From an uncultured Pelagibacteraceae bacterium (lineage in GTDB: Bacteria; Pseudomonadota; Alphaproteobacteria; Pelagibacterales; Pelagibacteraceae): a stretch of DNA of 64,000 bases. Both the position numbers and the translations under genes were made by a program. Position 1 is the stretch's first letter. Every line of letters starts with the position of its first letter. Below, one piece after another: positions 1-64,000 of the stretch. The notes under the pieces are model-generated. The model saw only the letters and a list, made by a program, of their open reading frames with translations, was not told where the DNA came from and ran no database searches. The DNA lies in contig CACDGO010000003.1 of NCBI GenBank assembly GCA_902552345.1, positions 56,221 through 120,220 of the forward strand, read 5' to 3'.

Positions 1-2
1 AC

Positions 3-788
3 TCTTTAGCGTTAGCAGTAGAGGCGTCTAAAACCAAAGCTGATAAAATTATTATGTGTGGGGTACACTTTATGGCAGAAACAGCAAAATTAATGTGTCC
101 AGAAAAAAAAGTGTTCCTTCCTGACATGCAAGCAGGCTGTTCTTTATCTAATTCTATATCAGGCGAAGATGTAAAATTATTAAAACAAAAGTTTCCAGGC
201 GTTCCTGTTGTCTCTTATGTAAATACTTCTGCAGATGTTAAAGCAGAAACTGATGTTTGTTGTACTTCGGCTAACGCCGTAAAAGTAGTTGAGTCTTTAA
301 ATGTAGATAAAGTCATTTTTTTACCTGATCAATATTTGGCAGACTATGTAGCAAAAAATACTAAGGTCAAAATAATTTCTTGGAAAGGAACTTGTATAGT
401 GCATGAACAGTTCACAGGAAAAGAAATAGAAGAAATTAAATCAGAAAATCCTGGAATTAAAATAATAGCTCATCCCGAATGTCCGCCTGATGTAATTGCA
501 GCTTCTGATTTTGCTGGGTCAACGTCTGGAATGATTGATTATGTAAAAAATAAACAACCTAAAAAAGTTATGTTAGTTACGGAATGTTCAATGAGTGATA
601 ACGTAGAAGCTGATAATCCGAAAGTATCTTTTATCAAACCATGTAATTTATGTCCTTATATGAAAAAAATTAATTTAAAAAAAATATTAGATTGTTTAGA
701 AAATGAAACCAATGAGATTATTTTAGATAGTAAAACTATAAAGGCTGCGAGAAAATCTGTAATCAGAATGACCGAGATCGGTCGTTAG
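3..788 (+). CDS. nadA: Quinolinate synthase (5'-partial, begins before the window)
   Basis: Frame is open from base 3 (SLALAVEASKTKADKII-MCGVHFMAETAK); motifs GCSL, YVNTSA, CIVHE, HPEC, CPYMK. Confidence 0.96.
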   Translation, partial: SLALAVEASKTKADKIIMCGVHFMAETAKLMCPEKKVFLPDMQAGCSLSNSISGEDVKLLKQKFPGVPVVSYVNTSADVKAETDVCCTSANAVKVVESLNVDKVIFLPDQYLADYVAKNTKVKIISWKGTCIVHEQFTGKEIEEIKSENPGIKIIAHPECPPDVIAASDFAGSTSGMIDYVKNKQPKKVMLVTECSMSDNVEADNPKVSFIKPCNLCPYMKKINLKKILDCLENETNEIILDSKTIKAARKSVIRMTEIGR

Positions 789-792
789 ATCA

Positions 793-1623
793 GTGCAAAT
801 ATTAAATCAATTTTATATAAAATCAGTTGTAAAAAAAGCTCTAGAGGAAGACCTCAGACCTAGAGGTGATATCACTACAAATATCGTTAGTGCAAAAAAT
901 AAAATTATTGAAGCTAGAATAATAGCTAAACAAGATGGTGTAATAGCTGGTTTAGAGTTTTGTAAAACAGCGTTTAAATTAATTGGGAGAGAAACTATTT
1001 TTATAAAGAAAGTCTCTGATGGAAAAAAAATAAAAAAAAATAAAGTAATTGCTAATATAAAAGCTAAAACAAAAACAATTTTAACCGCTGAGAGAACTGC
1101 TTTAAACTTTCTTAATCATGCCTCAGGTATTGCAACAATCACTAATCAATTCGTGAAAAAAATTAGTAAAAAAACAAAGATTTGTTGTACAAGAAAAACT
1201 ACACCTAATTTGAGAACACTTGAAAAATATGCTGTCAAGAAAGGTGGTGGCTATAATCATAGATATAATTTAAGCGATGAAATTCTAATTAAAGACAATC
1301 ATATAAGTGCATCTAATAGTCTTAAGGAACTAGTTGAGAAAGCTATAAAAACAAAAAAAATTGTTACAGTTGAAGTTGAAAATGTAAATCAGCTAAAGCA
1401 AATTTTAGGCTTAAAATTTAAAAGAATACTTTTTGATAATATGAAATCTTCACAATTAAAATATTGTTTAAAACTTTGTAAAAATAAATATGAAACAGAG
1501 TATTCTGGAAATGCTACTTTAAATAATATTAAACAAATATCTAAAACGGGTGTAAATAGAATTTCAGTTGGTGCAATTACTCATAGTACCAGATCATTTG
1601 ATACTACTTTATTATTTAGATAA
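793..1623 (+). CDS. nadC: Nicotinate-nucleotide diphosphorylase (carboxylating)
   Basis: GDITT, ERTALN, TRKTTP, HRYNLSDEILIKDNH, EVE motifs; follows nadA. Confidence 0.96.
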   Translation: MQILNQFYIKSVVKKALEEDLRPRGDITTNIVSAKNKIIEARIIAKQDGVIAGLEFCKTAFKLIGRETIFIKKVSDGKKIKKNKVIANIKAKTKTILTAERTALNFLNHASGIATITNQFVKKISKKTKICCTRKTTPNLRTLEKYAVKKGGGYNHRYNLSDEILIKDNHISASNSLKELVEKAIKTKKIVTVEVENVNQLKQILGLKFKRILFDNMKSSQLKYCLKLCKNKYETEYSGNATLNNIKQISKTGVNRISVGAITHSTRSFDTTLLFR

Positions 1624-4272
1624 TTCTGCTTGTGCAGCTGCAAGTCTTGCAACAGGAACTCTAAATGGAGAACAGGAAACATAGTTAAGTCCTGTTCTAG
1701 AACAAAACTCAATACTCTTTGGATCACCACCGTGTTCACCGCAAATACCTAATTTAATATTTTTATTCGTCTTTCTTCCTCTCGAAGAAGCTATTTCTAC
1801 AAGCTCACCTACTCCATTTTGATCTATACTAACAAATGGATCTACATCAAAAATTTTATTATCAATATAATCGTTTAAAAATTTTCCTGAGTCGTCTCGA
1901 CTGATTCCAAAAGTAGTTTGTGTTAAATCATTAGTTCCAAAACTAAAGAAATCAGCATGTTTCGAGATAGACTTCGCTTGTAGAGCGGCACGTGGTAATT
2001 CAATCATAGTACCTACCATATATTCTAGTTTTAATTTATTTTCTTTTTCTATTTCTTTAGCAATTTTATTAACTAAAGTTCTTAAAATTTTTAATTCAGA
2101 TTCAGTAGATACTAAAGGTATCATTATTTCTACAAAAGCTGCTTTTACTTTTTGTTTTTTTAATTCGACTATAGCTTCAAATATTGCTCTACATTGCATC
2201 TCATAAATCTCTGGGAAAGAAATAGCGAGCCTACATCCTCTATGCCCAAGCATAGGATTTTCTTCATGAAGTTCTGCTATTCTATCCTTAACTTCTTTCG
2301 CTGATAAATTTAACGATCTTGCGACTTCCTCTATGTCTTTATCAGCTTTTGGTAGAAACTCATGAAGCGGTGGATCTAATAATCTTACTGTAACAGGTAA
2401 ACCTGACATGATTTTAAATATTTTTTTAAAGTCTTCTTTTTGATGAGGTAGAAGTTTATCTAGAGCACTATTTCTATCTTCTTGTGATTTGGATAAGATC
2501 ATTTGTCTAACGGATAGGATTCTTTCTTCATCAAAGAACATATGTTCTGTTCTACATAAACCAATCCCCTCAGCACCAAACTCTCTAGCTGTTTTACTGT
2601 CTGCTTCAGTTTCAGCATTCGTTCTTACTTTTAATTTTCTAAATTCATCCGACCATTTCATTATTGTGGAAAAGTACCCAGAAATTTCCGGTTGAACAGT
2701 AGGTACCAAACCTTTCATTACTTTTCCGCTTCCACCATCAATAGTAATAACATCTCCCTCTTTAATAATGACGTTCCCAGCTTTAAATTGTTTTAGCTCA
2801 TAATCGATTGTAATTTCACTTGAACCTGAAACACAAGGTCTTCCCATTCCTCTTGCAACAACGGCGGCATGACTTGTCATTCCTCCTCTTGCAGTCAGAA
2901 TTCCTTTGGCTGCATGCATTCCATGTATATCCTCTGGCGAAGTTTCTAATCTTACTAAAATAGTATCTTGCATCATCTCATTTAATTTTTCTGCTTCATC
3001 AGCTGTAAAAACAACTTTACCACTTGCAGCTCCTGGGGATGCAGGTAACCCTGAAGCGATAACCTCTTTTTTAACTTTATCATCCAAAGTTGGATGTAAT
3101 AACGTGTCTAAAGTATTTGCGTCAATTCTTTTAATTGCTTCTTTTTTTGAAATTAATTTTTCTTTAACCATATCTACTGCAATTTTAATTGCAGCTTTTG
3201 CAGTTCTTTTTCCAGATCTTGTTTGCAACATCCAGAGTTTATTGTTCTCAACTGTAAACTCGATATCTTGCATATCTTTATAATGCTTTTCAAGTTTAAG
3301 AAATATATTTGTAAGTTCTTTATAAACTTTAGGCATCGCCTCTTCCATTGACGGATCTTTTGAACCTGAGTCCTGTTTTGCTTTTTTAGTGATGTATTGA
3401 GGAGTTCTAGTACCCGCTACAACATCTTCACCTTGTGCGTTGATTAAAAATTCTCCAAAAAAAGAATTTTCTCCTGTTGAAGGATTTCTAGTAAAGGCAA
3501 CACCTGTTGAACAATCATTGCCCATGTTTCCAAAAACCATAGCTTGAACATTTACAGCTGTTCCCCAATGATCAGGTATTTGATTTAGTTTTCTGTAAGT
3601 TTTTGCTCTTTGGCTATCCCAAGACAAAAATACAGCATTAATTGCTCCGAATAATTGCTCCTTAACATCTTGAGGAAATATAATTTTTTTTTCTTTTTTT
3701 ACTAAATCTTTAAAATTAACAATTAATCCATCCCAATCACTTTCGTCTAGGTCTGTGTCTAACAAAACTCCTTTGGTTAGCTTGTAATTATCAATAAGCT
3801 CTTCAAATAGATGTCCCTCTACCCCCAAAACTACACTGCTGTACATCTGAATAAATCTTCTATAGCTGTCTTTAGCAAATCTTCCATTTGATGTTTTCTT
3901 TTTTAAGGCCTCTACTGTTTTATCATTAAGACCTAGATTTAAAATTGTATCCATCATTCCAGGCATTGAAATTCTAGCGCCTGATCTAACTGATACTAAT
4001 AAAGGGTTTTTAAGATCACCAAACTTCTTTTTTGTCTTCTTTTCAATGATTTTCAGCTCCAACACAATATTTTGAATTACTTTATTAGGTAATTTTTTTT
4101 TATTTTTATAAAAAAGATCGCAAACATCTGTTGTGATAGTAAATCCAGGAGGGACAGGTAAACCTAACCTACCCATTTCACCAAGGTTTGCTCCTTTTCC
4201 GCCCAAAATGTTTTTTTTATTTGTTAATTTTTTTGCAGTTTTATCATCAAAACTATATATTTTTTTTATCAT
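1612..4272 (-). CDS. ppdK: Pyruvate, phosphate dikinase
   Basis: LGGKGANL, GGMTSHAAVVARG phospho-His, GIGLCRTEHMF, SFGTNDLTQ, CGEHGGDP; 886 aa. Confidence 0.98.
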   Translation of the reverse strand: MIKKIYSFDDKTAKKLTNKKNILGGKGANLGEMGRLGLPVPPGFTITTDVCDLFYKNKKKLPNKVIQNIVLELKIIEKKTKKKFGDLKNPLLVSVRSGARISMPGMMDTILNLGLNDKTVEALKKKTSNGRFAKDSYRRFIQMYSSVVLGVEGHLFEELIDNYKLTKGVLLDTDLDESDWDGLIVNFKDLVKKEKKIIFPQDVKEQLFGAINAVFLSWDSQRAKTYRKLNQIPDHWGTAVNVQAMVFGNMGNDCSTGVAFTRNPSTGENSFFGEFLINAQGEDVVAGTRTPQYITKKAKQDSGSKDPSMEEAMPKVYKELTNIFLKLEKHYKDMQDIEFTVENNKLWMLQTRSGKRTAKAAIKIAVDMVKEKLISKKEAIKRIDANTLDTLLHPTLDDKVKKEVIASGLPASPGAASGKVVFTADEAEKLNEMMQDTILVRLETSPEDIHGMHAAKGILTARGGMTSHAAVVARGMGRPCVSGSSEITIDYELKQFKAGNVIIKEGDVITIDGGSGKVMKGLVPTVQPEISGYFSTIMKWSDEFRKLKVRTNAETEADSKTAREFGAEGIGLCRTEHMFFDEERILSVRQMILSKSQEDRNSALDKLLPHQKEDFKKIFKIMSGLPVTVRLLDPPLHEFLPKADKDIEEVARSLNLSAKEVKDRIAELHEENPMLGHRGCRLAISFPEIYEMQCRAIFEAIVELKKQKVKAAFVEIMIPLVSTESELKILRTLVNKIAKEIEKENKLKLEYMVGTMIELPRAALQAKSISKHADFFSFGTNDLTQTTFGISRDDSGKFLNDYIDNKIFDVDPFVSIDQNGVGELVEIASSRGRKTNKNIKLGICGEHGGDPKSIEFCSRTGLNYVSCSPFRVPVARLAAAQAELSK

Positions 4273-6326
4273 TAAAGACCCTCTAATTTTGAAAAATCGA
4301 TAAAGCTATCAAAAGTATTACAAAACATTTTTAATAACTCTAATCGATTATTTTTTATATCTTGATTTTCATCATTTACTACGACATTGTCAAAAAAATT
4401 ATCTGTAGACTCTTTAGTATCAGAAAGCTTTATCAACAAGGTTTCATAGTCTTTATTATCATCTTTAACTGTGAAAGCTTTTCTAATCTCATTAATTTTT
4501 TCAAATAGTATTTTTTCTTCATCTTTTCTAAATAATACAGCATCAGGTCTACCAGTGATTCTCTTTTCAGCTTTATCCAAAATACTTGAGGCTCTTTTAT
4601 ACGAACTGATTGTATTTAGTCCTATTTCTTTATTCTTATATTTATTAATCAAAATTGTTTTTGCGTAAAGATCTAAAAAATTATCTCCAGAATGAGAACT
4701 TATTGAAGCTTCAATAATATCAGATTTGATATTTTTCAATTTTAATACATTTCGCATTCTCTCCTTAATAAATTCTAGAACTTGTTGTTCTGTTTTCTCA
4801 TTTTTAATTTGAACACCCTGTTCTTGATAAAGCCTTATAGCGTAACTAATTAAATCTCTTAGTTTAAATGATAATTTATTTTCAATAATGATTCTAAGCA
4901 GTCCAATTGCAGCTCTTCTTAAAGCAAAAGGATCTTTTGAACTTGTAGGTTTTTCATCGATAACAAAAAAACCAACTAATGTGTCTATCTTATCTACAAT
5001 TGAAATTGAATAACTAAATGGTTTTTTAGGTAACATCGAAAAAAGACCTGTTGGTAAATAATGATCGCTTACTGAATTAGCTACATCTTCCTCAAAACCT
5101 TGAGCTAATGCAAAATATTTTCCCATCACTCCTTGAAGCTCTGGGTATTCTCCAACTAAATCTGAACACAAATCAGATTTAGAAATTGAGGCTGCAACTT
5201 GAACTTTTTCTTTGTTGATATTCAAATCATCTGATAATAGACCAGCTAAATGTCTAAGTCTTTGTGTTTTGTCATAAATAGTTCCCAGCTTTTCATAGAA
5301 AGTTACTAATTTGAGGTTGGCTATTTGTTTAATCAAATTTTTAGATCTGTCTTTATCCCAAAAGAATTTGGCATCTGCTAGTCTTGCTTCAACAACTCTT
5401 TTATTCCCTTGGCTAATTAATTTTTTTTCATCTTTTTTATTTGCTGCAACAAAAAAATAATTTGTTAATCTATCTCTACTATCAAAAATTGGAAAATATC
5501 TTTGATGTTTCTCTAAAGTAGAAATTACAATTTCTTTCGGTATTTCCAAATAATCTTTATTGAAGCTTACATGAAGTAAATTTGGATCCTCTACAATATT
5601 AACAACTTCTTCTAAGAGCCTTGGATTTAACTTCTCTTTATATTGTTTAGTTTGAGAAAATGAACTGATCTTTTTGAGAATGATCTCTTCTCTTTCTTTG
5701 TGATTAACAATTATGTTATTACTTTTTAAAAAATTTAAGTAATCTTTGAAATCTTTTATTTTTTTAGTTTTTGTAACTAAATCTTGTTCTACAATAATCT
5801 CATCTGTTGATTCAAGATGCTCATAATTAAATTGTAATTTTTTATTGTTATAACTTGCAAAAACTGACCTGAGGGGCCTTCCCCACATTAAATTATGATC
5901 TGACCATTTCATTGATTTTTTCCAACTGATAGACCCAATGACCTTTGGAATAAGTTTAATTAATAAGTCTTCGACTAAGATTGATTTGGATTGTGTTTTG
6001 ATAAAATAAAATTTACCTTTATCAGTATCTTTTTCAATTAAATCTTTTACAGAGACATTTTTAGCTCGAATAAAACCTTGTATAACTTGATCAGGAGATC
6101 CTACCTTGGGTCCTTTAATTTCTTTACTGTCTATTTCAATTTTTTCAGACAAATCTTTTATAAATAGCGTTAATCTGGTTGGAGAAGAATAAACTGATAA
6201 TTCTTTGTACTTTATATTTTCTTCTTTAAAAGTGTTTTCAGTAAATTGTTCTAGTTGAGTTCTTGCTGATATTTGTAATTGTGGTGGAATTTCTTCACTA
6301 TATAATTCCAATAAAAGTTCTGTCAT
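4272..6326 (-). CDS. glyS: Glycine-tRNA ligase beta subunit
   Basis: LLELYSEEIP, ARLADAKFF, EYPELQGVMG, SKDPFALRRAA, NRLELL. Confidence 0.97.
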   Translation of the reverse strand: MTELLLELYSEEIPPQLQISARTQLEQFTENTFKEENIKYKELSVYSSPTRLTLFIKDLSEKIEIDSKEIKGPKVGSPDQVIQGFIRAKNVSVKDLIEKDTDKGKFYFIKTQSKSILVEDLLIKLIPKVIGSISWKKSMKWSDHNLMWGRPLRSVFASYNNKKLQFNYEHLESTDEIIVEQDLVTKTKKIKDFKDYLNFLKSNNIIVNHKEREEIILKKISSFSQTKQYKEKLNPRLLEEVVNIVEDPNLLHVSFNKDYLEIPKEIVISTLEKHQRYFPIFDSRDRLTNYFFVAANKKDEKKLISQGNKRVVEARLADAKFFWDKDRSKNLIKQIANLKLVTFYEKLGTIYDKTQRLRHLAGLLSDDLNINKEKVQVAASISKSDLCSDLVGEYPELQGVMGKYFALAQGFEEDVANSVSDHYLPTGLFSMLPKKPFSYSISIVDKIDTLVGFFVIDEKPTSSKDPFALRRAAIGLLRIIIENKLSFKLRDLISYAIRLYQEQGVQIKNEKTEQQVLEFIKERMRNVLKLKNIKSDIIEASISSHSGDNFLDLYAKTILINKYKNKEIGLNTISSYKRASSILDKAEKRITGRPDAVLFRKDEEKILFEKINEIRKAFTVKDDNKDYETLLIKLSDTKESTDNFFDNVVVNDENQDIKNNRLELLKMFCNTFDSFIDFSKLEGL

Positions 6327-6329
6327 AAT

Positions 6330-7226
6330 TTAACTTTGTAAACTTAACCACAATGCGCCGCAACTTTTCGCGAGTTCTCTAATTCTATTTATATAACCAG
6401 TCCTCTCTGCAACACCAATTACACCACGAGCATCTAATAGATTAAAAATGTGGCTTGCTTTTAAACATTGATCATAAGCTGGTAACGAGAGTCTTTTTTC
6501 AAGTAAAGATTTGCACTCGTTTTCAGTATATTCAAAATTTTTAAACAAAGCACCTGTATTTGCAAATTCAAAATTGTAAGCGGAAAATTCTTTTTCAGCT
6601 TGAAAGAAAATTTCTTTATATTTTATTCCATCATTGTTCCAATCAAGATCGAAGACATTACTTTTTCCTTGCACAAACATACATAACCTTTCTAGCCCGT
6701 ATGTAATTTCTACAGGAACTGGTTTACATTCAATGCCTGTCATTTGTTGGAAATAAGTAAATTGAGTTATTTCCATTCCATCACACCAAATTTCCCATCC
6801 TAAACCTGCAGCTCCCAAAGTAGGACTTTCCCAATCATCCTCGACAAAGCGAATATCATGATTTTTTACATCAATACCTATAGTCGCTAAACTTTTTAAA
6901 TAAAGTTGTTTTATATTTTTAGGTGAGGGCTTAATTATAACTTGGAATTGATAATAATGTTGAAGTCGATTTGGATTTTCACCGTACCTTCCATCTGTTG
7001 GTCTCCTTGATGGCTGGACATATGCAGCTTTCCATGGTTTGGGTCCTAGCGATCTTAAAGTAGTAGCTGGATGAAAGGTTCCTGCTCCAACTTCTATATC
7101 ATAAGGTTGTAAAATTACACACTCGTTTTTACCCCAGAATTTTTGTAGATTCATTATAATGTCTTGAAAAGACAAGAAATTTAATTTTTTTGATATTTTT
7201 GTTTTAGCTTTTTTTTTAGCTGGCAT
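6330..7226 (-). CDS. glyQ: Glycine-tRNA ligase alpha subunit
   Basis: [37 protein letters not shown]. Confidence 0.98.
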
Positions 7227-8039
7227 TTACAAACCAAATCTTTGCCACATTGATTTTTCTTCAATTATATTAACAAGTTTTTCGACAGGATCTTGAGTAG
7301 ATGAAGAGAGTTTTCTAGCAATAAATCCTTTTGGTTTTTCAAAAGTTTTTATATTTACTTTATCGCCAAATTTCTCTTTTAAAATTTGATCAGCGTTACC
7401 TAAGCCATCAATTAAACCAAGCCTAAGTGAGGTCTTTCCAGTCCAAAATTCACCTGTAAAAATATTATTTTTTTCTGGGTCTTTCAGTTTTGATCCTCTA
7501 CTATTTTCAACAACTTTTATAAAATCTTCATGAAGTTCTAATTGAATATTCTTCAATCTTTTTATGTCTTCCTCTTTTTCCTCTTTAAAAGGATCTAAAG
7601 TACTTTTATTTTTTCCTGCAGTATAAACTCTTCTTTCTACTCCTATTTTTTGAATTAGTTCTTTGAATCCAAATGATGCTGAGATGACTCCGATCGAACC
7701 GATAATTGAGCTTGAGTTAGCGTATATTTCATCACCTGCACAAGCAATAAAATACCCTCCTGATGCAGCAACATCTTCAGCGAACACAATGACTTTTACT
7801 TTATTCTTTTCTGCTAATTGTCTTATATAACTATAAATTAAGTGTGATTGAACTGGTGAACCCCCAGGTGAATTTATTGAAATAGCCACATGTGTAATAT
7901 TTTTAACAGAGAAAGCTTTCTTTAAAATATCCCTTTGATTTGCTAATTCCATACCTTGTTTAAACTTGCCACCTGAGCCGATTATTCCGGTTAGTCTAAC
8001 ATGTGGAACTATTTTTTTTTTCTTAAAAATTGAAAACAT
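7227..8039 (-). CDS. S49 family peptidase (SppA/SohB-like)
   Basis: INSPGGSPVQS, DVAASGGY, GSIGVI; usual alphaproteobacterial position upstream of glyQ. Confidence 0.92.
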   Translation of the reverse strand: MFSIFKKKKIVPHVRLTGIIGSGGKFKQGMELANQRDILKKAFSVKNITHVAISINSPGGSPVQSHLIYSYIRQLAEKNKVKVIVFAEDVAASGGYFIACAGDEIYANSSSIIGSIGVISASFGFKELIQKIGVERRVYTAGKNKSTLDPFKEEKEEDIKRLKNIQLELHEDFIKVVENSRGSKLKDPEKNNIFTGEFWTGKTSLRLGLIDGLGNADQILKEKFGDKVNIKTFEKPKGFIARKLSSSTQDPVEKLVNIIEEKSMWQRFGL

Positions 8040-8185
8040 ATTTTTTGATGGTTATTTTTATTCTTATAGCAGTAAAAATTTAAATTTTAATTAATAATTT
8101 CGCTACTTATAGTTGAATTATAGGTGCGTCACCAGGTGTTGATTTAAAAATTTATTATTACTTAAAAACAAATATAAATAATGAA

Positions 8186-9199
8186 ATGGGCTTAGTGATA
8201 CCTCTTAAAAAAACAGCAAATTCAGCATACCTAGAGCTTAAAGGTCTTTTAGGAGCGAAGCTAAATAAAGTTGAAGAGCTGATTCAACTTAGATTGAAAA
8301 GTGATGTAAATTTAATTGAAAAAATGAGCAGCCACCATCTAAGTTCTGGTGGAAAAAGATTAAGAGCGTTATTAACTTTAGGCTCTGCAAAACTGACTGG
8401 TTTTAAACAAGATGTAAGGGACATAAATCTTGCTGCCTGTGTTGAATTAATTCATTCAGCAACTTTATTACATGATGACGTGATAGATGAAAGTGATTTA
8501 AGGAGAGGCGTAAAAACTACAAATTATATATGGGGCAATCAATCATCAATTTTAGTTGGTGATTACTTACTAAGCAGATGTTTTGAAATGATGGTAGAGG
8601 ACGGTGATTTAGAAATTCTAAAACTTTTATCTTCAACTTCGGCAAAAATAGCTCAAGGAGAAGTTTTACAACTCCAACATAAAGGAGAAGCTGATCTTCT
8701 AGAGGAAACTTATATTGATATAATAAATTTAAAAACTGCATCGCTTTTTGCAGCAGCAACGAAAACTGGTGCTTGTTTGTCTCGAAGCAGTGAAAAAGAG
8801 AAAAAAGCATTGGAATCTTATGGAAGAAATTTAGGTTTAGCTTTTCAGATAGCTGATGACGCTTTAGATTATTATGCTAAAGAAAAATTATTTGGTAAAG
8901 AAATAGGTAAGGATTTTTTTGAGGGGAAGGTGACGTTACCACTTATAACAATCTTCCAAAAAAGTAATAATGTAGAAAAAAAATTCTTGTCTGAAGTAAT
9001 GAAAAAAAATAAAAGAACTGATGAAGATTTCAATAAAACATTAGCTTTAATAAATAAATATAATGCAGTTGAGGCAACATTCAAAAAAGCAGAATATTTC
9101 GTAAATGTTTCTTTTGATGCTTTAGCTAATTTTTCAGACTCAGAAGATAAAAAAATTTTACAAAACCTAACAAGCTTTAGTTTAAATAGATCTTATTAG
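8186..9199 (+). CDS. ispB: Long-chain polyprenyl diphosphate synthase
   Basis: GGKRLR, LLHDDVID...RRG, FQIADD, GKDFFEGKVTLP. Confidence 0.92.
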   Translation: MGLVIPLKKTANSAYLELKGLLGAKLNKVEELIQLRLKSDVNLIEKMSSHHLSSGGKRLRALLTLGSAKLTGFKQDVRDINLAACVELIHSATLLHDDVIDESDLRRGVKTTNYIWGNQSSILVGDYLLSRCFEMMVEDGDLEILKLLSSTSAKIAQGEVLQLQHKGEADLLEETYIDIINLKTASLFAAATKTGACLSRSSEKEKKALESYGRNLGLAFQIADDALDYYAKEKLFGKEIGKDFFEGKVTLPLITIFQKSNNVEKKFLSEVMKKNKRTDEDFNKTLALINKYNAVEATFKKAEYFVNVSFDALANFSDSEDKKILQNLTSFSLNRSY

Positions 9200-9828
9200 G
9201 GATATAGAAGTTCTTTATCCCACTTGCCATTATTTTTTTTATAATTTAATCTCTCGTGTATTCTACCTTCTCCATCAAGCCAAAATTCTATTTCTTCAGG
9301 TAGTAATCTCCAACCAGACCAATGTGGTGGTCGTGGAACATTATCTGTATTAGGGTATTTTTTTTCAAATTCATTAATTTTTTTTAAAAATGTATCTCTT
9401 TTATCTAAAATTCGAGATTGGGATGAAGCCCATGCACTTATTCTATTTTTATATGGTCTTGAATTGAAATAGTCATCAGCTTCTTTCGAAGTTACTTCCT
9501 CTACTTTTCCAATTGCTCTAACTTGACGTCTTAAACTTTTCCAATGAAAGCACATAGAGGCTTTTTGATTTTCTCTAAGTTCTCCCCCTTTTTTGCTATT
9601 AAAATTTGTGTAAAAAACAAATCCTTTATTGCTCAGTCCCTTAAGTAAAACCATCCTCACATTAGGTTGATTTTGTTTGCTAGAAGTAGCCACTGCTACA
9701 GCATTAGGGTCATTTATCTCTTGTTCTTCTGCTTTTGAAAACCATTTTTTAAACAATTCAATTGGGTTATCCAGATCGTCGAAACAAATGTCCAATCCTA
9801 ATGAATTTTTGCCATTTTTTTGATTCAT
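9196..9828 (-). CDS. pdxH: Pyridoxamine 5'-phosphate oxidase
   Basis: RMVLLKG, FYTNFNSKKG, PRPPHWSG, EFW...RIHER. Confidence 0.96.
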   Translation of the reverse strand: MNQKNGKNSLGLDICFDDLDNPIELFKKWFSKAEEQEINDPNAVAVATSSKQNQPNVRMVLLKGLSNKGFVFYTNFNSKKGGELRENQKASMCFHWKSLRRQVRAIGKVEEVTSKEADDYFNSRPYKNRISAWASSQSRILDKRDTFLKKINEFEKKYPNTDNVPRPPHWSGWRLLPEEIEFWLDGEGRIHERLNYKKNNGKWDKELLYP

Positions 9829-9862
9829 ATATTCTTTAAAATAATTTATACATTAAATATCT

Positions 9863-10945
9863 ATGTCTTTTAATACTTTTGGAAAAATATTTAGATTCAC
9901 TACTTGGGGCGAGTCTCACGGTCCTGCTATAGGTTGTGTAATCGATGGATGTCCGCCAAATATACCATTATCTGAGGCTAATATTCAGAAAGATATGGAT
10001 AGAAGAAGGCCTGGTCAATCTAAGTTTACAACTCAAAGGAAAGAGTCTGATAAGGTGACGATACTGTCAGGAGTGTTTCAGGGAAAAACAACTGGTACAC
10101 CAATTTCAATAATTATTTATAATGAAGATAAAAGATCTAGAGATTATGAGACAATAAAGAACAAATTTAGACCCGGTCATGCAGATTATACTTATTTTAA
10201 AAAATATGGGATCAGAGATTTTAGAGGTGGAGGAAGACAATCAGCAAGAGAGACGGCTTCCAGAGTAGCTGCAGGAGCAGTAGCTAGAACTGTTTTACAA
10301 TATACTCTTGGTTCAAAATTTAATGTTATAGGCGCTGTAACTCAATTAGGGTTGATGTCATGTGATAAAGGTAATTGGAACAACAAAGAAATTCGTAAGA
10401 ACCCTTTTTTCTGCCCAGACAAAAAATCTGTAAAGCTTTGGGAAAAATATCTTTTGGCAGTAAGAAAAGCAGGATCATCATGTGGTGCTATCATTGAATT
10501 GCGAGCTTCCGGAATTCCAGTAGGTTTGGGAGCTCCGATCTACTCAAAATTAGATACAGACATTGCAGCCGCATTGATGAGTATAAACGCCGTCAAAGGT
10601 GTAAATATTGGAGCAGGAATGAATGCAGCTTTTTTAAGTGGAGAAGAAAACTCCGATGAAATGACTAAAGGTTCGGGCAAAGTAAAATTCAAATCAAACC
10701 AAGCAGGTGGGATATTAGGTGGAATCTCTTCTGGTCAAGATATAATAGCATCATTTGCAGTTAAGCCTACCTCTTCGATTTTAACAAGTCGTAACACAAT
10801 TGATAAAAAAGGAAAGAATACTAAAATTTCAGTAAAAGGCAGACATGATCCTTGTGTTGGTATAAGAGCAGTTCCTATTGGTGAAGCAATGGTCAATTGT
10901 GTTATTCTTGATCACCTTCTATTAAATAGAGCACAGTGCGGTTAA
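9863..10945 (+). CDS. aroC: Chorismate synthase
   Basis: WGESHG, RPGHAD, SARETA, GRHDPC. Confidence 0.98.
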
Positions 10946-12861
10946 GAATTAACCTTATTCTTGTTTTTTGCTAAAATAATATTTGAATTTAAAGTTTCTT
11001 CAACCTTATTGAAAATAGAAACACTATCTAAACCTGCTGCCTCATACATTTTTTCAGGGGTATCTTGATCAATAAAAATATCAGGTAAAATCATAGATCT
11101 AAATTTTAAGCCTGTATCGAAAACACCTCTGTCAGACAACAACTGCATTACATGGGATCCAAAACCTCCTATAGATCCCTCTTCAATTGTTATTAAAACT
11201 TCATGATTTGTTGCGATTTCCATTATCAGTTTTTCATCTAATGGTTTTGCAAATCTTGCATCTATAATTGTACATTCAATTCCTTTTAAAAAGAGTTTCT
11301 CTGATGCTTTTTTACACTGGTCAAGTCTTGTTCCAAAATTTAATAAAGCTATTTTCTTTCCTTCTTTAATAATCCTAGCTTTACCAATTTCAAGTTTCTC
11401 TTTGATAGATGGTAATTTGACTCCTATACCATTGCCGCGAGGATATCTAAAAGCAGATGGTTTATCGTTAATTTCTACTGAAGTATTTATCATCTTTACT
11501 AGTTCAGCCTCATCACTAGCAGCCATAACAATAAAATTTGGTAAAGTAGACAAATAGGTAATGTCAAATGAACCTGCATGTGTTGGTCCATCGGCTCCGA
11601 CTAAGCCTGCTCTATCAATCGCAAACCTTACCGGAAGAGATTGTATAGCGACATCGTGCACTACTTGATCGTAAGCCCTTTGAAGAAAAGTTGAATAAAT
11701 AGCGGCATATGGCTTATAGCCCTCAGTCGCTAATCCAGCTGCAAAAGTTACTGCATGTTGTTCAGCTATTCCGACATCAAATGTTCTGTCTGGAAATCTT
11801 TTTTCGAATAAATTTAGACCTGTGCCAGATGGCATAGCACCTGTTATACCAATAATTTTTGTATCCTGTTCAGCATGTTTAATTAGTGTTTCAGCAAACA
11901 CTTTAGTGTAAGAAGGTGTGCTATTTTTTGATTTTGACTGCTCACCAGTTGAAATATTAAATTTTGAAACGCCATGGTATTTATCACCTGAGTCTTCAGC
12001 AGGTTTATAACCTTTTCCTTTTTGTGTTCTCACATGAATTAATACTGGTCCTTGATGATTTGAATTTTTTACATTTTCTAAAATTTGAACTAGGTTTTCA
12101 ACATCATGTCCATCAATTGGTCCAACATAGTAAAAACCTAATTCGCTAAATAATGTTCCTCCCGTAACAATATTTCTCAGCAAATCTTCCGCTTTACCAG
12201 CTTTTTGAGTAAATCTTTTTGAAAAAGCTGAAATTATCATTTTTATTGTTTCTCTAAAGTTAAAATAAAGTTTACCAGATAAAATATTTGCTAAGTATTT
12301 GCTCATAGCACCAACCGGTCTTGCTATCGACATATCATTGTCGTTAAGCACCACTATTAAATTTGATTTTAGTGCACCTGCATTGTTCATGGCTTCATAA
12401 GCCATTCCGGCACTCATTGCACCGTCACCTATTACAGCGATCACATTGTTTTTATTGTTTGACAGTTTTTTTGCTACAGCCATACCTAATGTTGATGAAA
12501 TAGAAGTTGAACTGTGAGCAGCTCCAAATGGATCATATTCACTTTCAGTTCTCTTAGTAAATCCTGATAGACCACCACCTTTTCTTAAGGTTTTTATCCT
12601 GTCTCTTCTGCCTGTTATAATTTTGTGAGGATAACATTGATGGCTTACATCCCACACTAGTTTATCTTTTGGAGTATCAAATACATAGTGTAGTGCAATT
12701 GTTAATTCGACAACACCTAAACCCGCACCTAAGTGACCACCAGTTTCAGAAACAACATCTATTAATTCTTCACGCAATTCTTCTGAAATTTGCTTTAGGT
12801 CATCTTTTTTGAATTTTCTCAAATCTGAAGGAAAATTAATTTTCTTTATAAGTCTTGCCAT
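10942..12861 (-). CDS. dxs: 1-deoxy-D-xylulose-5-phosphate synthase
   Basis: [49 protein letters not shown]. Confidence 0.98.
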
Positions 12862-13736
12862 TAAAAATTTCTTTCTTGTATGAACTTTATTGTATCAATT
12901 AAATCTTTTGCAACTTTTCCATGTTTTTCTAATTTAAGCAATATTTTTTTCTTCAATTTTTTCGTATACCTAGATGCATTTTCATAACCAATTAAGTTAA
13001 CTAAAGTTGATTTCCCTTTTTTTTTATCCTTTTTAATTGGTTTTCCTACTAATTTTTTAGAACCTTTTATATCTAAAAAGTCATCAGCAAGTTGAAATAA
13101 TAAACCAATTTCTTCACCAAGTTTACCTAAAAGTATTTTTTCTCTTTGACTTTTGTTAGCAACGATTGCGACAGACTGAAGACAGAAATTAAATAGCTTG
13201 CCAGTTTTTTTTCTTTGCATATCAGTTATTTGGATAAATGATTTTTTTTTATTTTCAAATTTTAAATCTAGCTCTTGACCTCCTGCTATTCCAGTATGTC
13301 CTGCAAAATTTGATAATAAACCTATAATCTCATTCTTTTGCTTTGATGACAAAAGATTTTTTTTATTTACTATTATTTCGAAAGCTAAAGTTAGCAGTGA
13401 ATTACCAGCTAGAACAGCTGTTGCCTCTCCAAATTTTATATGTGTTGATGGTTTACCTCTTCTCATTGAATCATTATCCATACATGGAAGATCATCATGT
13501 ATGAGAGAATAAGAGTGAATGCACTCCACAGCCGCACAAATATCAAGAAGTTTTTTTTCTTTAATCTTAAATAATTTTCCTCCGTCAAAAATAATAGTAG
13601 ATCTAATTTTTTTCCCCCCTGAAATCAGACCATATTTCATGGGCTCAACCAGTAAAGTTTTATTTTGTTTTTTTAAAAAATTTAATAAAAATTTGTCTAT
13701 TTTAACTGCATTTTTTTTTAATTTTTTTTCAACCAT
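12861..13736 (-). CDS. ispA: Farnesyl/geranyl diphosphate synthase
   Basis: [24 protein letters not shown]; xseB-ispA-dxs synteny. Confidence 0.94.
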
Positions 13737-13745
13737 AAAAAATTT

Positions 13746-13949
13746 TTAAGAATTTGAAATTTCTTTAATCTTTATTTTAAAAAGGTTTTCAACGTGTTTA
13801 TTTAAATTTAACAATCTTTTATAAGTTTGTTCAATCGCGTTATAGTCTAGGTTTCTGCCCTCAAGATGAAGTAATATTTCATCAATTTCATCCCTTGCCT
13901 CTTTTAATGATTTACTTTTGATATCAGCTGGAATATTTTCAATTTTCAT
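13746..13949 (-). CDS. xseB: Exodeoxyribonuclease VII small subunit (divergent)
   Basis: 67-aa helical protein in the xseB-ispA-dxs position; weak similarity to the XseB helix pattern. Confidence 0.65.
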   Translation of the reverse strand: MKIENIPADIKSKSLKEARDEIDEILLHLEGRNLDYNAIEQTYKRLLNLNKHVENLFKIKIKEISNS

Positions 13950-13970
13950 AAATTAAATAATAATTACATT

Positions 13971-14918
13971 ATGAAAAACATCTATTCAAATATATTCTCT
14001 TTTAATAAAAAAGTGATTAAAAAAACTATTTTTTCCCTGAAACAAAGCAAAATAGTTGGATTACCAACAGAGACTGTTTATGGTTTGGCGGGAAATGCAT
14101 ACTCTAGAAGAGCTGTTCAGAAGATTTTTAGTTTAAAAAAAAGATCGAAGAAAAATCCTTTAATAATACACTATGATTATCTAAAAAACGCTGAGAAGGA
14201 TGTAATATTCAATGAAAGATTTTTTAAGCTTTATAAAAAATTTTGTCCTGGCCCTTTAACTTTTGTGTTAAAAAAGAAAAAAAATTCTAAGATTACTTCA
14301 CTAGCAACCGCAAATTTGAATACTGTAGCAATAAGATTCCCAAGACATAAAATTATAAAAGACATACTAAAAAATATTAACTTTCCACTCGCAATGCCCA
14401 GTGCAAATCTTTCTTCCAAATTAAGTCCTATTAATGCTTTCGATGTTTTTCAAGAATTTAAAAAAAAATTACAAATTATAATAAATGGCGGAGACTCAAA
14501 AATTGGTATTGAGTCTACAGTAATTGACTTAACAAACAAGCCTAGGATATTACGGCCAGGTATTATCGAAGCTGATGAGATTAAAAAATTTTTAAAATGT
14601 AATTTATCCAAAAAAAAATCTCAGATTAGATCACCTGGTATGTTCAAAAAACATTATTACCCAGGTATTCCCGTAATCTTAAATAAAAAACCGAAAAATA
14701 AAAATCATGCTTATATTATTTTTGGAAAAGGTTACAAAAATAATGAAAATTATTTTAATTTAAGTAAAAAAGCCGACTTGAAAGAAGCAGCAACTAATTT
14801 ATACAAAATAATGAAAAAAATAAGAAAAAAAGGATATAAAAAAATATTTGTGTCTAAAATTCCAAAAAAGGGTCCTGGTATAGCTATAAATGATCGTTTA
14901 TCAAGGGCAGCAGATTGA
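13971..14918 (+). CDS. sua5: L-threonylcarbamoyladenylate synthase (Sua5/TsaC)
   Basis: PTETVYGL, KKR..NPLIIH, PSAN, GIESTV, ILRPG, SPGM...HY, AINDRL. Confidence 0.94.
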   Translation: MKNIYSNIFSFNKKVIKKTIFSLKQSKIVGLPTETVYGLAGNAYSRRAVQKIFSLKKRSKKNPLIIHYDYLKNAEKDVIFNERFFKLYKKFCPGPLTFVLKKKKNSKITSLATANLNTVAIRFPRHKIIKDILKNINFPLAMPSANLSSKLSPINAFDVFQEFKKKLQIIINGGDSKIGIESTVIDLTNKPRILRPGIIEADEIKKFLKCNLSKKKSQIRSPGMFKKHYYPGIPVILNKKPKNKNHAYIIFGKGYKNNENYFNLSKKADLKEAATNLYKIMKKIRKKGYKKIFVSKIPKKGPGIAINDRLSRAAD

Positions 14919-15649
14919 TGTTTATTGAAATTAAAGAATTAAAGAAAATTTACAACAAATTTTGTGCAGTAAATAATATAAATTTTCAAATAGATAAAAA
15001 TAAAACTATTGGATTACTTGGGCCTAATGGTTGTGGAAAAACTACCACAATTGGAATGATGTTAGGCTTAGTATCTCCAACTAGTGGTGAGATCAAAATT
15101 GAAAATAAAAATATTAATTTATTTAACAGAGATGAAATTTTAAAAAGGTTTAATTTTGCTTCACCTTACGTAGAATTACCCAAAAAACTAACTGTTAAAC
15201 AAAATCTAGAAATTTACGGAAGACTATATGGAGTTAAAAATTTAAACAAAAGAATTTATGAAATTTCAGATGATTTAAATATAAAAAATTTTTTTTATAG
15301 AAAAACAGGAGAGCTTTCATCAGGTCAAAAAAATAGGGTGTCACTTGCTAAGTCGTTAATCAATAAACCTGAAATACTTTTACTAGATGAGCCAACAGCA
15401 AGCTTGGACCCTGATATAGGTGATTTTATAAGAAGCTACATTCAAGATTACAAAACAAAAAATAAAGTTACTATTTTATTAGCATCCCACAACATGGGTG
15501 AAGTTGAGAGACTATGCGACAGCGTTATTATGATGAGAAAAGGTAAAATAATAGATCAAGGGACCTGTAAAGAACTCATAAAAAAACATGGTAGGAATAA
15601 TTTAGAAGAAACATTTTTAAAATTAGCAAGGAGTGAAGATGAACTTTAA
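14915..15649 (+). CDS. ABC-2 type exporter ATP-binding protein
   Basis: Walker A GPNGCGKTT, LSSGQ, LLLDEPT, SH switch. Confidence 0.93.
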   Translation: MMFIEIKELKKIYNKFCAVNNINFQIDKNKTIGLLGPNGCGKTTTIGMMLGLVSPTSGEIKIENKNINLFNRDEILKRFNFASPYVELPKKLTVKQNLEIYGRLYGVKNLNKRIYEISDDLNIKNFFYRKTGELSSGQKNRVSLAKSLINKPEILLLDEPTASLDPDIGDFIRSYIQDYKTKNKVTILLASHNMGEVERLCDSVIMMRKGKIIDQGTCKELIKKHGRNNLEETFLKLARSEDEL

Positions 15650-16430
15650 TAAGATTTATGCTTTAGGCTTAAGACATCTTTATTTGATCATGAATTCTTT
15701 TCCAAGAGTTCTAGACCTAATTTATTGGCCCACAGTACAAATTTTTTTATGGGGATTTATCTCAAAATTTTTTACACTAAATTCTGAATACTACAGTAAT
15801 ACAGTCGGAATAATTTTAACTGCTGCTATTTTGTATGATTTTTTATTTAGAGCTAGTATAAGTTTTAATATGATGTTTTTAGAGGAAATATGGAGCAGAA
15901 ACTTTACAAATTTATTTATAGCTCCTATTAAAATCAGAGAAATAATTGCAGCACTTACAATAACTGCAATAATAAGGACATTGATTGGCTTGGTGCCTGC
16001 AGTGTTAATAGCTATTCCTTTATTTGGTGTCTCTGTTCTTAAGCTTGGAATACCTCTTATTTTTTTATTACTAGCACTTTATCTGTTTGGAATTACTTTA
16101 GGTCTTTTAGTTACATCAGGACTTCTGAGATACGGACCCTCATTTGAAAATATTGCTTGGGCTAGTCTTTTTTTTTTAGCTCCGCTTGGTTGTATTTATT
16201 ATCCTATTGAGATTTTACCTACGTCTCTACAAATCATAGCAAAAGCGTTACCGTTAGTTCATATTTTTGAAGAAATGAGAAGTATTTTAATGAATAATTA
16301 TGTAAATTATTCCAATATTTTTAAATCAATAACAATATCAATAGTATACTTTATTTTTGGTGTAATAATTTTTTATATTTCTTATTTTGGAGCCAAAAAA
16401 AGAGGAACTTTGATGAATATGGGTGAATAA
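15633..16430 (+). CDS. ABC-2 type exporter permease
   Basis: About six hydrophobic segments, YYPIEILP...PLVH motif; overlaps the ATPase gene. Confidence 0.9.
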   Translation: MKMNFNKIYALGLRHLYLIMNSFPRVLDLIYWPTVQIFLWGFISKFFTLNSEYYSNTVGIILTAAILYDFLFRASISFNMMFLEEIWSRNFTNLFIAPIKIREIIAALTITAIIRTLIGLVPAVLIAIPLFGVSVLKLGIPLIFLLLALYLFGITLGLLVTSGLLRYGPSFENIAWASLFFLAPLGCIYYPIEILPTSLQIIAKALPLVHIFEEMRSILMNNYVNYSNIFKSITISIVYFIFGVIIFYISYFGAKKRGTLMNMGE

Positions 16431-16433
16431 ATA

Positions 16434-17141
16434 ATGCATAAACATTTAGAAAAAATAAAAAAAAACGAAGATCAACCAAAAGTAATTAAAAATATGTTTA
16501 GTAAAGAAGAAATAAATAAGTTTATTAATTTATATAATGAGCTTCCTATTACAGTTCACAATAAAAAACAAAATGTAATAAAAAAAAGATGGCTTGTAGA
16601 ATACGGTAAAGATTTAGAGCAATTATTTTATAATAAATTAAAAAATGAAATAGGAGAATTTAGATATGATAACTTAAAAAATGATGATGGAAACGATATC
16701 TTGGGTTTATTTCAAGAAAGTTATAATCCGATAGGTTTACATATCGATGGAGGATTTAATTTAGAAGATTTGATTTATAAACAGACTTTAATACCTTTAA
16801 CACCGGTTGGAAGTACAGTCATATTTAAAAACAGGTTTTATGGCCAATCAACTAACTTTACCATAGATAAAAAAGAATTACAAAAGAAAGATTTAAAATA
16901 TGGTCAGAATAAGAGATCATCTGAGCACTTAGGTTTATATGGCAATAAGCCTTTTGATAAAGATTTACATAAGAAGTTTATAAACCATGAAAAAATTGAA
17001 AATTTAGCGGGACTTGAGGTAGAATTGATTTATGAATGGGAAGTAGGATCTATGTTAATATTTGATAGAACCAATCTTCACTGTTCTTCTTCTGTAATTG
17101 ACGGTAAAAAGATAGGTCTTACCACTTTTACAAAGAAGTAA
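16434..17141 (+). CDS. Hypothetical protein, probable 2OG-Fe(II) oxygenase fold
   Basis: HxD (GLHID) plus distal GSMLIFDRTNLHCS and a terminal basic residue/beta strand. Confidence 0.55.
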   Translation: MHKHLEKIKKNEDQPKVIKNMFSKEEINKFINLYNELPITVHNKKQNVIKKRWLVEYGKDLEQLFYNKLKNEIGEFRYDNLKNDDGNDILGLFQESYNPIGLHIDGGFNLEDLIYKQTLIPLTPVGSTVIFKNRFYGQSTNFTIDKKELQKKDLKYGQNKRSSEHLGLYGNKPFDKDLHKKFINHEKIENLAGLEVELIYEWEVGSMLIFDRTNLHCSSSVIDGKKIGLTTFTKK

Positions 17142-17153
17142 TTAGTCTAATAT

Positions 17154-18101
17154 ATGCTTAAAAGGAAATTTTTAAAATTATCAAGTAGTTTAATTAAACT
17201 TATCTTACCTGTACTTTACAAATTTTTACTTAAAACTGGAAATAATAGACGAGTAATTAATTTTCTAAATGAAAAAAGTTATTTTAGTAATAAATTTTAT
17301 GATTTCTCTTTTAATATTAATAACTTTTTAAAAAGTGAAAAAATTGTAGCATTGGATGTTGGGGCTCAAGGGGGTTTTAACTCGGATAATTTTTTTCCAA
17401 AAAAATATAATTCATTTTTTAAGGAAATTTTGATTGAGCCAATAAAATCTGAGTCAAACAAACTTGAAAAAAATAAATACGTTATTAATAAAGGCTTATG
17501 GAATGCTCCAGCTGAAAAAGAACTATATATTTTAGGAAATAGACCTGGGAGTTCATCTATGTTTGAACCTCAAAATGATTTATTTGATATACATAATATA
17601 AAAAAAAAAGATTACGAAAATTATAAAGTTACAAAAGTTGAAAATATAAAATGTGATACAATTAATAACCTTTTGTCTGAACTTAATATAAGAAATCTTG
17701 ACTATCTAAAAGTAGATACTCAAGGTGCTGAATTAGATATACTTAAAGGAATTGGTAGCTATCGACCTTTACTTATTAGATTAGAGGTCCATATTTTTTC
17801 AATGTATAAAAATGTTCCCAGTTGGAATAAATTATTAAATTACCTTTATGAATTAAATTACGTTGCTATTGATTTAAAAGGTATAGGAAGCCATAACACA
17901 AGACTACCAGCTGAGGCTGATATGATATTTATACCTAATTTTAATAATGATGAAGGAAAAAATGTGATATCAGACTCCAAAGAGAAATTTGTAAGTTTGT
18001 TATTAATATTTGGTCAAATAAACTTGCTTAAGATAATAACAAAAAGAATAAAATTTGATATTAGAGATTTAGAAAAAATTGAGGATTTGTACTTTCATTA
18101 A
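17154..18101 (+). CDS. FkbM family methyltransferase
   Basis: LDVGAQGG, IEP, SSMFEP, LKVDTQGAELDILKG. Confidence 0.9.
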   Translation: MLKRKFLKLSSSLIKLILPVLYKFLLKTGNNRRVINFLNEKSYFSNKFYDFSFNINNFLKSEKIVALDVGAQGGFNSDNFFPKKYNSFFKEILIEPIKSESNKLEKNKYVINKGLWNAPAEKELYILGNRPGSSSMFEPQNDLFDIHNIKKKDYENYKVTKVENIKCDTINNLLSELNIRNLDYLKVDTQGAELDILKGIGSYRPLLIRLEVHIFSMYKNVPSWNKLLNYLYELNYVAIDLKGIGSHNTRLPAEADMIFIPNFNNDEGKNVISDSKEKFVSLLLIFGQINLLKIITKRIKFDIRDLEKIEDLYFH

Positions 18102-18901
18102 TGGCAATATACGATTGTTTTCAATATTTTAATGAGGATCATATTGTAGATCTAAGAATGAATATTTTAGATAAATATGTCGACTATTTTGTAATATCTG
18201 AATCTACTAAAACTCACCAAGGTAAAAATAAAAAAATAAATTTTGATATAAAAAATTTTTCAAAATTTAAAGAAAAGATCAAATTTTTAGTAGCAGATTA
18301 TAAAGAGGAAATAAAATTTACAAAACACACCGGTGGCGAGTCTATAATTGAGCAGCACCAAAGAAATAATTTAATCAATGGAGTTAAAGATGCCTCACCA
18401 GAAGACTTAATAATTCTATCTGACTCAGATGAAATACCCGATCTATCCAAAATTCATAAAATAAAAAAAAACAAAAAATTTGTCGCTTTTTCTCAAACAA
18501 TGTTTATGTACAAACTTAATCTCCAAAACATTGAAGAAAGTGGATGGATTGGATCAAGAATTAGTAAAAAAAAAGATATTTCTTCAATGCAAAATTTGAG
18601 AGACTTAAAATTTAAGAATTATCCTTTTTGGCGAATAGATAAACGACATATTCAAGTTATTAATGGTGGGTGGCACTTTTCTTATTTGCATACACCAAAT
18701 CAAATTCTAGAAAAAATCAAATCTTTTTCTCACGGAGAATTTAATCATGGTGATTTAAATGAAGAAAACATAGAGAAAAAAATTATAAAAAATGAAGATA
18801 TTTTCGACAGAGGTTTTAAACTTAAAAAAATTAAATTAGATGAAACTTTTCCCGAATACATCATTAATAATAAAAACAAGTATTCAAAATGGATATCTTG
18901 A
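18101..18901 (+). CDS. Glycosyltransferase family 17-like protein
   Basis: YDCFQYFNE...LR...VDYFVISES..TH.G, EQHQRN, SDSDEIP, GGWHFSY...KIKSFSH. Confidence 0.85.
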   Translation: MAIYDCFQYFNEDHIVDLRMNILDKYVDYFVISESTKTHQGKNKKINFDIKNFSKFKEKIKFLVADYKEEIKFTKHTGGESIIEQHQRNNLINGVKDASPEDLIILSDSDEIPDLSKIHKIKKNKKFVAFSQTMFMYKLNLQNIEESGWIGSRISKKKDISSMQNLRDLKFKNYPFWRIDKRHIQVINGGWHFSYLHTPNQILEKIKSFSHGEFNHGDLNEENIEKKIIKNEDIFDRGFKLKKIKLDETFPEYIINNKNKYSKWIS

Positions 18902-18904
18902 TTT

Positions 18905-18982
18905 TGGTGCGCCGGATAGGACTCGAACCCATAACCTCCGGAGCCGAAATCCGGCGCTCTATCCAGTTGAAGCTACCGGCGC
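18905..18982 (-). tRNA. tRNA-Arg (anticodon UCG)
   Basis: Reverse complement GCGCCGGTAGCTTCAACTGGATAGAGCGCCGGATTTCGGCTCCGGAGGTTATGGGTTCGAGTCCTATCCGGCGCACCA; anticodon stem CCGGA/TCCGG, loop TT-TCG-GC, encoded CCA. Confidence 0.95.
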
Positions 18983-19006
18983 ATTTAAAATACTTTAAAT
19001 CAATTA

Positions 19007-19987
19007 ATGAATAAAACAATCAATTTTTTAATCACTGAAGAAAATATTTCAGAAAGATTGGACTTGTATCTTTCAAAAAAAATGGAAGATTATTCCAGAT
19101 CATTAATTAAAAAACTAATTAATAATGAACATGTCAAAATAAATGGAAAAATTGTTAAATTTCCGGCATTTAAAGTAAAGTTTAATAACAAAGTATCTAT
19201 TGAACTTGTTTTTAAAAATGAAAAAAAATTAATTCCTAAAAATATTCATTTAGAAATCATATATGAAGACAATGACATACTTATTATTAATAAGCCAAAA
19301 GGACTTGTTGTACACCCTGGAGCTGGGAATTATGAAAATACATTGGCTAACGGCTTAGCATTTAAATATAAGAATAATTTATCTAACATTAATGGAAGTT
19401 TAAGACCTGGAATAGTCCATAGAATAGATAAAGAAACTAGTGGTCTTTTGGTCATTGCTAAAAATAATATTGCACATGCAAAACTGGGTAAACAATTTAG
19501 CGATCACACTATTAAAAGAAAATATGAGTGTTTAATATGGGGGGTCATAAGGCCATTAAATGGTAAAATCGAAACTCTTATTTCTAGAAATAAAAGAAAT
19601 AGACAATTAATGACCGTAAGTGAAATTAACGGAAAAAGAGCAGTCACAAACTACAAAACTATTAAAGTTTTTAAAATTAAAGATATTCCAAAAATAAGTT
19701 TGGTGGAATGTGAGCTTGAAACTGGACGAACTCACCAAATTCGAGTGCATTTTAAATATAAAGGCTCTTCTTTACTAGGTGATAATCAGTATGGGAAAAC
19801 AAATATAAAATTTAAAAAAGTTAGTAATAATTTTTTGCAAAATTTGAATAACATTAGAGGACAAGCATTGCATGCTAAGACTTTGAGCTTCATTCATCCA
19901 ACAAAAAAAAAATTGGTTAATTTCAAGTCTAAATTACCAGAAGACTTTAAAAAAATGTTAAATTTTCTTAATAAATTCAGTAGTTGA
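19007..19987 (+). CDS. rluD: 23S rRNA pseudouridine synthase RluD
   Basis: N-terminal S4 domain (RLD), NKPKGLVVHP, HRIDKETSG, ETGRTHQIRVH. Confidence 0.93.
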   Translation: MNKTINFLITEENISERLDLYLSKKMEDYSRSLIKKLINNEHVKINGKIVKFPAFKVKFNNKVSIELVFKNEKKLIPKNIHLEIIYEDNDILIINKPKGLVVHPGAGNYENTLANGLAFKYKNNLSNINGSLRPGIVHRIDKETSGLLVIAKNNIAHAKLGKQFSDHTIKRKYECLIWGVIRPLNGKIETLISRNKRNRQLMTVSEINGKRAVTNYKTIKVFKIKDIPKISLVECELETGRTHQIRVHFKYKGSSLLGDNQYGKTNIKFKKVSNNFLQNLNNIRGQALHAKTLSFIHPTKKKLVNFKSKLPEDFKKMLNFLNKFSS

Positions 19988-20017
19988 AAAAAATTATTTT
20001 GTATATAAGTCTAAATT

Positions 20018-20914
20018 ATGAATAATAATAAAGGAATAAGTAATTTACCAATACCATCGGTCGGTGGACTATCGATTTATCTTGCGCAAATAAAAAAATT
20101 TCCTATGTTAGACGCAGAGGAAGAGTACATGCTCGCAAAAAATTGGAGGGAAAATGGAAATTTACAATCAGCACATAAGTTAGTAACAAGTCATCTAAGA
20201 TTAGTAGCAAAAATTGCAATGGGCTACCGGGGGTATGGCTTGCCAGTTAATGAATTAATTTCAGAGGGAAATTTAGGGTTAATGCAAGCTGTAAAAAAAT
20301 ATGATCCAGATAAAGGTTTTAGGCTTGCAACTTATGCGATGTGGTGGATCAAAGCTGCGATCCAAGAATATGTTCTAAGGTCATGGAGTTTAGTAAAGAT
20401 GGGAACTACTACGGCGCAGAAAAAACTTTTTTTTAATTTAAAGAAAATTAAAAATCAAATAGCCCCTGATCAAGATGGAGATTTAAAAAAAGAGCAGGTA
20501 GACGAAATATCAAAAAGATTAGATGTAGATTCTGATGAAGTTATTAATATGAATAGAAGAATGATGGGCCAAGAAAAATCTCTTAATGATCCGATAAAAG
20601 TTGGTGAAACAGATGAATGGCAAGACTGGTTGGTAGATGATAGTTTAGATCAAGAGCTATTAGTTTCACAACAGCAAGAGTATAATGATAAAAAAGAATT
20701 ATTAAAACATGCTATGAGTGTTTTAAATGAGAGAGAAAAGGAAATAATCGAGGCAAGAAGATTAACTGAAAATCCTGTAACTCTAGAAGAATTGAGCAAA
20801 AGATATAAAATAAGTAGAGAACGGATAAGACAAATTGAAACTAAAGCTTTTGAAAAATTGCAAAAATCTATGATAAACGCTAGTAAATCAAAAAACTTAC
20901 TTGCTGCAAATTAA
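20018..20914 (+). CDS. rpoH: RNA polymerase sigma-32 factor
   Basis: [19 protein letters not shown], RpoH box [18 protein letters not shown]. Confidence 0.97.
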
Positions 20915-22203
20915 ATTTTAAAAGGGTCTTCAACTAGAATTGTATCCTCTCTTTCGGGGCTTGTTGAAATGCTTGAAATTTTCGCCCCTATAAAATCCTC
21001 TAAAGAGTAAATATACTTTTTTGCATTTTCAGGTAAATCTGCAATGTTTCTAATCCCTTTAGTTTTAGTTTTCCATCCAGGAAATGATTTATAGATTGGT
21101 TTGATATTAAATTGATCTTCAGAGGCTGCGGGCAAGTAATTAATTTTTTTTCCATTTAATTCGTACTCAATACACATCTTAATTTCATCTAATTCATCTA
21201 AAACATCTAATTTAGTAAGAGCTATTCCGTTAATTCCTGAAATTTTTATAGTCTGTCTTACTAAAACTCCATCGAACCATCCGCACCTTCTTTTTCTAGC
21301 AGTAACAGTTCCAAACTCTTTTCCTCTTTTACCTAAATTCTCACCAATTTTATTTTTTAATTCAGTAGGAAAAGGACCGCTTCCAACTCTAGTTGTGTAT
21401 GCTTTAGTAATTCCTAAAATATATCCAATTTTATCAGGTCCTGAACCTGAGCCGGTAGCTGCCATTGCTGGAACAGTGTTAGATGATGTTACATAAGGAT
21501 AGGTGCCATGATCAACATCAAGAAGTATTCCCTGTGCGCCCTCAAACAAAATTTTTTTTCTTTCCTTTTTGAAATCATCTAATTTTAACCATACTGGCTT
21601 AGCAAACTTTAATATTTCGGGAGCAATTTTCATTAACTTTTTTTTTAGGTCATTTTTTTTATAAACTTTTTTTTTCAAACCTTTTCTAATTGCATTATGG
21701 TGCAATAATACATTTTCTAATCTAACGTCAAGATTGCTCTCTGACCTTAAGTCCATTACTCTAATAGATCTTCTACCAACTTTATCCTCATAACATGGGC
21801 CTATTCCTCTTCTAGTGGTCCCAATTTTTTCTTTTCCCGCAGCATCCTCTCTGATTTCATCCATTTCTTGATGAAAAGGCAGAATAAGTGATGCGGTCTC
21901 CGATATCATAAAATTTTCTGGAGTTACATTTATGCCCTGTTTTTTTATTTCTTCAATTTCATCAAGTAAAGCCCAAGGGTCTATGACTACACCATTGCCA
22001 AGAATAGATATTTTACCTTTTCTTACAATTCCAGAAGGTAATAACCTAAGTTTAAATACTTTTTTATCAATAACTAATGTATGACCAGCATTGTGTCCTC
22101 CTTGGAAGCGAACAACAATATCTGCCTCGCTTGAAAGCCAGTCAACTATCTTACCTTTTCCCTCATCCCCCCACTGGGAACCTACAACTACTACGTTTCT
22201 CAT
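20911..22203 (-). CDS. purA: Adenylosuccinate synthetase
   Basis: [37 protein letters not shown]. Confidence 0.98.
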
Positions 22204-23012
22204 TTAAATTTTTTATTAATTTTAATTGAGTTCAAATGATTAATTGGTCCATGTCCTTTGCCGTAATTTAGATTAGATCTTATAGCTTGGTTAACATACT
22301 TAATTCCTAACTCACAGGACAACTTTAAGGGTTTTCCACATGATAAAAAAGTCGCAATAGCGCTCGATAATGTACATCCTGTGCCGTGCGTATTTCTAGT
22401 ATTAATTCGAATATTCTTAAAAATTTTAAATTCTCTTCTATTATAATACAAATCTTGCACATATTTTGATTTCATATGTCCGCCTTTGATTAAAACATTT
22501 TTAACTCCAAGATTTATTAATTTTTGAGCTACTGACTTCATATCATCAATATTTTTTATCTTTATGTTACTTAATACTTCAGCCTCTGGTATATTTGGTG
22601 TTATTAAATAAGTTTTATTAATTAGTTTATACTTTAAAGTATTAATTGCTTTATTATCTATAAGTTTTTCTCCACCTTTTGCTACCATAACTGGATCTAA
22701 AATAATTTTCTTAATTTTAAAATTTTTTAGTGACTTAATGATCGATAATATTACTTTTGAAGAATTAAGCATGCCAATTTTAATAACATTAGGTTTAATA
22801 TCATTGCATGTAAATTTAATTTGTTTTTCAATTTCTTGTGGTCCTATAGGAAAAACAGAATAGACACCTCTGGTATTTTGAGCTGTTACGGCGGTTATAG
22901 CTGTCATTGCATATGATCCTAATGCAGTAACAGTTTTAATGTCTGCTTGTATTCCTGCACCTCCTGAAGAGTCTGATCCAGCTATAATTAAAATTTTAGA
23001 TTTTGGTTTCAA
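22200..23012 (-). CDS. thiD: Hydroxymethylpyrimidine/phosphomethylpyrimidine kinase
   Basis: [37 protein letters not shown]. Confidence 0.96.
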
Positions 23013-23013
23013 T

Positions 23014-24345
23014 TTATTTAATAGATTTTTTTATAAGTTTTATACATTTAATTATTAGTGATTTATTATTTGACTCTGCCATGATCCTAATTTTAGGTTC
23101 AGTTCCAGATTTTCTTACAAGTATTCTTCCTCTTTGACCCATTAATTTATTCGCATTATCAATAGCTAATTTACATTTTTTTCTATCAATAACATCTTTA
23201 TTTTTTACAAATACATTTTCTAAAATTTGCGGTAATGGTTTAAAAACATTCAAAAGTTCACTAGCTTTTTTTCCCTTTCTAAGTGAAAATAAAACTTCTA
23301 AAGCTACAAGTAAACCGTCTCCAGTAGTTGCAAATTTACCTAAGATTATGTGACCTGATTGCTCCCCACCTAAATTATAATTTAAGATTTTCATTTTTTC
23401 TTTAACATAACGATCACCAACTTTTGATCTATAAAACTTTATATGCTGTTGATTAAGAAATTTTTCTAAGCCGTAATTTGACATTAATGTTCCTACAACA
23501 CCTCCCTTGAGAATTCTTTTATATTTCCATCTCTGAGCTATCATTGCTATAATTTGATCACCATCTATAATTTTACCTTTCTCATCACACATAATAATTC
23601 TGTCTGCGTCTCCATCAAAAGCAATTCCTATATTAGCTTTAAATTTTTTTACTTCAGATTTTAATTTAGAAGGATAAGTGGAACCACATTTATCATTTAT
23701 ATTTATCCCATTTGGTTTATCGCCGATAGTTTTTATTTTTGCACCTAAATCCTTCAACAGTTTTGGTGCAGCTTTGTAACAAGCACCGTTAGCGCAATCT
23801 AAAACAATTTTAAGACCCTTTAAGTTAAATTTTTTTGGAAAATTGCTTTTTAATATTTTAATGTACCTGTCGTTACCGTCTTCAAGTCGTTTAACTCTTC
23901 CAAGTAATTTTGAGTCAGTAAGCTGATTTGAATTTTTTGCATCTATTAATTTCTCAATTTTTTTTTCTATTTTGTCGGATAATTTTAAACCATCTGGTCC
24001 AAATAATTTTAGACCATTGTCATAGTAAGGATTATGTGATGCTGTTATCATAATTCCCATATTTGCTTTCATTGATTTTGTTAACATTGCTAATCCATTA
24101 GTAGGTAAAGGTCCTAGTGTAAAAACATTCATGCCACCAGAAACTAATCCTGAAACCAACGCTGGTTCTAGAGTATAACCTGATAATCTAGTATCTTTAG
24201 CAATAATTGCAGTTTGAGTATTTTTTTTTTGATTTTTAAAATATGTGCCAGACGCTAATCCAAATTTAAAAAATTTTTCACCATTAATATTACCCTTATT
24301 TACAGTCCCTCTAATGCCATCTGTGCCAAAATATTTATTTTTCAT
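23014..24345 (-). CDS. glmM: Phosphoglucosamine mutase
   Basis: FGTDGIRG, ASHNP, DGDADR, GGEQSGH, RKSGTEP. Confidence 0.97.
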   Translation of the reverse strand: MKNKYFGTDGIRGTVNKGNINGEKFFKFGLASGTYFKNQKKNTQTAIIAKDTRLSGYTLEPALVSGLVSGGMNVFTLGPLPTNGLAMLTKSMKANMGIMITASHNPYYDNGLKLFGPDGLKLSDKIEKKIEKLIDAKNSNQLTDSKLLGRVKRLEDGNDRYIKILKSNFPKKFNLKGLKIVLDCANGACYKAAPKLLKDLGAKIKTIGDKPNGININDKCGSTYPSKLKSEVKKFKANIGIAFDGDADRIIMCDEKGKIIDGDQIIAMIAQRWKYKRILKGGVVGTLMSNYGLEKFLNQQHIKFYRSKVGDRYVKEKMKILNYNLGGEQSGHIILGKFATTGDGLLVALEVLFSLRKGKKASELLNVFKPLPQILENVFVKNKDVIDRKKCKLAIDNANKLMGQRGRILVRKSGTEPKIRIMAESNNKSLIIKCIKLIKKSIK

Positions 24346-25406
24346 GAATTGTGTAATATTTCTTTAAATACCAAAATTCCTTGTTTTACCTCTTTTACGT
24401 TATGAACTCTAAAAATTTGCACGCCTTGTGACAATAAAAAAAGCACTGAGGCCAATGTTCCACCTATTCTGTCAATACTATCATGCTTACCAGATAATTG
24501 ACTTATAAATCTTTTTTTAGAAGTTCCAATTAAAATTGGAAGTCCAAGCGAATGAAACAAAGAAATCTTAGATATTAAAGTCAAATTATGTTTCAAAGAT
24601 TTACCAAAGCCAATTCCTGGATCTATTATTACTTTTTTATCAAAAAATCTATTTTTAATACTTTCTTCAAAAAAATCATAAATATCCAATAAAACATTTC
24701 TGTATTTAGGGTCTTTTTGCATTGTGTTTGGTGTGCCTTGCATATGATGTAATACTTTAGGTATTTTAAATTCTTTTAGCTTTGATAATGATTGTTTATC
24801 AAATTTAAAGCCTGAAACATCATTTATTAAATCTATATCATAATTTATACTTTTCACCATTAGCTCTGATTTTCTAGTATCTATCGATAAACAAACATTT
24901 TTATATTTTTTTTTAAAATTTTTAATAACAAATTTAATTCTTTGCCATTCTATTTTTGGATTAATAGTTTTTGAACCTGGTCTAGTAGATTCTCCTCCTA
25001 CGTCAATAATTTTAGCACCATATTTGATCATTTTTGAAATATGTTCGAAAGATTTTTTTTTAGTATTATATTTACCTCCATCAGAAAAACTATCTGGAGT
25101 TTGATTTAATATTCCCATTATGGAAGGTTCAGAAAAATTTACTTTATATAAAAAATTTTTACGTTTTGAGGTAATTTTTCCTATGTCTTTTTTTATTTTT
25201 GTTTTTTCAGATTTTCTGAGATTTTTAATATCTTTGATATGTACTAATTTGCTTTTTACCTGATTATTCTCTCTTGAAATTATTTCAATGTAATTAAAAG
25301 CTATATTTTTTTGACCACAAAGTGAATAGGCTTCTCTTTTTTTTAATAAAAATTTTGCACGACTACCATAAATAAAATTACACGCTCTAGTGTAATATTT
25401 TATCAT
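24342..25406 (-). CDS. folP: Dihydropteroate synthase with N-terminal extension
   Basis: IMGILN.TPDSFSDGG, GGESTRPG, DPGIGFGK, RVHNV. Confidence 0.95.
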   Translation of the reverse strand: MIKYYTRACNFIYGSRAKFLLKKREAYSLCGQKNIAFNYIEIISRENNQVKSKLVHIKDIKNLRKSEKTKIKKDIGKITSKRKNFLYKVNFSEPSIMGILNQTPDSFSDGGKYNTKKKSFEHISKMIKYGAKIIDVGGESTRPGSKTINPKIEWQRIKFVIKNFKKKYKNVCLSIDTRKSELMVKSINYDIDLINDVSGFKFDKQSLSKLKEFKIPKVLHHMQGTPNTMQKDPKYRNVLLDIYDFFEESIKNRFFDKKVIIDPGIGFGKSLKHNLTLISKISLFHSLGLPILIGTSKKRFISQLSGKHDSIDRIGGTLASVLFLLSQGVQIFRVHNVKEVKQGILVFKEILHNS

Positions 25407-25413
25407 GTTTTAT

Positions 25414-27309
25414 CTAAATTGCAGGTTTTGGTTTTAATCCAAGTGAGCCTAAAGCAGATGATGTCTTACCATCATCGTTTTCTTCTTCTTTAAATGATCT
25501 TGTTGGTTTAACATTTTTTAGTATTAAATCTCTTATTTCGTCTCCTGATAAAGTCTCATAAATCAGTAATGCTTTAGCAATCTTGTGTAGATCGTCTATT
25601 TTTTGGCTCAGAATTTTTCTAGCTCTCTCATAACCTTTATCAACTATTTTTTTTACCTCTGCATCAATTTTTTTAGCAGTTTCTTCAGACATATTTTGTT
25701 GTTTAGTTACCGACCTACCTAAAAAAACTTCCTCTTCATTTTCGCCATATGCAATTGTGCCTAGTTCTGTACTCATGCCATACTTAGTGACCATATTTTT
25801 TGCCATCTTTGTAACCATATCTATATCAGACGAGGCGCCAGACGTTACCTTATCATGGCCAAAAATTAATTCTTCAGCAATTCTTCCCCCCATAGCAACT
25901 GCAATATCTGCGTGCATTTTTTCTCTTGAAATAGAAAGCTGATCTCTTTCAGGAAGTCGCATAACCATTCCTAATGCTCTGCCTCTAGGAATAATTGTAG
26001 CTTTATGTATTGGATCGGAAGCTTGTTCATTTAAAGCTACTATTGCATGACCTCCCTCATGATATGCAGTTAATTTTTTTTCGTCTTCTGACATTACCAT
26101 AGATCTTCTCTCGGCTCCCATCATCACCTTATCTTTAGCTTCCTCTATATCAGACATCGTGACAACTCTTTTATTTTTTCTAGCAGCAAGCAAGGCAGAC
26201 TCATTTATTAAATTAGCTAAATCCGCACCCGAAAACCCTGGCGTGCCTCTAGCAATAGTTCTCAACTTAACATCTGGACCTGTATTAACTTTTTTTACAT
26301 GAACTTTTAAAATAGCTTCTCTACCAATTATATCTGGATTTCCAACTACAACCTGTCTGTCAAATCTTCCGGGTCTAAGTAAAGCTGGATCTAATACATC
26401 AGGTCTATTTGTTGCCGCGATTAAAATTATTCCTTCATTAGTGTCAAAACCATCCATCTCAACGAGAAGCTGATTTAAAGTTTGCTCTCTCTCATCATTT
26501 CCGCCACCTAAACCTGCACCTCTACTTCTCCCGACTGCATCGATTTCATCGATAAAAATTATACATGGAGAATGTTTTTTACCTTGTTCAAACATATCTC
26601 TCACTCTTGATGCACCAACACCTACAAACATTTCAACAAAGTCGGAACCAGATATTGAAAAGAATGGAACGTTAGCTTCACCTGCAATCGCTTTTGCTAA
26701 TAAAGTTTTACCTGTCCCAGGTGGTCCAATTAGTAGAGCACCTTTTGGAATTTTACCACCTAAACGACTAAACTTCTTAGGATCTTTTAGAAATTCAACA
26801 ATTTCCTCGACTTCTTCTTTTGCTTCTTCTACTCCAGCAACATCATTAAAGGTTACTTTGCCTTGAGACTCATTTAGCAGTTTAGCTTTTGATCTTCCAA
26901 ATCCCATTGCTCCACCTTTACCGCCCTGCATTTGTCTCATAAAGAAAATCCATACTCCTATTAGTAAAAGCATTGGAAACCAAGAAAGTAAAATTCCTAA
27001 CAAGGAAGGCATTTTATCTTCTTGAGGTGACGCAATAATACTTACTCCGTTGGAGGAAAGTTTATTCACCAGTTCTGGGTAATTAGGAGAATAAGTATTA
27101 AAATTCTTCCCGTCTGACAGTACACCCGAAATATTGTTACCTTGGATTTTTACTTCAACTACTCTTCCTGCATCAACCTCATCCAAAAAATTTGAGAATG
27201 GTAAATTGCTGGTATTTGCGTTTACCTTATTCGGGTCTTGAAACATGTTAAACAGTCCTACTGACAATAAGACAATTATGACCCACATAACTACGTTTTT
27301 TAAATTCAT
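25414..27309 (-). CDS. ftsH: ATP-dependent zinc metalloprotease FtsH
   Basis: Two transmembrane segments, [19 protein letters not shown]. Confidence 0.98.
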
Positions 27310-27404
27310 AATATCTAAATAATCATTAATATTTTTTTAACAAGTATATTTTAATATTAATTTAGCTGTAAATAAGACAAATTAATCCTATTTTCCGATA
27401 AATA

Positions 27405-28424
27405 TTACCTTTTTTCAACTATTAAGCATAATTTATCTTTTTTTATATAAAAAATACATCCTCCGAGAGTGTGTTTTTTAAATTTTTTTGCTTTCATGCT
27501 TTTAATCAAATTATTAACTTTTTTTGAGCGAAGAGTATAATAATTATTTTTTAAAATCTTAACTGAGTCATTGATTAATCTCAATTTAATATCATTATTT
27601 AAATTCATAAATTTTGCAAAATTTAGTTCTATTTTACTTTTTGATTTTTTAACAATTTCTTCAAACGTTTTTTTATAATACTCTTCTAAAGTAGCTCTGC
27701 TAGAAGCTAAGTTATTGATTGATTTTATAATTTGATCGTAGTTAATCCCACTCTGACTTAAAGGTTTTTTAAGATTTCTTATTTTGGTCCTTAAGTATTT
27801 GGTATTATTATTTGATGGATCCTTAAAATATTTACCGAATACTTTTTTTGAAATCTTGATTAAGTTATTTTTCTTAGTATCTAGTAAAGGTCTTAATAAT
27901 CTAATGTTTTTATCGAGTTTACTTAAAGTTTTCATTGAAGATAAACCCGTGAGACCGCTCCCTCTAGCTAATCTTATAAAGAAGGTTTCTACTTGGTCTT
28001 CTAAATTATGAGCTGTTAAAATAGTTTTAGCATTTTTTTTATTACAAAAACTTAAAAGTAATTGGTATCTTATTTTTCTTGCCTCACTTTGAATATTTTT
28101 TTTTATAATAGAAGAATTTGTTATAATAACTAAAGAGATATTATGTTTTTTTAATAAAATTTTCACTTGATTGGCCTCTTTGGTAGATTTTTTTCTAATT
28201 TGATGATCTATTAGGACATAATAAAATTTTAATTTTTTTTCATAACTGAAAGCTTTTGTTAAAGCTGCTAAAGCTAGACTATCTGGACCTCCGGAAATTG
28301 CAACAACAATTGGTTGTCTATTGATATTTGCAAATTTTTTTTTAAAATTTATATAAATTTCTGAAATTTCTTTTTGATTCTTAAAACCACTCTTAAGAAT
28401 TACATTTGAATTTTTTTTGCTCAT
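27405..28424 (-). CDS. tilS: tRNA(Ile)-lysidine synthase
   Basis: SGGPDS, AR..RY, AHNLEDQVET, RPLL, DPSN. Confidence 0.95.
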   Translation of the reverse strand: MSKKNSNVILKSGFKNQKEISEIYINFKKKFANINRQPIVVAISGGPDSLALAALTKAFSYEKKLKFYYVLIDHQIRKKSTKEANQVKILLKKHNISLVIITNSSIIKKNIQSEARKIRYQLLLSFCNKKNAKTILTAHNLEDQVETFFIRLARGSGLTGLSSMKTLSKLDKNIRLLRPLLDTKKNNLIKISKKVFGKYFKDPSNNNTKYLRTKIRNLKKPLSQSGINYDQIIKSINNLASSRATLEEYYKKTFEEIVKKSKSKIELNFAKFMNLNNDIKLRLINDSVKILKNNYYTLRSKKVNNLIKSMKAKKFKKHTLGGCIFYIKKDKLCLIVEKR

Positions 28425-29355
28425 ACTGAGCTTTTTGTAACACAGACTTGCTTGCTTTTGGGTATTCTTTTTTTAGTCCTAATATCATTTTGCATCCTTG
28501 ATCTTTTTCTCCAAGTTGGACCATTGTAATACCTAGCTTTAAAAGATTATCGGGAGCTTTCTTACTTTTTGGATAATTTTGATATCCATCTAGATAAGCT
28601 GAGGCTGCATCTGAATATAATTGTCTGATTCTAAAGGTCTCTCCATACCAATATTGAGCATTTCCAGCTAAATCATGATCTTTATTTTTTTGAATAAATT
28701 CTTTTAATGCAAACTCTGCGGTTTCATAATCACCAATTTTCATAAAGCTAACTGCAAACTCGTATTGTTCATTAGGTGATTTATCTGGCAGAAGAGACTC
28801 TTCTTTTTCAGGACTTTCTGTAATTACAGTCTGAGCACTCTCTATAGAATTAATTGTTTGTTGTGCAGGTAAATTTTTAGTTTGGTAACCAGGGTTTGCT
28901 CCAAAATCTTGTGGCTTACTAGTACCAGGTATTTGAGTTTGAGACTTTGTCAGGTCAGTAGTTGTACCTCTTTCAATATCTGAGAGTCTTAATTGCGTAT
29001 CTGACTGAATTTTTGTTACTCGTGTAGATAATTTATCTAATTTAAAATTAACTTCCTCAAATTTATTAGTTAGTTCTCTAAACTGATCTTCTATCTCATT
29101 TAATTTTAAAAGATGTTTTGTTAGAATATCTTCGTTTAAGCTATCAGAATTTTTAGAAGATAAGTTAGGTGTAGATGTAAGATTTGAATTTTGGTAGACA
29201 GCCTTTTCAAGAGTTTTAAGATCCTTTGTAATTACTTGAATTTGATCTGAGATAGCTTTAAGATATGTTTCTTCCTCTTCTGCTTTTAAACTTGTAAAAA
29301 TCAGAACAAAATAAATTAATGTAGAATAAATGAAATATTGATTAAACTTGTTCAT
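28393..29355 (-). CDS. cpoB: Tol-Pal system protein CpoB/YbgF
   Basis: Signal peptide, coiled coil, TPR (NAQYWYGE, KAPDNLLKLG); lies between pal and tilS. Confidence 0.92.
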   Translation of the reverse strand: MNKFNQYFIYSTLIYFVLIFTSLKAEEEETYLKAISDQIQVITKDLKTLEKAVYQNSNLTSTPNLSSKNSDSLNEDILTKHLLKLNEIEDQFRELTNKFEEVNFKLDKLSTRVTKIQSDTQLRLSDIERGTTTDLTKSQTQIPGTSKPQDFGANPGYQTKNLPAQQTINSIESAQTVITESPEKEESLLPDKSPNEQYEFAVSFMKIGDYETAEFALKEFIQKNKDHDLAGNAQYWYGETFRIRQLYSDAASAYLDGYQNYPKSKKAPDNLLKLGITMVQLGEKDQGCKMILGLKKEYPKASKSVLQKAQYEQKKFKCNS

Positions 29356-29381
29356 GACTCTTTTTAATGAGATAAGATGGC

Positions 29382-29422
29382 AAAAAAAAGACCCTTCAAT
29401 ATTAGGTATTAAAGGGTCTTTT
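29382..29422 (-). terminator. Rho-independent terminator after pal
   Basis: Minus strand AAAAGACCCTTTAATA-CCTAA-TATTGAAGGGTC followed by 8 T. Confidence 0.85.
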
Positions 29423-29435
29423 AGTTATAAATTTT

Positions 29436-29912
29436 TTAGTTTACTTTAACCGTTACAGATCTTCTATTTTGAGACCAAGAAATTGGTGAAGATTTTGGAT
29501 TAACAGGTTTCTCTTTTCCGTAACTAATTACAGAAATTCTTTTTCCAGAAATACCATATGTCATCAAATAATCTCTTGCGGCATTAGCCCTTCTCTCACC
29601 TAATGCTAAGTTGTATTCTCTTGTACCTCTTTCATCAGCATGACCTTCGATTGTAACGTTCAAGCTTTTGTTTTTTCTTAAATAAGTTGCTTGTTTTCGT
29701 AACGTTGCTCTTGAAGCAGAAGTTAAAGATGATTTATTTGTTGCAAAAAATACTCTATCAGCCACTCCAGTAGCTAAATATTCTACTGTTTCCTTTCCAG
29801 TATACACATCACCTTCGATATCTGCTGATTTCTTAGCAGTAGAACATGCGCTAAGGATAAGTGTAGTAAAAATTAATAGTAATATATTTTTTAAATTCGT
29901 TTTTATTGTCAT
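29436..29912 (-). CDS. pal: Peptidoglycan-associated lipoprotein Pal
   Basis: Lipobox LSAC, EGHADERGTREYNLALGERRA; likely start is the ATG at 29912 behind AGGGGA (ORF track extends to 29930). Confidence 0.96.
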   Translation of the reverse strand: MTIKTNLKNILLLIFTTLILSACSTAKKSADIEGDVYTGKETVEYLATGVADRVFFATNKSSLTSASRATLRKQATYLRKNKSLNVTIEGHADERGTREYNLALGERRANAARDYLMTYGISGKRISVISYGKEKPVNPKSSPISWSQNRRSVTVKVN

Positions 29913-29987
29913 TTTTTCCCCTAGGTTCACTTTGGTTAAATCAAATTATTTATGGTTATTCAAGTATATTTTACATAAAATTCAACC

Positions 29988-31325
29988 TCACTTAGATAAT
30001 AAAGAGGACCAAGATGGGTCGGAAGCGTCGGTTTTTGTTGAGAGCTTCCTCTCATTATATCCAGTTATATCTATTGACCATAATTTAGCTGAAAACCCCT
30101 CTCCTTTTTCACCAGCTTTAGTTTCTCGATAAAATACTAAAACTCTACCATTCGGTGACCATGATGGAGCTTCTTGGTAGTAATTTTCAGTTAGTAATCT
30201 TTCTCCTGTTCCATCTGTTCTCATTACTCCAATATAAAATCTTCCTTTATACATTTTGGTAAAGGCTATTAAGTCACCTCGCGGAGACCATACTGGAGTG
30301 CCATAAATTCCTTTTCCAAAAGTAATTCTTTTAACATTGCTTCCATCACTTCTCATTACATAAATTTGTTGTAGTCCACTCCTATCAGAATTAAATGCTA
30401 TAAATTTTCCATCTGGTGAAAAGGAAGGTGATGTGTCAATTGAGGAGTGATCAGTTATTCTTTCAACTAATCTGGACTCTAAATTCATTGTGTAAATATC
30501 AGAATTTCCATCCTTAGCAAAACTCATTATAATTTTTTTACCATCTGGTGAAAATCTTGGTGCAAATGTCATGCCAGGAAAATTTCCAACAATATCTTGA
30601 GTTCCAGTTTCAATATCCAATAAGTAAACCCTTGGCATATTTCTAAAATAAGACATGTATGTAACCATTTGATTTGTTGGATTAAATCTTGGAGTTAAAA
30701 CTAGTTCATTGCCTAAAGTTAAATATTTTGTATTAAATCCATCTTGATCCATAATGGCTAATTTTTTTATTCTTTGATTTTTCGGACCGCTTTCAGCTAC
30801 ATATATTATTCTTGTATCAAAATACCCATCTTCGCCTGTTAATCTCTCGTAAATTTTATCTGATATAATATGAGCTACTCTCCTCCAATTTGATGGAGTT
30901 GTTGTGAATGCTAAAGCTGTCATTTCTTTAGCTGCAGTCAAATCCCAAAGTCTAAATTCGACTTTTAATTTCTCATCTTTTATAATTAGTTTGCCCGTAA
31001 CTAATGCTTGAGCTTTTATCAATCGCCAATCTTCAAATCTTGGTTTTAAATGAGCAATGTCAGGTTTCTGAACGAATGCATCCTTTTTTAAAGGATTAAA
31101 TAGTCCAGTATTTTTGAAATTTCTTTCAATAATTTCAGAAATATCGTCTCCCAAATTTTTAATTTTGAGATCTTTGTATTTCTCTGATTTTATATCTACA
31201 TGAAGTGGGGAAACAGCTATTGGCAATGGATCTAGATTACCCCGCGTAATATCAATTTCTATAAGAGCATGAGATTTATTTAAAAAAAATATACTTATTA
31301 AAAAAATAAAATTTAATAATTTCAT
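29988..31325 (-). CDS. tolB: Tol-Pal beta-propeller protein TolB
   Basis: Signal peptide, AH..SD..YE.LTGE.GYF.TRI, repeated P.[FW]SPDG units. Confidence 0.97.
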
Positions 31326-32132
31326 TTATCCTTTCAACATCTCTGTTGGATTAAAATTCAATTGGAGATCCTTCCATTTATCATAACCTGTTGGTGGAAC
31401 TTTTAATGGTTGACATAATCTCACTGCTCTCAAAGCGCTTTCTGCTAAAACCTTGTAAAACTTTTGTCCTGGCCTATTCATTCTTTCATGATCTAAAATC
31501 TCAGATTTAATTATAGTCCCATCCTTCTTCAATTGAAGCTTAATCCTGACTAATAAATTTTGGTCATAAGGTAGCCCTAAAGGGACACTCCAGCAACCAA
31601 ATATTTGAGCTCTTAAAGCGTCCTCTTGAGATAAAGTTAATCCAGTAGCGAAAGAATTTTTTTTGCTACTTTGTGATATTTTGTTTATTTCTTTTTGTTT
31701 GACGGCCTCTGTCTCTTTCGCTTTGTCAATTAAAGCTGCGATTTGATTTGTATCAATAAGCTCGTTTTTTTCAAATTCTGAAGACTGCCTAATTTGTGGT
31801 TTAACTTCCTCAGGGTTTTGCTTTTTTTTCACTATTTTTTTTTCTTCTTTTTTGTCATTAGGTAATGGGATTCTATCAGGTTTTTCTTTGGCTTTTGCAG
31901 CTGGTGGTGCCTGTTTTGAAACTATTCTTTCCTCTTTTTTTTTTGTTTCCTCAATAATTTTTCTAACCTTAGGCGCATAGGGAATGTTTGTTTTATCTGA
32001 AATTTGTATTAATTCTACTGAAACAATTGGAGGTAGATCAATTGGCTCTCTGAGCATAAATGGAAGGCTTAAAATTGTTAATATTATCATTAGGGAGTGA
32101 AATGTGATCGAATAAAATAAACTTTTTAACAT
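31326..32132 (-). CDS. tolA: TolA-like protein
   Basis: N-terminal TM with S...H, K/E/P-rich linker, C-terminal CW...ESALRAV..CQP domain; between tolR and tolB. Confidence 0.88.
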   Translation of the reverse strand: MLKSLFYSITFHSLMIILTILSLPFMLREPIDLPPIVSVELIQISDKTNIPYAPKVRKIIEETKKKEERIVSKQAPPAAKAKEKPDRIPLPNDKKEEKKIVKKKQNPEEVKPQIRQSSEFEKNELIDTNQIAALIDKAKETEAVKQKEINKISQSSKKNSFATGLTLSQEDALRAQIFGCWSVPLGLPYDQNLLVRIKLQLKKDGTIIKSEILDHERMNRPGQKFYKVLAESALRAVRLCQPLKVPPTGYDKWKDLQLNFNPTEMLKG

Positions 32133-32140
32133 AAATCATC

Positions 32141-32554
32141 CTAATTTTTGTAGGGCTCTGAAATCAATGCTACTTTTGAAAAACCAGCACCAGATAGAGT
32201 GCCCATTACCTCCAAAACTCTACCGTAATTAATGTTCTTATCACCTCTCACATAAATTCTTGTATCAGTTCTATTTTTAGCAATCGCTAATAATTTTGGA
32301 ACCATTTTTTGATAAGTAACTTGATGTTCTTGAATATAAATTTCTCCCTTAGAATTTATGCTAATTGTTAATGGTTCTTGATCATCTGGAAGCGAGTCAG
32401 CGGCTGACTCTGGCAGATCTACCTGAACACCAACTGTAAGTAATGGAGCAGTAACCATAAAAATAATTAAAAGTACAAGCATCACATCTACAAATGGTGT
32501 AACGTTTATTTCACTCATCGGTTCGTTTCTAGAGCGGTTTAAATTAAAGGCCAT
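32141..32554 (-). CDS. tolR: TolR
   Basis: EINVTPFVDVMLVLLIIFMV, RGD..YG. Confidence 0.96.
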   Translation of the reverse strand: MAFNLNRSRNEPMSEINVTPFVDVMLVLLIIFMVTAPLLTVGVQVDLPESAADSLPDDQEPLTISINSKGEIYIQEHQVTYQKMVPKLLAIAKNRTDTRIYVRGDKNINYGRVLEVMGTLSGAGFSKVALISEPYKN

Positions 32555-32556
32555 CG

Positions 32557-33237
32557 CTAAATAATTGATAAAAATCGTTTTGAAAAATTTTCAATTTTTG
32601 AAAAATATCTTCTGGAGTCACTATTAAACTTATTATATGCAACAACTGCTGGTATGGCAGCTAATAGTCCAAGTGCGGTAGCAAACAAAGCTTCGGCTAT
32701 ACCTGGTGCCACTATAGCTAAGCTTGTATTCCTTGATATTGCAATAGATTGAAAAGAGTTCATGATTCCCCAGACAGTTCCAAATAATCCTATGAAAGGA
32801 GCCGTAGAACCGATTGTCGCTAGATAAGTAAAATTGCTCTCAACTTTTTTCATTTCATTGTCTGTTGCTATTTCTAAAATTCTTTCAACCCTTGCGCTCT
32901 GAATAGCACTAGATTGTCTCTTACTTTTAATTAATTCCGTCATTGCTGCTTTAAAAATTAAAGTAGCAGGATCACTTGAGTTTGCTGGAAGGTTATTATT
33001 AAAACTTTCAGCGGATTTTGCTTTCCAAAATTTTTTTTCAAACTCTGATGTTGATTTATTAATATTTTTAAATAGTTTAAATTTATCGAAAATTAACGCC
33101 CATGAAAATATCGAACTTGCAATCAATAAAATGATTACAAATTTTACAACAAAATCAGCTCTTATAAAAAGATTCCACAAAGTAAAATCAGAAGCTCCAC
33201 CTAGACCAACTACTTGTGCTACTATATCTTGTTCCAT
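32557..33237 (-). CDS. tolQ: TolQ
   Basis: LATIGSTAPFIGLFGTVWGIM, VAPGIAEALFATA. Confidence 0.97.
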   Translation of the reverse strand: MEQDIVAQVVGLGGASDFTLWNLFIRADFVVKFVIILLIASSIFSWALIFDKFKLFKNINKSTSEFEKKFWKAKSAESFNNNLPANSSDPATLIFKAAMTELIKSKRQSSAIQSARVERILEIATDNEMKKVESNFTYLATIGSTAPFIGLFGTVWGIMNSFQSIAISRNTSLAIVAPGIAEALFATALGLLAAIPAVVAYNKFNSDSRRYFSKIENFSKRFLSII

Positions 33238-33294
33238 TATGGTTGATTACTTTTAGAATGTGTCATGAATTTGGCGTTTTTAAAGAAATAAATA

Positions 33295-33786
33295 CTAATT
33301 TTTATCTCTTAATCTTGTTTCAACATAATATCTTGCTATTAAAATTGCATCAGTTTTGTTTACATCTTTTTTTCGTGTCAATTGATTAGATAAAGATGGA
33401 TACATTTCAATAACTTTAGTCCTACTCGCGTCTTTTGCAGAATTGATTAGTTCAAAATGTTTTTTCCATTTAGATGGTCTTACGAAATAAATGGGTAAAT
33501 TTAGAGCTGCACAAACACCTTTAATTGCTCCAAAACTTTGACCAAAGTTAAACATACTTGTTACTCCTTGTCCAGGCATTGCATTTACTTGTTCTACCAC
33601 CACAGCCATTTCTTCGTTATTATTTTTATGTTCTTTAATTATGCTTACTAGCTGTGCGCTATTTAACTGTCTTTTATTTTTTTTTCCCTCTGACATAACT
33701 GGCATATCAAAGATGCCTACTACTTTTTTTTCATCTAAAATTGCTATCGCTCCACTCAAACCAGGGTCTATTCCAATAATCCTCAT
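33295..33786 (-). CDS. RuvC-fold Holliday junction resolvase, phage/MOC1-like subtype
   Basis: IGIDPG, DMP, VVEQV..MPGQGVTSMFNFG, P..WKK, KD.SR, KKD...DAILIA. Confidence 0.82.
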   Translation of the reverse strand: MRIIGIDPGLSGAIAILDEKKVVGIFDMPVMSEGKKNKRQLNSAQLVSIIKEHKNNNEEMAVVVEQVNAMPGQGVTSMFNFGQSFGAIKGVCAALNLPIYFVRPSKWKKHFELINSAKDASRTKVIEMYPSLSNQLTRKKDVNKTDAILIARYYVETRLRDKN

Positions 33787-33791
33787 AAAAA

Positions 33792-34514
33792 TTAATTTTC
33801 TAAATTAGCATTTGTAAAGATACACTGAACATCATCAAGTTCATCAAGATTTTGCAGTATTTCGATCATTTTACTACTTTCCTCTTTATTTAAATCGAGG
33901 TAATTAATAGCTCTCCACTCTATAGCAGAGTAAAATATACTTTTTGTTTTTTTTTCCATCAAATTTTTAATTTTAAAGTAATCTTCCTTTTTTGTAATTA
34001 TCTCGTGAAATCCATTTTTTTGAGAACAATCTTTTGCTCCAGCATCAATAGCTAATTCAAAAGCTTCTTCATCGCTTATTACATCTTTTTGAATTTGAAT
34101 TATACCACAATTACTAAACAAGTGAGATGTTGATCCAGACTCTCCTAGTCTACCACCATTTTTTTGTAAAATAGTTCTAATAGATGAGGCTGATCTATTT
34201 TTGTTATCTGTTAATGTTTCAATTATTAATGCTGTATTAAATGGACCAAATCCTTCATACCTTAAATTTTCATAGTTTTTGTTTTCTGAAATTTCTGACT
34301 TATTTATTGCTCGCGAAATATTTTCTTTTGGCATATTAGCGTGCTTAGCTGCTTGAATAGCAGTCCTTAGCCTTGGATTCATATCTGGATTTTTATCTCC
34401 AAGTTTGGCAGCAACAGTTATTTCTCTAGAAAGTTTTGAAAATATCTTGGATCTTTCTTTATCAGCTCTTCCTTTTTTATGCTTAATGCCTGCCCAATGC
34501 GAGTGTCCTGCCAT
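33792..34514 (-). CDS. yebC: YebC/PmpR family protein
   Basis: MAGHSHWAGIKHKK, NPRLR, YEGFGP, TDNKNR. Confidence 0.96.
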   Translation of the reverse strand: MAGHSHWAGIKHKKGRADKERSKIFSKLSREITVAAKLGDKNPDMNPRLRTAIQAAKHANMPKENISRAINKSEISENKNYENLRYEGFGPFNTALIIETLTDNKNRSASSIRTILQKNGGRLGESGSTSHLFSNCGIIQIQKDVISDEEAFELAIDAGAKDCSQKNGFHEIITKKEDYFKIKNLMEKKTKSIFYSAIEWRAINYLDLNKEESSKMIEILQNLDELDDVQCIFTNANLEN

Positions 34515-34516
34515 AT

Positions 34517-35323
34517 CTATTTTTCTAAACTTCCACCAATAATTAATCTAGAAATTTTTTTTGCTAAACCTGTATCTTTATTTGCTTCAACAATTACACC
34601 CGACAAAGTGCCTTCACCATCTGCCGGAAAATGTTTTAAAGCATCTTTTTCTTTAAAAAATCTTTTTAATGAGTTTTCTTTATTAAAACCAATTACTGAA
34701 TTGTAGTCTCCACACATACCGATATCAGTCTGATAGGCAGTTCCTTTGATCAAAATTCTGGTGTCAGATGTTGGCACGTGTGTGTGTGTTCCAATTACAC
34801 AAGTTGATTTGCCATCAAAAAAATGACCAATAGCCATTTTTTCACTTGCAGTTTCACCATGAAAGTCAATGATTGAAAAATCAACATTTTTTTTTAAAAC
34901 AATTTTTTTACTAATTTCATGAGCAGTTTTAAAAACATCATTAGTCTTTCTCATAAAAACATTGCCCATTAAATTAATAACTCCAACTTTAAATTTTTTA
35001 TTCTTTGAAATAAAAATTCCATAACCGTTTCCTGGTGAACCATGAACCAAATTAGCTGGTCTTAGAAGTCTATTTTCTGTTTCAATATATCTTGTAGTCT
35101 CTTCTTTATCCCAAATATGATTTCCAGAAGTTATAACATCTACACCTAATGAAAAAAATTCTTTTGCTGCACTCACTGGGATTCCGTGACCATCATCTGC
35201 TGAGTTTTCTCCATTAATTACTGTAAAATCAACTTGATAATCCTTTATAATCTTTGCAAGATTTTTTCTAAGTGCTTCTCTTCCCGACAAACCCACTAAA
35301 TCACCTAAAACTAAAATATTCAT
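34517..35323 (-). CDS. YmdB-like (TIGR00282 family) metallophosphoesterase
   Basis: GDLVG, NGEN, TSGNHIWD, DFHGE, GTHTHV, TDIGMCG. Confidence 0.93.
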   Translation of the reverse strand: MNILVLGDLVGLSGREALRKNLAKIIKDYQVDFTVINGENSADDGHGIPVSAAKEFFSLGVDVITSGNHIWDKEETTRYIETENRLLRPANLVHGSPGNGYGIFISKNKKFKVGVINLMGNVFMRKTNDVFKTAHEISKKIVLKKNVDFSIIDFHGETASEKMAIGHFFDGKSTCVIGTHTHVPTSDTRILIKGTAYQTDIGMCGDYNSVIGFNKENSLKRFFKEKDALKHFPADGEGTLSGVIVEANKDTGLAKKISRLIIGGSLEK

Positions 35324-35874
35324 TTAACTATTCCTTTTTCTGTAATTACAAAATCTAATTTAAAATCTTTATTGTTATTCGGCAGGTTATGATGTTTTTG
35401 AAAAGAAAATGCAATACCGACCGATAAGATACTTTGATGCGTTTTAACATATTTGTTAAGAAACTTATCGTAAAACCCTTTGCCGTATCCTAATCTGTTT
35501 TTATTTTTATCAAAAGCTAATAAGGGAACTAAAATTATATCTGGGATTATTCTTTTTGTCTTAATTGGCTCCAAAATTCCGTATTTATTAATACTCAATA
35601 TATCATTTTTCTTCCAAGAGTAAAAATTCATATTATTTTCTCTTTCTATAACAGGTAAAAGAAATGTAAAATTTTTAAAGTAATCATTATCTAAAATTTT
35701 TAATACATTTGTCTCATTTAAAGTTGGAAAATATAAAGAAATTTTTGGTTTTTTTTTAAATTTTTTTTTTTTAATTAAGTCGATTAAAGGTTTAAAAAAA
35801 TTGCTATCTATTGAAAAATAATATTTTTTTCTTTTAACAATATAATTTTTTCTTATTAGCCTCTTTTTATCCAT
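35320..35874 (-). CDS. ygfA: 5-formyltetrahydrofolate cyclo-ligase
   Basis: GILEP, VPLLAFD..RLGYGKGFYD, DFVITE. Confidence 0.94.
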   Translation of the reverse strand: MDKKRLIRKNYIVKRKKYYFSIDSNFFKPLIDLIKKKKFKKKPKISLYFPTLNETNVLKILDNDYFKNFTFLLPVIERENNMNFYSWKKNDILSINKYGILEPIKTKRIIPDIILVPLLAFDKNKNRLGYGKGFYDKFLNKYVKTHQSILSVGIAFSFQKHHNLPNNNKDFKLDFVITEKGIVK

Positions 35875-36321
35875 CTATTGTATTTTAGATAGAGACTCTG
35901 TGTTAGAAATAATTTTTTCAAGCGATTGGGTTGTCTTATCAAGCATTGTTTCATAGAGATTTTGATTTTCTTCAATTGTTTTTTTAAAATTTTCTAATTC
36001 CCTATTGAGGCTATCTATTTCTTTATCTTTATCCTTTTTGTATTCAACGGCTAAAGATCTTATTTCTTTAAATTTATTTGAAATTTCATCTAATTTTATT
36101 TTTTGTTGAGAGACTTTTTGTTTTAAATCAAAGTATTCATCAATTAATTGAATTGTAGTAATTAACAAAAGTTTGTTTTCTCCAATATTTCCTAGTTTAT
36201 CTTTTAATTCCGAATATTTTTTGTCTAGAAATTTTGTTAATTTTTTCAGCGATTCTTCTTGTCCGTCATCGCAAGAGAGCAAATAATCTTTATTGTTAAA
36301 CTTAATATTTACATTTGCCAT
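35875..36321 (-). CDS. zapA: Cell division protein ZapA with long C-terminal coiled coil
   Basis: MANVNIKFNNKDYLLSCDDGQEE.L, GENKLL; position upstream of ygfA. Confidence 0.85.
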   Translation of the reverse strand: MANVNIKFNNKDYLLSCDDGQEESLKKLTKFLDKKYSELKDKLGNIGENKLLLITTIQLIDEYFDLKQKVSQQKIKLDEISNKFKEIRSLAVEYKKDKDKEIDSLNRELENFKKTIEENQNLYETMLDKTTQSLEKIISNTESLSKIQ

Positions 36322-36632
36322 TTTTCAATTTCAGTTACTAAATCCTCTGTTTCTTTACTTAATTCATCTATTTCTTGATTAAAGTTATCCTCTAATTCAA
36401 ATTTTTTTTTAACCTCTAATTGTAAATTTTTTATTTTCTCTTTTAAATATTTGTGTTCTCTAACTAGTTCTTGATTTTTATTTTCTATTTCAATTTTTTG
36501 TCTCAAGATTTCATTTTTTTCTGTCTTAATTTTTTCTATTTCATAATTAGGTTGTGAATAAGTAAGGCTTAATGAGTTTAGTTTGCTTATTAATAGATTT
36601 AAGTTTTTTTCTTTTTTTTCAATTATGCTCAT
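36309..36632 (-). CDS. Coiled-coil protein upstream of zapA (possible ZapB/ZauP analogue)
   Basis: Entirely heptad-like E/K/L-rich sequence; overlaps the zapA start. Confidence 0.6.
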   Translation of the reverse strand: MSIIEKKEKNLNLLISKLNSLSLTYSQPNYEIEKIKTEKNEILRQKIEIENKNQELVREHKYLKEKIKNLQLEVKKKFELEDNFNQEIDELSKETEDLVTEIEKWQM

Positions 36633-36651
36633 AAATTATTATATCATATTA

Positions 36652-36680
36652 TTGATATACATACTTTAAGTCTATATAGG
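36652..36680 (+). promoter_or_regulatory. Putative sigma70 promoter for the tkt operon
   Basis: TTGATA-N17-TATAGG, 9 nt upstream of the tkt GTG. Confidence 0.45.
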
Positions 36681-36689
36681 TTATAAAAA

Positions 36690-38672
36690 GTGACTAATAA
36701 TTTAAATCAATTATCTAACGCAATAAGATTTTTATCAATTGATGCTGTGCAAAAGGCTAATTCGGGTCATCCTGGAATGCCGATGGGAATGGCTGATGTG
36801 GCTACGGTATTATTTAAATACCACCTGAGGTTTAACCCAAAAAATCCAAATTGGATTAATAGAGATAGATTTATTTTATCAGCCGGTCATGGTTCTATGC
36901 TGCTTTATTCTCTTCTATACCTTACAGGTTATAAAAGTATTTCAATAGAAGATATAAAAAATTTTAGACAATTAAATTCAATTTGTGCTGGTCACCCTGA
37001 ATATAAAAAGGGTACTGGTATTGAAACAACTACTGGTCCGCTAGGTCAAGGATTGGCTAATGCGGTGGGTATGGCAATAGCTGAGGAAATATTTAGAAAA
37101 AAATTTGGCTCTACAATTATTAATAATAAAACTTATGTGATCGCTAGTGACGGAGATTTAATGGAAGGAATAAGCCACGAAGCAATGAGTTTAGCCGGGC
37201 ATCTTAAGTTAAAAAACTTAATAATATTTTTTGATAATAATAAAATTTCAATTGACGGTTCTACTTCATTAAGTGTTTCAGATAATTACAAAAAAAGATT
37301 TGAGTCTTATGGATGGAATTTTCAAGAAATTAATGGTCATAATGAAAAACAGATAACAAAGGCAATTTCAAAAGCATCAAAATCGAATAAACCAACAATA
37401 ATATCTTGTAAAACTATAATAGGGTATGGATCGCCAAATAAATCTGGCAAAGCCTCTTCTCACGGCTCGCCTTTAGGTGATGATGAAATATCTTTAGTAA
37501 GAAAAAAGCTTAAATGGAACAACAAACCATTTGAAATTCCAAAAGAAATCTTGGAAGAATGGAGAGAAATAGGGAATAAAGGTGAACAATTAGAAAATAA
37601 ATGGCATGAGACGATAAATAAAAAAGATCCAAAATTTAAAAGTGAAATTACTAAAGATTCTCAAAAATTAGATTTTACAGTTTTAGAAAAGTTAATTATT
37701 GAGGAAAAAGAAAAACATTTTAAAGCCAAACCTAGTTTAGCAACTAGACAGTGTTCGATGATGGCGATAGAAAAAATTACATCTTTGCTTCCTCAATTAA
37801 TAGGAGGCTCGGCAGATTTGAGTGGTTCAAATAATACAAAAACAAATCATTCTAAAATTATTAATTCTAAAAACTTTAATGGAAACTATATTCATTATGG
37901 TGTCAGAGAACACGGTATGGCTGCTATAATGAATGGTTTAGCTCTTTATGGTGGATTGATACCTTACGGAGGGACATTTTTAATATTTTCAGACTACTGC
38001 AAACCATCTATCAGACTATCTGCTTTAATGGGCCTGAAAGTAATTTATATTTTTTCTCACGACTCTATTGGTCTCGGTGAAGACGGTCCAACTCATCAAC
38101 CTGTTGAGCAGCTTGCTGGTTTGAGAGCTATTCCTAATTTGAATGTCTTTAGACCTGCAGATATTAATGAAACTTTTGAATGCTGGGAGATAGCATTAAA
38201 AAGTAAAAACACTCCAAGTGCAATTGCTTTATCAAGACAAAAAGTTCCTTACATAAATCCTAATAATTCAAAAGTTAACAAATGTGAAAAAGGAGCCTAC
38301 ACGGTGAATCTTACTTCACATGAGAGCAACGTAACATTAGTAGCTTCTGGAACTGAAGTTGAGCTGGCTTTAAAAGTTCAAGATAAGCTTAGAGAAAATG
38401 ATATTCACTCAAAAGTCGTTTCAATGCCCTGCATGGAGCTTTTCGATTTACAACCTGAGAATTATCGTAAAGATATTTTAGAATATAATTCCTTAATAGT
38501 AACTCTTGAGGCTGGTAGTATAATGTGTTGGCAAAAATATATAAAAGGCAAGGGAATAAATATAGGTATAGATGAGTTTGGTGAAAGTGCTCCTTATAAA
38601 GAAGTCTACAAACATTTTAAATTGTCAGAGGACGATATAACAAATTTTATTCAAAAAAAATTGAGAGAGTAA
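36690..38672 (+). CDS. tkt: Transketolase
   Basis: SGHPGMPMG, RDRFILSAGH, TTGPLGQG, DGDLMEG, HDSIGLGEDGPTHQ. Confidence 0.98.
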   Translation: MTNNLNQLSNAIRFLSIDAVQKANSGHPGMPMGMADVATVLFKYHLRFNPKNPNWINRDRFILSAGHGSMLLYSLLYLTGYKSISIEDIKNFRQLNSICAGHPEYKKGTGIETTTGPLGQGLANAVGMAIAEEIFRKKFGSTIINNKTYVIASDGDLMEGISHEAMSLAGHLKLKNLIIFFDNNKISIDGSTSLSVSDNYKKRFESYGWNFQEINGHNEKQITKAISKASKSNKPTIISCKTIIGYGSPNKSGKASSHGSPLGDDEISLVRKKLKWNNKPFEIPKEILEEWREIGNKGEQLENKWHETINKKDPKFKSEITKDSQKLDFTVLEKLIIEEKEKHFKAKPSLATRQCSMMAIEKITSLLPQLIGGSADLSGSNNTKTNHSKIINSKNFNGNYIHYGVREHGMAAIMNGLALYGGLIPYGGTFLIFSDYCKPSIRLSALMGLKVIYIFSHDSIGLGEDGPTHQPVEQLAGLRAIPNLNVFRPADINETFECWEIALKSKNTPSAIALSRQKVPYINPNNSKVNKCEKGAYTVNLTSHESNVTLVASGTEVELALKVQDKLRENDIHSKVVSMPCMELFDLQPENYRKDILEYNSLIVTLEAGSIMCWQKYIKGKGINIGIDEFGESAPYKEVYKHFKLSEDDITNFIQKKLRE

Positions 38673-38678
38673 TATTAG

Positions 38679-39872
38679 TTGATGGGTGGAATAAATTTTT
38701 TTCCTAATGATTTAGAAGTTAAAGATCAAAAAATAATTCTTAGATTAGATTTGAACGTTCCCATCAAGGACAAAGTAATTAAAGACGATACAAGAATAGT
38801 TTTATGTTTACCTTTTATTAATAATTTGATTGAAAAAAAGGCAAAAATTATAATAATCAGCCATTTAGGTAGACCTAAAGGAGTTAGTGTTCCAGAATTA
38901 TCTTTAACACCAATATATAAATACCTAAAAGAAACTCTTAAAACTAATGTGTATTTTTTCAGAGGGGTTTTTGATGATGATGTTAATGAAAAATTTTCTT
39001 ACTTAAAAGGGGGTGATGTTATATTAATTGAAAACATAAGATTTTTCAAAGAAGAGGCTGAAGATGATCTTAATTTTTCAAAAAAAATAGGTGCACTTGG
39101 AGATATCTACATTAATGATGCGTTTTCATGTTCTCATAGAAAACAGGCTTCCGTTCACAGTATAACAAAATTTGTAAAAAGAAGTTTTGCAGGCCCGTTG
39201 TTGAAAAAAGAAATATCTGCAATAAACCTCGTAATTGAAAATAAAAAAGAACCAGTTACTTGCATTATAGGTGGATCTAAAATTTCTACAAAAATTAATG
39301 TTATTTTAAGTCTTATAAAGAAAATTAATAATCTTATTATTGTTGGGGCTATGGCAAATAATTTCTTTACATATAAAAATTTTAAAGTTGGTAAATCTTT
39401 AGTTGAGGAAAATACAAAAGAGGTAATTGAAGATATCTATAAAAAGGCTGAATTGAATAATTGTAAAATATTGATACCAGAAGATTGTTTAGTTGGAACA
39501 AGTTTTGATGGAACAAGTAAAAAAAGAAATCTTGATGAAGTAAAAGATGACGAAATAATTTTAGATATTGGTGATGATACAATTGAAAATATAAAAAAAA
39601 AAATTAATGAGTCAAATACGGTTTTATGGAACGGGCCAGCAGGATATTTTGAAAATGAAAACTTCTCAAAAGGCACGTTGTCTATTGCAGAAAAAATCTC
39701 TAAAAATACTATTGAAAAATCTCTATTATCTGTTCTAGGAGGCGGAGATACTCTGGCTGCAATAAATAAAATCAATAGCAAACTTTCTTTCTCCCACTTA
39801 TCAACAGCAGGAGGTGCATTTTTGGAGTTCTTAGAAGGAAAAGACTTGCCTGGTATAAGTGTTTTAAAATAA
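38679..39872 (+). CDS. pgk: Phosphoglycerate kinase
   Basis: RLDLNVP, SHLGRP, ENIRF, NDAF..SHR, WNGP, GGGDT, STAGGA. Confidence 0.97.
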   Translation: MMGGINFFPNDLEVKDQKIILRLDLNVPIKDKVIKDDTRIVLCLPFINNLIEKKAKIIIISHLGRPKGVSVPELSLTPIYKYLKETLKTNVYFFRGVFDDDVNEKFSYLKGGDVILIENIRFFKEEAEDDLNFSKKIGALGDIYINDAFSCSHRKQASVHSITKFVKRSFAGPLLKKEISAINLVIENKKEPVTCIIGGSKISTKINVILSLIKKINNLIIVGAMANNFFTYKNFKVGKSLVEENTKEVIEDIYKKAELNNCKILIPEDCLVGTSFDGTSKKRNLDEVKDDEIILDIGDDTIENIKKKINESNTVLWNGPAGYFENENFSKGTLSIAEKISKNTIEKSLLSVLGGGDTLAAINKINSKLSFSHLSTAGGAFLEFLEGKDLPGISVLK

Positions 39873-39881
39873 ATAATCGCT

Positions 39882-40898
39882 ATGACATTAAATGAAATTG
39901 CAAAAAAAATGTGTGCTAAAGGCAAAGGTATTCTTGCAGCCGATGAAAGCACTGGGACAATAGCCAAAAGATTTAAGAGTATAAATGTGGAGAATATAGA
40001 AAAAAATCGTCTGAATTTTAGACAAACTCTTTTTAATTCAAGTGCTATGAAAGATTTTATTGGTGGGGTTATTTTATTTGATGAAACAATTAGACAAAAA
40101 AGCACTTTAGGTCCCTCAATTCCGGAGTTAATTTCCAAAAATGGGGCTGTACCAGGTATAAAAGTTGACAAAGGTGCTAAACCGCTTGCTGGATCTAGTA
40201 ATGAAACCGTGACAGAGGGTTTAGACGGTTTACGTGAAAGATTGAAAGAATATTATGATTTGGGTGCAAGATTTACAAAATGGAGAGCTGTATATAGAAT
40301 CTCAGATAAGTTTCCTTCAGTTCAATCAATTAAGTCTAACGCTCATGCTTTAGGAAGATACGCCGCCTTAGTACAAGAAGCTAAGATGGTACCAATAGTT
40401 GAGCCAGAGGTTCTAATGGATGGTTCACACAACATTGATAAATGCTTTAAAGTTACAACTGAAGTTCTCAATGAATGTTATAACGAACTTGAAATAAATA
40501 AAGTTGATTTGAAAGGTACTGTTCTTAAACCTAATATGGTAGTACCTGGCTCAGACTGCAAAGATAAATCTAGTGCTGAAGAAATCGCAAAGAAAACTTT
40601 AGATTGTTTAAAAAGAAATGTACCAGCTGATGTGCCTGGTATAGCTTTTTTATCCGGCGGGCAGTCAGAGATAGAGTCTAGTAAAAACTTAAATGAAATA
40701 AATAAAATTAATGATAGTAATTTTTTAATTACTTTTTCTTATGGTAGAGGATTGCAAGCAAGTGCATTAAAAGAATTTGGAAAAAATCAAGATAATATCG
40801 AAAATATCCAGAAAGCCTTTAATCATAGAGCTAAAATGAATGGCCTATCAACTAAAGGAAAATGGTCAGAAGAATTAGAGAAAGAGTTTGCGGCTTAG
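39882..40898 (+). CDS. fbaB: Fructose-bisphosphate aldolase class I
   Basis: GKGILAADES, GIKVDKG, VPIVEPEV, LKPNM, FLSGGQ, TFSYGR. Confidence 0.96.
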   Translation: MTLNEIAKKMCAKGKGILAADESTGTIAKRFKSINVENIEKNRLNFRQTLFNSSAMKDFIGGVILFDETIRQKSTLGPSIPELISKNGAVPGIKVDKGAKPLAGSSNETVTEGLDGLRERLKEYYDLGARFTKWRAVYRISDKFPSVQSIKSNAHALGRYAALVQEAKMVPIVEPEVLMDGSHNIDKCFKVTTEVLNECYNELEINKVDLKGTVLKPNMVVPGSDCKDKSSAEEIAKKTLDCLKRNVPADVPGIAFLSGGQSEIESSKNLNEINKINDSNFLITFSYGRGLQASALKEFGKNQDNIENIQKAFNHRAKMNGLSTKGKWSEELEKEFAA

Positions 40899-41506
40899 TA
40901 CCTTTGAGGAGACTAGTTTATTTAATATCACCAAATAAGATTGATAAAAATTTTTACAGTAATTTAGATAAAGTATTATCGTATAAAAACGTGAAGTTTT
41001 TTCAACTAAGGTTAAAAAATGTAAAAAAGAATAGTCTTATTAATATCTCCAAAAAAATAAAGAATATTACTTTTAAACATCAAGTAAAATTTATTCTTAA
41101 TGATAATTTTATTCTCGCATCTAAAATTAGAACTGATGGGTGTCACATGGGTCAACTTGATGGATCTTTTGGATTAGCTAGAAAGAAACTTAAAAAAAAA
41201 CTTTTAGGGGTCACCTGCCATAATTCTAAAACGCTTGCAAAGAATGCTATGAATTATAACGCTGATTATGTTGCATTTGGATCTTTTTTTAAATCTAAGC
41301 TCAAACCGAAAGCTAAAAAAGCAAATCTTAGTATCTTGAGATGGGCCAAAAAGGAGATAAACAAGCCAGTTGTTGTTATTGGTGGAATAAATGATTTAAA
41401 TTATAAAAAATTAATAAATGCTGGAGCCAAATATATTGCAATATCAAGTTTTATTTGGGATAACCCGAAATTAAAACCTGAATTTGCTATAAGAAAATTC
41501 AAATGA
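40862..41506 (+). CDS. thiE: Thiamine-phosphate synthase family protein (true start possibly TTG 40904)
   Basis: QLRLK, LND, DGCHMGQ.D, GVTCH, ADYVAFG.FF, IGGI. Confidence 0.87.
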   Translation: MVRRIRERVCGLVPLRRLVYLISPNKIDKNFYSNLDKVLSYKNVKFFQLRLKNVKKNSLINISKKIKNITFKHQVKFILNDNFILASKIRTDGCHMGQLDGSFGLARKKLKKKLLGVTCHNSKTLAKNAMNYNADYVAFGSFFKSKLKPKAKKANLSILRWAKKEINKPVVVIGGINDLNYKKLINAGAKYIAISSFIWDNPKLKPEFAIRKFK

Positions 41507-42066
41507 AAATTACTGCTAATGAAATAAAACCTGGAATGATAATAGAGCACAAAAATGATTATTGGAATGTTCTAAAAACTCAACATGTAAAACCAGGCAA
41601 AGGTGGTGCTTTTAATCAAGTAGAATTGAAGAGTGTTGTTAAGGGTATAAAATTAAACGAGAGATTTAGATCTAGCGAAACTGTTGAAAAAGCAGAAGTT
41701 GACGAAAAAAAATTTAATTTTTTATATATAGATGGAGAAAATTGCCATTTTATGGATAACAAAACATTTGAACAAGTAGAAATTCTTAAATCAGTTGCTG
41801 GAGAACAATACAAGCTTTTAAAAGAAAATTTAGAAGTTACTATTTCCTTTATGGAAGAAAAGCCAATTTCGATAGAGCTTCCTAATAATATTGAATGTAA
41901 AATTGAGACAACTGATGCTGCTATAAAAAATCAAACAGCCTCTTCTTCATATAAACCTGCAATACTTGACTGTGGTATCAAGATTAATGTCCCCCCATTT
42001 ATTGAAAGTGGTGAAAAAATTATAATAGATACACGAACACTTGAATATGTAAAAAGAGTTAATTGA
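41503..42066 (+). CDS. efp: Elongation factor P
   Basis: HVKPGKGGAF, YKPA, VPPFI..GE. Confidence 0.97.
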   Translation: MKITANEIKPGMIIEHKNDYWNVLKTQHVKPGKGGAFNQVELKSVVKGIKLNERFRSSETVEKAEVDEKKFNFLYIDGENCHFMDNKTFEQVEILKSVAGEQYKLLKENLEVTISFMEEKPISIELPNNIECKIETTDAAIKNQTASSSYKPAILDCGIKINVPPFIESGEKIIIDTRTLEYVKRVN

Positions 42067-42866
42067 TGAGATTAAATTCTCCACAAATAAATATAATAAC
42101 TAAAGCATGTATGAAAGCCTCAAGGTCTTTAATAAGAGATTTTGGCGAAATTGAAAATTTACAAGTTTCAACAAAAGGTCCTGGAGATTTTGTAACGTCT
42201 GCAGATAAAAGGACTGAAAAGATTCTAATAAATGAGTTGCAAAAAGCTCATCCTGATTACGGTATTATAACAGAGGAAACTGGACTGATAAATAAATCAA
42301 ATATTAAAAATAGGTGGATAATTGATCCAATCGATGGAACAATGAATTTTTTAAATGGTATACCACAATTCGCAATTTCTATTGGATATGAAGAAGATAA
42401 TGAGATCAAATGTGGGGTAATATTTAATCCAATAATGAATGAAATGTATTGTGCAGAAAAAGGAAATGGAGCATTTTTGAATAATTCCAGAATAAGAGTT
42501 TCAAACAAAAGGAAAATAAAAGATGCATTGCTTGTAACAGGTGGCCCTAAAGGAGAAAGTAAAATTAAAGATAAAATCTTTTCAGAATATATTAATGTTT
42601 CAAAAAATGTATCAAACGTAAGAAAGTTTGGTAGCGCTGCACTTGATATGGCCTACGTAGCATGTGGGAGATTCGACGGGTACTGGCAACGAGAACTTAA
42701 TTATTGGGATATAGCCGCTGGTATAATTATTCTCAAAGAGGCCGGTGGTTTTGTTGATTTTTTTGAAGAAGATACAACCTCACCCTTAAAAAAGAATATT
42801 TTAGCTACTAATTCCAATATACATGAAGATTTAAGGGAACTTATAAATAAAAAAGATATTGAGTAA
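42063..42866 (+). CDS. suhB: Inositol monophosphatase family protein SuhB
   Basis: DFVT.AD, WIIDPIDGTMNF, GSAALD, WDIAAG. Confidence 0.94.
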   Translation: MMRLNSPQINIITKACMKASRSLIRDFGEIENLQVSTKGPGDFVTSADKRTEKILINELQKAHPDYGIITEETGLINKSNIKNRWIIDPIDGTMNFLNGIPQFAISIGYEEDNEIKCGVIFNPIMNEMYCAEKGNGAFLNNSRIRVSNKRKIKDALLVTGGPKGESKIKDKIFSEYINVSKNVSNVRKFGSAALDMAYVACGRFDGYWQRELNYWDIAAGIIILKEAGGFVDFFEEDTTSPLKKNILATNSNIHEDLRELINKKDIE

Positions 42867-42894
42867 AAACTGGTATTAATATAAAACTCCGCAC

Positions 42895-43119
42895 ATGAAA
42901 AAAAACATACACCCAAACTATCATAAAATAAAAGTTGTAATGACCGATGGCTCAGAGTTTGAAACAAGATCAACTTGGGGCAAAGAAAACGAGGTGCTTA
43001 AATTGGATATTGATCCAAAATCACATTATGCATGGACTGGGGGGGCCCAAAAAATTTTGGATAAGGGAAGAGTAAGTAAGTATAATAAAAAGTTTAGCAA
43101 TTTAAGATCGAAGAAATAA
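42895..43119 (+). CDS. rpmE: 50S ribosomal protein L31 (Cys-free type)
   Basis: [25 protein letters not shown]. Confidence 0.96.
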
Positions 43120-43123
43120 ATTT

Positions 43124-43708
43124 ATGTCTGAGACACCATTTATGCCAAAAGCTACAGCTGTTTGGTTAGTTGAAAACACAACATTAACTTTTAAACAAAT
43201 AGCTGAGTTCTGTGATTTACATGAGCTTGAAGTGAAAGGTATCGCTGATGGAGATGTTGCAAGAGGTATTAAAGCCTACAACCCCATACTAGCTGGGCAA
43301 CTTTCGAGAGAAGAAATTGAAAATTGTTCAAAAGACTCAAAAAGAAAATTAAGTTTATTGAAAAAATTAGATGAAGTTGAGGTAAAAGAGAGAAAAAAAC
43401 CAAAATATACCCCGCTTTCAAAAAGACAGGATAGACCTGATGCAATTTTATGGTTATGCAAAAATGCATCTGAGTTATCTGACGGTCAAATTTCAAAACT
43501 TGTTGGAAGCACAAAAGGTACTGTCTCTTTGATTAGAAAAAGAAGTTACTGGAATTTTTCGAATTTAAAACCTAGAGATCCCGTAATTTTAGCTCTATGT
43601 ACTCAAGAAGCGTTTCAAAAAAGTGTGGACAAGGCAAAAAGAAGAATAGAAAGAGAGAGAAAAGCTAAAATTAGAGAAGAAAAAAAGGCTCAAGCCGCTT
43701 CGCTATAG
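43124..43708 (+). CDS. DUF1013 family protein (TrcR-like)
   Basis: PFMPKATAVWLVENTTLTFKQIAEFC, YTPLSKRQDRPDAI, DPV.L.LC. Confidence 0.88.
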   Translation: MSETPFMPKATAVWLVENTTLTFKQIAEFCDLHELEVKGIADGDVARGIKAYNPILAGQLSREEIENCSKDSKRKLSLLKKLDEVEVKERKKPKYTPLSKRQDRPDAILWLCKNASELSDGQISKLVGSTKGTVSLIRKRSYWNFSNLKPRDPVILALCTQEAFQKSVDKAKRRIERERKAKIREEKKAQAASL

Positions 43709-43748
43709 ACAAACAATCAATCAAGTGATACCAAGCTGAAAATTAACT

Positions 43749-43754
43749 GGAGGT
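43749..43754 (+). promoter_or_regulatory. Perfect Shine-Dalgarno upstream of rpsU
   Basis: GGAGGT followed by TTTT and then ATT. Confidence 0.8.
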
Positions 43755-43758
43755 TTTT

Positions 43759-43953
43759 ATTAAAATAGAAGTAAAAGATAATAATGTAGAACAAGCAATT
43801 AGAGTACTTAAAAGAAAATTGCAAAAGGAAGGTTTTTTCAAAGTTATGAAAATGAAAAGCACATACGAAAAACCTTCTGAAAAAAAAAAGAGAGTTCAAA
43901 CTGAAAATCAGAAAAGAATAAAAAAACTCCAAAAACTTAAAAACAGATACTAA
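43759..43953 (+). CDS. rpsU: 30S ribosomal protein bS21, apparent ATT start (missed by the ORF track)
   Basis: Manual translation IKIEVKDNNVEQAIRVLKRKLQKEGFFKVMKMKSTYEKPSEKKKRVQTENQKRIKKLQKLKNRY*; DNNV.QA...LK.K.Q.EG and YEKPS are S21 hallmarks; in-frame TAA at 43744. Confidence 0.93.
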   Translation: MKIEVKDNNVEQAIRVLKRKLQKEGFFKVMKMKSTYEKPSEKKKRVQTENQKRIKKLQKLKNRY

Positions 43954-43978
43954 ATTTATTTTAATGAGAGGATTAACA

Positions 43979-44182
43979 ATGCCATCTGGTAAAGTAAAAT
44001 GGTTTAACGCCAAAAAAGGTTATGGGTTTATTACTGACGATAAAACTAAAAAAGATATTTTTCTTCATGTCTCTGCTCTTGAAAGCTCTAAACTTAGAGT
44101 TCTTAAGGAGGAACAAAAAATTTTTTACGATATAAAAGAAGAAAAAGACAAACTACAAGCAATAAATATAAAAAAAAAATAA
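43979..44182 (+). CDS. Cold-shock domain protein
   Basis: GKVKWFNAKKGYGFI (RNP1), DIFLHVS (RNP2); ATG 43979 behind GAGAGGA. Confidence 0.94.
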   Translation: MPSGKVKWFNAKKGYGFITDDKTKKDIFLHVSALESSKLRVLKEEQKIFYDIKEEKDKLQAINIKKK

Positions 44183-44187
44183 TTTAT

Positions 44188-44264
<77 letters not shown>

Positions 44265-44275
44265 AATTTATAATT

Positions 44276-45148
44276 ATGATTAAGGCTAAGATAAAGAGAT
44301 TTTTAATTAATAATTTTCCTAATTTTTTCAAAATTTTACAAATTATAAAAAATGATATTTTATTTAGTAAAAAAAAAAAGAAATTTTCCGGATGGGGTTT
44401 AGAAACTTCATTACTTTTACCTTGGGACGATGAGAAAATATTTCATAATGAAACATCGAAAGGTTATATAAAAAGTAAAAACAAGCTTAATAAAAAAATT
44501 TTAAATAAAGAGTTTTTTTTAGGTCAAATTGAAAACTATAAAGAAAACTTATCTTTTGAAGATGTTCTCAAACATTTCGATGAATTAACTTACAGACATT
44601 ACGTAGTTTATTACAGTGCTATCACTGCTTATCATAATACAAGAAGTCGAAATATAGTTGAGTGTGGAGTAGCGCACGGTATGGCTATTTTTTTTGCTAT
44701 AAATGCTTTTTTAAAAGATGATAGTTATAAAGTTTACCTCTACGATAGTTGGGAAAGTATGAGGGGTGATGAGCTCAAAACAGAAAAAGATTTATTAAAA
44801 AAAGGTGAATACGATTATTTAGATATTGATGCTACAAAAAAAAATCTAAATGAATATTTTTCTAATATTGTTTTTAATAAGGGGTATATTCCTGATTCTT
44901 TTAAAAAATCTAAAAATCCTGATGATATCTCCTGGTTACATATAGATTTGAACTCTTCTTATGCAACTAAAAAAGCTTTAGAATTTTTTTATGAAAAGAT
45001 TGAAAAAAATGGAATCATCTTATTTGATGACTATGCTCATGATTCATATGAAGATACGAGGATAGTTATTGAAGAATTTTTTAAAGATAAAAAAATTAAT
45101 TTTCTACAATTAATGACTGGTCAAGTAATAGTAACAAAAAAAGAATGA
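44276..45148 (+). CDS. TylF/MycF/NovP-type O-methyltransferase
   Basis: IVECGVAHG, YLYDSWE, KGYIPDSF, LHIDLNS, GIILFDDY. Confidence 0.87.
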   Translation: MIKAKIKRFLINNFPNFFKILQIIKNDILFSKKKKKFSGWGLETSLLLPWDDEKIFHNETSKGYIKSKNKLNKKILNKEFFLGQIENYKENLSFEDVLKHFDELTYRHYVVYYSAITAYHNTRSRNIVECGVAHGMAIFFAINAFLKDDSYKVYLYDSWESMRGDELKTEKDLLKKGEYDYLDIDATKKNLNEYFSNIVFNKGYIPDSFKKSKNPDDISWLHIDLNSSYATKKALEFFYEKIEKNGIILFDDYAHDSYEDTRIVIEEFFKDKKINFLQLMTGQVIVTKKE

Positions 45149-46965
45149 ATAATAGAATTGTGAACATAACTATAATTGCTCACGTCGATCACGGGAAAAC
45201 AACTTTGATTGATAATTTAATGAAACAAAGTGGCACATTTAGAGAAAATGAAAATATTGCTGAACGAGTGATGGACTCTGGTGAATTAGAGAAAGAGAGA
45301 GGTATTACAATTCTTGCAAAACCAACATCTATTAATTGGAAAAATTCAAGAATTAATATTATTGATACTCCAGGACATAGAGATTTTGCTGCAGAGGTTG
45401 AGAGAGTTTTACATATGGCTGATGGTGCCCTTTTATTAATAGACTCTGCAGAAGGAGTAATGCCTCAAACAAAATTTGTTTTAGCTAAAGCTCTAAAACA
45501 AGGATTAAAGCCAATTGTTGTAATTAATAAATTAGATAAAACTGATCAGAGGGCTAATCAAGTTTTAGATGAAACTTTTGATCTTTTTGTAAGTTTAGAA
45601 GCTAACGAAGAACAGTTGGATTTCCCTATTTTATATGCAAGTGGTAGGTCGGGATGGGCTTCAAAAGATATTAATGGACCAAGAGAAAATCTAGTACCAT
45701 TATTAGATGAGATTGTGAGTCATGTTCAACCAACAAAGTTAGATAATGCTAAACCTTTTGCTATGCTTTCGACTTTACTTTATGCTGACAATTTTTTAGG
45801 AAGAAGTTTGGTTGGTAAAATTGCTCAAGGGACAGCGAAAGCAAATCAAAAAATTAAAGCAATTAATCTTAATGGAGAGAAAGTCGATGAGGGAAGACTT
45901 ACTAAAATATTTAGATATGAGGGAACAAAAAAAGTTGCGATTGAGAAAGGACAAGCTGGAGATATAGTAATTGTTGCAGGATTAGAAAAAGCAAACGTGG
46001 CTGATACGATATGTGATTTAGATGTAGATAATCCAATAAATGCTACACCAATAGACCCGCCTACTATGTCTATAACAATTACTGTAAATAGTTCACCTTT
46101 AGCCGGTAAAGAAGGAAAAAAATTAACTAGTACACAAATTAGAAATCGTCTTATTTTAGAAGCTGAGAATAACGTAGGTATTACATTTGAAGAAAATAAA
46201 GATAAAGATGCTTTTTTTATCAGTGGAAGAGGTGAATTAATGTTAGAGATTCTTTTAACTCAAATGAGACGTGAAGGATTTGAAATGACAGTTAGTCCTC
46301 CAAAAGTTTTAATTAAAAAAGATGATCAGGGTAATAAGATTGAACCTATAGAGGAAGTAACAATTGATTTAGAGGAAAAATTTTCTTCGAAAGTAATTGA
46401 CTCCATGAATAGAAGGAAAGGAAAGCTGATAGATCTTAAGGACACTGGAAAAAACAAAAAAAGATTAGTGTTTCACGCTCCAACTCGTGGCTTAATGGGT
46501 TACACTAGCCAATTTTTGACTTTAACAAAAGGCACTGGAGTTATTAACAGAATTTTTCACTCTTATGATGAGTACACTGGAGATATGGATGGTAGGAGAA
46601 ATGGTGCTTTAATTTCTATGGAAAACGGAAGAGCTGTTGCATTTGCCATTTATAATTTACAAGCTCGTGGAGAGATGTTTGTCACACATAATGATCCAGT
46701 ATATGTAGGGATGATAGTAGGTTTGTCTTCAAAAAGCGGTGATCTTGAAATAAATGTTTTAAAAGGAAAAAAATTAACAAACATGAGGACTCAGGGAACT
46801 GATGAAAATATAGTTCTAACTCCAGTTAGAAAAATGGCAATAGCTGAACAATTGAGTTTACTCAATACTGATGAAGCTTTAGAAATTACACCAATTGCAT
46901 GTAGGTTAAGAAAATTAATTCTAGATCCACATGAGAGAAAAAGGCTATCAAGGGCAAAAACTTAA
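45145..46965 (+). CDS. typA: Translational GTPase TypA/BipA
   Basis: AHVDHGKTT, ERGITILAK, DTPGH.DF, GRGEL, KKLTNMR. Confidence 0.97.
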   Translation: MNNRIVNITIIAHVDHGKTTLIDNLMKQSGTFRENENIAERVMDSGELEKERGITILAKPTSINWKNSRINIIDTPGHRDFAAEVERVLHMADGALLLIDSAEGVMPQTKFVLAKALKQGLKPIVVINKLDKTDQRANQVLDETFDLFVSLEANEEQLDFPILYASGRSGWASKDINGPRENLVPLLDEIVSHVQPTKLDNAKPFAMLSTLLYADNFLGRSLVGKIAQGTAKANQKIKAINLNGEKVDEGRLTKIFRYEGTKKVAIEKGQAGDIVIVAGLEKANVADTICDLDVDNPINATPIDPPTMSITITVNSSPLAGKEGKKLTSTQIRNRLILEAENNVGITFEENKDKDAFFISGRGELMLEILLTQMRREGFEMTVSPPKVLIKKDDQGNKIEPIEEVTIDLEEKFSSKVIDSMNRRKGKLIDLKDTGKNKKRLVFHAPTRGLMGYTSQFLTLTKGTGVINRIFHSYDEYTGDMDGRRNGALISMENGRAVAFAIYNLQARGEMFVTHNDPVYVGMIVGLSSKSGDLEINVLKGKKLTNMRTQGTDENIVLTPVRKMAIAEQLSLLNTDEALEITPIACRLRKLILDPHERKRLSRAKT

Positions 46966-46972
46966 AAATAAA

Positions 46973-47869
46973 TTATTTCAGAAGTTCAGAATACAAAATA
47001 TCAAATTTAAAATTTAAAGGTTTATTATGATAATAAACTTTTTTTTTAATATTTTTTACCAAATAACGATTCAAAAATATATCATCAGAGTTTAAAATAT
47101 TTGTTTTAAAAAAAATTGTTTTAAATTTCCTTAATAATTTAAGACCTATTTTATCCTCATGTAACTTAAATTTATTTAAATTCGATATATAAATTATATC
47201 TAGGATGGTAAAGAAATATTTTTTAGTTTTTTTTTTTACTATTAAAAATAAATTGTCCTTTTTATTATTATCAAAATATATAAAAATTTTTCTTGTATTA
47301 GTTGCTATATGATCATCAAGTATTTTTGTTTCTTTACTAGATAAAAATTCTTTAAAATGAGATTTTTCTTCACTAAATGACACATTGTTTTTTTTAAATC
47401 CAATAAAAGAAAAAGATAAGACAAACTTAGAAAAAAATTCAACCTCCTCAAATCCAAGTTTTTTGTAAAGGCCTTCTAGAGATTTTATAGGTGAATAAGT
47501 TGATAAAAAAATATTTTTTTCAATTATCGGAATTATAAGCTTAAATGCTTCAAACCTGTGTTTTTTTGAAACAATCCAACTATGAAGATAACAATGCTCT
47601 ACAGTTTCACCATTAATTTGTCTTTTGGAAAAAATTGTCCCTAAAAAACCTTCTATATTTTTTTCATCTTTAATCAAGATATATCCTACGGGTTTATCTT
47701 GATCAAAATTAATTTTTAGAATATCTTCAACTTCTTTAAAATTAAGAAATTTTTGATTTTTAAGAAAATTTTCTAGAAAAAAATAATTTTTGTCATCTCT
47801 ATAAATAGGTATAACTTTTACGTTAGAAGAGCCCTTTTTTTTCAATTTTGTGAAAAAAATCTTACTCAT
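46973..47869 (-). CDS. Hypothetical protein with a probable GNAT-like N-terminal domain
   Basis: GYILIKDEKNIEGFLG...CYLHSWIVSKKHR...LYKKLGF resembles GNAT motifs A and B. Confidence 0.5.
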   Translation of the reverse strand: MSKIFFTKLKKKGSSNVKVIPIYRDDKNYFFLENFLKNQKFLNFKEVEDILKINFDQDKPVGYILIKDEKNIEGFLGTIFSKRQINGETVEHCYLHSWIVSKKHRFEAFKLIIPIIEKNIFLSTYSPIKSLEGLYKKLGFEEVEFFSKFVLSFSFIGFKKNNVSFSEEKSHFKEFLSSKETKILDDHIATNTRKIFIYFDNNKKDNLFLIVKKKTKKYFFTILDIIYISNLNKFKLHEDKIGLKLLRKFKTIFFKTNILNSDDIFLNRYLVKNIKKKVYYHNKPLNFKFDILYSELLK

Positions 47870-47871
47870 AT

Positions 47872-48774
47872 TTAAAATTTTTTAATTATATATTTTGGCA
47901 TAATTAGAAAGAAAATATACTTTAAATTTAAAAGGTTTACTGGTTTTTTAAAAAATTCTGAGAAAAATTGAAATATATTTCCGGAAATACAAATTTTTTT
48001 TATTTTCAAAGACTTAATAATTTTTTCTAGATTATAAAAATTGTAGTTTTTAAAATATTTTTTATTTCTATTTTTTGACAACCACTTTTCCAGCTCCTCA
48101 ATATTTAAACTAATTTTATTTGTTGTCATATTTGACTCATGAATTCTATAAAATGCTAATGGTTCCTGAATAGAGAAAATTTTTTCTTTTAAACTTATTT
48201 TTACAAATAAGTCAAAGTCTCCTATGATATTATAAGTTTTATCAAAACTATGTTTTAAGAGCACTTTTCTCTTTATCATTGTAGTCAAAATAGGCATTTT
48301 AAAATCATCTAGTAGTTGCTGAGTAATTTGACCGTTATACAATTTTTTTTTTGAAAATAGAGATATCTTATTTCTTTTTTCATTGAATAAAAAAAGATTT
48401 GTATAAACGACGTTATACTCTTTATTTTTTTTTAAAAAACTTATTTGTTTTATAAGTTTTTTTTTATCCCACCAATCATCAGCATCTAAAAAAGTAATTA
48501 AAGAACCTTTAGTTTTTTTAAATGCAAGATTTCTGGCGTTATATAAATTGTAGAACTTTTTTGATTTGAAATATCTTATTTTTTTATTATTTTTAAACTT
48601 TAAAACTTCAGATTTTGTATTATCACTAGAACAATTATCATAAATAATTAGCTCCCAATTCTTATAGTTTTGAGAAACAACACTACCTATACTTTTCTTT
48701 AAAAACTTTGCTGAATTGTGACAATTTAATATTATTGATACTAACGGTAACTTTTTGTTTTTATTTTTTTGCAT
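47872..48774 (-). CDS. Glycosyltransferase family 2
   Basis: LVSIIL..HN, WELIIYDNCSSD, ARN, FLDADD, GDFDL, YRIH. Confidence 0.93.
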   Translation of the reverse strand: MQKNKNKKLPLVSIILNCHNSAKFLKKSIGSVVSQNYKNWELIIYDNCSSDNTKSEVLKFKNNKKIRYFKSKKFYNLYNARNLAFKKTKGSLITFLDADDWWDKKKLIKQISFLKKNKEYNVVYTNLFLFNEKRNKISLFSKKKLYNGQITQQLLDDFKMPILTTMIKRKVLLKHSFDKTYNIIGDFDLFVKISLKEKIFSIQEPLAFYRIHESNMTTNKISLNIEELEKWLSKNRNKKYFKNYNFYNLEKIIKSLKIKKICISGNIFQFFSEFFKKPVNLLNLKYIFFLIMPKYIIKKF

Positions 48775-48826
48775 TAGTATATAAATTTACTCGAACTATT
48801 AATAAACTTAAAAAAAAAAAATTACA

Positions 48827-49555
48827 GTGAAAATACTTCTTAGATTCGATGATATAGCTGAAAATATGAATTGGGACATGATGGATAAATGTGAAAATCT
48901 TTTTGACCAATATAATATTAAACCATTGATGGGTGTTATACCGCATAATCAAGATTTAACTTTAAAGTCATTCCCAAAGAGAGATGATTTTTGGAAAATT
49001 ATAAAGAGTTGGCAAGAAAAAGGATGGGAGATTTCTATGCATGGTTACAATCATCTTTATAATAAAAAAACACATAAAAAAGACTATTTTAAATATGGTG
49101 GTGCCTCAGAATTTTTTGGCGAACCTTTAGATTTACAAGTAGAAAAAATAAATAAAGGATTGGAAATATTTAAAAAAAATAAAATTAAAATTAGATCTTT
49201 TTTTGCTCCAAACCATACCTATGATACCAATACATTCTTAGCACTAAAAAAATCAGGGATATTTGAGATAATTGACGGATATGGATTGAGACCTTATACC
49301 CATGACAACATAAAATTTATTCCACAATTATTCTATAAACTTTTTTTCCTTCCTATTGGATTGCAAACAACACAAATTCACCTTAATGAAATGAATGAAA
49401 AAGATTTTAATAATTTAACAAGTTTAATTAAAGAAAAAAACCAAAATATTGTTTCATATAATGATGCTTTAAAATTATTATCAGATGGCAAAATTGATAA
49501 AATTTTAAATAAATTAGTTTATTATATTTTAATTTTAAAGAGAAAAATATTTTAA
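48827..49555 (+). CDS. Polysaccharide deacetylase (DUF2334/CE4-like)
   Basis: LRFDD, GVIP, EISMHGYNH, SEF, FFAP.H. Confidence 0.85.
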   Translation: MKILLRFDDIAENMNWDMMDKCENLFDQYNIKPLMGVIPHNQDLTLKSFPKRDDFWKIIKSWQEKGWEISMHGYNHLYNKKTHKKDYFKYGGASEFFGEPLDLQVEKINKGLEIFKKNKIKIRSFFAPNHTYDTNTFLALKKSGIFEIIDGYGLRPYTHDNIKFIPQLFYKLFFLPIGLQTTQIHLNEMNEKDFNNLTSLIKEKNQNIVSYNDALKLLSDGKIDKILNKLVYYILILKRKIF

Positions 49556-49583
49556 CTAAGCTCTGTGTCCGTTTCTTAAATAA

Positions 49584-50282
49584 TTAAAGTCTAAATTTTG
49601 ACTTTTTGCTATCCTTTAGAAAACCTTTTACTGTATCAATCGTCATTGAATTAAAGTTTTTTCCAAATCTTTGTATTTGATCAATTATTTTTGGAGGCAT
49701 GGTAATAATATCACATTTTATTTGCTTTGCTTGCGTAAAATTATAGGCCTCACGGGTGCTAGCCCAAAGAATTTTTATATTATTACTTCTTTTAACTAGA
49801 TTAATACTTCTTTTAAAAATTGGTAATGGATCCTTTCCTTTGTCAGCCATTCTTCCTGCAAATACAGAAATAATAGTTTTAGTTTTTTTATTTAGAATTT
49901 TATAAATTTTTTTTACTTGCTCATAAGTATAGACAGCAGTGATATTAAGTTTAACTCCTTTATTACTTAATTCATTAATTACGGATCCCATAAAATATCC
50001 CTTTGAATTCACAACAGGGATTTTTACATAAACATTTTTACCCCAAGTAGTAATTTTGTAGGCTTGATTTAGCATTCCATGAGGTTCATCGGCAAACACC
50101 TCAAATGAAATTGATTTTTTTTTACATAATTTTAGTATTTTGAGAGAATAGTCTTTATAATTTTTGGCTCCCGCTAATCTCATTAAACTGGGATTAGTAG
50201 TAAATCCATCTACAATCGACTTATTATTGTAAAGTTTTATTGTTTTTAAATCAGCAATATCACAAAATATTTTTGTTTTCAT
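49584..50282 (-). CDS. tal: Transaldolase (short type)
   Basis: IF.D.AD, GFTTNPSLM, SFEV, VYVKIP Schiff-base Lys, NITA, SVFAGR, WAS.RE. Confidence 0.9.
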   Translation of the reverse strand: MKTKIFCDIADLKTIKLYNNKSIVDGFTTNPSLMRLAGAKNYKDYSLKILKLCKKKSISFEVFADEPHGMLNQAYKITTWGKNVYVKIPVVNSKGYFMGSVINELSNKGVKLNITAVYTYEQVKKIYKILNKKTKTIISVFAGRMADKGKDPLPIFKRSINLVKRSNNIKILWASTREAYNFTQAKQIKCDIITMPPKIIDQIQRFGKNFNSMTIDTVKGFLKDSKKSKFRL

Positions 50283-51685
50283 TAATCTAAATTTTTAACA
50301 ATATCTTCAGTCATTTTTTTTGCATCGGCGAACAACATTAAAGTATTATCTTTATAAAATAATTCGTTATCAATTCCTGCATACCCAGGCGACAAACTTC
50401 TTTTAACAAATAATACAGATTTACATTTTTCTACATCTAAGACTGGCATTCCAAATATTGGGCTTTTTGGATCTGTTTTAGCAACAGGATTAGTGACATC
50501 ATTAGCTCCTATTACAAAAGCAACATCAGAATTTGCAAAATCATTATTAATGTCTTCTAGTTCAAAAACTTCATCGTAAGGTACATTTGCCTCTGCCAGT
50601 AAGACATTCATGTGCCCTGGCATTCTTCCAGCTACTGGATGTATCGCATAAGTTACTTTAATATCATTTTTTTTTAATTTATCTACCATTTCTCTAACAG
50701 CGTGTTGAGCTTGAGCGACAGCCATACCATAACCTGGGACGATGATAACTGAAGAGGCATTTTTCATTAAAAAAGCAGCATCCTCTGCATTGCCACTTTT
50801 CACTGGTTTTTGATCTATTCCTTTTTTTTTGTTTTCAGTTGAATTATCTGCTCCGAATCCACCTAAAATTACACTCACAAAAGATCTATTCATTGCTTTG
50901 CACATTATATATGAAAGAATCGCTCCAGAAGATCCAACGAGTGCACCCGTTATAATGAGAGCGGTGTTTTCCAAAGTAAAACCTATACCAGCTGCAGCCC
51001 AACCAGAATATGAATTTAGCATTGAAATAACCACAGGCATATCTGCTCCTCCGATAGGTATAATTAATAATATACCTACGAGAAAAGAAATCGTTACTAC
51101 AGTCCAAAAAACATTGGCTGATTGAGTTTTACATAAGAAAAAAATTAAGACAAAAATACCTATACCGAGTATCAAATTTAAAATGTGTTGGCCGCTAAAT
51201 GTAATCGGAGCACCAGACATTATCCCTCTTAGTTTTAAAAAAGCTATTATAGATCCAGAAAAAGTTATTGCTCCTACAGCTGCACCAATGGACATTTCAA
51301 TTAAGCTTGCTAGTTTGATATTGCCTACAACACCCAAATTAAAAGCTTCAGGATTTAAAAAAGCTGCAATAGCAACAAATACAGCTGCTAAACCAACTAG
51401 ACTATGAAATCCTGCAACTAACTCTGGCATAGCTGTCATTGGGATCTTAAAAGCTATAAATGCACCAATTGTTCCCCCAATAATAAGGAAAATTATTACA
51501 TAAACTAAAGAATTAGAAAAATTACCAATTGATAAGAATGTTACAACTATAGCTATTATCATTCCTGCAATACCGAAGTAATTCCCTTGTCTTGATGTGT
51601 CTGGTGATGACAGTCCTCTTAATGCAAGTATGAATAAAATTCCTGAGAGTAAATAAAATACTGCTGAAAGGTTTGCGGAAATCAT
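50282..51685 (-). CDS. pntB: NAD(P) transhydrogenase beta subunit
   Basis: MTAMPELVA..HS, IGGADMPVV, HPVAGRMPGHMNV, GANDV. Confidence 0.98.
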   Translation of the reverse strand: MISANLSAVFYLLSGILFILALRGLSSPDTSRQGNYFGIAGMIIAIVVTFLSIGNFSNSLVYVIIFLIIGGTIGAFIAFKIPMTAMPELVAGFHSLVGLAAVFVAIAAFLNPEAFNLGVVGNIKLASLIEMSIGAAVGAITFSGSIIAFLKLRGIMSGAPITFSGQHILNLILGIGIFVLIFFLCKTQSANVFWTVVTISFLVGILLIIPIGGADMPVVISMLNSYSGWAAAGIGFTLENTALIITGALVGSSGAILSYIMCKAMNRSFVSVILGGFGADNSTENKKKGIDQKPVKSGNAEDAAFLMKNASSVIIVPGYGMAVAQAQHAVREMVDKLKKNDIKVTYAIHPVAGRMPGHMNVLLAEANVPYDEVFELEDINNDFANSDVAFVIGANDVTNPVAKTDPKSPIFGMPVLDVEKCKSVLFVKRSLSPGYAGIDNELFYKDNTLMLFADAKKMTEDIVKNLD

Positions 51686-51993
51686 TTCTTTTTATCTTTC
51701 TTTTTTTTATACATTTGAAGCATTCTTTGAGTTACTAAAAAACCACCAAAAATGTTAATTGCCGCTAAAATGATTGCGATAAATCCAAAGATACTGGAAA
51801 TATTGAAAATACTCTCTGAAGATCCTGCTAGGGCAGCAATAATCGCCCCAACAATAATTACTGACGAAATAGCATTTGTGACAGACATTAAGGGCGTATG
51901 AAGAGATGGAGTAACGCTCCAAACAACATAGTAACCAATAAAAATTGATAAAATAAATATACTAAACCTAAATATAAATGGGTCTATTTCCAT
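51682..51993 (-). CDS. pntA: NAD(P) transhydrogenase alpha subunit part 2
   Basis: VTPSLHTPLMSVTNAISS, NIFGGFLVT.RML. Confidence 0.96.
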   Translation of the reverse strand: MEIDPFIFRFSIFILSIFIGYYVVWSVTPSLHTPLMSVTNAISSVIIVGAIIAALAGSSESIFNISSIFGFIAIILAAINIFGGFLVTQRMLQMYKKKKDKKK

Positions 51994-51995
51994 AG

Positions 51996-53090
51996 TTAAA
52001 CTTCTTTTATTAGAGATTTTTCAATTATCTCATCCTCTAAATTAATATTAAAATCTTTTTTTGATTTACTATACAAGTTACGAATAAAGCTAAAAAGGTT
52101 TTTAGCATATAGGCTGGATGCAGTGAGAGGTAAACTATTCATTAAACTTTTAACACCTATAATTTTAATATCATTAATTGTGTTAATTTTACCTGCTTCT
52201 GAAAATGCTGAATTTCCACCGTGTTCAGCCGCTAAATCGTAAACAATGGAGCCAGGTTTCATCAACTTCACTAAATCTTCAGTTAAAATTCTTGGAGCGG
52301 GCTTACCTGGTATTAATGCTGTACATATGACTATATCATTTTTTTTTAAAGCATCTTTCATCATTTCTGCTTGTTTCTTTTTATAGTCGTCAGATGCCTC
52401 TTTAGCATAGCCTGCAGCTGTTTCCATATCTTCAGATTGCTCAACAGTTAAAAATTTTCCTCCTAAACTTTCAACTTGTTCTTTTGATGCGGATCTTACG
52501 TCTGTTGCAGAAACAATCGCACCTAACCTTTTTGCAGTAGCGATAGCCTGTAACCCTGCTACGCCAGCTCCAATAACTAAAACTTTTGCTGCGGGCACTG
52601 TACCTGCAGCTGTCATCATCATAGGTACGGCTTTTTCGAATTGTGCTACACAATCAACGACCGCTCTATATCCTGCTAGATTAGATTGAGAAGACAATAC
52701 GTCCATTGATTGAGCTCTAGTAATTCTAGGTAATAGTTCCAATGAAAAAGGCTTTATTTTTTTATTAATAATTTTTTCAATCTGACTCTTGTTTTTAGAT
52801 GGATTTAGCATGCCAATCAAAATTGTTTTATCTTTTAAAATTTTAATTTCATCATCATTAGGACAATTAACTTTTGTAATTAAATTACTTAAGTTCATAA
52901 TCTCATTTGGTGAGTTTTTTATTTCAACTCCAATTTTTAAATATTCATCGTCATTAATGCCAAGATGAGTAGCGTAATCTTTTTCAACGTATACTTTTAA
53001 ACCCAGTCCAATAATGTTTTTTGCCGACTCTGGAGTTATTGAAACTCTTTTTTCTAGTGTTGTATTTTCTTTAATTGAACCGACAATCAT
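51996..53090 (-). CDS. pntA: NAD(P) transhydrogenase alpha subunit part 1
   Basis: PRITRAQSMDVLSSQ, GAGVAGLQA, TALIPG. Confidence 0.97.
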   Translation of the reverse strand: MIVGSIKENTTLEKRVSITPESAKNIIGLGLKVYVEKDYATHLGINDDEYLKIGVEIKNSPNEIMNLSNLITKVNCPNDDEIKILKDKTILIGMLNPSKNKSQIEKIINKKIKPFSLELLPRITRAQSMDVLSSQSNLAGYRAVVDCVAQFEKAVPMMMTAAGTVPAAKVLVIGAGVAGLQAIATAKRLGAIVSATDVRSASKEQVESLGGKFLTVEQSEDMETAAGYAKEASDDYKKKQAEMMKDALKKNDIVICTALIPGKPAPRILTEDLVKLMKPGSIVYDLAAEHGGNSAFSEAGKINTINDIKIIGVKSLMNSLPLTASSLYAKNLFSFIRNLYSKSKKDFNINLEDEIIEKSLIKEV

Positions 53091-53108
53091 TATTATAATT
53101 TTTAGATT

Positions 53109-53219
53109 TTAAAGTAATGTAATTGCTAATATCACTAAAACAGCAATTACCCCAATAGTTCCCCATAGTACGAATTTTGTGAAACCGTTGTAAGTTTTTT
53201 TGAAATCATTTTCACTCAT
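53109..53219 (-). CDS. aa3-type cytochrome c oxidase subunit IV (36 aa, missed by the ORF track)
   Basis: Manual translation MSENDFKKTYNGFTKFVLWGTIGVIAVLVILAITLL*; TY.GF motif plus one TM; position upstream of pntA as in other alphaproteobacteria. Confidence 0.8.
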   Translation of the reverse strand: MSENDFKKTYNGFTKFVLWGTIGVIAVLVILAITLL

Positions 53220-53221
53220 CT

Positions 53222-53347
53222 TTAACCTTGACGAGCTTTAAATTTTGGATTTTTTTTATTGATCACGTACAGCTTTCCTCTACGTTTCACTAATTTAGAG
53301 TTCAAATCTCTTTTTTTTAACGATTTTAATGAGCTAGCTACTTTCAT
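53222..53347 (-). CDS. rpmJ: 50S ribosomal protein L36, type B (Zn-free; missed by the ORF track)
   Basis: Manual translation [41 protein letters not shown]. Confidence 0.97.
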
Positions 53348-53356
53348 AATTTTTAA

Positions 53357-53472
53357 GCCTGGCAACGTCCTACTCTTCCATGTCTTAAGACAAAGTACCA
53401 TCGGCGCAGAAAGGCTTAACTTCCGAGTTCGGAATGGGATCGGGTGTGTCCCTTTCGCAATAATTACCAGGC
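53357..53472 (-). rRNA. rrf: 5S rRNA (not adjacent to 23S)
   Basis: Reverse complement GCCTGG...CACCCGATCCCATTCCGAACTCGGAAGTTAAG...GCCGATGGTACT...GAGTAGG..GTTGCCAGGC; terminal helix I pairs. Confidence 0.97.
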
Positions 53473-53478
53473 GAAAAA

Positions 53479-53507
53479 CTTATATTATTTTTAAATAAAT
53501 AAGTAAA
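53479..53507 (-). promoter_or_regulatory. Putative sigma70 promoter for the 5S rRNA
   Basis: Minus strand TTTACT-N17-TATAAG, then 6 nt to the 5S 5' end. Confidence 0.55.
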
Positions 53508-53537
53508 TAGTATAAATACGCACTTTTTACAGGATTA

Positions 53538-53612
53538 TGGTGGGCGTGATAAGAATTGAACTTATGACCTCTTCGATGTCAACGAAGCGTTCTACCACTG
53601 AACTACACGCCC
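53538..53612 (-). tRNA. tRNA-Val (GAC)
   Basis: Reverse complement GGGCGTGTAGTTCAGTGGTAGAACGCTTCGTTGACATCGAAGAGGTCATAAGTTCAATTCTTATCACGCCCACCA. Confidence 0.97.
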
Positions 53613-53662
53613 AGAAATTTTTAAAGTTGTACAAAAATTAAATTATTCATTAACTTTAAAGT

Positions 53663-54631
53663 TTATCTTTTTTTAAGAATACCTCTTATATAACAATTAT
53701 CACCTGAATTGTTAATAAACCAATCAAGTTTAAGATCTTTCCTCAAACTTTTCATTTTTATAAAATCTTGGCGAAAACTTATAATTTTTTGGGGAATAAT
53801 TTTTTTAAATATTCTTTTTAAGTTAAAAATTGAAATTATTTTTTTTCTAGAATTATAATACTCTTGTTGAGACTCTCTTTGGTATTTATGATCATCTGCA
53901 AATGAATAAGCTGCAAATGATAAATTAATAATTTCTAGGTTATGAATTTCAGCCAATTTTTTAATACTTTTTTCTGTAAAAAAAAGTAAGTGTGGACTGT
54001 CATATGCCCTACCATCAAAATACTCTTTTGTACAATTTGGTACCTCAAAGAAAATATGTCCATCTTTACTCAAAATTTCTTTAAACTTTACAAAAATACT
54101 ATTTATATCAGATAGATGCTCTAACGAGTGAGTTGTTGTAATTAGATCAAATTTTTTATCGATATCATTCAAATTTTTTATGTTTTTATATCCTCTTTCA
54201 TCTAAAATCTTTTCACAATATTCGTCTCCTTCAGTGCAAAAAAGATTAATTTTTGGAAATTTTTTTTTAAGTGCATGACCGATGTCACCATTTCCTCCAC
54301 CAAAATCGTAAAAATTTTTAATTCTCTTAGCGTCAATAAATGTTGTTAAATAAGATATGTAACTCAAATTTTTATCTTCTAAATAATATTTTTTTTGATC
54401 CTCAAAATTTTCACTCACTAAAAAAGGTGGTCTGCCATTTGATCTGTATACTTTTTCATAAAAATAATCTAATTTTTCATTTGATGGCATTGGACTAACA
54501 AAGCTGAAGTCACATGCAGAGCATTGGAAAATTTTTGCATCACTAAAATACTTTTCATCTTCTCGTATTTCTAACCTAAAATCAGATAAGAAGTTTACAT
54601 TATCTTTTTTTTCACAAATTAAGCAGTTCAT
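53663..54631 (-). CDS. Class I SAM-dependent methyltransferase with N-terminal Cys cluster
   Basis: CLIC...CSAC, DFGGGNG, FDLI...HSLEH, FFEVPN, HLLFF. Confidence 0.88.
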   Translation of the reverse strand: MNCLICEKKDNVNFLSDFRLEIREDEKYFSDAKIFQCSACDFSFVSPMPSNEKLDYFYEKVYRSNGRPPFLVSENFEDQKKYYLEDKNLSYISYLTTFIDAKRIKNFYDFGGGNGDIGHALKKKFPKINLFCTEGDEYCEKILDERGYKNIKNLNDIDKKFDLITTTHSLEHLSDINSIFVKFKEILSKDGHIFFEVPNCTKEYFDGRAYDSPHLLFFTEKSIKKLAEIHNLEIINLSFAAYSFADDHKYQRESQQEYYNSRKKIISIFNLKRIFKKIIPQKIISFRQDFIKMKSLRKDLKLDWFINNSGDNCYIRGILKKR

Positions 54632-54640
54632 AATTTTTAA

Positions 54641-55378
54641 TTATTTAAAATACCTGAATTTATTTTTTTTATAAATTTCTTGTAGTTCATCTCTATCTCT
54701 TTTAACATCCATACATTTCCAAAAACCATAATGTTTAAATGCCACAAGCTCTTTTTTTTTGGCAGCTTGTTCTAATGGCCATTTTTCCAAAATTTCTTTA
54801 TCGCTTCTTATTAATTTTAAGAAATTTGAATTCGCAATAAAAAAACCTCCATTGATCCAACTATTGCTAGTTTGCGGCTTCTCTTTAAAAGAAACCACTT
54901 TACTTTTTCTAAGCAATATTTCCCCAAATCTAGCAGGAGGTCTAACGGCAGTAACTGTTATAAGCTTATTTTTATTTTTATGAAACTTAGTGAGTTTATT
55001 CAGATTTACACTTGATAAGCCATCACCATAAGTAAACATAAAGTCTTTATTTTTTTCCAAAAAGCTTGATACTCTCTTTAATCTTCCACCAGTAAGTGTT
55101 TCTTTTCCTGTATCTAAAATATTTATTTTACATCTCTTATTAAACAATTTTGCCTCAAACTCATCTCCATCTCTTTTAAAATTTTTGAAATACTTTTTAA
55201 ATACGAAATTTTTATATCCAGTTGCTATTATAAAATCATTAAATCCAAATCTTAAATAATGATTCATAATATGAGCAATTATTGGATAAGGACCTATTTT
55301 AACCATAGGTTTTGGTATCACATGAGTATACTCTGACAATCTTGTTCCTAATCCTCCGGCTAAAATAACAACTTTCAT
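54641..55378 (-). CDS. rfbF: Glucose-1-phosphate cytidylyltransferase
   Basis: ILAGGLGTRLSE.T...PKPMV, DTG..TLTGGRLK, TYGDG, INGGFF, GFWKCMD. Confidence 0.92.
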   Translation of the reverse strand: MKVVILAGGLGTRLSEYTHVIPKPMVKIGPYPIIAHIMNHYLRFGFNDFIIATGYKNFVFKKYFKNFKRDGDEFEAKLFNKRCKINILDTGKETLTGGRLKRVSSFLEKNKDFMFTYGDGLSSVNLNKLTKFHKNKNKLITVTAVRPPARFGEILLRKSKVVSFKEKPQTSNSWINGGFFIANSNFLKLIRSDKEILEKWPLEQAAKKKELVAFKHYGFWKCMDVKRDRDELQEIYKKNKFRYFK

Positions 55379-55819
55379 CTACACTTGCCAATCATATTTA
55401 AAATATTTATCGTCATGTTTTCGCCTTACCATTTCTCTCTCGTCATGAGGTAAACTTGCACAGTTTGCAACGATAGACTCAGATTTGTCTAACCCTATAA
55501 AACCGTTCCAAATTAATGGGGGTATTGTAATTAAAAAAAAATTTTTTGGAGTGAGAATGTGTTCACTATATTTGCCAGAAGATTTGCTGTCTGATCTATC
55601 ATCAAATAACACTAACTTTACCTCGCCGCTAATACATGCGTAATTAAGGATATTTTTTTTGTGTAAATGCCAGGCCTTGATAGATTTATTGAAAATTGTT
55701 GAAAAGTATATTTCGCCGAAAGACTCGAACACTATTGAGTCTGATCTTAACATAGGTAGTACGGAACCCCTATGATCAACAATCTTATTTAATTTTGTAA
55801 TTTTAACACCTTCTATCAT
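55379..55819 (-). CDS. NDP-4-keto-6-deoxyhexose 3,5-epimerase (RmlC-like cupin)
   Basis: MIEGV, D.RG, FGEIYFS, KAWHLH, FDDR..S, IPP..W.GF. Confidence 0.85.
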   Translation of the reverse strand: MIEGVKITKLNKIVDHRGSVLPMLRSDSIVFESFGEIYFSTIFNKSIKAWHLHKKNILNYACISGEVKLVLFDDRSDSKSSGKYSEHILTPKNFFLITIPPLIWNGFIGLDKSESIVANCASLPHDEREMVRRKHDDKYFKYDWQV

Positions 55820-56874
55820 TTTAATTTAAAATACTCTTTTATTTGAAAGTTTGTAATATCCTTCAATTCAAGTTTTCTTATATAATGATCATACCATTTT
55901 GCAGTTTTCAAAATTGAATTTCTCATATTCCAGGTATTACTCCATTTCAATTTATTTAATGCGTTAGATGAATTTAGCTTCAATAAATTAGCTTCTTTAA
56001 AATTCCCTTTTTTAAAAATAATTTTTTTTTTTAAACTTAAACTTTTGAAAAATAACTCTACAATACTTTTTACTTTCATTGTTTCAGCAAACGATGGACC
56101 AAAATTCCAAGAGCCAGAATACCTTTTTTTGTTTACATATATTTTTTTTGCTAAAAGTAAATATCCAGAAATAGGTTCTAAAACATGTTGCCAAGGTCGG
56201 GTTGATTGAGGGTTTCTTATTGTCAATGTCTTTTTTTGAACAATTGATCTTACGCAATCTGGTATAATTCTATTCTTAGACCAATCTCCTCCACCAATAA
56301 CATTTCCCGCTCTAACAGTTGCATAACCAAATCTTTTTTGAAATTTAAAAAAAGACTCTGAGTATGCTTTAAAAATAATTTCTGCGCTCGCTTTAGACGC
56401 GCTATATAAATCCTCACCCCCTAAAGTATCTGTCTCTTTATATCCCCTCTGAAACTCTTTATTAAGATAGCATTTATCTGAAGTAATTATTATTAATGAG
56501 ACTAAACTTTTTAATTGTCTAGAAATGTTTAAGATGTTGCTTGTTCCAATCGTATTTGTAGCTACTGTATCCAATGGGGATTTATATGACTCGGAAACCA
56601 AAGATTGAGCAGCTAAATGAAAAATAATCTGAGGTTTGAAATTTAGAACACTCTTTTTTAATCTTTTATAATCTAGTATGTCTGCGTATACATTTTTTAC
56701 TTTTTTGTAATTACACATTTTTTTATAAGATTTTAATCTATTATCTAGCTTAGAATACCCCATGATTTTTGAATTAAATTTCAAAAGACAAGCTGTTAAC
56801 CAAGTACCTTTAAATCCTGTATGACCTGTAACTAATATTCTTTTATTTTTGTAGAAACTTTTTAAATTACTCAT
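55816..56874 (-). CDS. rfbG: CDP-glucose 4,6-dehydratase
   Basis: TGHTGFKGTWL, HLAAQSLV, TSDKCY, YSASK, RAGNVIGGGDW, RPWQHVLEP. Confidence 0.95.
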   Translation of the reverse strand: MSNLKSFYKNKRILVTGHTGFKGTWLTACLLKFNSKIMGYSKLDNRLKSYKKMCNYKKVKNVYADILDYKRLKKSVLNFKPQIIFHLAAQSLVSESYKSPLDTVATNTIGTSNILNISRQLKSLVSLIIITSDKCYLNKEFQRGYKETDTLGGEDLYSASKASAEIIFKAYSESFFKFQKRFGYATVRAGNVIGGGDWSKNRIIPDCVRSIVQKKTLTIRNPQSTRPWQHVLEPISGYLLLAKKIYVNKKRYSGSWNFGPSFAETMKVKSIVELFFKSLSLKKKIIFKKGNFKEANLLKLNSSNALNKLKWSNTWNMRNSILKTAKWYDHYIRKLELKDITNFQIKEYFKLK

Positions 56875-56876
56875 TT

Positions 56877-58139
56877 TTATAAATCATATGAAAGTGACTC
56901 AAAATTTGAATTTAGGAATTTTTTATAATTTTTTTTATCAATAATGTGAAAAATTGGTAGGTGAAAGATTAATTTTCCGCCCTTTTTCAAAAAATTTATC
57001 TCTTGTTTTATGACTTCTTTTCTAAATGACCATATCAAAACCAAAAGATATTTTGGTTTTTTAGATCTCATTTCTTTTTTAGAAATTATTTTTAAGTTAC
57101 TTCCTGGTGTATATCTATTATATTTATATGGGTTAGCATCACATATATATTTAATATGTTCATTATTTATCTCACAATGGTTTAAAACAATGTTTCCTTT
57201 AGTTGACGCACCATAAGCTATAATATCTTTTTTTTTTATTTTTGATAAAAAAAAGTTAAGCATTTTTTTTGTGTTTTCAATTCTTATATTAAATTTATTG
57301 AATGAATTTTCATTAATTTTTCGCTCATATAAAAATTGGTTTTTAATTTTTTTTAATTTAGGTTTATATTTACTATTTTTTTTAGCGCATATTATTTCCA
57401 CACTACCGCCGTTTATCTCATTAAAGGAAAAATCTAATATTTGTAAATTATGTTTTGAAATTATTTTATTAAAACTGCTGAGAGTGTAATAACATAAATG
57501 TTCATGACAAATTTGATCATATGTCAGATTTTTAAGTAATAATGGGAAATAGGACAACTCTAACATCCAAATACCATTTTTATTTAACAAAAAATTGATA
57601 TCTGAACAAAATTTATTTGGGTCTTCAATATCGTAAAACATTGCAAAAGATGTAATTAAATCAAATTTTTTATTAATATTTTTTAAGCTTTCTTTTGAAA
57701 AGTAGTCTATTACTAAATTAACATTTTTCTTGTAGTAATTTTGAAATTTTCTTGCAGATGGATCTATTCCATATAGATTGAATTTTTTATTTTTTTTTGA
57801 AAAGAAATTTAAAAACGTTCCATCGTTTGATCCAATATCTAAGATAAAAGAATTATTTTTTAAATATTTTTGTTTACAAATAAATTCAAACTTTTCCTTT
57901 ATGTGTTTTACCATTAAGGGACTTAAAGACGTGTTGTATCCATACGTAGTTCCATACATATCTTGCAAAGGAGGAGTTTTTTTAAATTGAACTAACTCAC
58001 AATATCGGCAAATAAAAAGATCCAAAGAGTATTTTTTTAAATTTTTTTTAATTTTATGGGGAAACACGCTGCTTATGCATTGGCTTCCAATATCTATGAC
58101 TTTTATATTAAGTTTTTTTTTACAATTTCTACAAAACAT
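56877..58139 (-). CDS. NDP-sugar C-methyltransferase (3-C-methyltransferase family)
   Basis: CRNC...CRYCELVQ Zn site, DIGSNDG, YDQICHEH, NGGS, YGASTKGN, YTPG. Confidence 0.9.
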   Translation of the reverse strand: MFCRNCKKKLNIKVIDIGSQCISSVFPHKIKKNLKKYSLDLFICRYCELVQFKKTPPLQDMYGTTYGYNTSLSPLMVKHIKEKFEFICKQKYLKNNSFILDIGSNDGTFLNFFSKKNKKFNLYGIDPSARKFQNYYKKNVNLVIDYFSKESLKNINKKFDLITSFAMFYDIEDPNKFCSDINFLLNKNGIWMLELSYFPLLLKNLTYDQICHEHLCYYTLSSFNKIISKHNLQILDFSFNEINGGSVEIICAKKNSKYKPKLKKIKNQFLYERKINENSFNKFNIRIENTKKMLNFFLSKIKKKDIIAYGASTKGNIVLNHCEINNEHIKYICDANPYKYNRYTPGSNLKIISKKEMRSKKPKYLLVLIWSFRKEVIKQEINFLKKGGKLIFHLPIFHIIDKKNYKKFLNSNFESLSYDL

Positions 58140-58163
58140 TAGGAAATAAATCTTTACTTATCA

Positions 58164-59186
58164 TTAAAAAAAGTTTTTTGCTATTATAAATAATCTTCTA
58201 AAAAAAAAGTACAATCCAAATACATAAATTCCTGGGTATAATAAATTTTTTACTACGTGTTTTTTTATTTTAACAAATTCTAAACCTCTATGTCCCGGTT
58301 TTAATAAAATATTGTAAAAAGAAGGAAGGAGTCTTCGTAATGCAAAATTTTTACAAAGATAAAATCTGATAAATGACATGCCGTTTTTTCTATAACAATC
58401 CAATACTTCAGGAATTCTTACTGCCTCTACAAATGCGTATAAATCAGCCCAATCTTCGGCCCTTGGCCCATGAACATTTGCTGTTAAAGGTTTATTTAAA
58501 AAATAAGCTGTTTTATTTTTAAAAGCAGCAGACCAAATTTTTATATGTGGAGCTGTGTTATCGAAATTTGAATATAGTCTTGTATCGATAATATTTTCTT
58601 TATCAATTACATTTGTATTTTCTAACCATAATTTTCTTCTAAAAATACACAAGTATGTACTAAGCATAAATTCAAAGGATTTGAATGGATTGATTAGTTC
58701 AAAAAATTTTAGTTTTCCAGACTTATTATAATTTGAAAATTTTTTTAATTTTCTGAAATCAAATTTTCTTGTATCGAAAGGAAAATCAAACTTTTCAAGA
58801 ATTTCAGACTTAAGATGAAATGAATTTATATAAAAAAAGTCTACATCAGAATTTTTATCTATTAAATCTTTTAAAATATTAAAGGCATTTGGTAAAATTA
58901 AATCATCGTTTCCTAAAATCCAAACAAATTCACCTTTTGCCATTGAAACACTTTTTAAACTATTATTACCGTATCCAATATTTTTTTCATTTTGATTGAA
59001 AACTAATTTGATTTTTTTATCAAATTTAGTAACGATTGAATTTGTATTCTCTTCAGAAAAATTATCAGAAATACACACCTCGACATTTAAATTGCTCTTT
59101 TTATTAGCTATTAATATTGAGTTCAAACAATTTTCCAAATACTTAATCCTATTATAAGTGGGAATGCAAATTGATAAGTCGATCAT
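58164..59186 (-). CDS. Glycosyltransferase family 2 (RfbV-like N-terminus)
   Basis: LSICIPTYNR, ISDNFS, NIG...N, GEFVWILGNDD. Confidence 0.9.
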   Translation of the reverse strand: MIDLSICIPTYNRIKYLENCLNSILIANKKSNLNVEVCISDNFSEENTNSIVTKFDKKIKLVFNQNEKNIGYGNNSLKSVSMAKGEFVWILGNDDLILPNAFNILKDLIDKNSDVDFFYINSFHLKSEILEKFDFPFDTRKFDFRKLKKFSNYNKSGKLKFFELINPFKSFEFMLSTYLCIFRRKLWLENTNVIDKENIIDTRLYSNFDNTAPHIKIWSAAFKNKTAYFLNKPLTANVHGPRAEDWADLYAFVEAVRIPEVLDCYRKNGMSFIRFYLCKNFALRRLLPSFYNILLKPGHRGLEFVKIKKHVVKNLLYPGIYVFGLYFFFRRLFIIAKNFF

Positions 59187-60029
59187 TTAAACTTTCCAAA
59201 TATATTTTTTGGAACTTATAAAATTTCTAATAAACTTATTATTATTTTTAAAATTTAATATTGGTTTTTTGTCTTCACTTATCTTTGAGAGAACAAATTC
59301 TTTTACAGTCATAGGTTTACCGCTTGCTACATGCCAAATTTGAGGGAATTTTTTTGATTTTTTTTTAAAGTTTATAGCGTCAATTAAAATATTAGTTACC
59401 TTGCTAACTTCAATAAAATCTTTTTTTTGCTTACTTGAATTAATAGTAAAGGGAATTTTATTTTTAAAAGCATAATTTAAAGAACTTAATAATTTTTTTT
59501 TATTTTCTCCTTCTCCATAAACATTAAAAATTCTCATCAATCTACATTTAATTTTTTTTTTTTTAGATAACGATAATGCAATTTTAGAAAATTTATTTTT
59601 ACTTTTTTCATAATTACTCTCAGGCAAAGATTTAGTTGTAGCTTTTAATTCGATTTCTTTTTTTGCACTTTTTCCATACTCTGAAGCTGAACCAACAATT
59701 AACCACTTATTACATCCGTTTTTAAGACAATTTAATAAAAGTTTATAAGGTTTTTTTACATTTACTTCAAAAGCTACTTTTGAACTAATTTTTTTTTTAT
59801 TTACACCAGCTGCTGCAAGGTGAATTAAAGTATGTGATTGTTTTAAATATTTATCTAAATTTGAATCTAATTCTCCTTTAACCCACTCAATCCTTTTAGT
59901 GCTATTTATTTTTTTTTTTCTACTTAAAGCAAAAATTTTAAATCCCTTTTTTTCTGCTTTTTTTAAAAAATTTTTTCCTATAAAGCCTGTTGCTCCAGTT
60001 AAAAATAAATATTTTCTATTTATTAGCAT
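59187..60029 (-). CDS. NAD-dependent epimerase/4-reductase (extended SDR)
   Basis: TGATGFIG, HLAAAG, GSASEYG, YEKSK, RIFNVYG. Confidence 0.88.
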   Translation of the reverse strand: MLINRKYLFLTGATGFIGKNFLKKAEKKGFKIFALSRKKKINSTKRIEWVKGELDSNLDKYLKQSHTLIHLAAAGVNKKKISSKVAFEVNVKKPYKLLLNCLKNGCNKWLIVGSASEYGKSAKKEIELKATTKSLPESNYEKSKNKFSKIALSLSKKKKIKCRLMRIFNVYGEGENKKKLLSSLNYAFKNKIPFTINSSKQKKDFIEVSKVTNILIDAINFKKKSKKFPQIWHVASGKPMTVKEFVLSKISEDKKPILNFKNNNKFIRNFISSKKYIWKV

Positions 60030-60927
60030 TTTTTAATTTAAAATATTTGATTGTTCTTAAAATTCCTTCTTGCCAATTTATTTTAGGTTGCCATTTAATG
60101 GTTTTTTTTGCTTTGTTTATTTCTGGATAAATATCTAAAGCTTCATCTTTCCTTAATTTTACTTTTCCAAAAGAAGGTTCAAAAAAATTTGTAATCTTAC
60201 CCACATGATACATAATTTTTTTAAGTTGAATTGATTTACCGTATCCAATATTTAAAATCTGGCCATCAGAATTTTTGTTTAAGAGTGTCTTAATAAAAGC
60301 ATCAATTGCATCGGAAATATAAAGAAAATCTCTTTTTTGAATACCGCTAGAGGAATAAAAAATTTTTTTATTCAAACAAGCTTTAATTAAAATTGGTAAA
60401 AATCTGTTTTGATCTTGGTTAGGGCCATAGACTTGATATAATCTTAGAATTGTAGATGGAAAAATTTTTTTTCTCCTTTTTTGTAATAAAAAATTAGATG
60501 CTTTTAGTTTGTATTTTCCATAAATGCCAATCGGCCTACATTTAAAAGTCTCTTTTTGAGGCATTATGCTTTTTCCATATTCTGCTGAACTACCTACTTG
60601 AATAAATTTTTTAATTTTTTTTAATTTAAAATATTCATATAAATTTTTTACGGCTAGAAAATGATATTTCTTCACTTCAAGTTCATTTACATGATTTACA
60701 TAACCACCAAGATTTACTACATACTCAAACTTATAATTTTTTAATTTAAATAGAGCCTTTTTTTTTGAAATATCGAGTATTAAGTAATTTACTCCTTTTA
60801 GTTTTCGATTTTTTTTTGGTTTATGTAATGAGATACTAGTAACATTCCATTTAAGTTTCAAACATGACTTAGCTAAGTGGTAACCAATAAATCCCGAACC
60901 CCCGATAATTAGAATATTTTTTTTCAT
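60016..60927 (-). CDS. NAD-dependent epimerase/4-reductase (extended SDR)
   Basis: GGSGFIG, GSSAEYG, YGKYK, RLYQVYGP, RDFLYI. Confidence 0.88.
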   Translation of the reverse strand: MKKNILIIGGSGFIGYHLAKSCLKLKWNVTSISLHKPKKNRKLKGVNYLILDISKKKALFKLKNYKFEYVVNLGGYVNHVNELEVKKYHFLAVKNLYEYFKLKKIKKFIQVGSSAEYGKSIMPQKETFKCRPIGIYGKYKLKASNFLLQKRRKKIFPSTILRLYQVYGPNQDQNRFLPILIKACLNKKIFYSSSGIQKRDFLYISDAIDAFIKTLLNKNSDGQILNIGYGKSIQLKKIMYHVGKITNFFEPSFGKVKLRKDEALDIYPEINKAKKTIKWQPKINWQEGILRTIKYFKLKNANK

Positions 60928-62693
60928 AAATTTTTCATTATATTTGATTTAATTAAAGCAAGACTTTTATTATCTGCCTTTTCATTAAATTTATTATTGA
61001 ATTTTTTAAGGGAGTCTTGAACTTTTTGGGAGAACCACCACGTATCCACATTTGCCCAAATTTTATTGATATGATCAATCATAGAGTAAGTTTCATGAAA
61101 AATAATTTTTTCAGTTTTAAGATCTCTGTATTTATGAATAAATTCTTCATTAATAATATTTAAGTAATTTTTATCTAAATACATTATTGATGGTATATTT
61201 TTGCAAAAATTTTCTAATAAACCGGTAGAGTCGTAATTAAAGATACATAATTTTGCATTATTTAAAATTTTCTCAGCACTTTTTACTCCATTGTCTATTT
61301 CAACATCAAGATCATTGAAATATTTAATGAAAGTTTGTCCGTAAATTTTTTTATAAAAAGTTTCGTTTAATCTTAAGATAATATTACTTTTAATTTCTTT
61401 ATTTATTCTCTCCAAGAATAACCTTATCCTTGTTAAAGATTTTAAAATTTCAGATGGCATAATTAATAAATTATCAGTTGTGTTAGATAAAAATTCACAA
61501 AAAATAATCAATTTTTTTCCTCTATTTTTTTTATATGTAGATTGCTTTATTGTTTTAAAATTAAAAAAACCTTTAACATTTTTAAAATTTGAATTTTCAT
61601 ATCCCCAAGAAAAAAATTTGGTGGAATAACTAAATTCTGGAAGATAATTGTTATGTATCTTACTAAAATAATTATTGCCATGTTGACCAATAAATATTGG
61701 CTTATTATTTAAAATTTGTTTAGCTGCAAAAACTTTGAACACTTCATCAAAAAAATTTAAAGACGATGTAAAAATAAATTTAGGATCCTTAGGGAATAAT
61801 TTGTTTTCAGACAATTTTAGATTTATTTTAAAATTTTCTAAAAGGGATTTAGGTAAAAAATTAAACAAATTTGAATTAATAAAATTTTCAAAATTCCTTT
61901 TTTCTGTACTCATTAGTCTCGTATATTTTTTTCTGAGAGTAAAATTAATCGGAAGATTATTTGGTGTGGATAAGCTTTTATAATAACTTGGAATTTGGTT
62001 AAATAATAATTCTAATTTCTTTTCTTGTAAAAAAGGAAGGTAAGTGTGACTTATAAATGCACTCGAAGGATTCCTGAATTTTTTTTGTAAAAAATATAAA
62101 ATATTTTCATATAACTTTATTTTTTTTTTAACATTTCCTTTTGGCTTCATAGTTTTTTCAGGAAATTCTTTTACTTTTTTTACTTTTACATTATTCAAAA
62201 AATCTTTTTCAAAATAATTTAAAACTTTTGAAAAGTAGGCGTAATACCATGAAAGATCAAATGCATGGGCTCCCGCAAATTCTAGGGTATCCTCTTTTAT
62301 AAAACAAAAATTTTTGTAATCTATTAATAATGCGTGACTAATTTTTTCACTTTTAATTAAATAATTAATCTGATTTAAAATTTTAAATGAAACATAAATA
62401 TAATTTTTTAGCCAATATCCTACGATAATTTCAAGTCCTTGCTTATTAAAATTAGTATAATGAATTTCATTAAAATATTTTAAAAGATTTTTTAGAACTT
62501 TTTTGTAAATCTCATCGCAAAATTTATAATCATTTAATATTTCATTCCTTGCTTGTGTTAAAAAATCGATTTCTTTAATTTTGAATTTTTTTTTTATCTC
62601 TTGTTCTACTGGTAAAATACTAAGGTATTTAACATCATCGTCTAATTTTGATTGGTCTCCACACAATAATAGTGTGTTTTTCTCTGTTGTCAT
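60924..62693 (-). CDS. Putative transferase, LIC12162-like family
   Basis: LNEIH...IIVGYWL-like N-terminal pattern, PKFIFT, GQHG.NY, FSWG, YDSTG.LE, VDTWW. Confidence 0.65.
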   Translation of the reverse strand: MTTEKNTLLLCGDQSKLDDDVKYLSILPVEQEIKKKFKIKEIDFLTQARNEILNDYKFCDEIYKKVLKNLLKYFNEIHYTNFNKQGLEIIVGYWLKNYIYVSFKILNQINYLIKSEKISHALLIDYKNFCFIKEDTLEFAGAHAFDLSWYYAYFSKVLNYFEKDFLNNVKVKKVKEFPEKTMKPKGNVKKKIKLYENILYFLQKKFRNPSSAFISHTYLPFLQEKKLELLFNQIPSYYKSLSTPNNLPINFTLRKKYTRLMSTEKRNFENFINSNLFNFLPKSLLENFKINLKLSENKLFPKDPKFIFTSSLNFFDEVFKVFAAKQILNNKPIFIGQHGNNYFSKIHNNYLPEFSYSTKFFSWGYENSNFKNVKGFFNFKTIKQSTYKKNRGKKLIIFCEFLSNTTDNLLIMPSEILKSLTRIRLFLERINKEIKSNIILRLNETFYKKIYGQTFIKYFNDLDVEIDNGVKSAEKILNNAKLCIFNYDSTGLLENFCKNIPSIMYLDKNYLNIINEEFIHKYRDLKTEKIIFHETYSMIDHINKIWANVDTWWFSQKVQDSLKKFNNKFNEKADNKSLALIKSNIMKNL

Positions 62694-62718
62694 TTTAAAA
62701 TTTGTATTTCTAAAGAAA

Positions 62719-63738
62719 TTAATTACTTTTTTTTAAGATTTTTTTTATGGCTAAAATATTTAGAATATCTTTATTGTTGTGGGAATTATACTCGAAATTT
62801 TTTTTTACTCTTCTACCCCTCTCTTTTTTTTGATCTATCATATAAGTTTTAACATTTACATTTGGCTCCCAAATGGTCGGCTCAATTACATAATGATTTC
62901 TAAATTCTATAGTAAGGTGAGATTCTTCTGTAGAACACAATGATTCATGTAATTTTTCTCCAGGTCTTATACCAATAATCTTTAATTTTGTTTTTGGACT
63001 CAACGCTTTAGCTATATCTTTTATATAACAAGATGGAAGTTTAGGAATAAATATTTCTCCACCTTGCATTCTTTCAAATGAATTAAGAACAAATTTAATT
63101 CCATCATGTAAACTTATAAAAAACCTAGTCATTTTCGGATCTGTGATAGGTAAAGATGTTTTTTTTATTTTTATAAGTTTTTTAAAAAAAGGTATGACTG
63201 ATCCTCTCGAATTTAAAACATTACCGTATCTCACAACAGAAAACCTTGTACTATATTTTTTCCCACCCAGCATGTTGGCAGATACAAAGAGTTTGTCTGA
63301 TGCTAGTTTAGTTGCTCCATACAAATTTATTGGACTGCTTGCTTTATCAGTAGATAAAGCAATTACTTTTTTTACACCTTGTTCTAATGATGCAAATATT
63401 ACATTACTGGCACCATTAATGTTAGTGTTAATGCATTCTTGAGGATTATACTCAGCAGCTGGTATCTGTTTAAGTGCCGCCGCGTGTATTACGAAATCAA
63501 CATCATTAAATGCTAGATTTAATCTTGCTCTATCTCTCACATCCCCTATGAAGAAACGGAACTTATCTATATTGTAACCATCTCTAGATAATGAATTTTG
63601 CATTTCATATTGTTTAAGTTCGTCTCTAGAAAAAATTATTATTTTTTTTGGTCTATGTTTTTTGTATAAGTGTTTAGCACAAGCATTACCAAATGAGCCA
63701 GTCCCACCAGTTATCAGAATGATTTTATTTTTAAACAT
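62719..63738 (-). CDS. pseB: UDP-N-acetylglucosamine 4,6-dehydratase (inverting), PseB/FlaA1
   Basis: TGGTGSFG, SRDELKQ, HAAALKQIPAAEYNP, LSTDKA, YGATK, RYGNV..SRGS, GIRPGEKLHE. Confidence 0.93.
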   Translation of the reverse strand: MFKNKIILITGGTGSFGNACAKHLYKKHRPKKIIIFSRDELKQYEMQNSLSRDGYNIDKFRFFIGDVRDRARLNLAFNDVDFVIHAAALKQIPAAEYNPQECINTNINGASNVIFASLEQGVKKVIALSTDKASSPINLYGATKLASDKLFVSANMLGGKKYSTRFSVVRYGNVLNSRGSVIPFFKKLIKIKKTSLPITDPKMTRFFISLHDGIKFVLNSFERMQGGEIFIPKLPSCYIKDIAKALSPKTKLKIIGIRPGEKLHESLCSTEESHLTIEFRNHYVIEPTIWEPNVNVKTYMIDQKKERGRRVKKNFEYNSHNNKDILNILAIKKILKKSN

Positions 63739-63828
63739 TATTAAATATTGTTAAATATTATTTAAACTCTTTGAATAAGCAAGTCCAATTTTTTTTTCAA
63801 AATAAATAAATCAATTTAGTGCTTTTAA

Positions 63829-63999
63829 TTATTTAAAAATTAAATAAATTAAGATTTTTATAAGCTTTAAATTTGATTTTAAAAAATTTCCTACACGAGG
63901 ATTATCTTTTCTCTTATTTGTCAAAATATCATAATTACTAACTTTAAAATTTTTTTTTATAAAAAAAATAGTTAAATCTACAAGAAAGAAGTATCTTAA
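63829..63999 (-). CDS. 3' end of a CDS entering from beyond the window (possibly a glycosyltransferase)
   Basis: Open frame LRYFFLVDLTIFFIKKNFKVSNYDILTNKRKDNPRVGNFLKSNLKLIKILIYLIFK* ending at TAA 63829-63831. Confidence 0.5.
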   Translation of the reverse strand, partial: LRYFFLVDLTIFFIKKNFKVSNYDILTNKRKDNPRVGNFLKSNLKLIKILIYLIFK

Positions 64000-64000
64000 T

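Follow-up and report, generated by a model that had tools for sequence, protein, structure and literature searches.

The rpsU gene of this Pelagibacteraceae genome is a genuine bS21 gene whose start, as judged by comparison with related loci, is an AUU codon standing behind a strong Shine-Dalgarno (SD) sequence. We read this arrangement as a selected, SD-dependent start that is probably sensitive to IF3 and would throttle bS21 synthesis, a reading that we hold to be reasonably probable. The gene lies in a window of 64,000 nucleotides (C3:56221-120220) of an assembly of 0.998 Mb with 29.9% G+C that is 86% complete. Unless stated otherwise, coordinates are those of the window and features are on its forward strand.

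The rpsU reading frame opens with ATT

The rpsU coding sequence (43759..43953) encodes a bS21 of 64 residues, with ATT as initiation codon (43759..43761), 63 sense codons after it and a TAA stop at 43951-43953. An in-frame TAA (43744..43746) closes the frame five codons upstream of the ATT and is directly followed by a CTG at 43747-43749, while five T residues separate GGAGG from the ATT. The preliminary description of this DNA had reported an rpsU without ATG, GTG or TTG at its N-terminus, with the TAA at 43744 and the ATT at 43759 aligned with Met1 of homologues, and these coordinates proved correct. The product matches the Pfam profile Ribosomal_S21 (PF01165; 57.5 bits over residues 3-54, against a curated cut-off of 27 bits) and the bS21 and bS21m chains of the PDB (E 9e-6 to 1e-3). 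The first canonical in-frame start is a TTG at 43819, the use of which would cut 20 conserved residues. The genome carries a single rpsU, and a search of the 86%-complete assembly found no second copy. Two GenBank MAG records (GCA_028408795.1 and GCA_028355255.1) also let the CDS begin at the ATT, the annotated product having 64 residues with an initial M; if the AUU is decoded as Met, the expected N-terminus of bS21 would be (f)Met-KIEVKDNNVEQAIR.

We considered whether the true start could lie elsewhere, at a CTG or TTG four codons upstream or at an ATA in codon 3, or whether the ATT could reflect an assembly error or a decaying gene. An in-frame TTG does occupy position -12 in 22 of the 69 related loci with ATT or ATC, and several public gene callers pick upstream codons. 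Against this, the -12 codon, which overlaps the SD and has no SD before it, reads CTG here and TTG, CTG, AGG, CAG, TGG, CCG, CGG, TCG, TAG or TAA across genomes; because its identity varies and includes stops (in 5 loci), it is not a conserved start. With these variants and with the TAG that genus g12 carries at -6, between SD and ATT (aggaggTAGgttATT), the N-terminus at CTG 43747 that had been named beforehand as the competing possibility becomes very unlikely. Relatives have 1-16 codons between the upstream in-frame stop and the start, and 44 of the 69 loci with ATT or ATC contain no ATG, GTG or TTG between that stop and the start codon. Twelve genomes carry ATG exactly at the ATT position, ahead of nearly the same protein, which pins Met1 to this codon. 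A sequencing error, the other doubt raised at the outset, is excluded, because the arrangement recurs in 69 related genomes and at least 120 independent metagenome contigs; the gene also keeps an unbroken, conserved reading frame. A start at another codon, a misassembly or a decaying gene is, in our judgement, highly improbable.

Start codon and SD sequence are exchanged as a pair within Pelagibacteraceae

We compared 81 rpsU loci from the GTDB-style family f1, covering about 16 genera. The genomes G068, G232 and G406, flagged as unpublished, entered tallies, and none of the statements on sequence made here draws on them. The codon at the ATT position is ATT in 66 of them, ATC in 3 and ATG in 12. 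A strong SD (-9.3 to -12.4 kcal/mol) precedes the start in every ATT/ATC locus, mostly as GGAGG-N5, which bears out for this family the conservation of GGAGG-N5-ATT that had been put forward as a check for Pelagibacterales. The ATG loci all lack an SD (-1.5 to +1.8 kcal/mol) and have A/T-rich leaders (e.g. aaaaatatttATG). Mixed states, that is a weak start without SD or an SD with ATG, were found in none of the 81 family loci. An exact-pattern scan of metagenomes, which covered the SD+ATG and SD+ATT patterns, each with the conserved codons 2-8, returned no contig for GGAGG-N5-ATG and at least 120 contigs for the same pattern with ATT. The comparison supports a functional tie between the strong SD and the weak start, the pair being swapped, as far as these loci indicate, only as a unit.

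All 12 ATG loci belong to genus g8 (Pelagibacter), and compared with congeners of the ATT type their bS21 is changed only at residue 10 and at a few other conservative positions. This clade probably holds Pelagibacter ubique HTCC1062 and HTCC7211. In a locus tree built with the SD and start columns left out, 11 of the 12 ATG rows form one clade (SH-aLRT 98) and L039 is not resolved; the ATG state would have had one origin, perhaps with recombination into L039, or two origins. Only one evolutionary switch, or perhaps two, underlies the split between loci with an SD (69/69 for weak starts against 0/12 for ATG), and Fisher values for it overstate independence, the loci being kin. Since one Pelagibacter clade has replaced it, the AUU+SD arrangement is dispensable. 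The exchange provides a natural experiment, in which AUU with SD and AUG without SD stand before an almost identical protein inside one genus, and the feature would go unseen in work on HTCC1062 and HTCC7211 if these are the ATG-type genomes.

AUG is avoided as the rpsU start across Alphaproteobacteria

The phenomenon, on the evidence of further loci, is much wider than SAR11. In f176, the sister family within this order (three genera), the rpsU start reads ATA in all 10 loci sampled (L385-L394), with the layout AAGGAGG, 8 nt, then ATA-GTT-GAA. Because upstream stops are present or a canonical start is absent, we assign these genes an AUA start; in two f176 genomes the in-frame stop is a TAG that overlaps the SD.

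Outside the order, starts were chosen by a rule (position relative to the VRDNN block) and not by experiment. Under this rule, 67 loci from other alphaproteobacterial families gave GTG 22, TTG 15, ATG 14, ATC 10, ATA 3, ATT 2 and CTG 1, and 77 loci from named records gave GTG 54, ATG 12, CTG 5, TTG 4 and ATC 2, with ATG in only 26 of the 144 (L085-L153, L184-L263). Fisher values for these counts are descriptive, the loci again being kin and the starts rule-based, but the contrast is large. Unambiguous ATC, ATT or ATA cases, with a stop just upstream, are L087, L137, L139, L143, L152, L115 and L116. GTG prevails in records of the Rhizobiales, Acetobacterales and Rhodospirillales type and occurs, for example, in Bartonella, Nitrobacter, Gluconobacter, Bombella and Thalassospira, and ATG is seen mainly in Sphingomonadales and Rhodobacterales. 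ATC (gacc-ATC-GTT-CAR) and CTG starts (e.g. Roseospira goensis) recur across several families. The control gene rpmE, a neighbouring ribosomal gene, has ATG in 29 of 29 families sampled. Avoidance of AUG is, by this comparison, a class-wide property of rpsU, with AUH as its extreme form in Pelagibacterales.

These distributions bear on the possibility of compensated drift, in which AUU with SD and AUG without SD would be interchangeable means to the same constitutive bS21 level and would have no regulatory role. Such an explanation would suit the clean swap of the two states before an almost unchanged bS21, the failure to find a structured leader or any further regulatory element, and the apparent presence of successful cultured strains in the ATG clade. 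The step from ATT to ATG, however, is one base change, yet AUH persists in two families of the order, and for this reason selection for the weak codon itself looks likely. Non-ATG codons also dominate rpsU class-wide while rpmE is always ATG, and drift would have to account for the lack of mixed states in 81 genomes and of SD+ATG in the metagenome scan of SD-bearing patterns. We consider it rather unlikely, yet a serious rival. Comparative genomics has generally observed that start codons and SDs evolve in compensation for each other's strength, and the loci studied here resemble this trend in that weak starts have a strong SD, strong starts lack one and both change together; they differ from it in that the pairing is all-or-none, gene-specific and stable across the order, and not a genome-wide statistical trend. 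The weak start would thus be kept by selection and not by accident, because AUU, AUC or AUA extends across the order, AUG is avoided across the class and AUG appears only with loss of the SD.

In the full-text literature that we searched, the coverage of which is incomplete, we found no description of an AUU, AUC or AUA start of rpsU in SAR11 or in Alphaproteobacteria; searches on non-canonical starts of rpsU/S21 or on SAR11 surfaced only work on Flavobacterium and Francisella. The initial statement that nothing of this kind had been described for SAR11 holds in that no paper was found, but not for the databases, since in GenBank the start at ATT is already part of the annotation.

An S21 of typical alphaproteobacterial type, with 81-90% identity to the alignment query, is also encoded on two contigs labelled as Paceibacterota and Bdellovibrionales MAGs (L185 and L208), probably owing to mis-binning.

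The rpsU SD stands out in a genome where SD sequences are rare

The SD core GGAGG occupies 43749..43753, 5 nt before the start, and GGAGGT extends to 43754. SD energies were computed against the tail of the genome's own 16S rRNA (...GGAUUACCUCCUUUCU), in which the anti-SD is intact and contains CCUCC, and the rpsU duplex reached -10.0 kcal/mol. This value ranks 11th of ~1009 crude gene calls and is thus in the top 1%; the call set numbered 1012 (first canonical start of ORFs of 80 aa or more, overlapping ORFs excluded, 96% of the genome covered). GGAGGT had been singled out as the strongest SD noticed in the window, and this was confirmed among the crude calls within the window, although not genome-wide. 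The accompanying remark that most genes have a weak SD or none also agrees with our results, the genome median being -1.3 kcal/mol against -1.25 in a mock region farther upstream. Sites at -8 kcal/mol or below are about twofold in excess (41 genes against 20 mock sites), and for this reason ribosomes probably read SDs. SDs in this genome are rare, yet present.

The main ribosomal protein cluster (C6:40157-56023 of the genome, outside the window), the genes of which we named from gene order and N-termini, shows where they occur. Internal genes of this cluster have SD-like sites (rplD -9.4, rplX -10.8, rpsH -8.4, rplO -9.5 and rplQ -9.3 kcal/mol), as does rpoA (-10.1 kcal/mol), a non-ribosomal gene inside it, and the operon-first genes rpsL, rpsG, rpsJ, rplC, rpsM and rpsK have no SD (about +1.6 kcal/mol). 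SDs in this SD-poor genome may serve mainly for internal re-initiation. A genome-wide scan for an SD-like motif followed by ATT, ATC, ATA or CTG with no canonical alternative left rpsU as the sole real gene. Two further hits, at C1:196085 and on the minus strand of C1 at 185185, were rejected as shadow ORFs within opposite-strand genes.

A strong SD on rpsU in an SD-poor genome recalls Flavobacteriia, in which rpsU is autoregulated through sequestration of the anti-SD by bS21, a mechanism established in Flavobacterium johnsoniae (PMC7797042, PMC9976891). Transferred to SAR11, bS21 would hide the anti-SD, and subunits without bS21 would prefer the SD-bearing rpsU mRNA. The likeness extends to the same gene, a short leader, the standout SD (top 1% here) and an intact, canonical anti-SD. 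Several differences argue against such feedback. In Flavobacteriia rpsU has an ordinary start, and a weak one is not reported as a requirement there, whereas here it is AUU or AUC. The flavobacterial bS21 has a less basic C-terminal domain and the signature Tyr54, which stacks on A1534, and both are missing from this bS21: the 24 residues after KPS include 11 K/R and 2 D/E, and Arg53/Ile54 occupy the position of Tyr54 (the offset being taken from the aligned ranges, 7JIL chain z residues 4-56 with query residues 3-55). Furthermore, strong SDs are not confined to rpsU, given the sites at -8.4 to -10.8 kcal/mol before rplD, rplX, rpsH, rplO, rpoA and rplQ, and the twofold excess noted above suggests that ribosomes do read SDs. 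Together with the dispensability of the arrangement, these differences make feedback of the flavobacterial kind improbable. Of the autoregulatory circuit suggested in the preliminary description, the coupling of a strong SD with a weak start stood, and the flavobacterial-style bS21 feedback was weakened or found no support.

rpsU has a conserved putative promoter and a short unstructured leader

Upstream of rpsU, a -35-like hexamer TAGACA (43706..43711) overlaps the TAG stop of the preceding TrcR-family gene, and an extended -10-like element, TG-a-TACCAA (43726..43734), follows 17 nt after it, a spacing that is conserved. In an alignment of 21 loci from about 14 genera, the ATG clade included, no upstream block is better conserved than T(A/G)GACA, and T(A/G)GACA-N17-TAnnnA, with TG two bases before TAnnnA, is kept across genera at a fixed distance, while the stretch between the -10-like element and the SD varies across loci. 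This conserved T(A/G)GACA/TGnTA element is probably the rpsU promoter, with a -10 unlike TATAAT; a simple sigma-70 consensus scan did not call it. Taking it as the promoter, the SD-bearing leader would be ~18 nt long (43741..43758).

The segment 43735-43830 folds at -5.7 kcal/mol (z +0.97 against shuffles), and an Rfam scan of 42000-46000 found only the tRNA at 44188-44261. Given a fold no better than that of shuffles and the lack of any Rfam match to the region, we consider a structured autogenous leader unlikely, and with its variable sequence the region does not belong with the structured ribosomal-protein leaders. We also rejected a small upstream ORF (ATG AAA ATT AAC TGG AGG ... TAG) seen in some genomes of genus g1, as its ATG is not conserved and reads CTG, TTG, ATA or ATC in other genomes, this window among them.

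The gene order is rpmE, the TrcR-family gene, rpsU, a cold-shock-domain gene and the tRNA, and the order TrcR-rpsU-csp was also found in two GenBank MAG records. The cold-shock-domain gene (43979..44182; Pfam CSD, 81.9 bits) begins 25 nt after the rpsU stop, no terminator-like site was found between the two genes, and it is possibly co-transcribed with rpsU. Its ORF opens with an ATG at 43964, and the conserved protein (MPSGKVKWFN) starts from the ATG at 43979, behind gagagga.

Control of a bS21 gene by its own 5' region has a proteobacterial precedent in Francisella tularensis rpsU2, where a leader-dependent autogenous control sets the production of bS21-2 (PMC13374519). That control differs from what is proposed here, as it acts on mRNA abundance and stability and involves a longer 5' UTR and paralogues (PMC13374519), whereas SAR11 has one copy of rpsU and an unstructured leader of ~18 nt.

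A weak start as a possible throttle on bS21 synthesis

bS21 sits at the mRNA exit, in the anti-SD region, is the last protein to join the 30S subunit and exchanges in vivo, and its gene is carried by marine phages, the pelagiphage HTVC008M among them; how the cell sets its level is for these reasons a live question. Initiation complexes formed on AUU are rejected by IF3 in E. coli, and this discrimination holds down the AUU-initiated genes infC and pcnB. The E. coli infC gene starts at AUU (PMC7797042). The SAR11 rpsU resembles both genes in having AUU at the Met1 position without a usable canonical alternative, in keeping the weak codon among relatives (ATT/ATC in 69/81 family loci, ATA in 10/10 of the sister family) and in having a usable SD, and the weak codon may limit translation as it does there. 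In contrast to infC, the product here is bS21 and not IF3, so that any IF3 loop would be indirect, and dependence on IF3 is proposed by analogy.

The mechanism that we favour would run as follows. Transcribed from its own putative promoter with a short unstructured leader, the rpsU mRNA would recruit the 30S subunit through the SD 5 nt upstream of the start, offsetting the poor codon-anticodon match at AUU. By analogy with E. coli infC and pcnB, initiation would be held down and would be sensitive to start-codon proofreading by IF3, and bS21 synthesis would then vary with the condition of the initiation machinery and would not simply proceed at a default rate. A throttle sensitive to IF3 or to initiation fidelity is the simplest reading because IF3 of E. 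coli rejects AUU complexes. Two observations tell against it: the ATG clade lives without the arrangement, and infC of this genome starts at GTG. The latter gene (C2:~74121-74181, minus strand, locus L051, outside the window) has its GTG directly after an in-frame TAA, and no ATG, TTG or ATT was found before the conserved infC N-terminal block in this genome. The classic AUU start of infC thus seems to be absent from it, and since infC opens with GTG, an IF3 loop of the infC type is not evident.

A bolder extension, which we regard as possible but on balance doubtful, is that rpsU acts as a selected start-codon sensor in Pelagibacterales and, in a weaker form (GUG, UUG, AUC, CUG), across most Alphaproteobacteria, bS21 being made in proportion to initiation that escapes IF3 or occurs on bS21-free 30S subunits. 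If true, this would amount to a homeostatic circuit for the last-assembling protein of the small subunit, and the most abundant heterotroph of the ocean would actively regulate its bS21 stoichiometry, hence its ribosome heterogeneity. The clade to which HTCC1062 and HTCC7211 appear to belong would have lost the circuit.

S21 in a pelagiphage and rpsU in public annotation

The S21 of pelagiphage HTVC008M (L264, NC_020484.1 91228-91431) is 56% identical to the bS21 of the window, and its gene has an ATG behind aaaggg, so the AUU+GGAGG of the host type is not copied. HTCC1062, the recorded host of HTVC008M, would be of the ATG/no-SD type if G120 is that strain, as we presume.

Other public calls of the rpsU product (P0001, P0012, P0017, P0021, P0040 and P0113) have wrong N-termini, with assorted upstream codons and 66-96 residues, one of them opening at L from a CTG. 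P0001 has in addition an internal duplication of ~30 residues, apparently an artefact of assembly. Gene callers that are blind to AUH starts mis-call or lengthen rpsU, a marker gene, in SAR11 assemblies.
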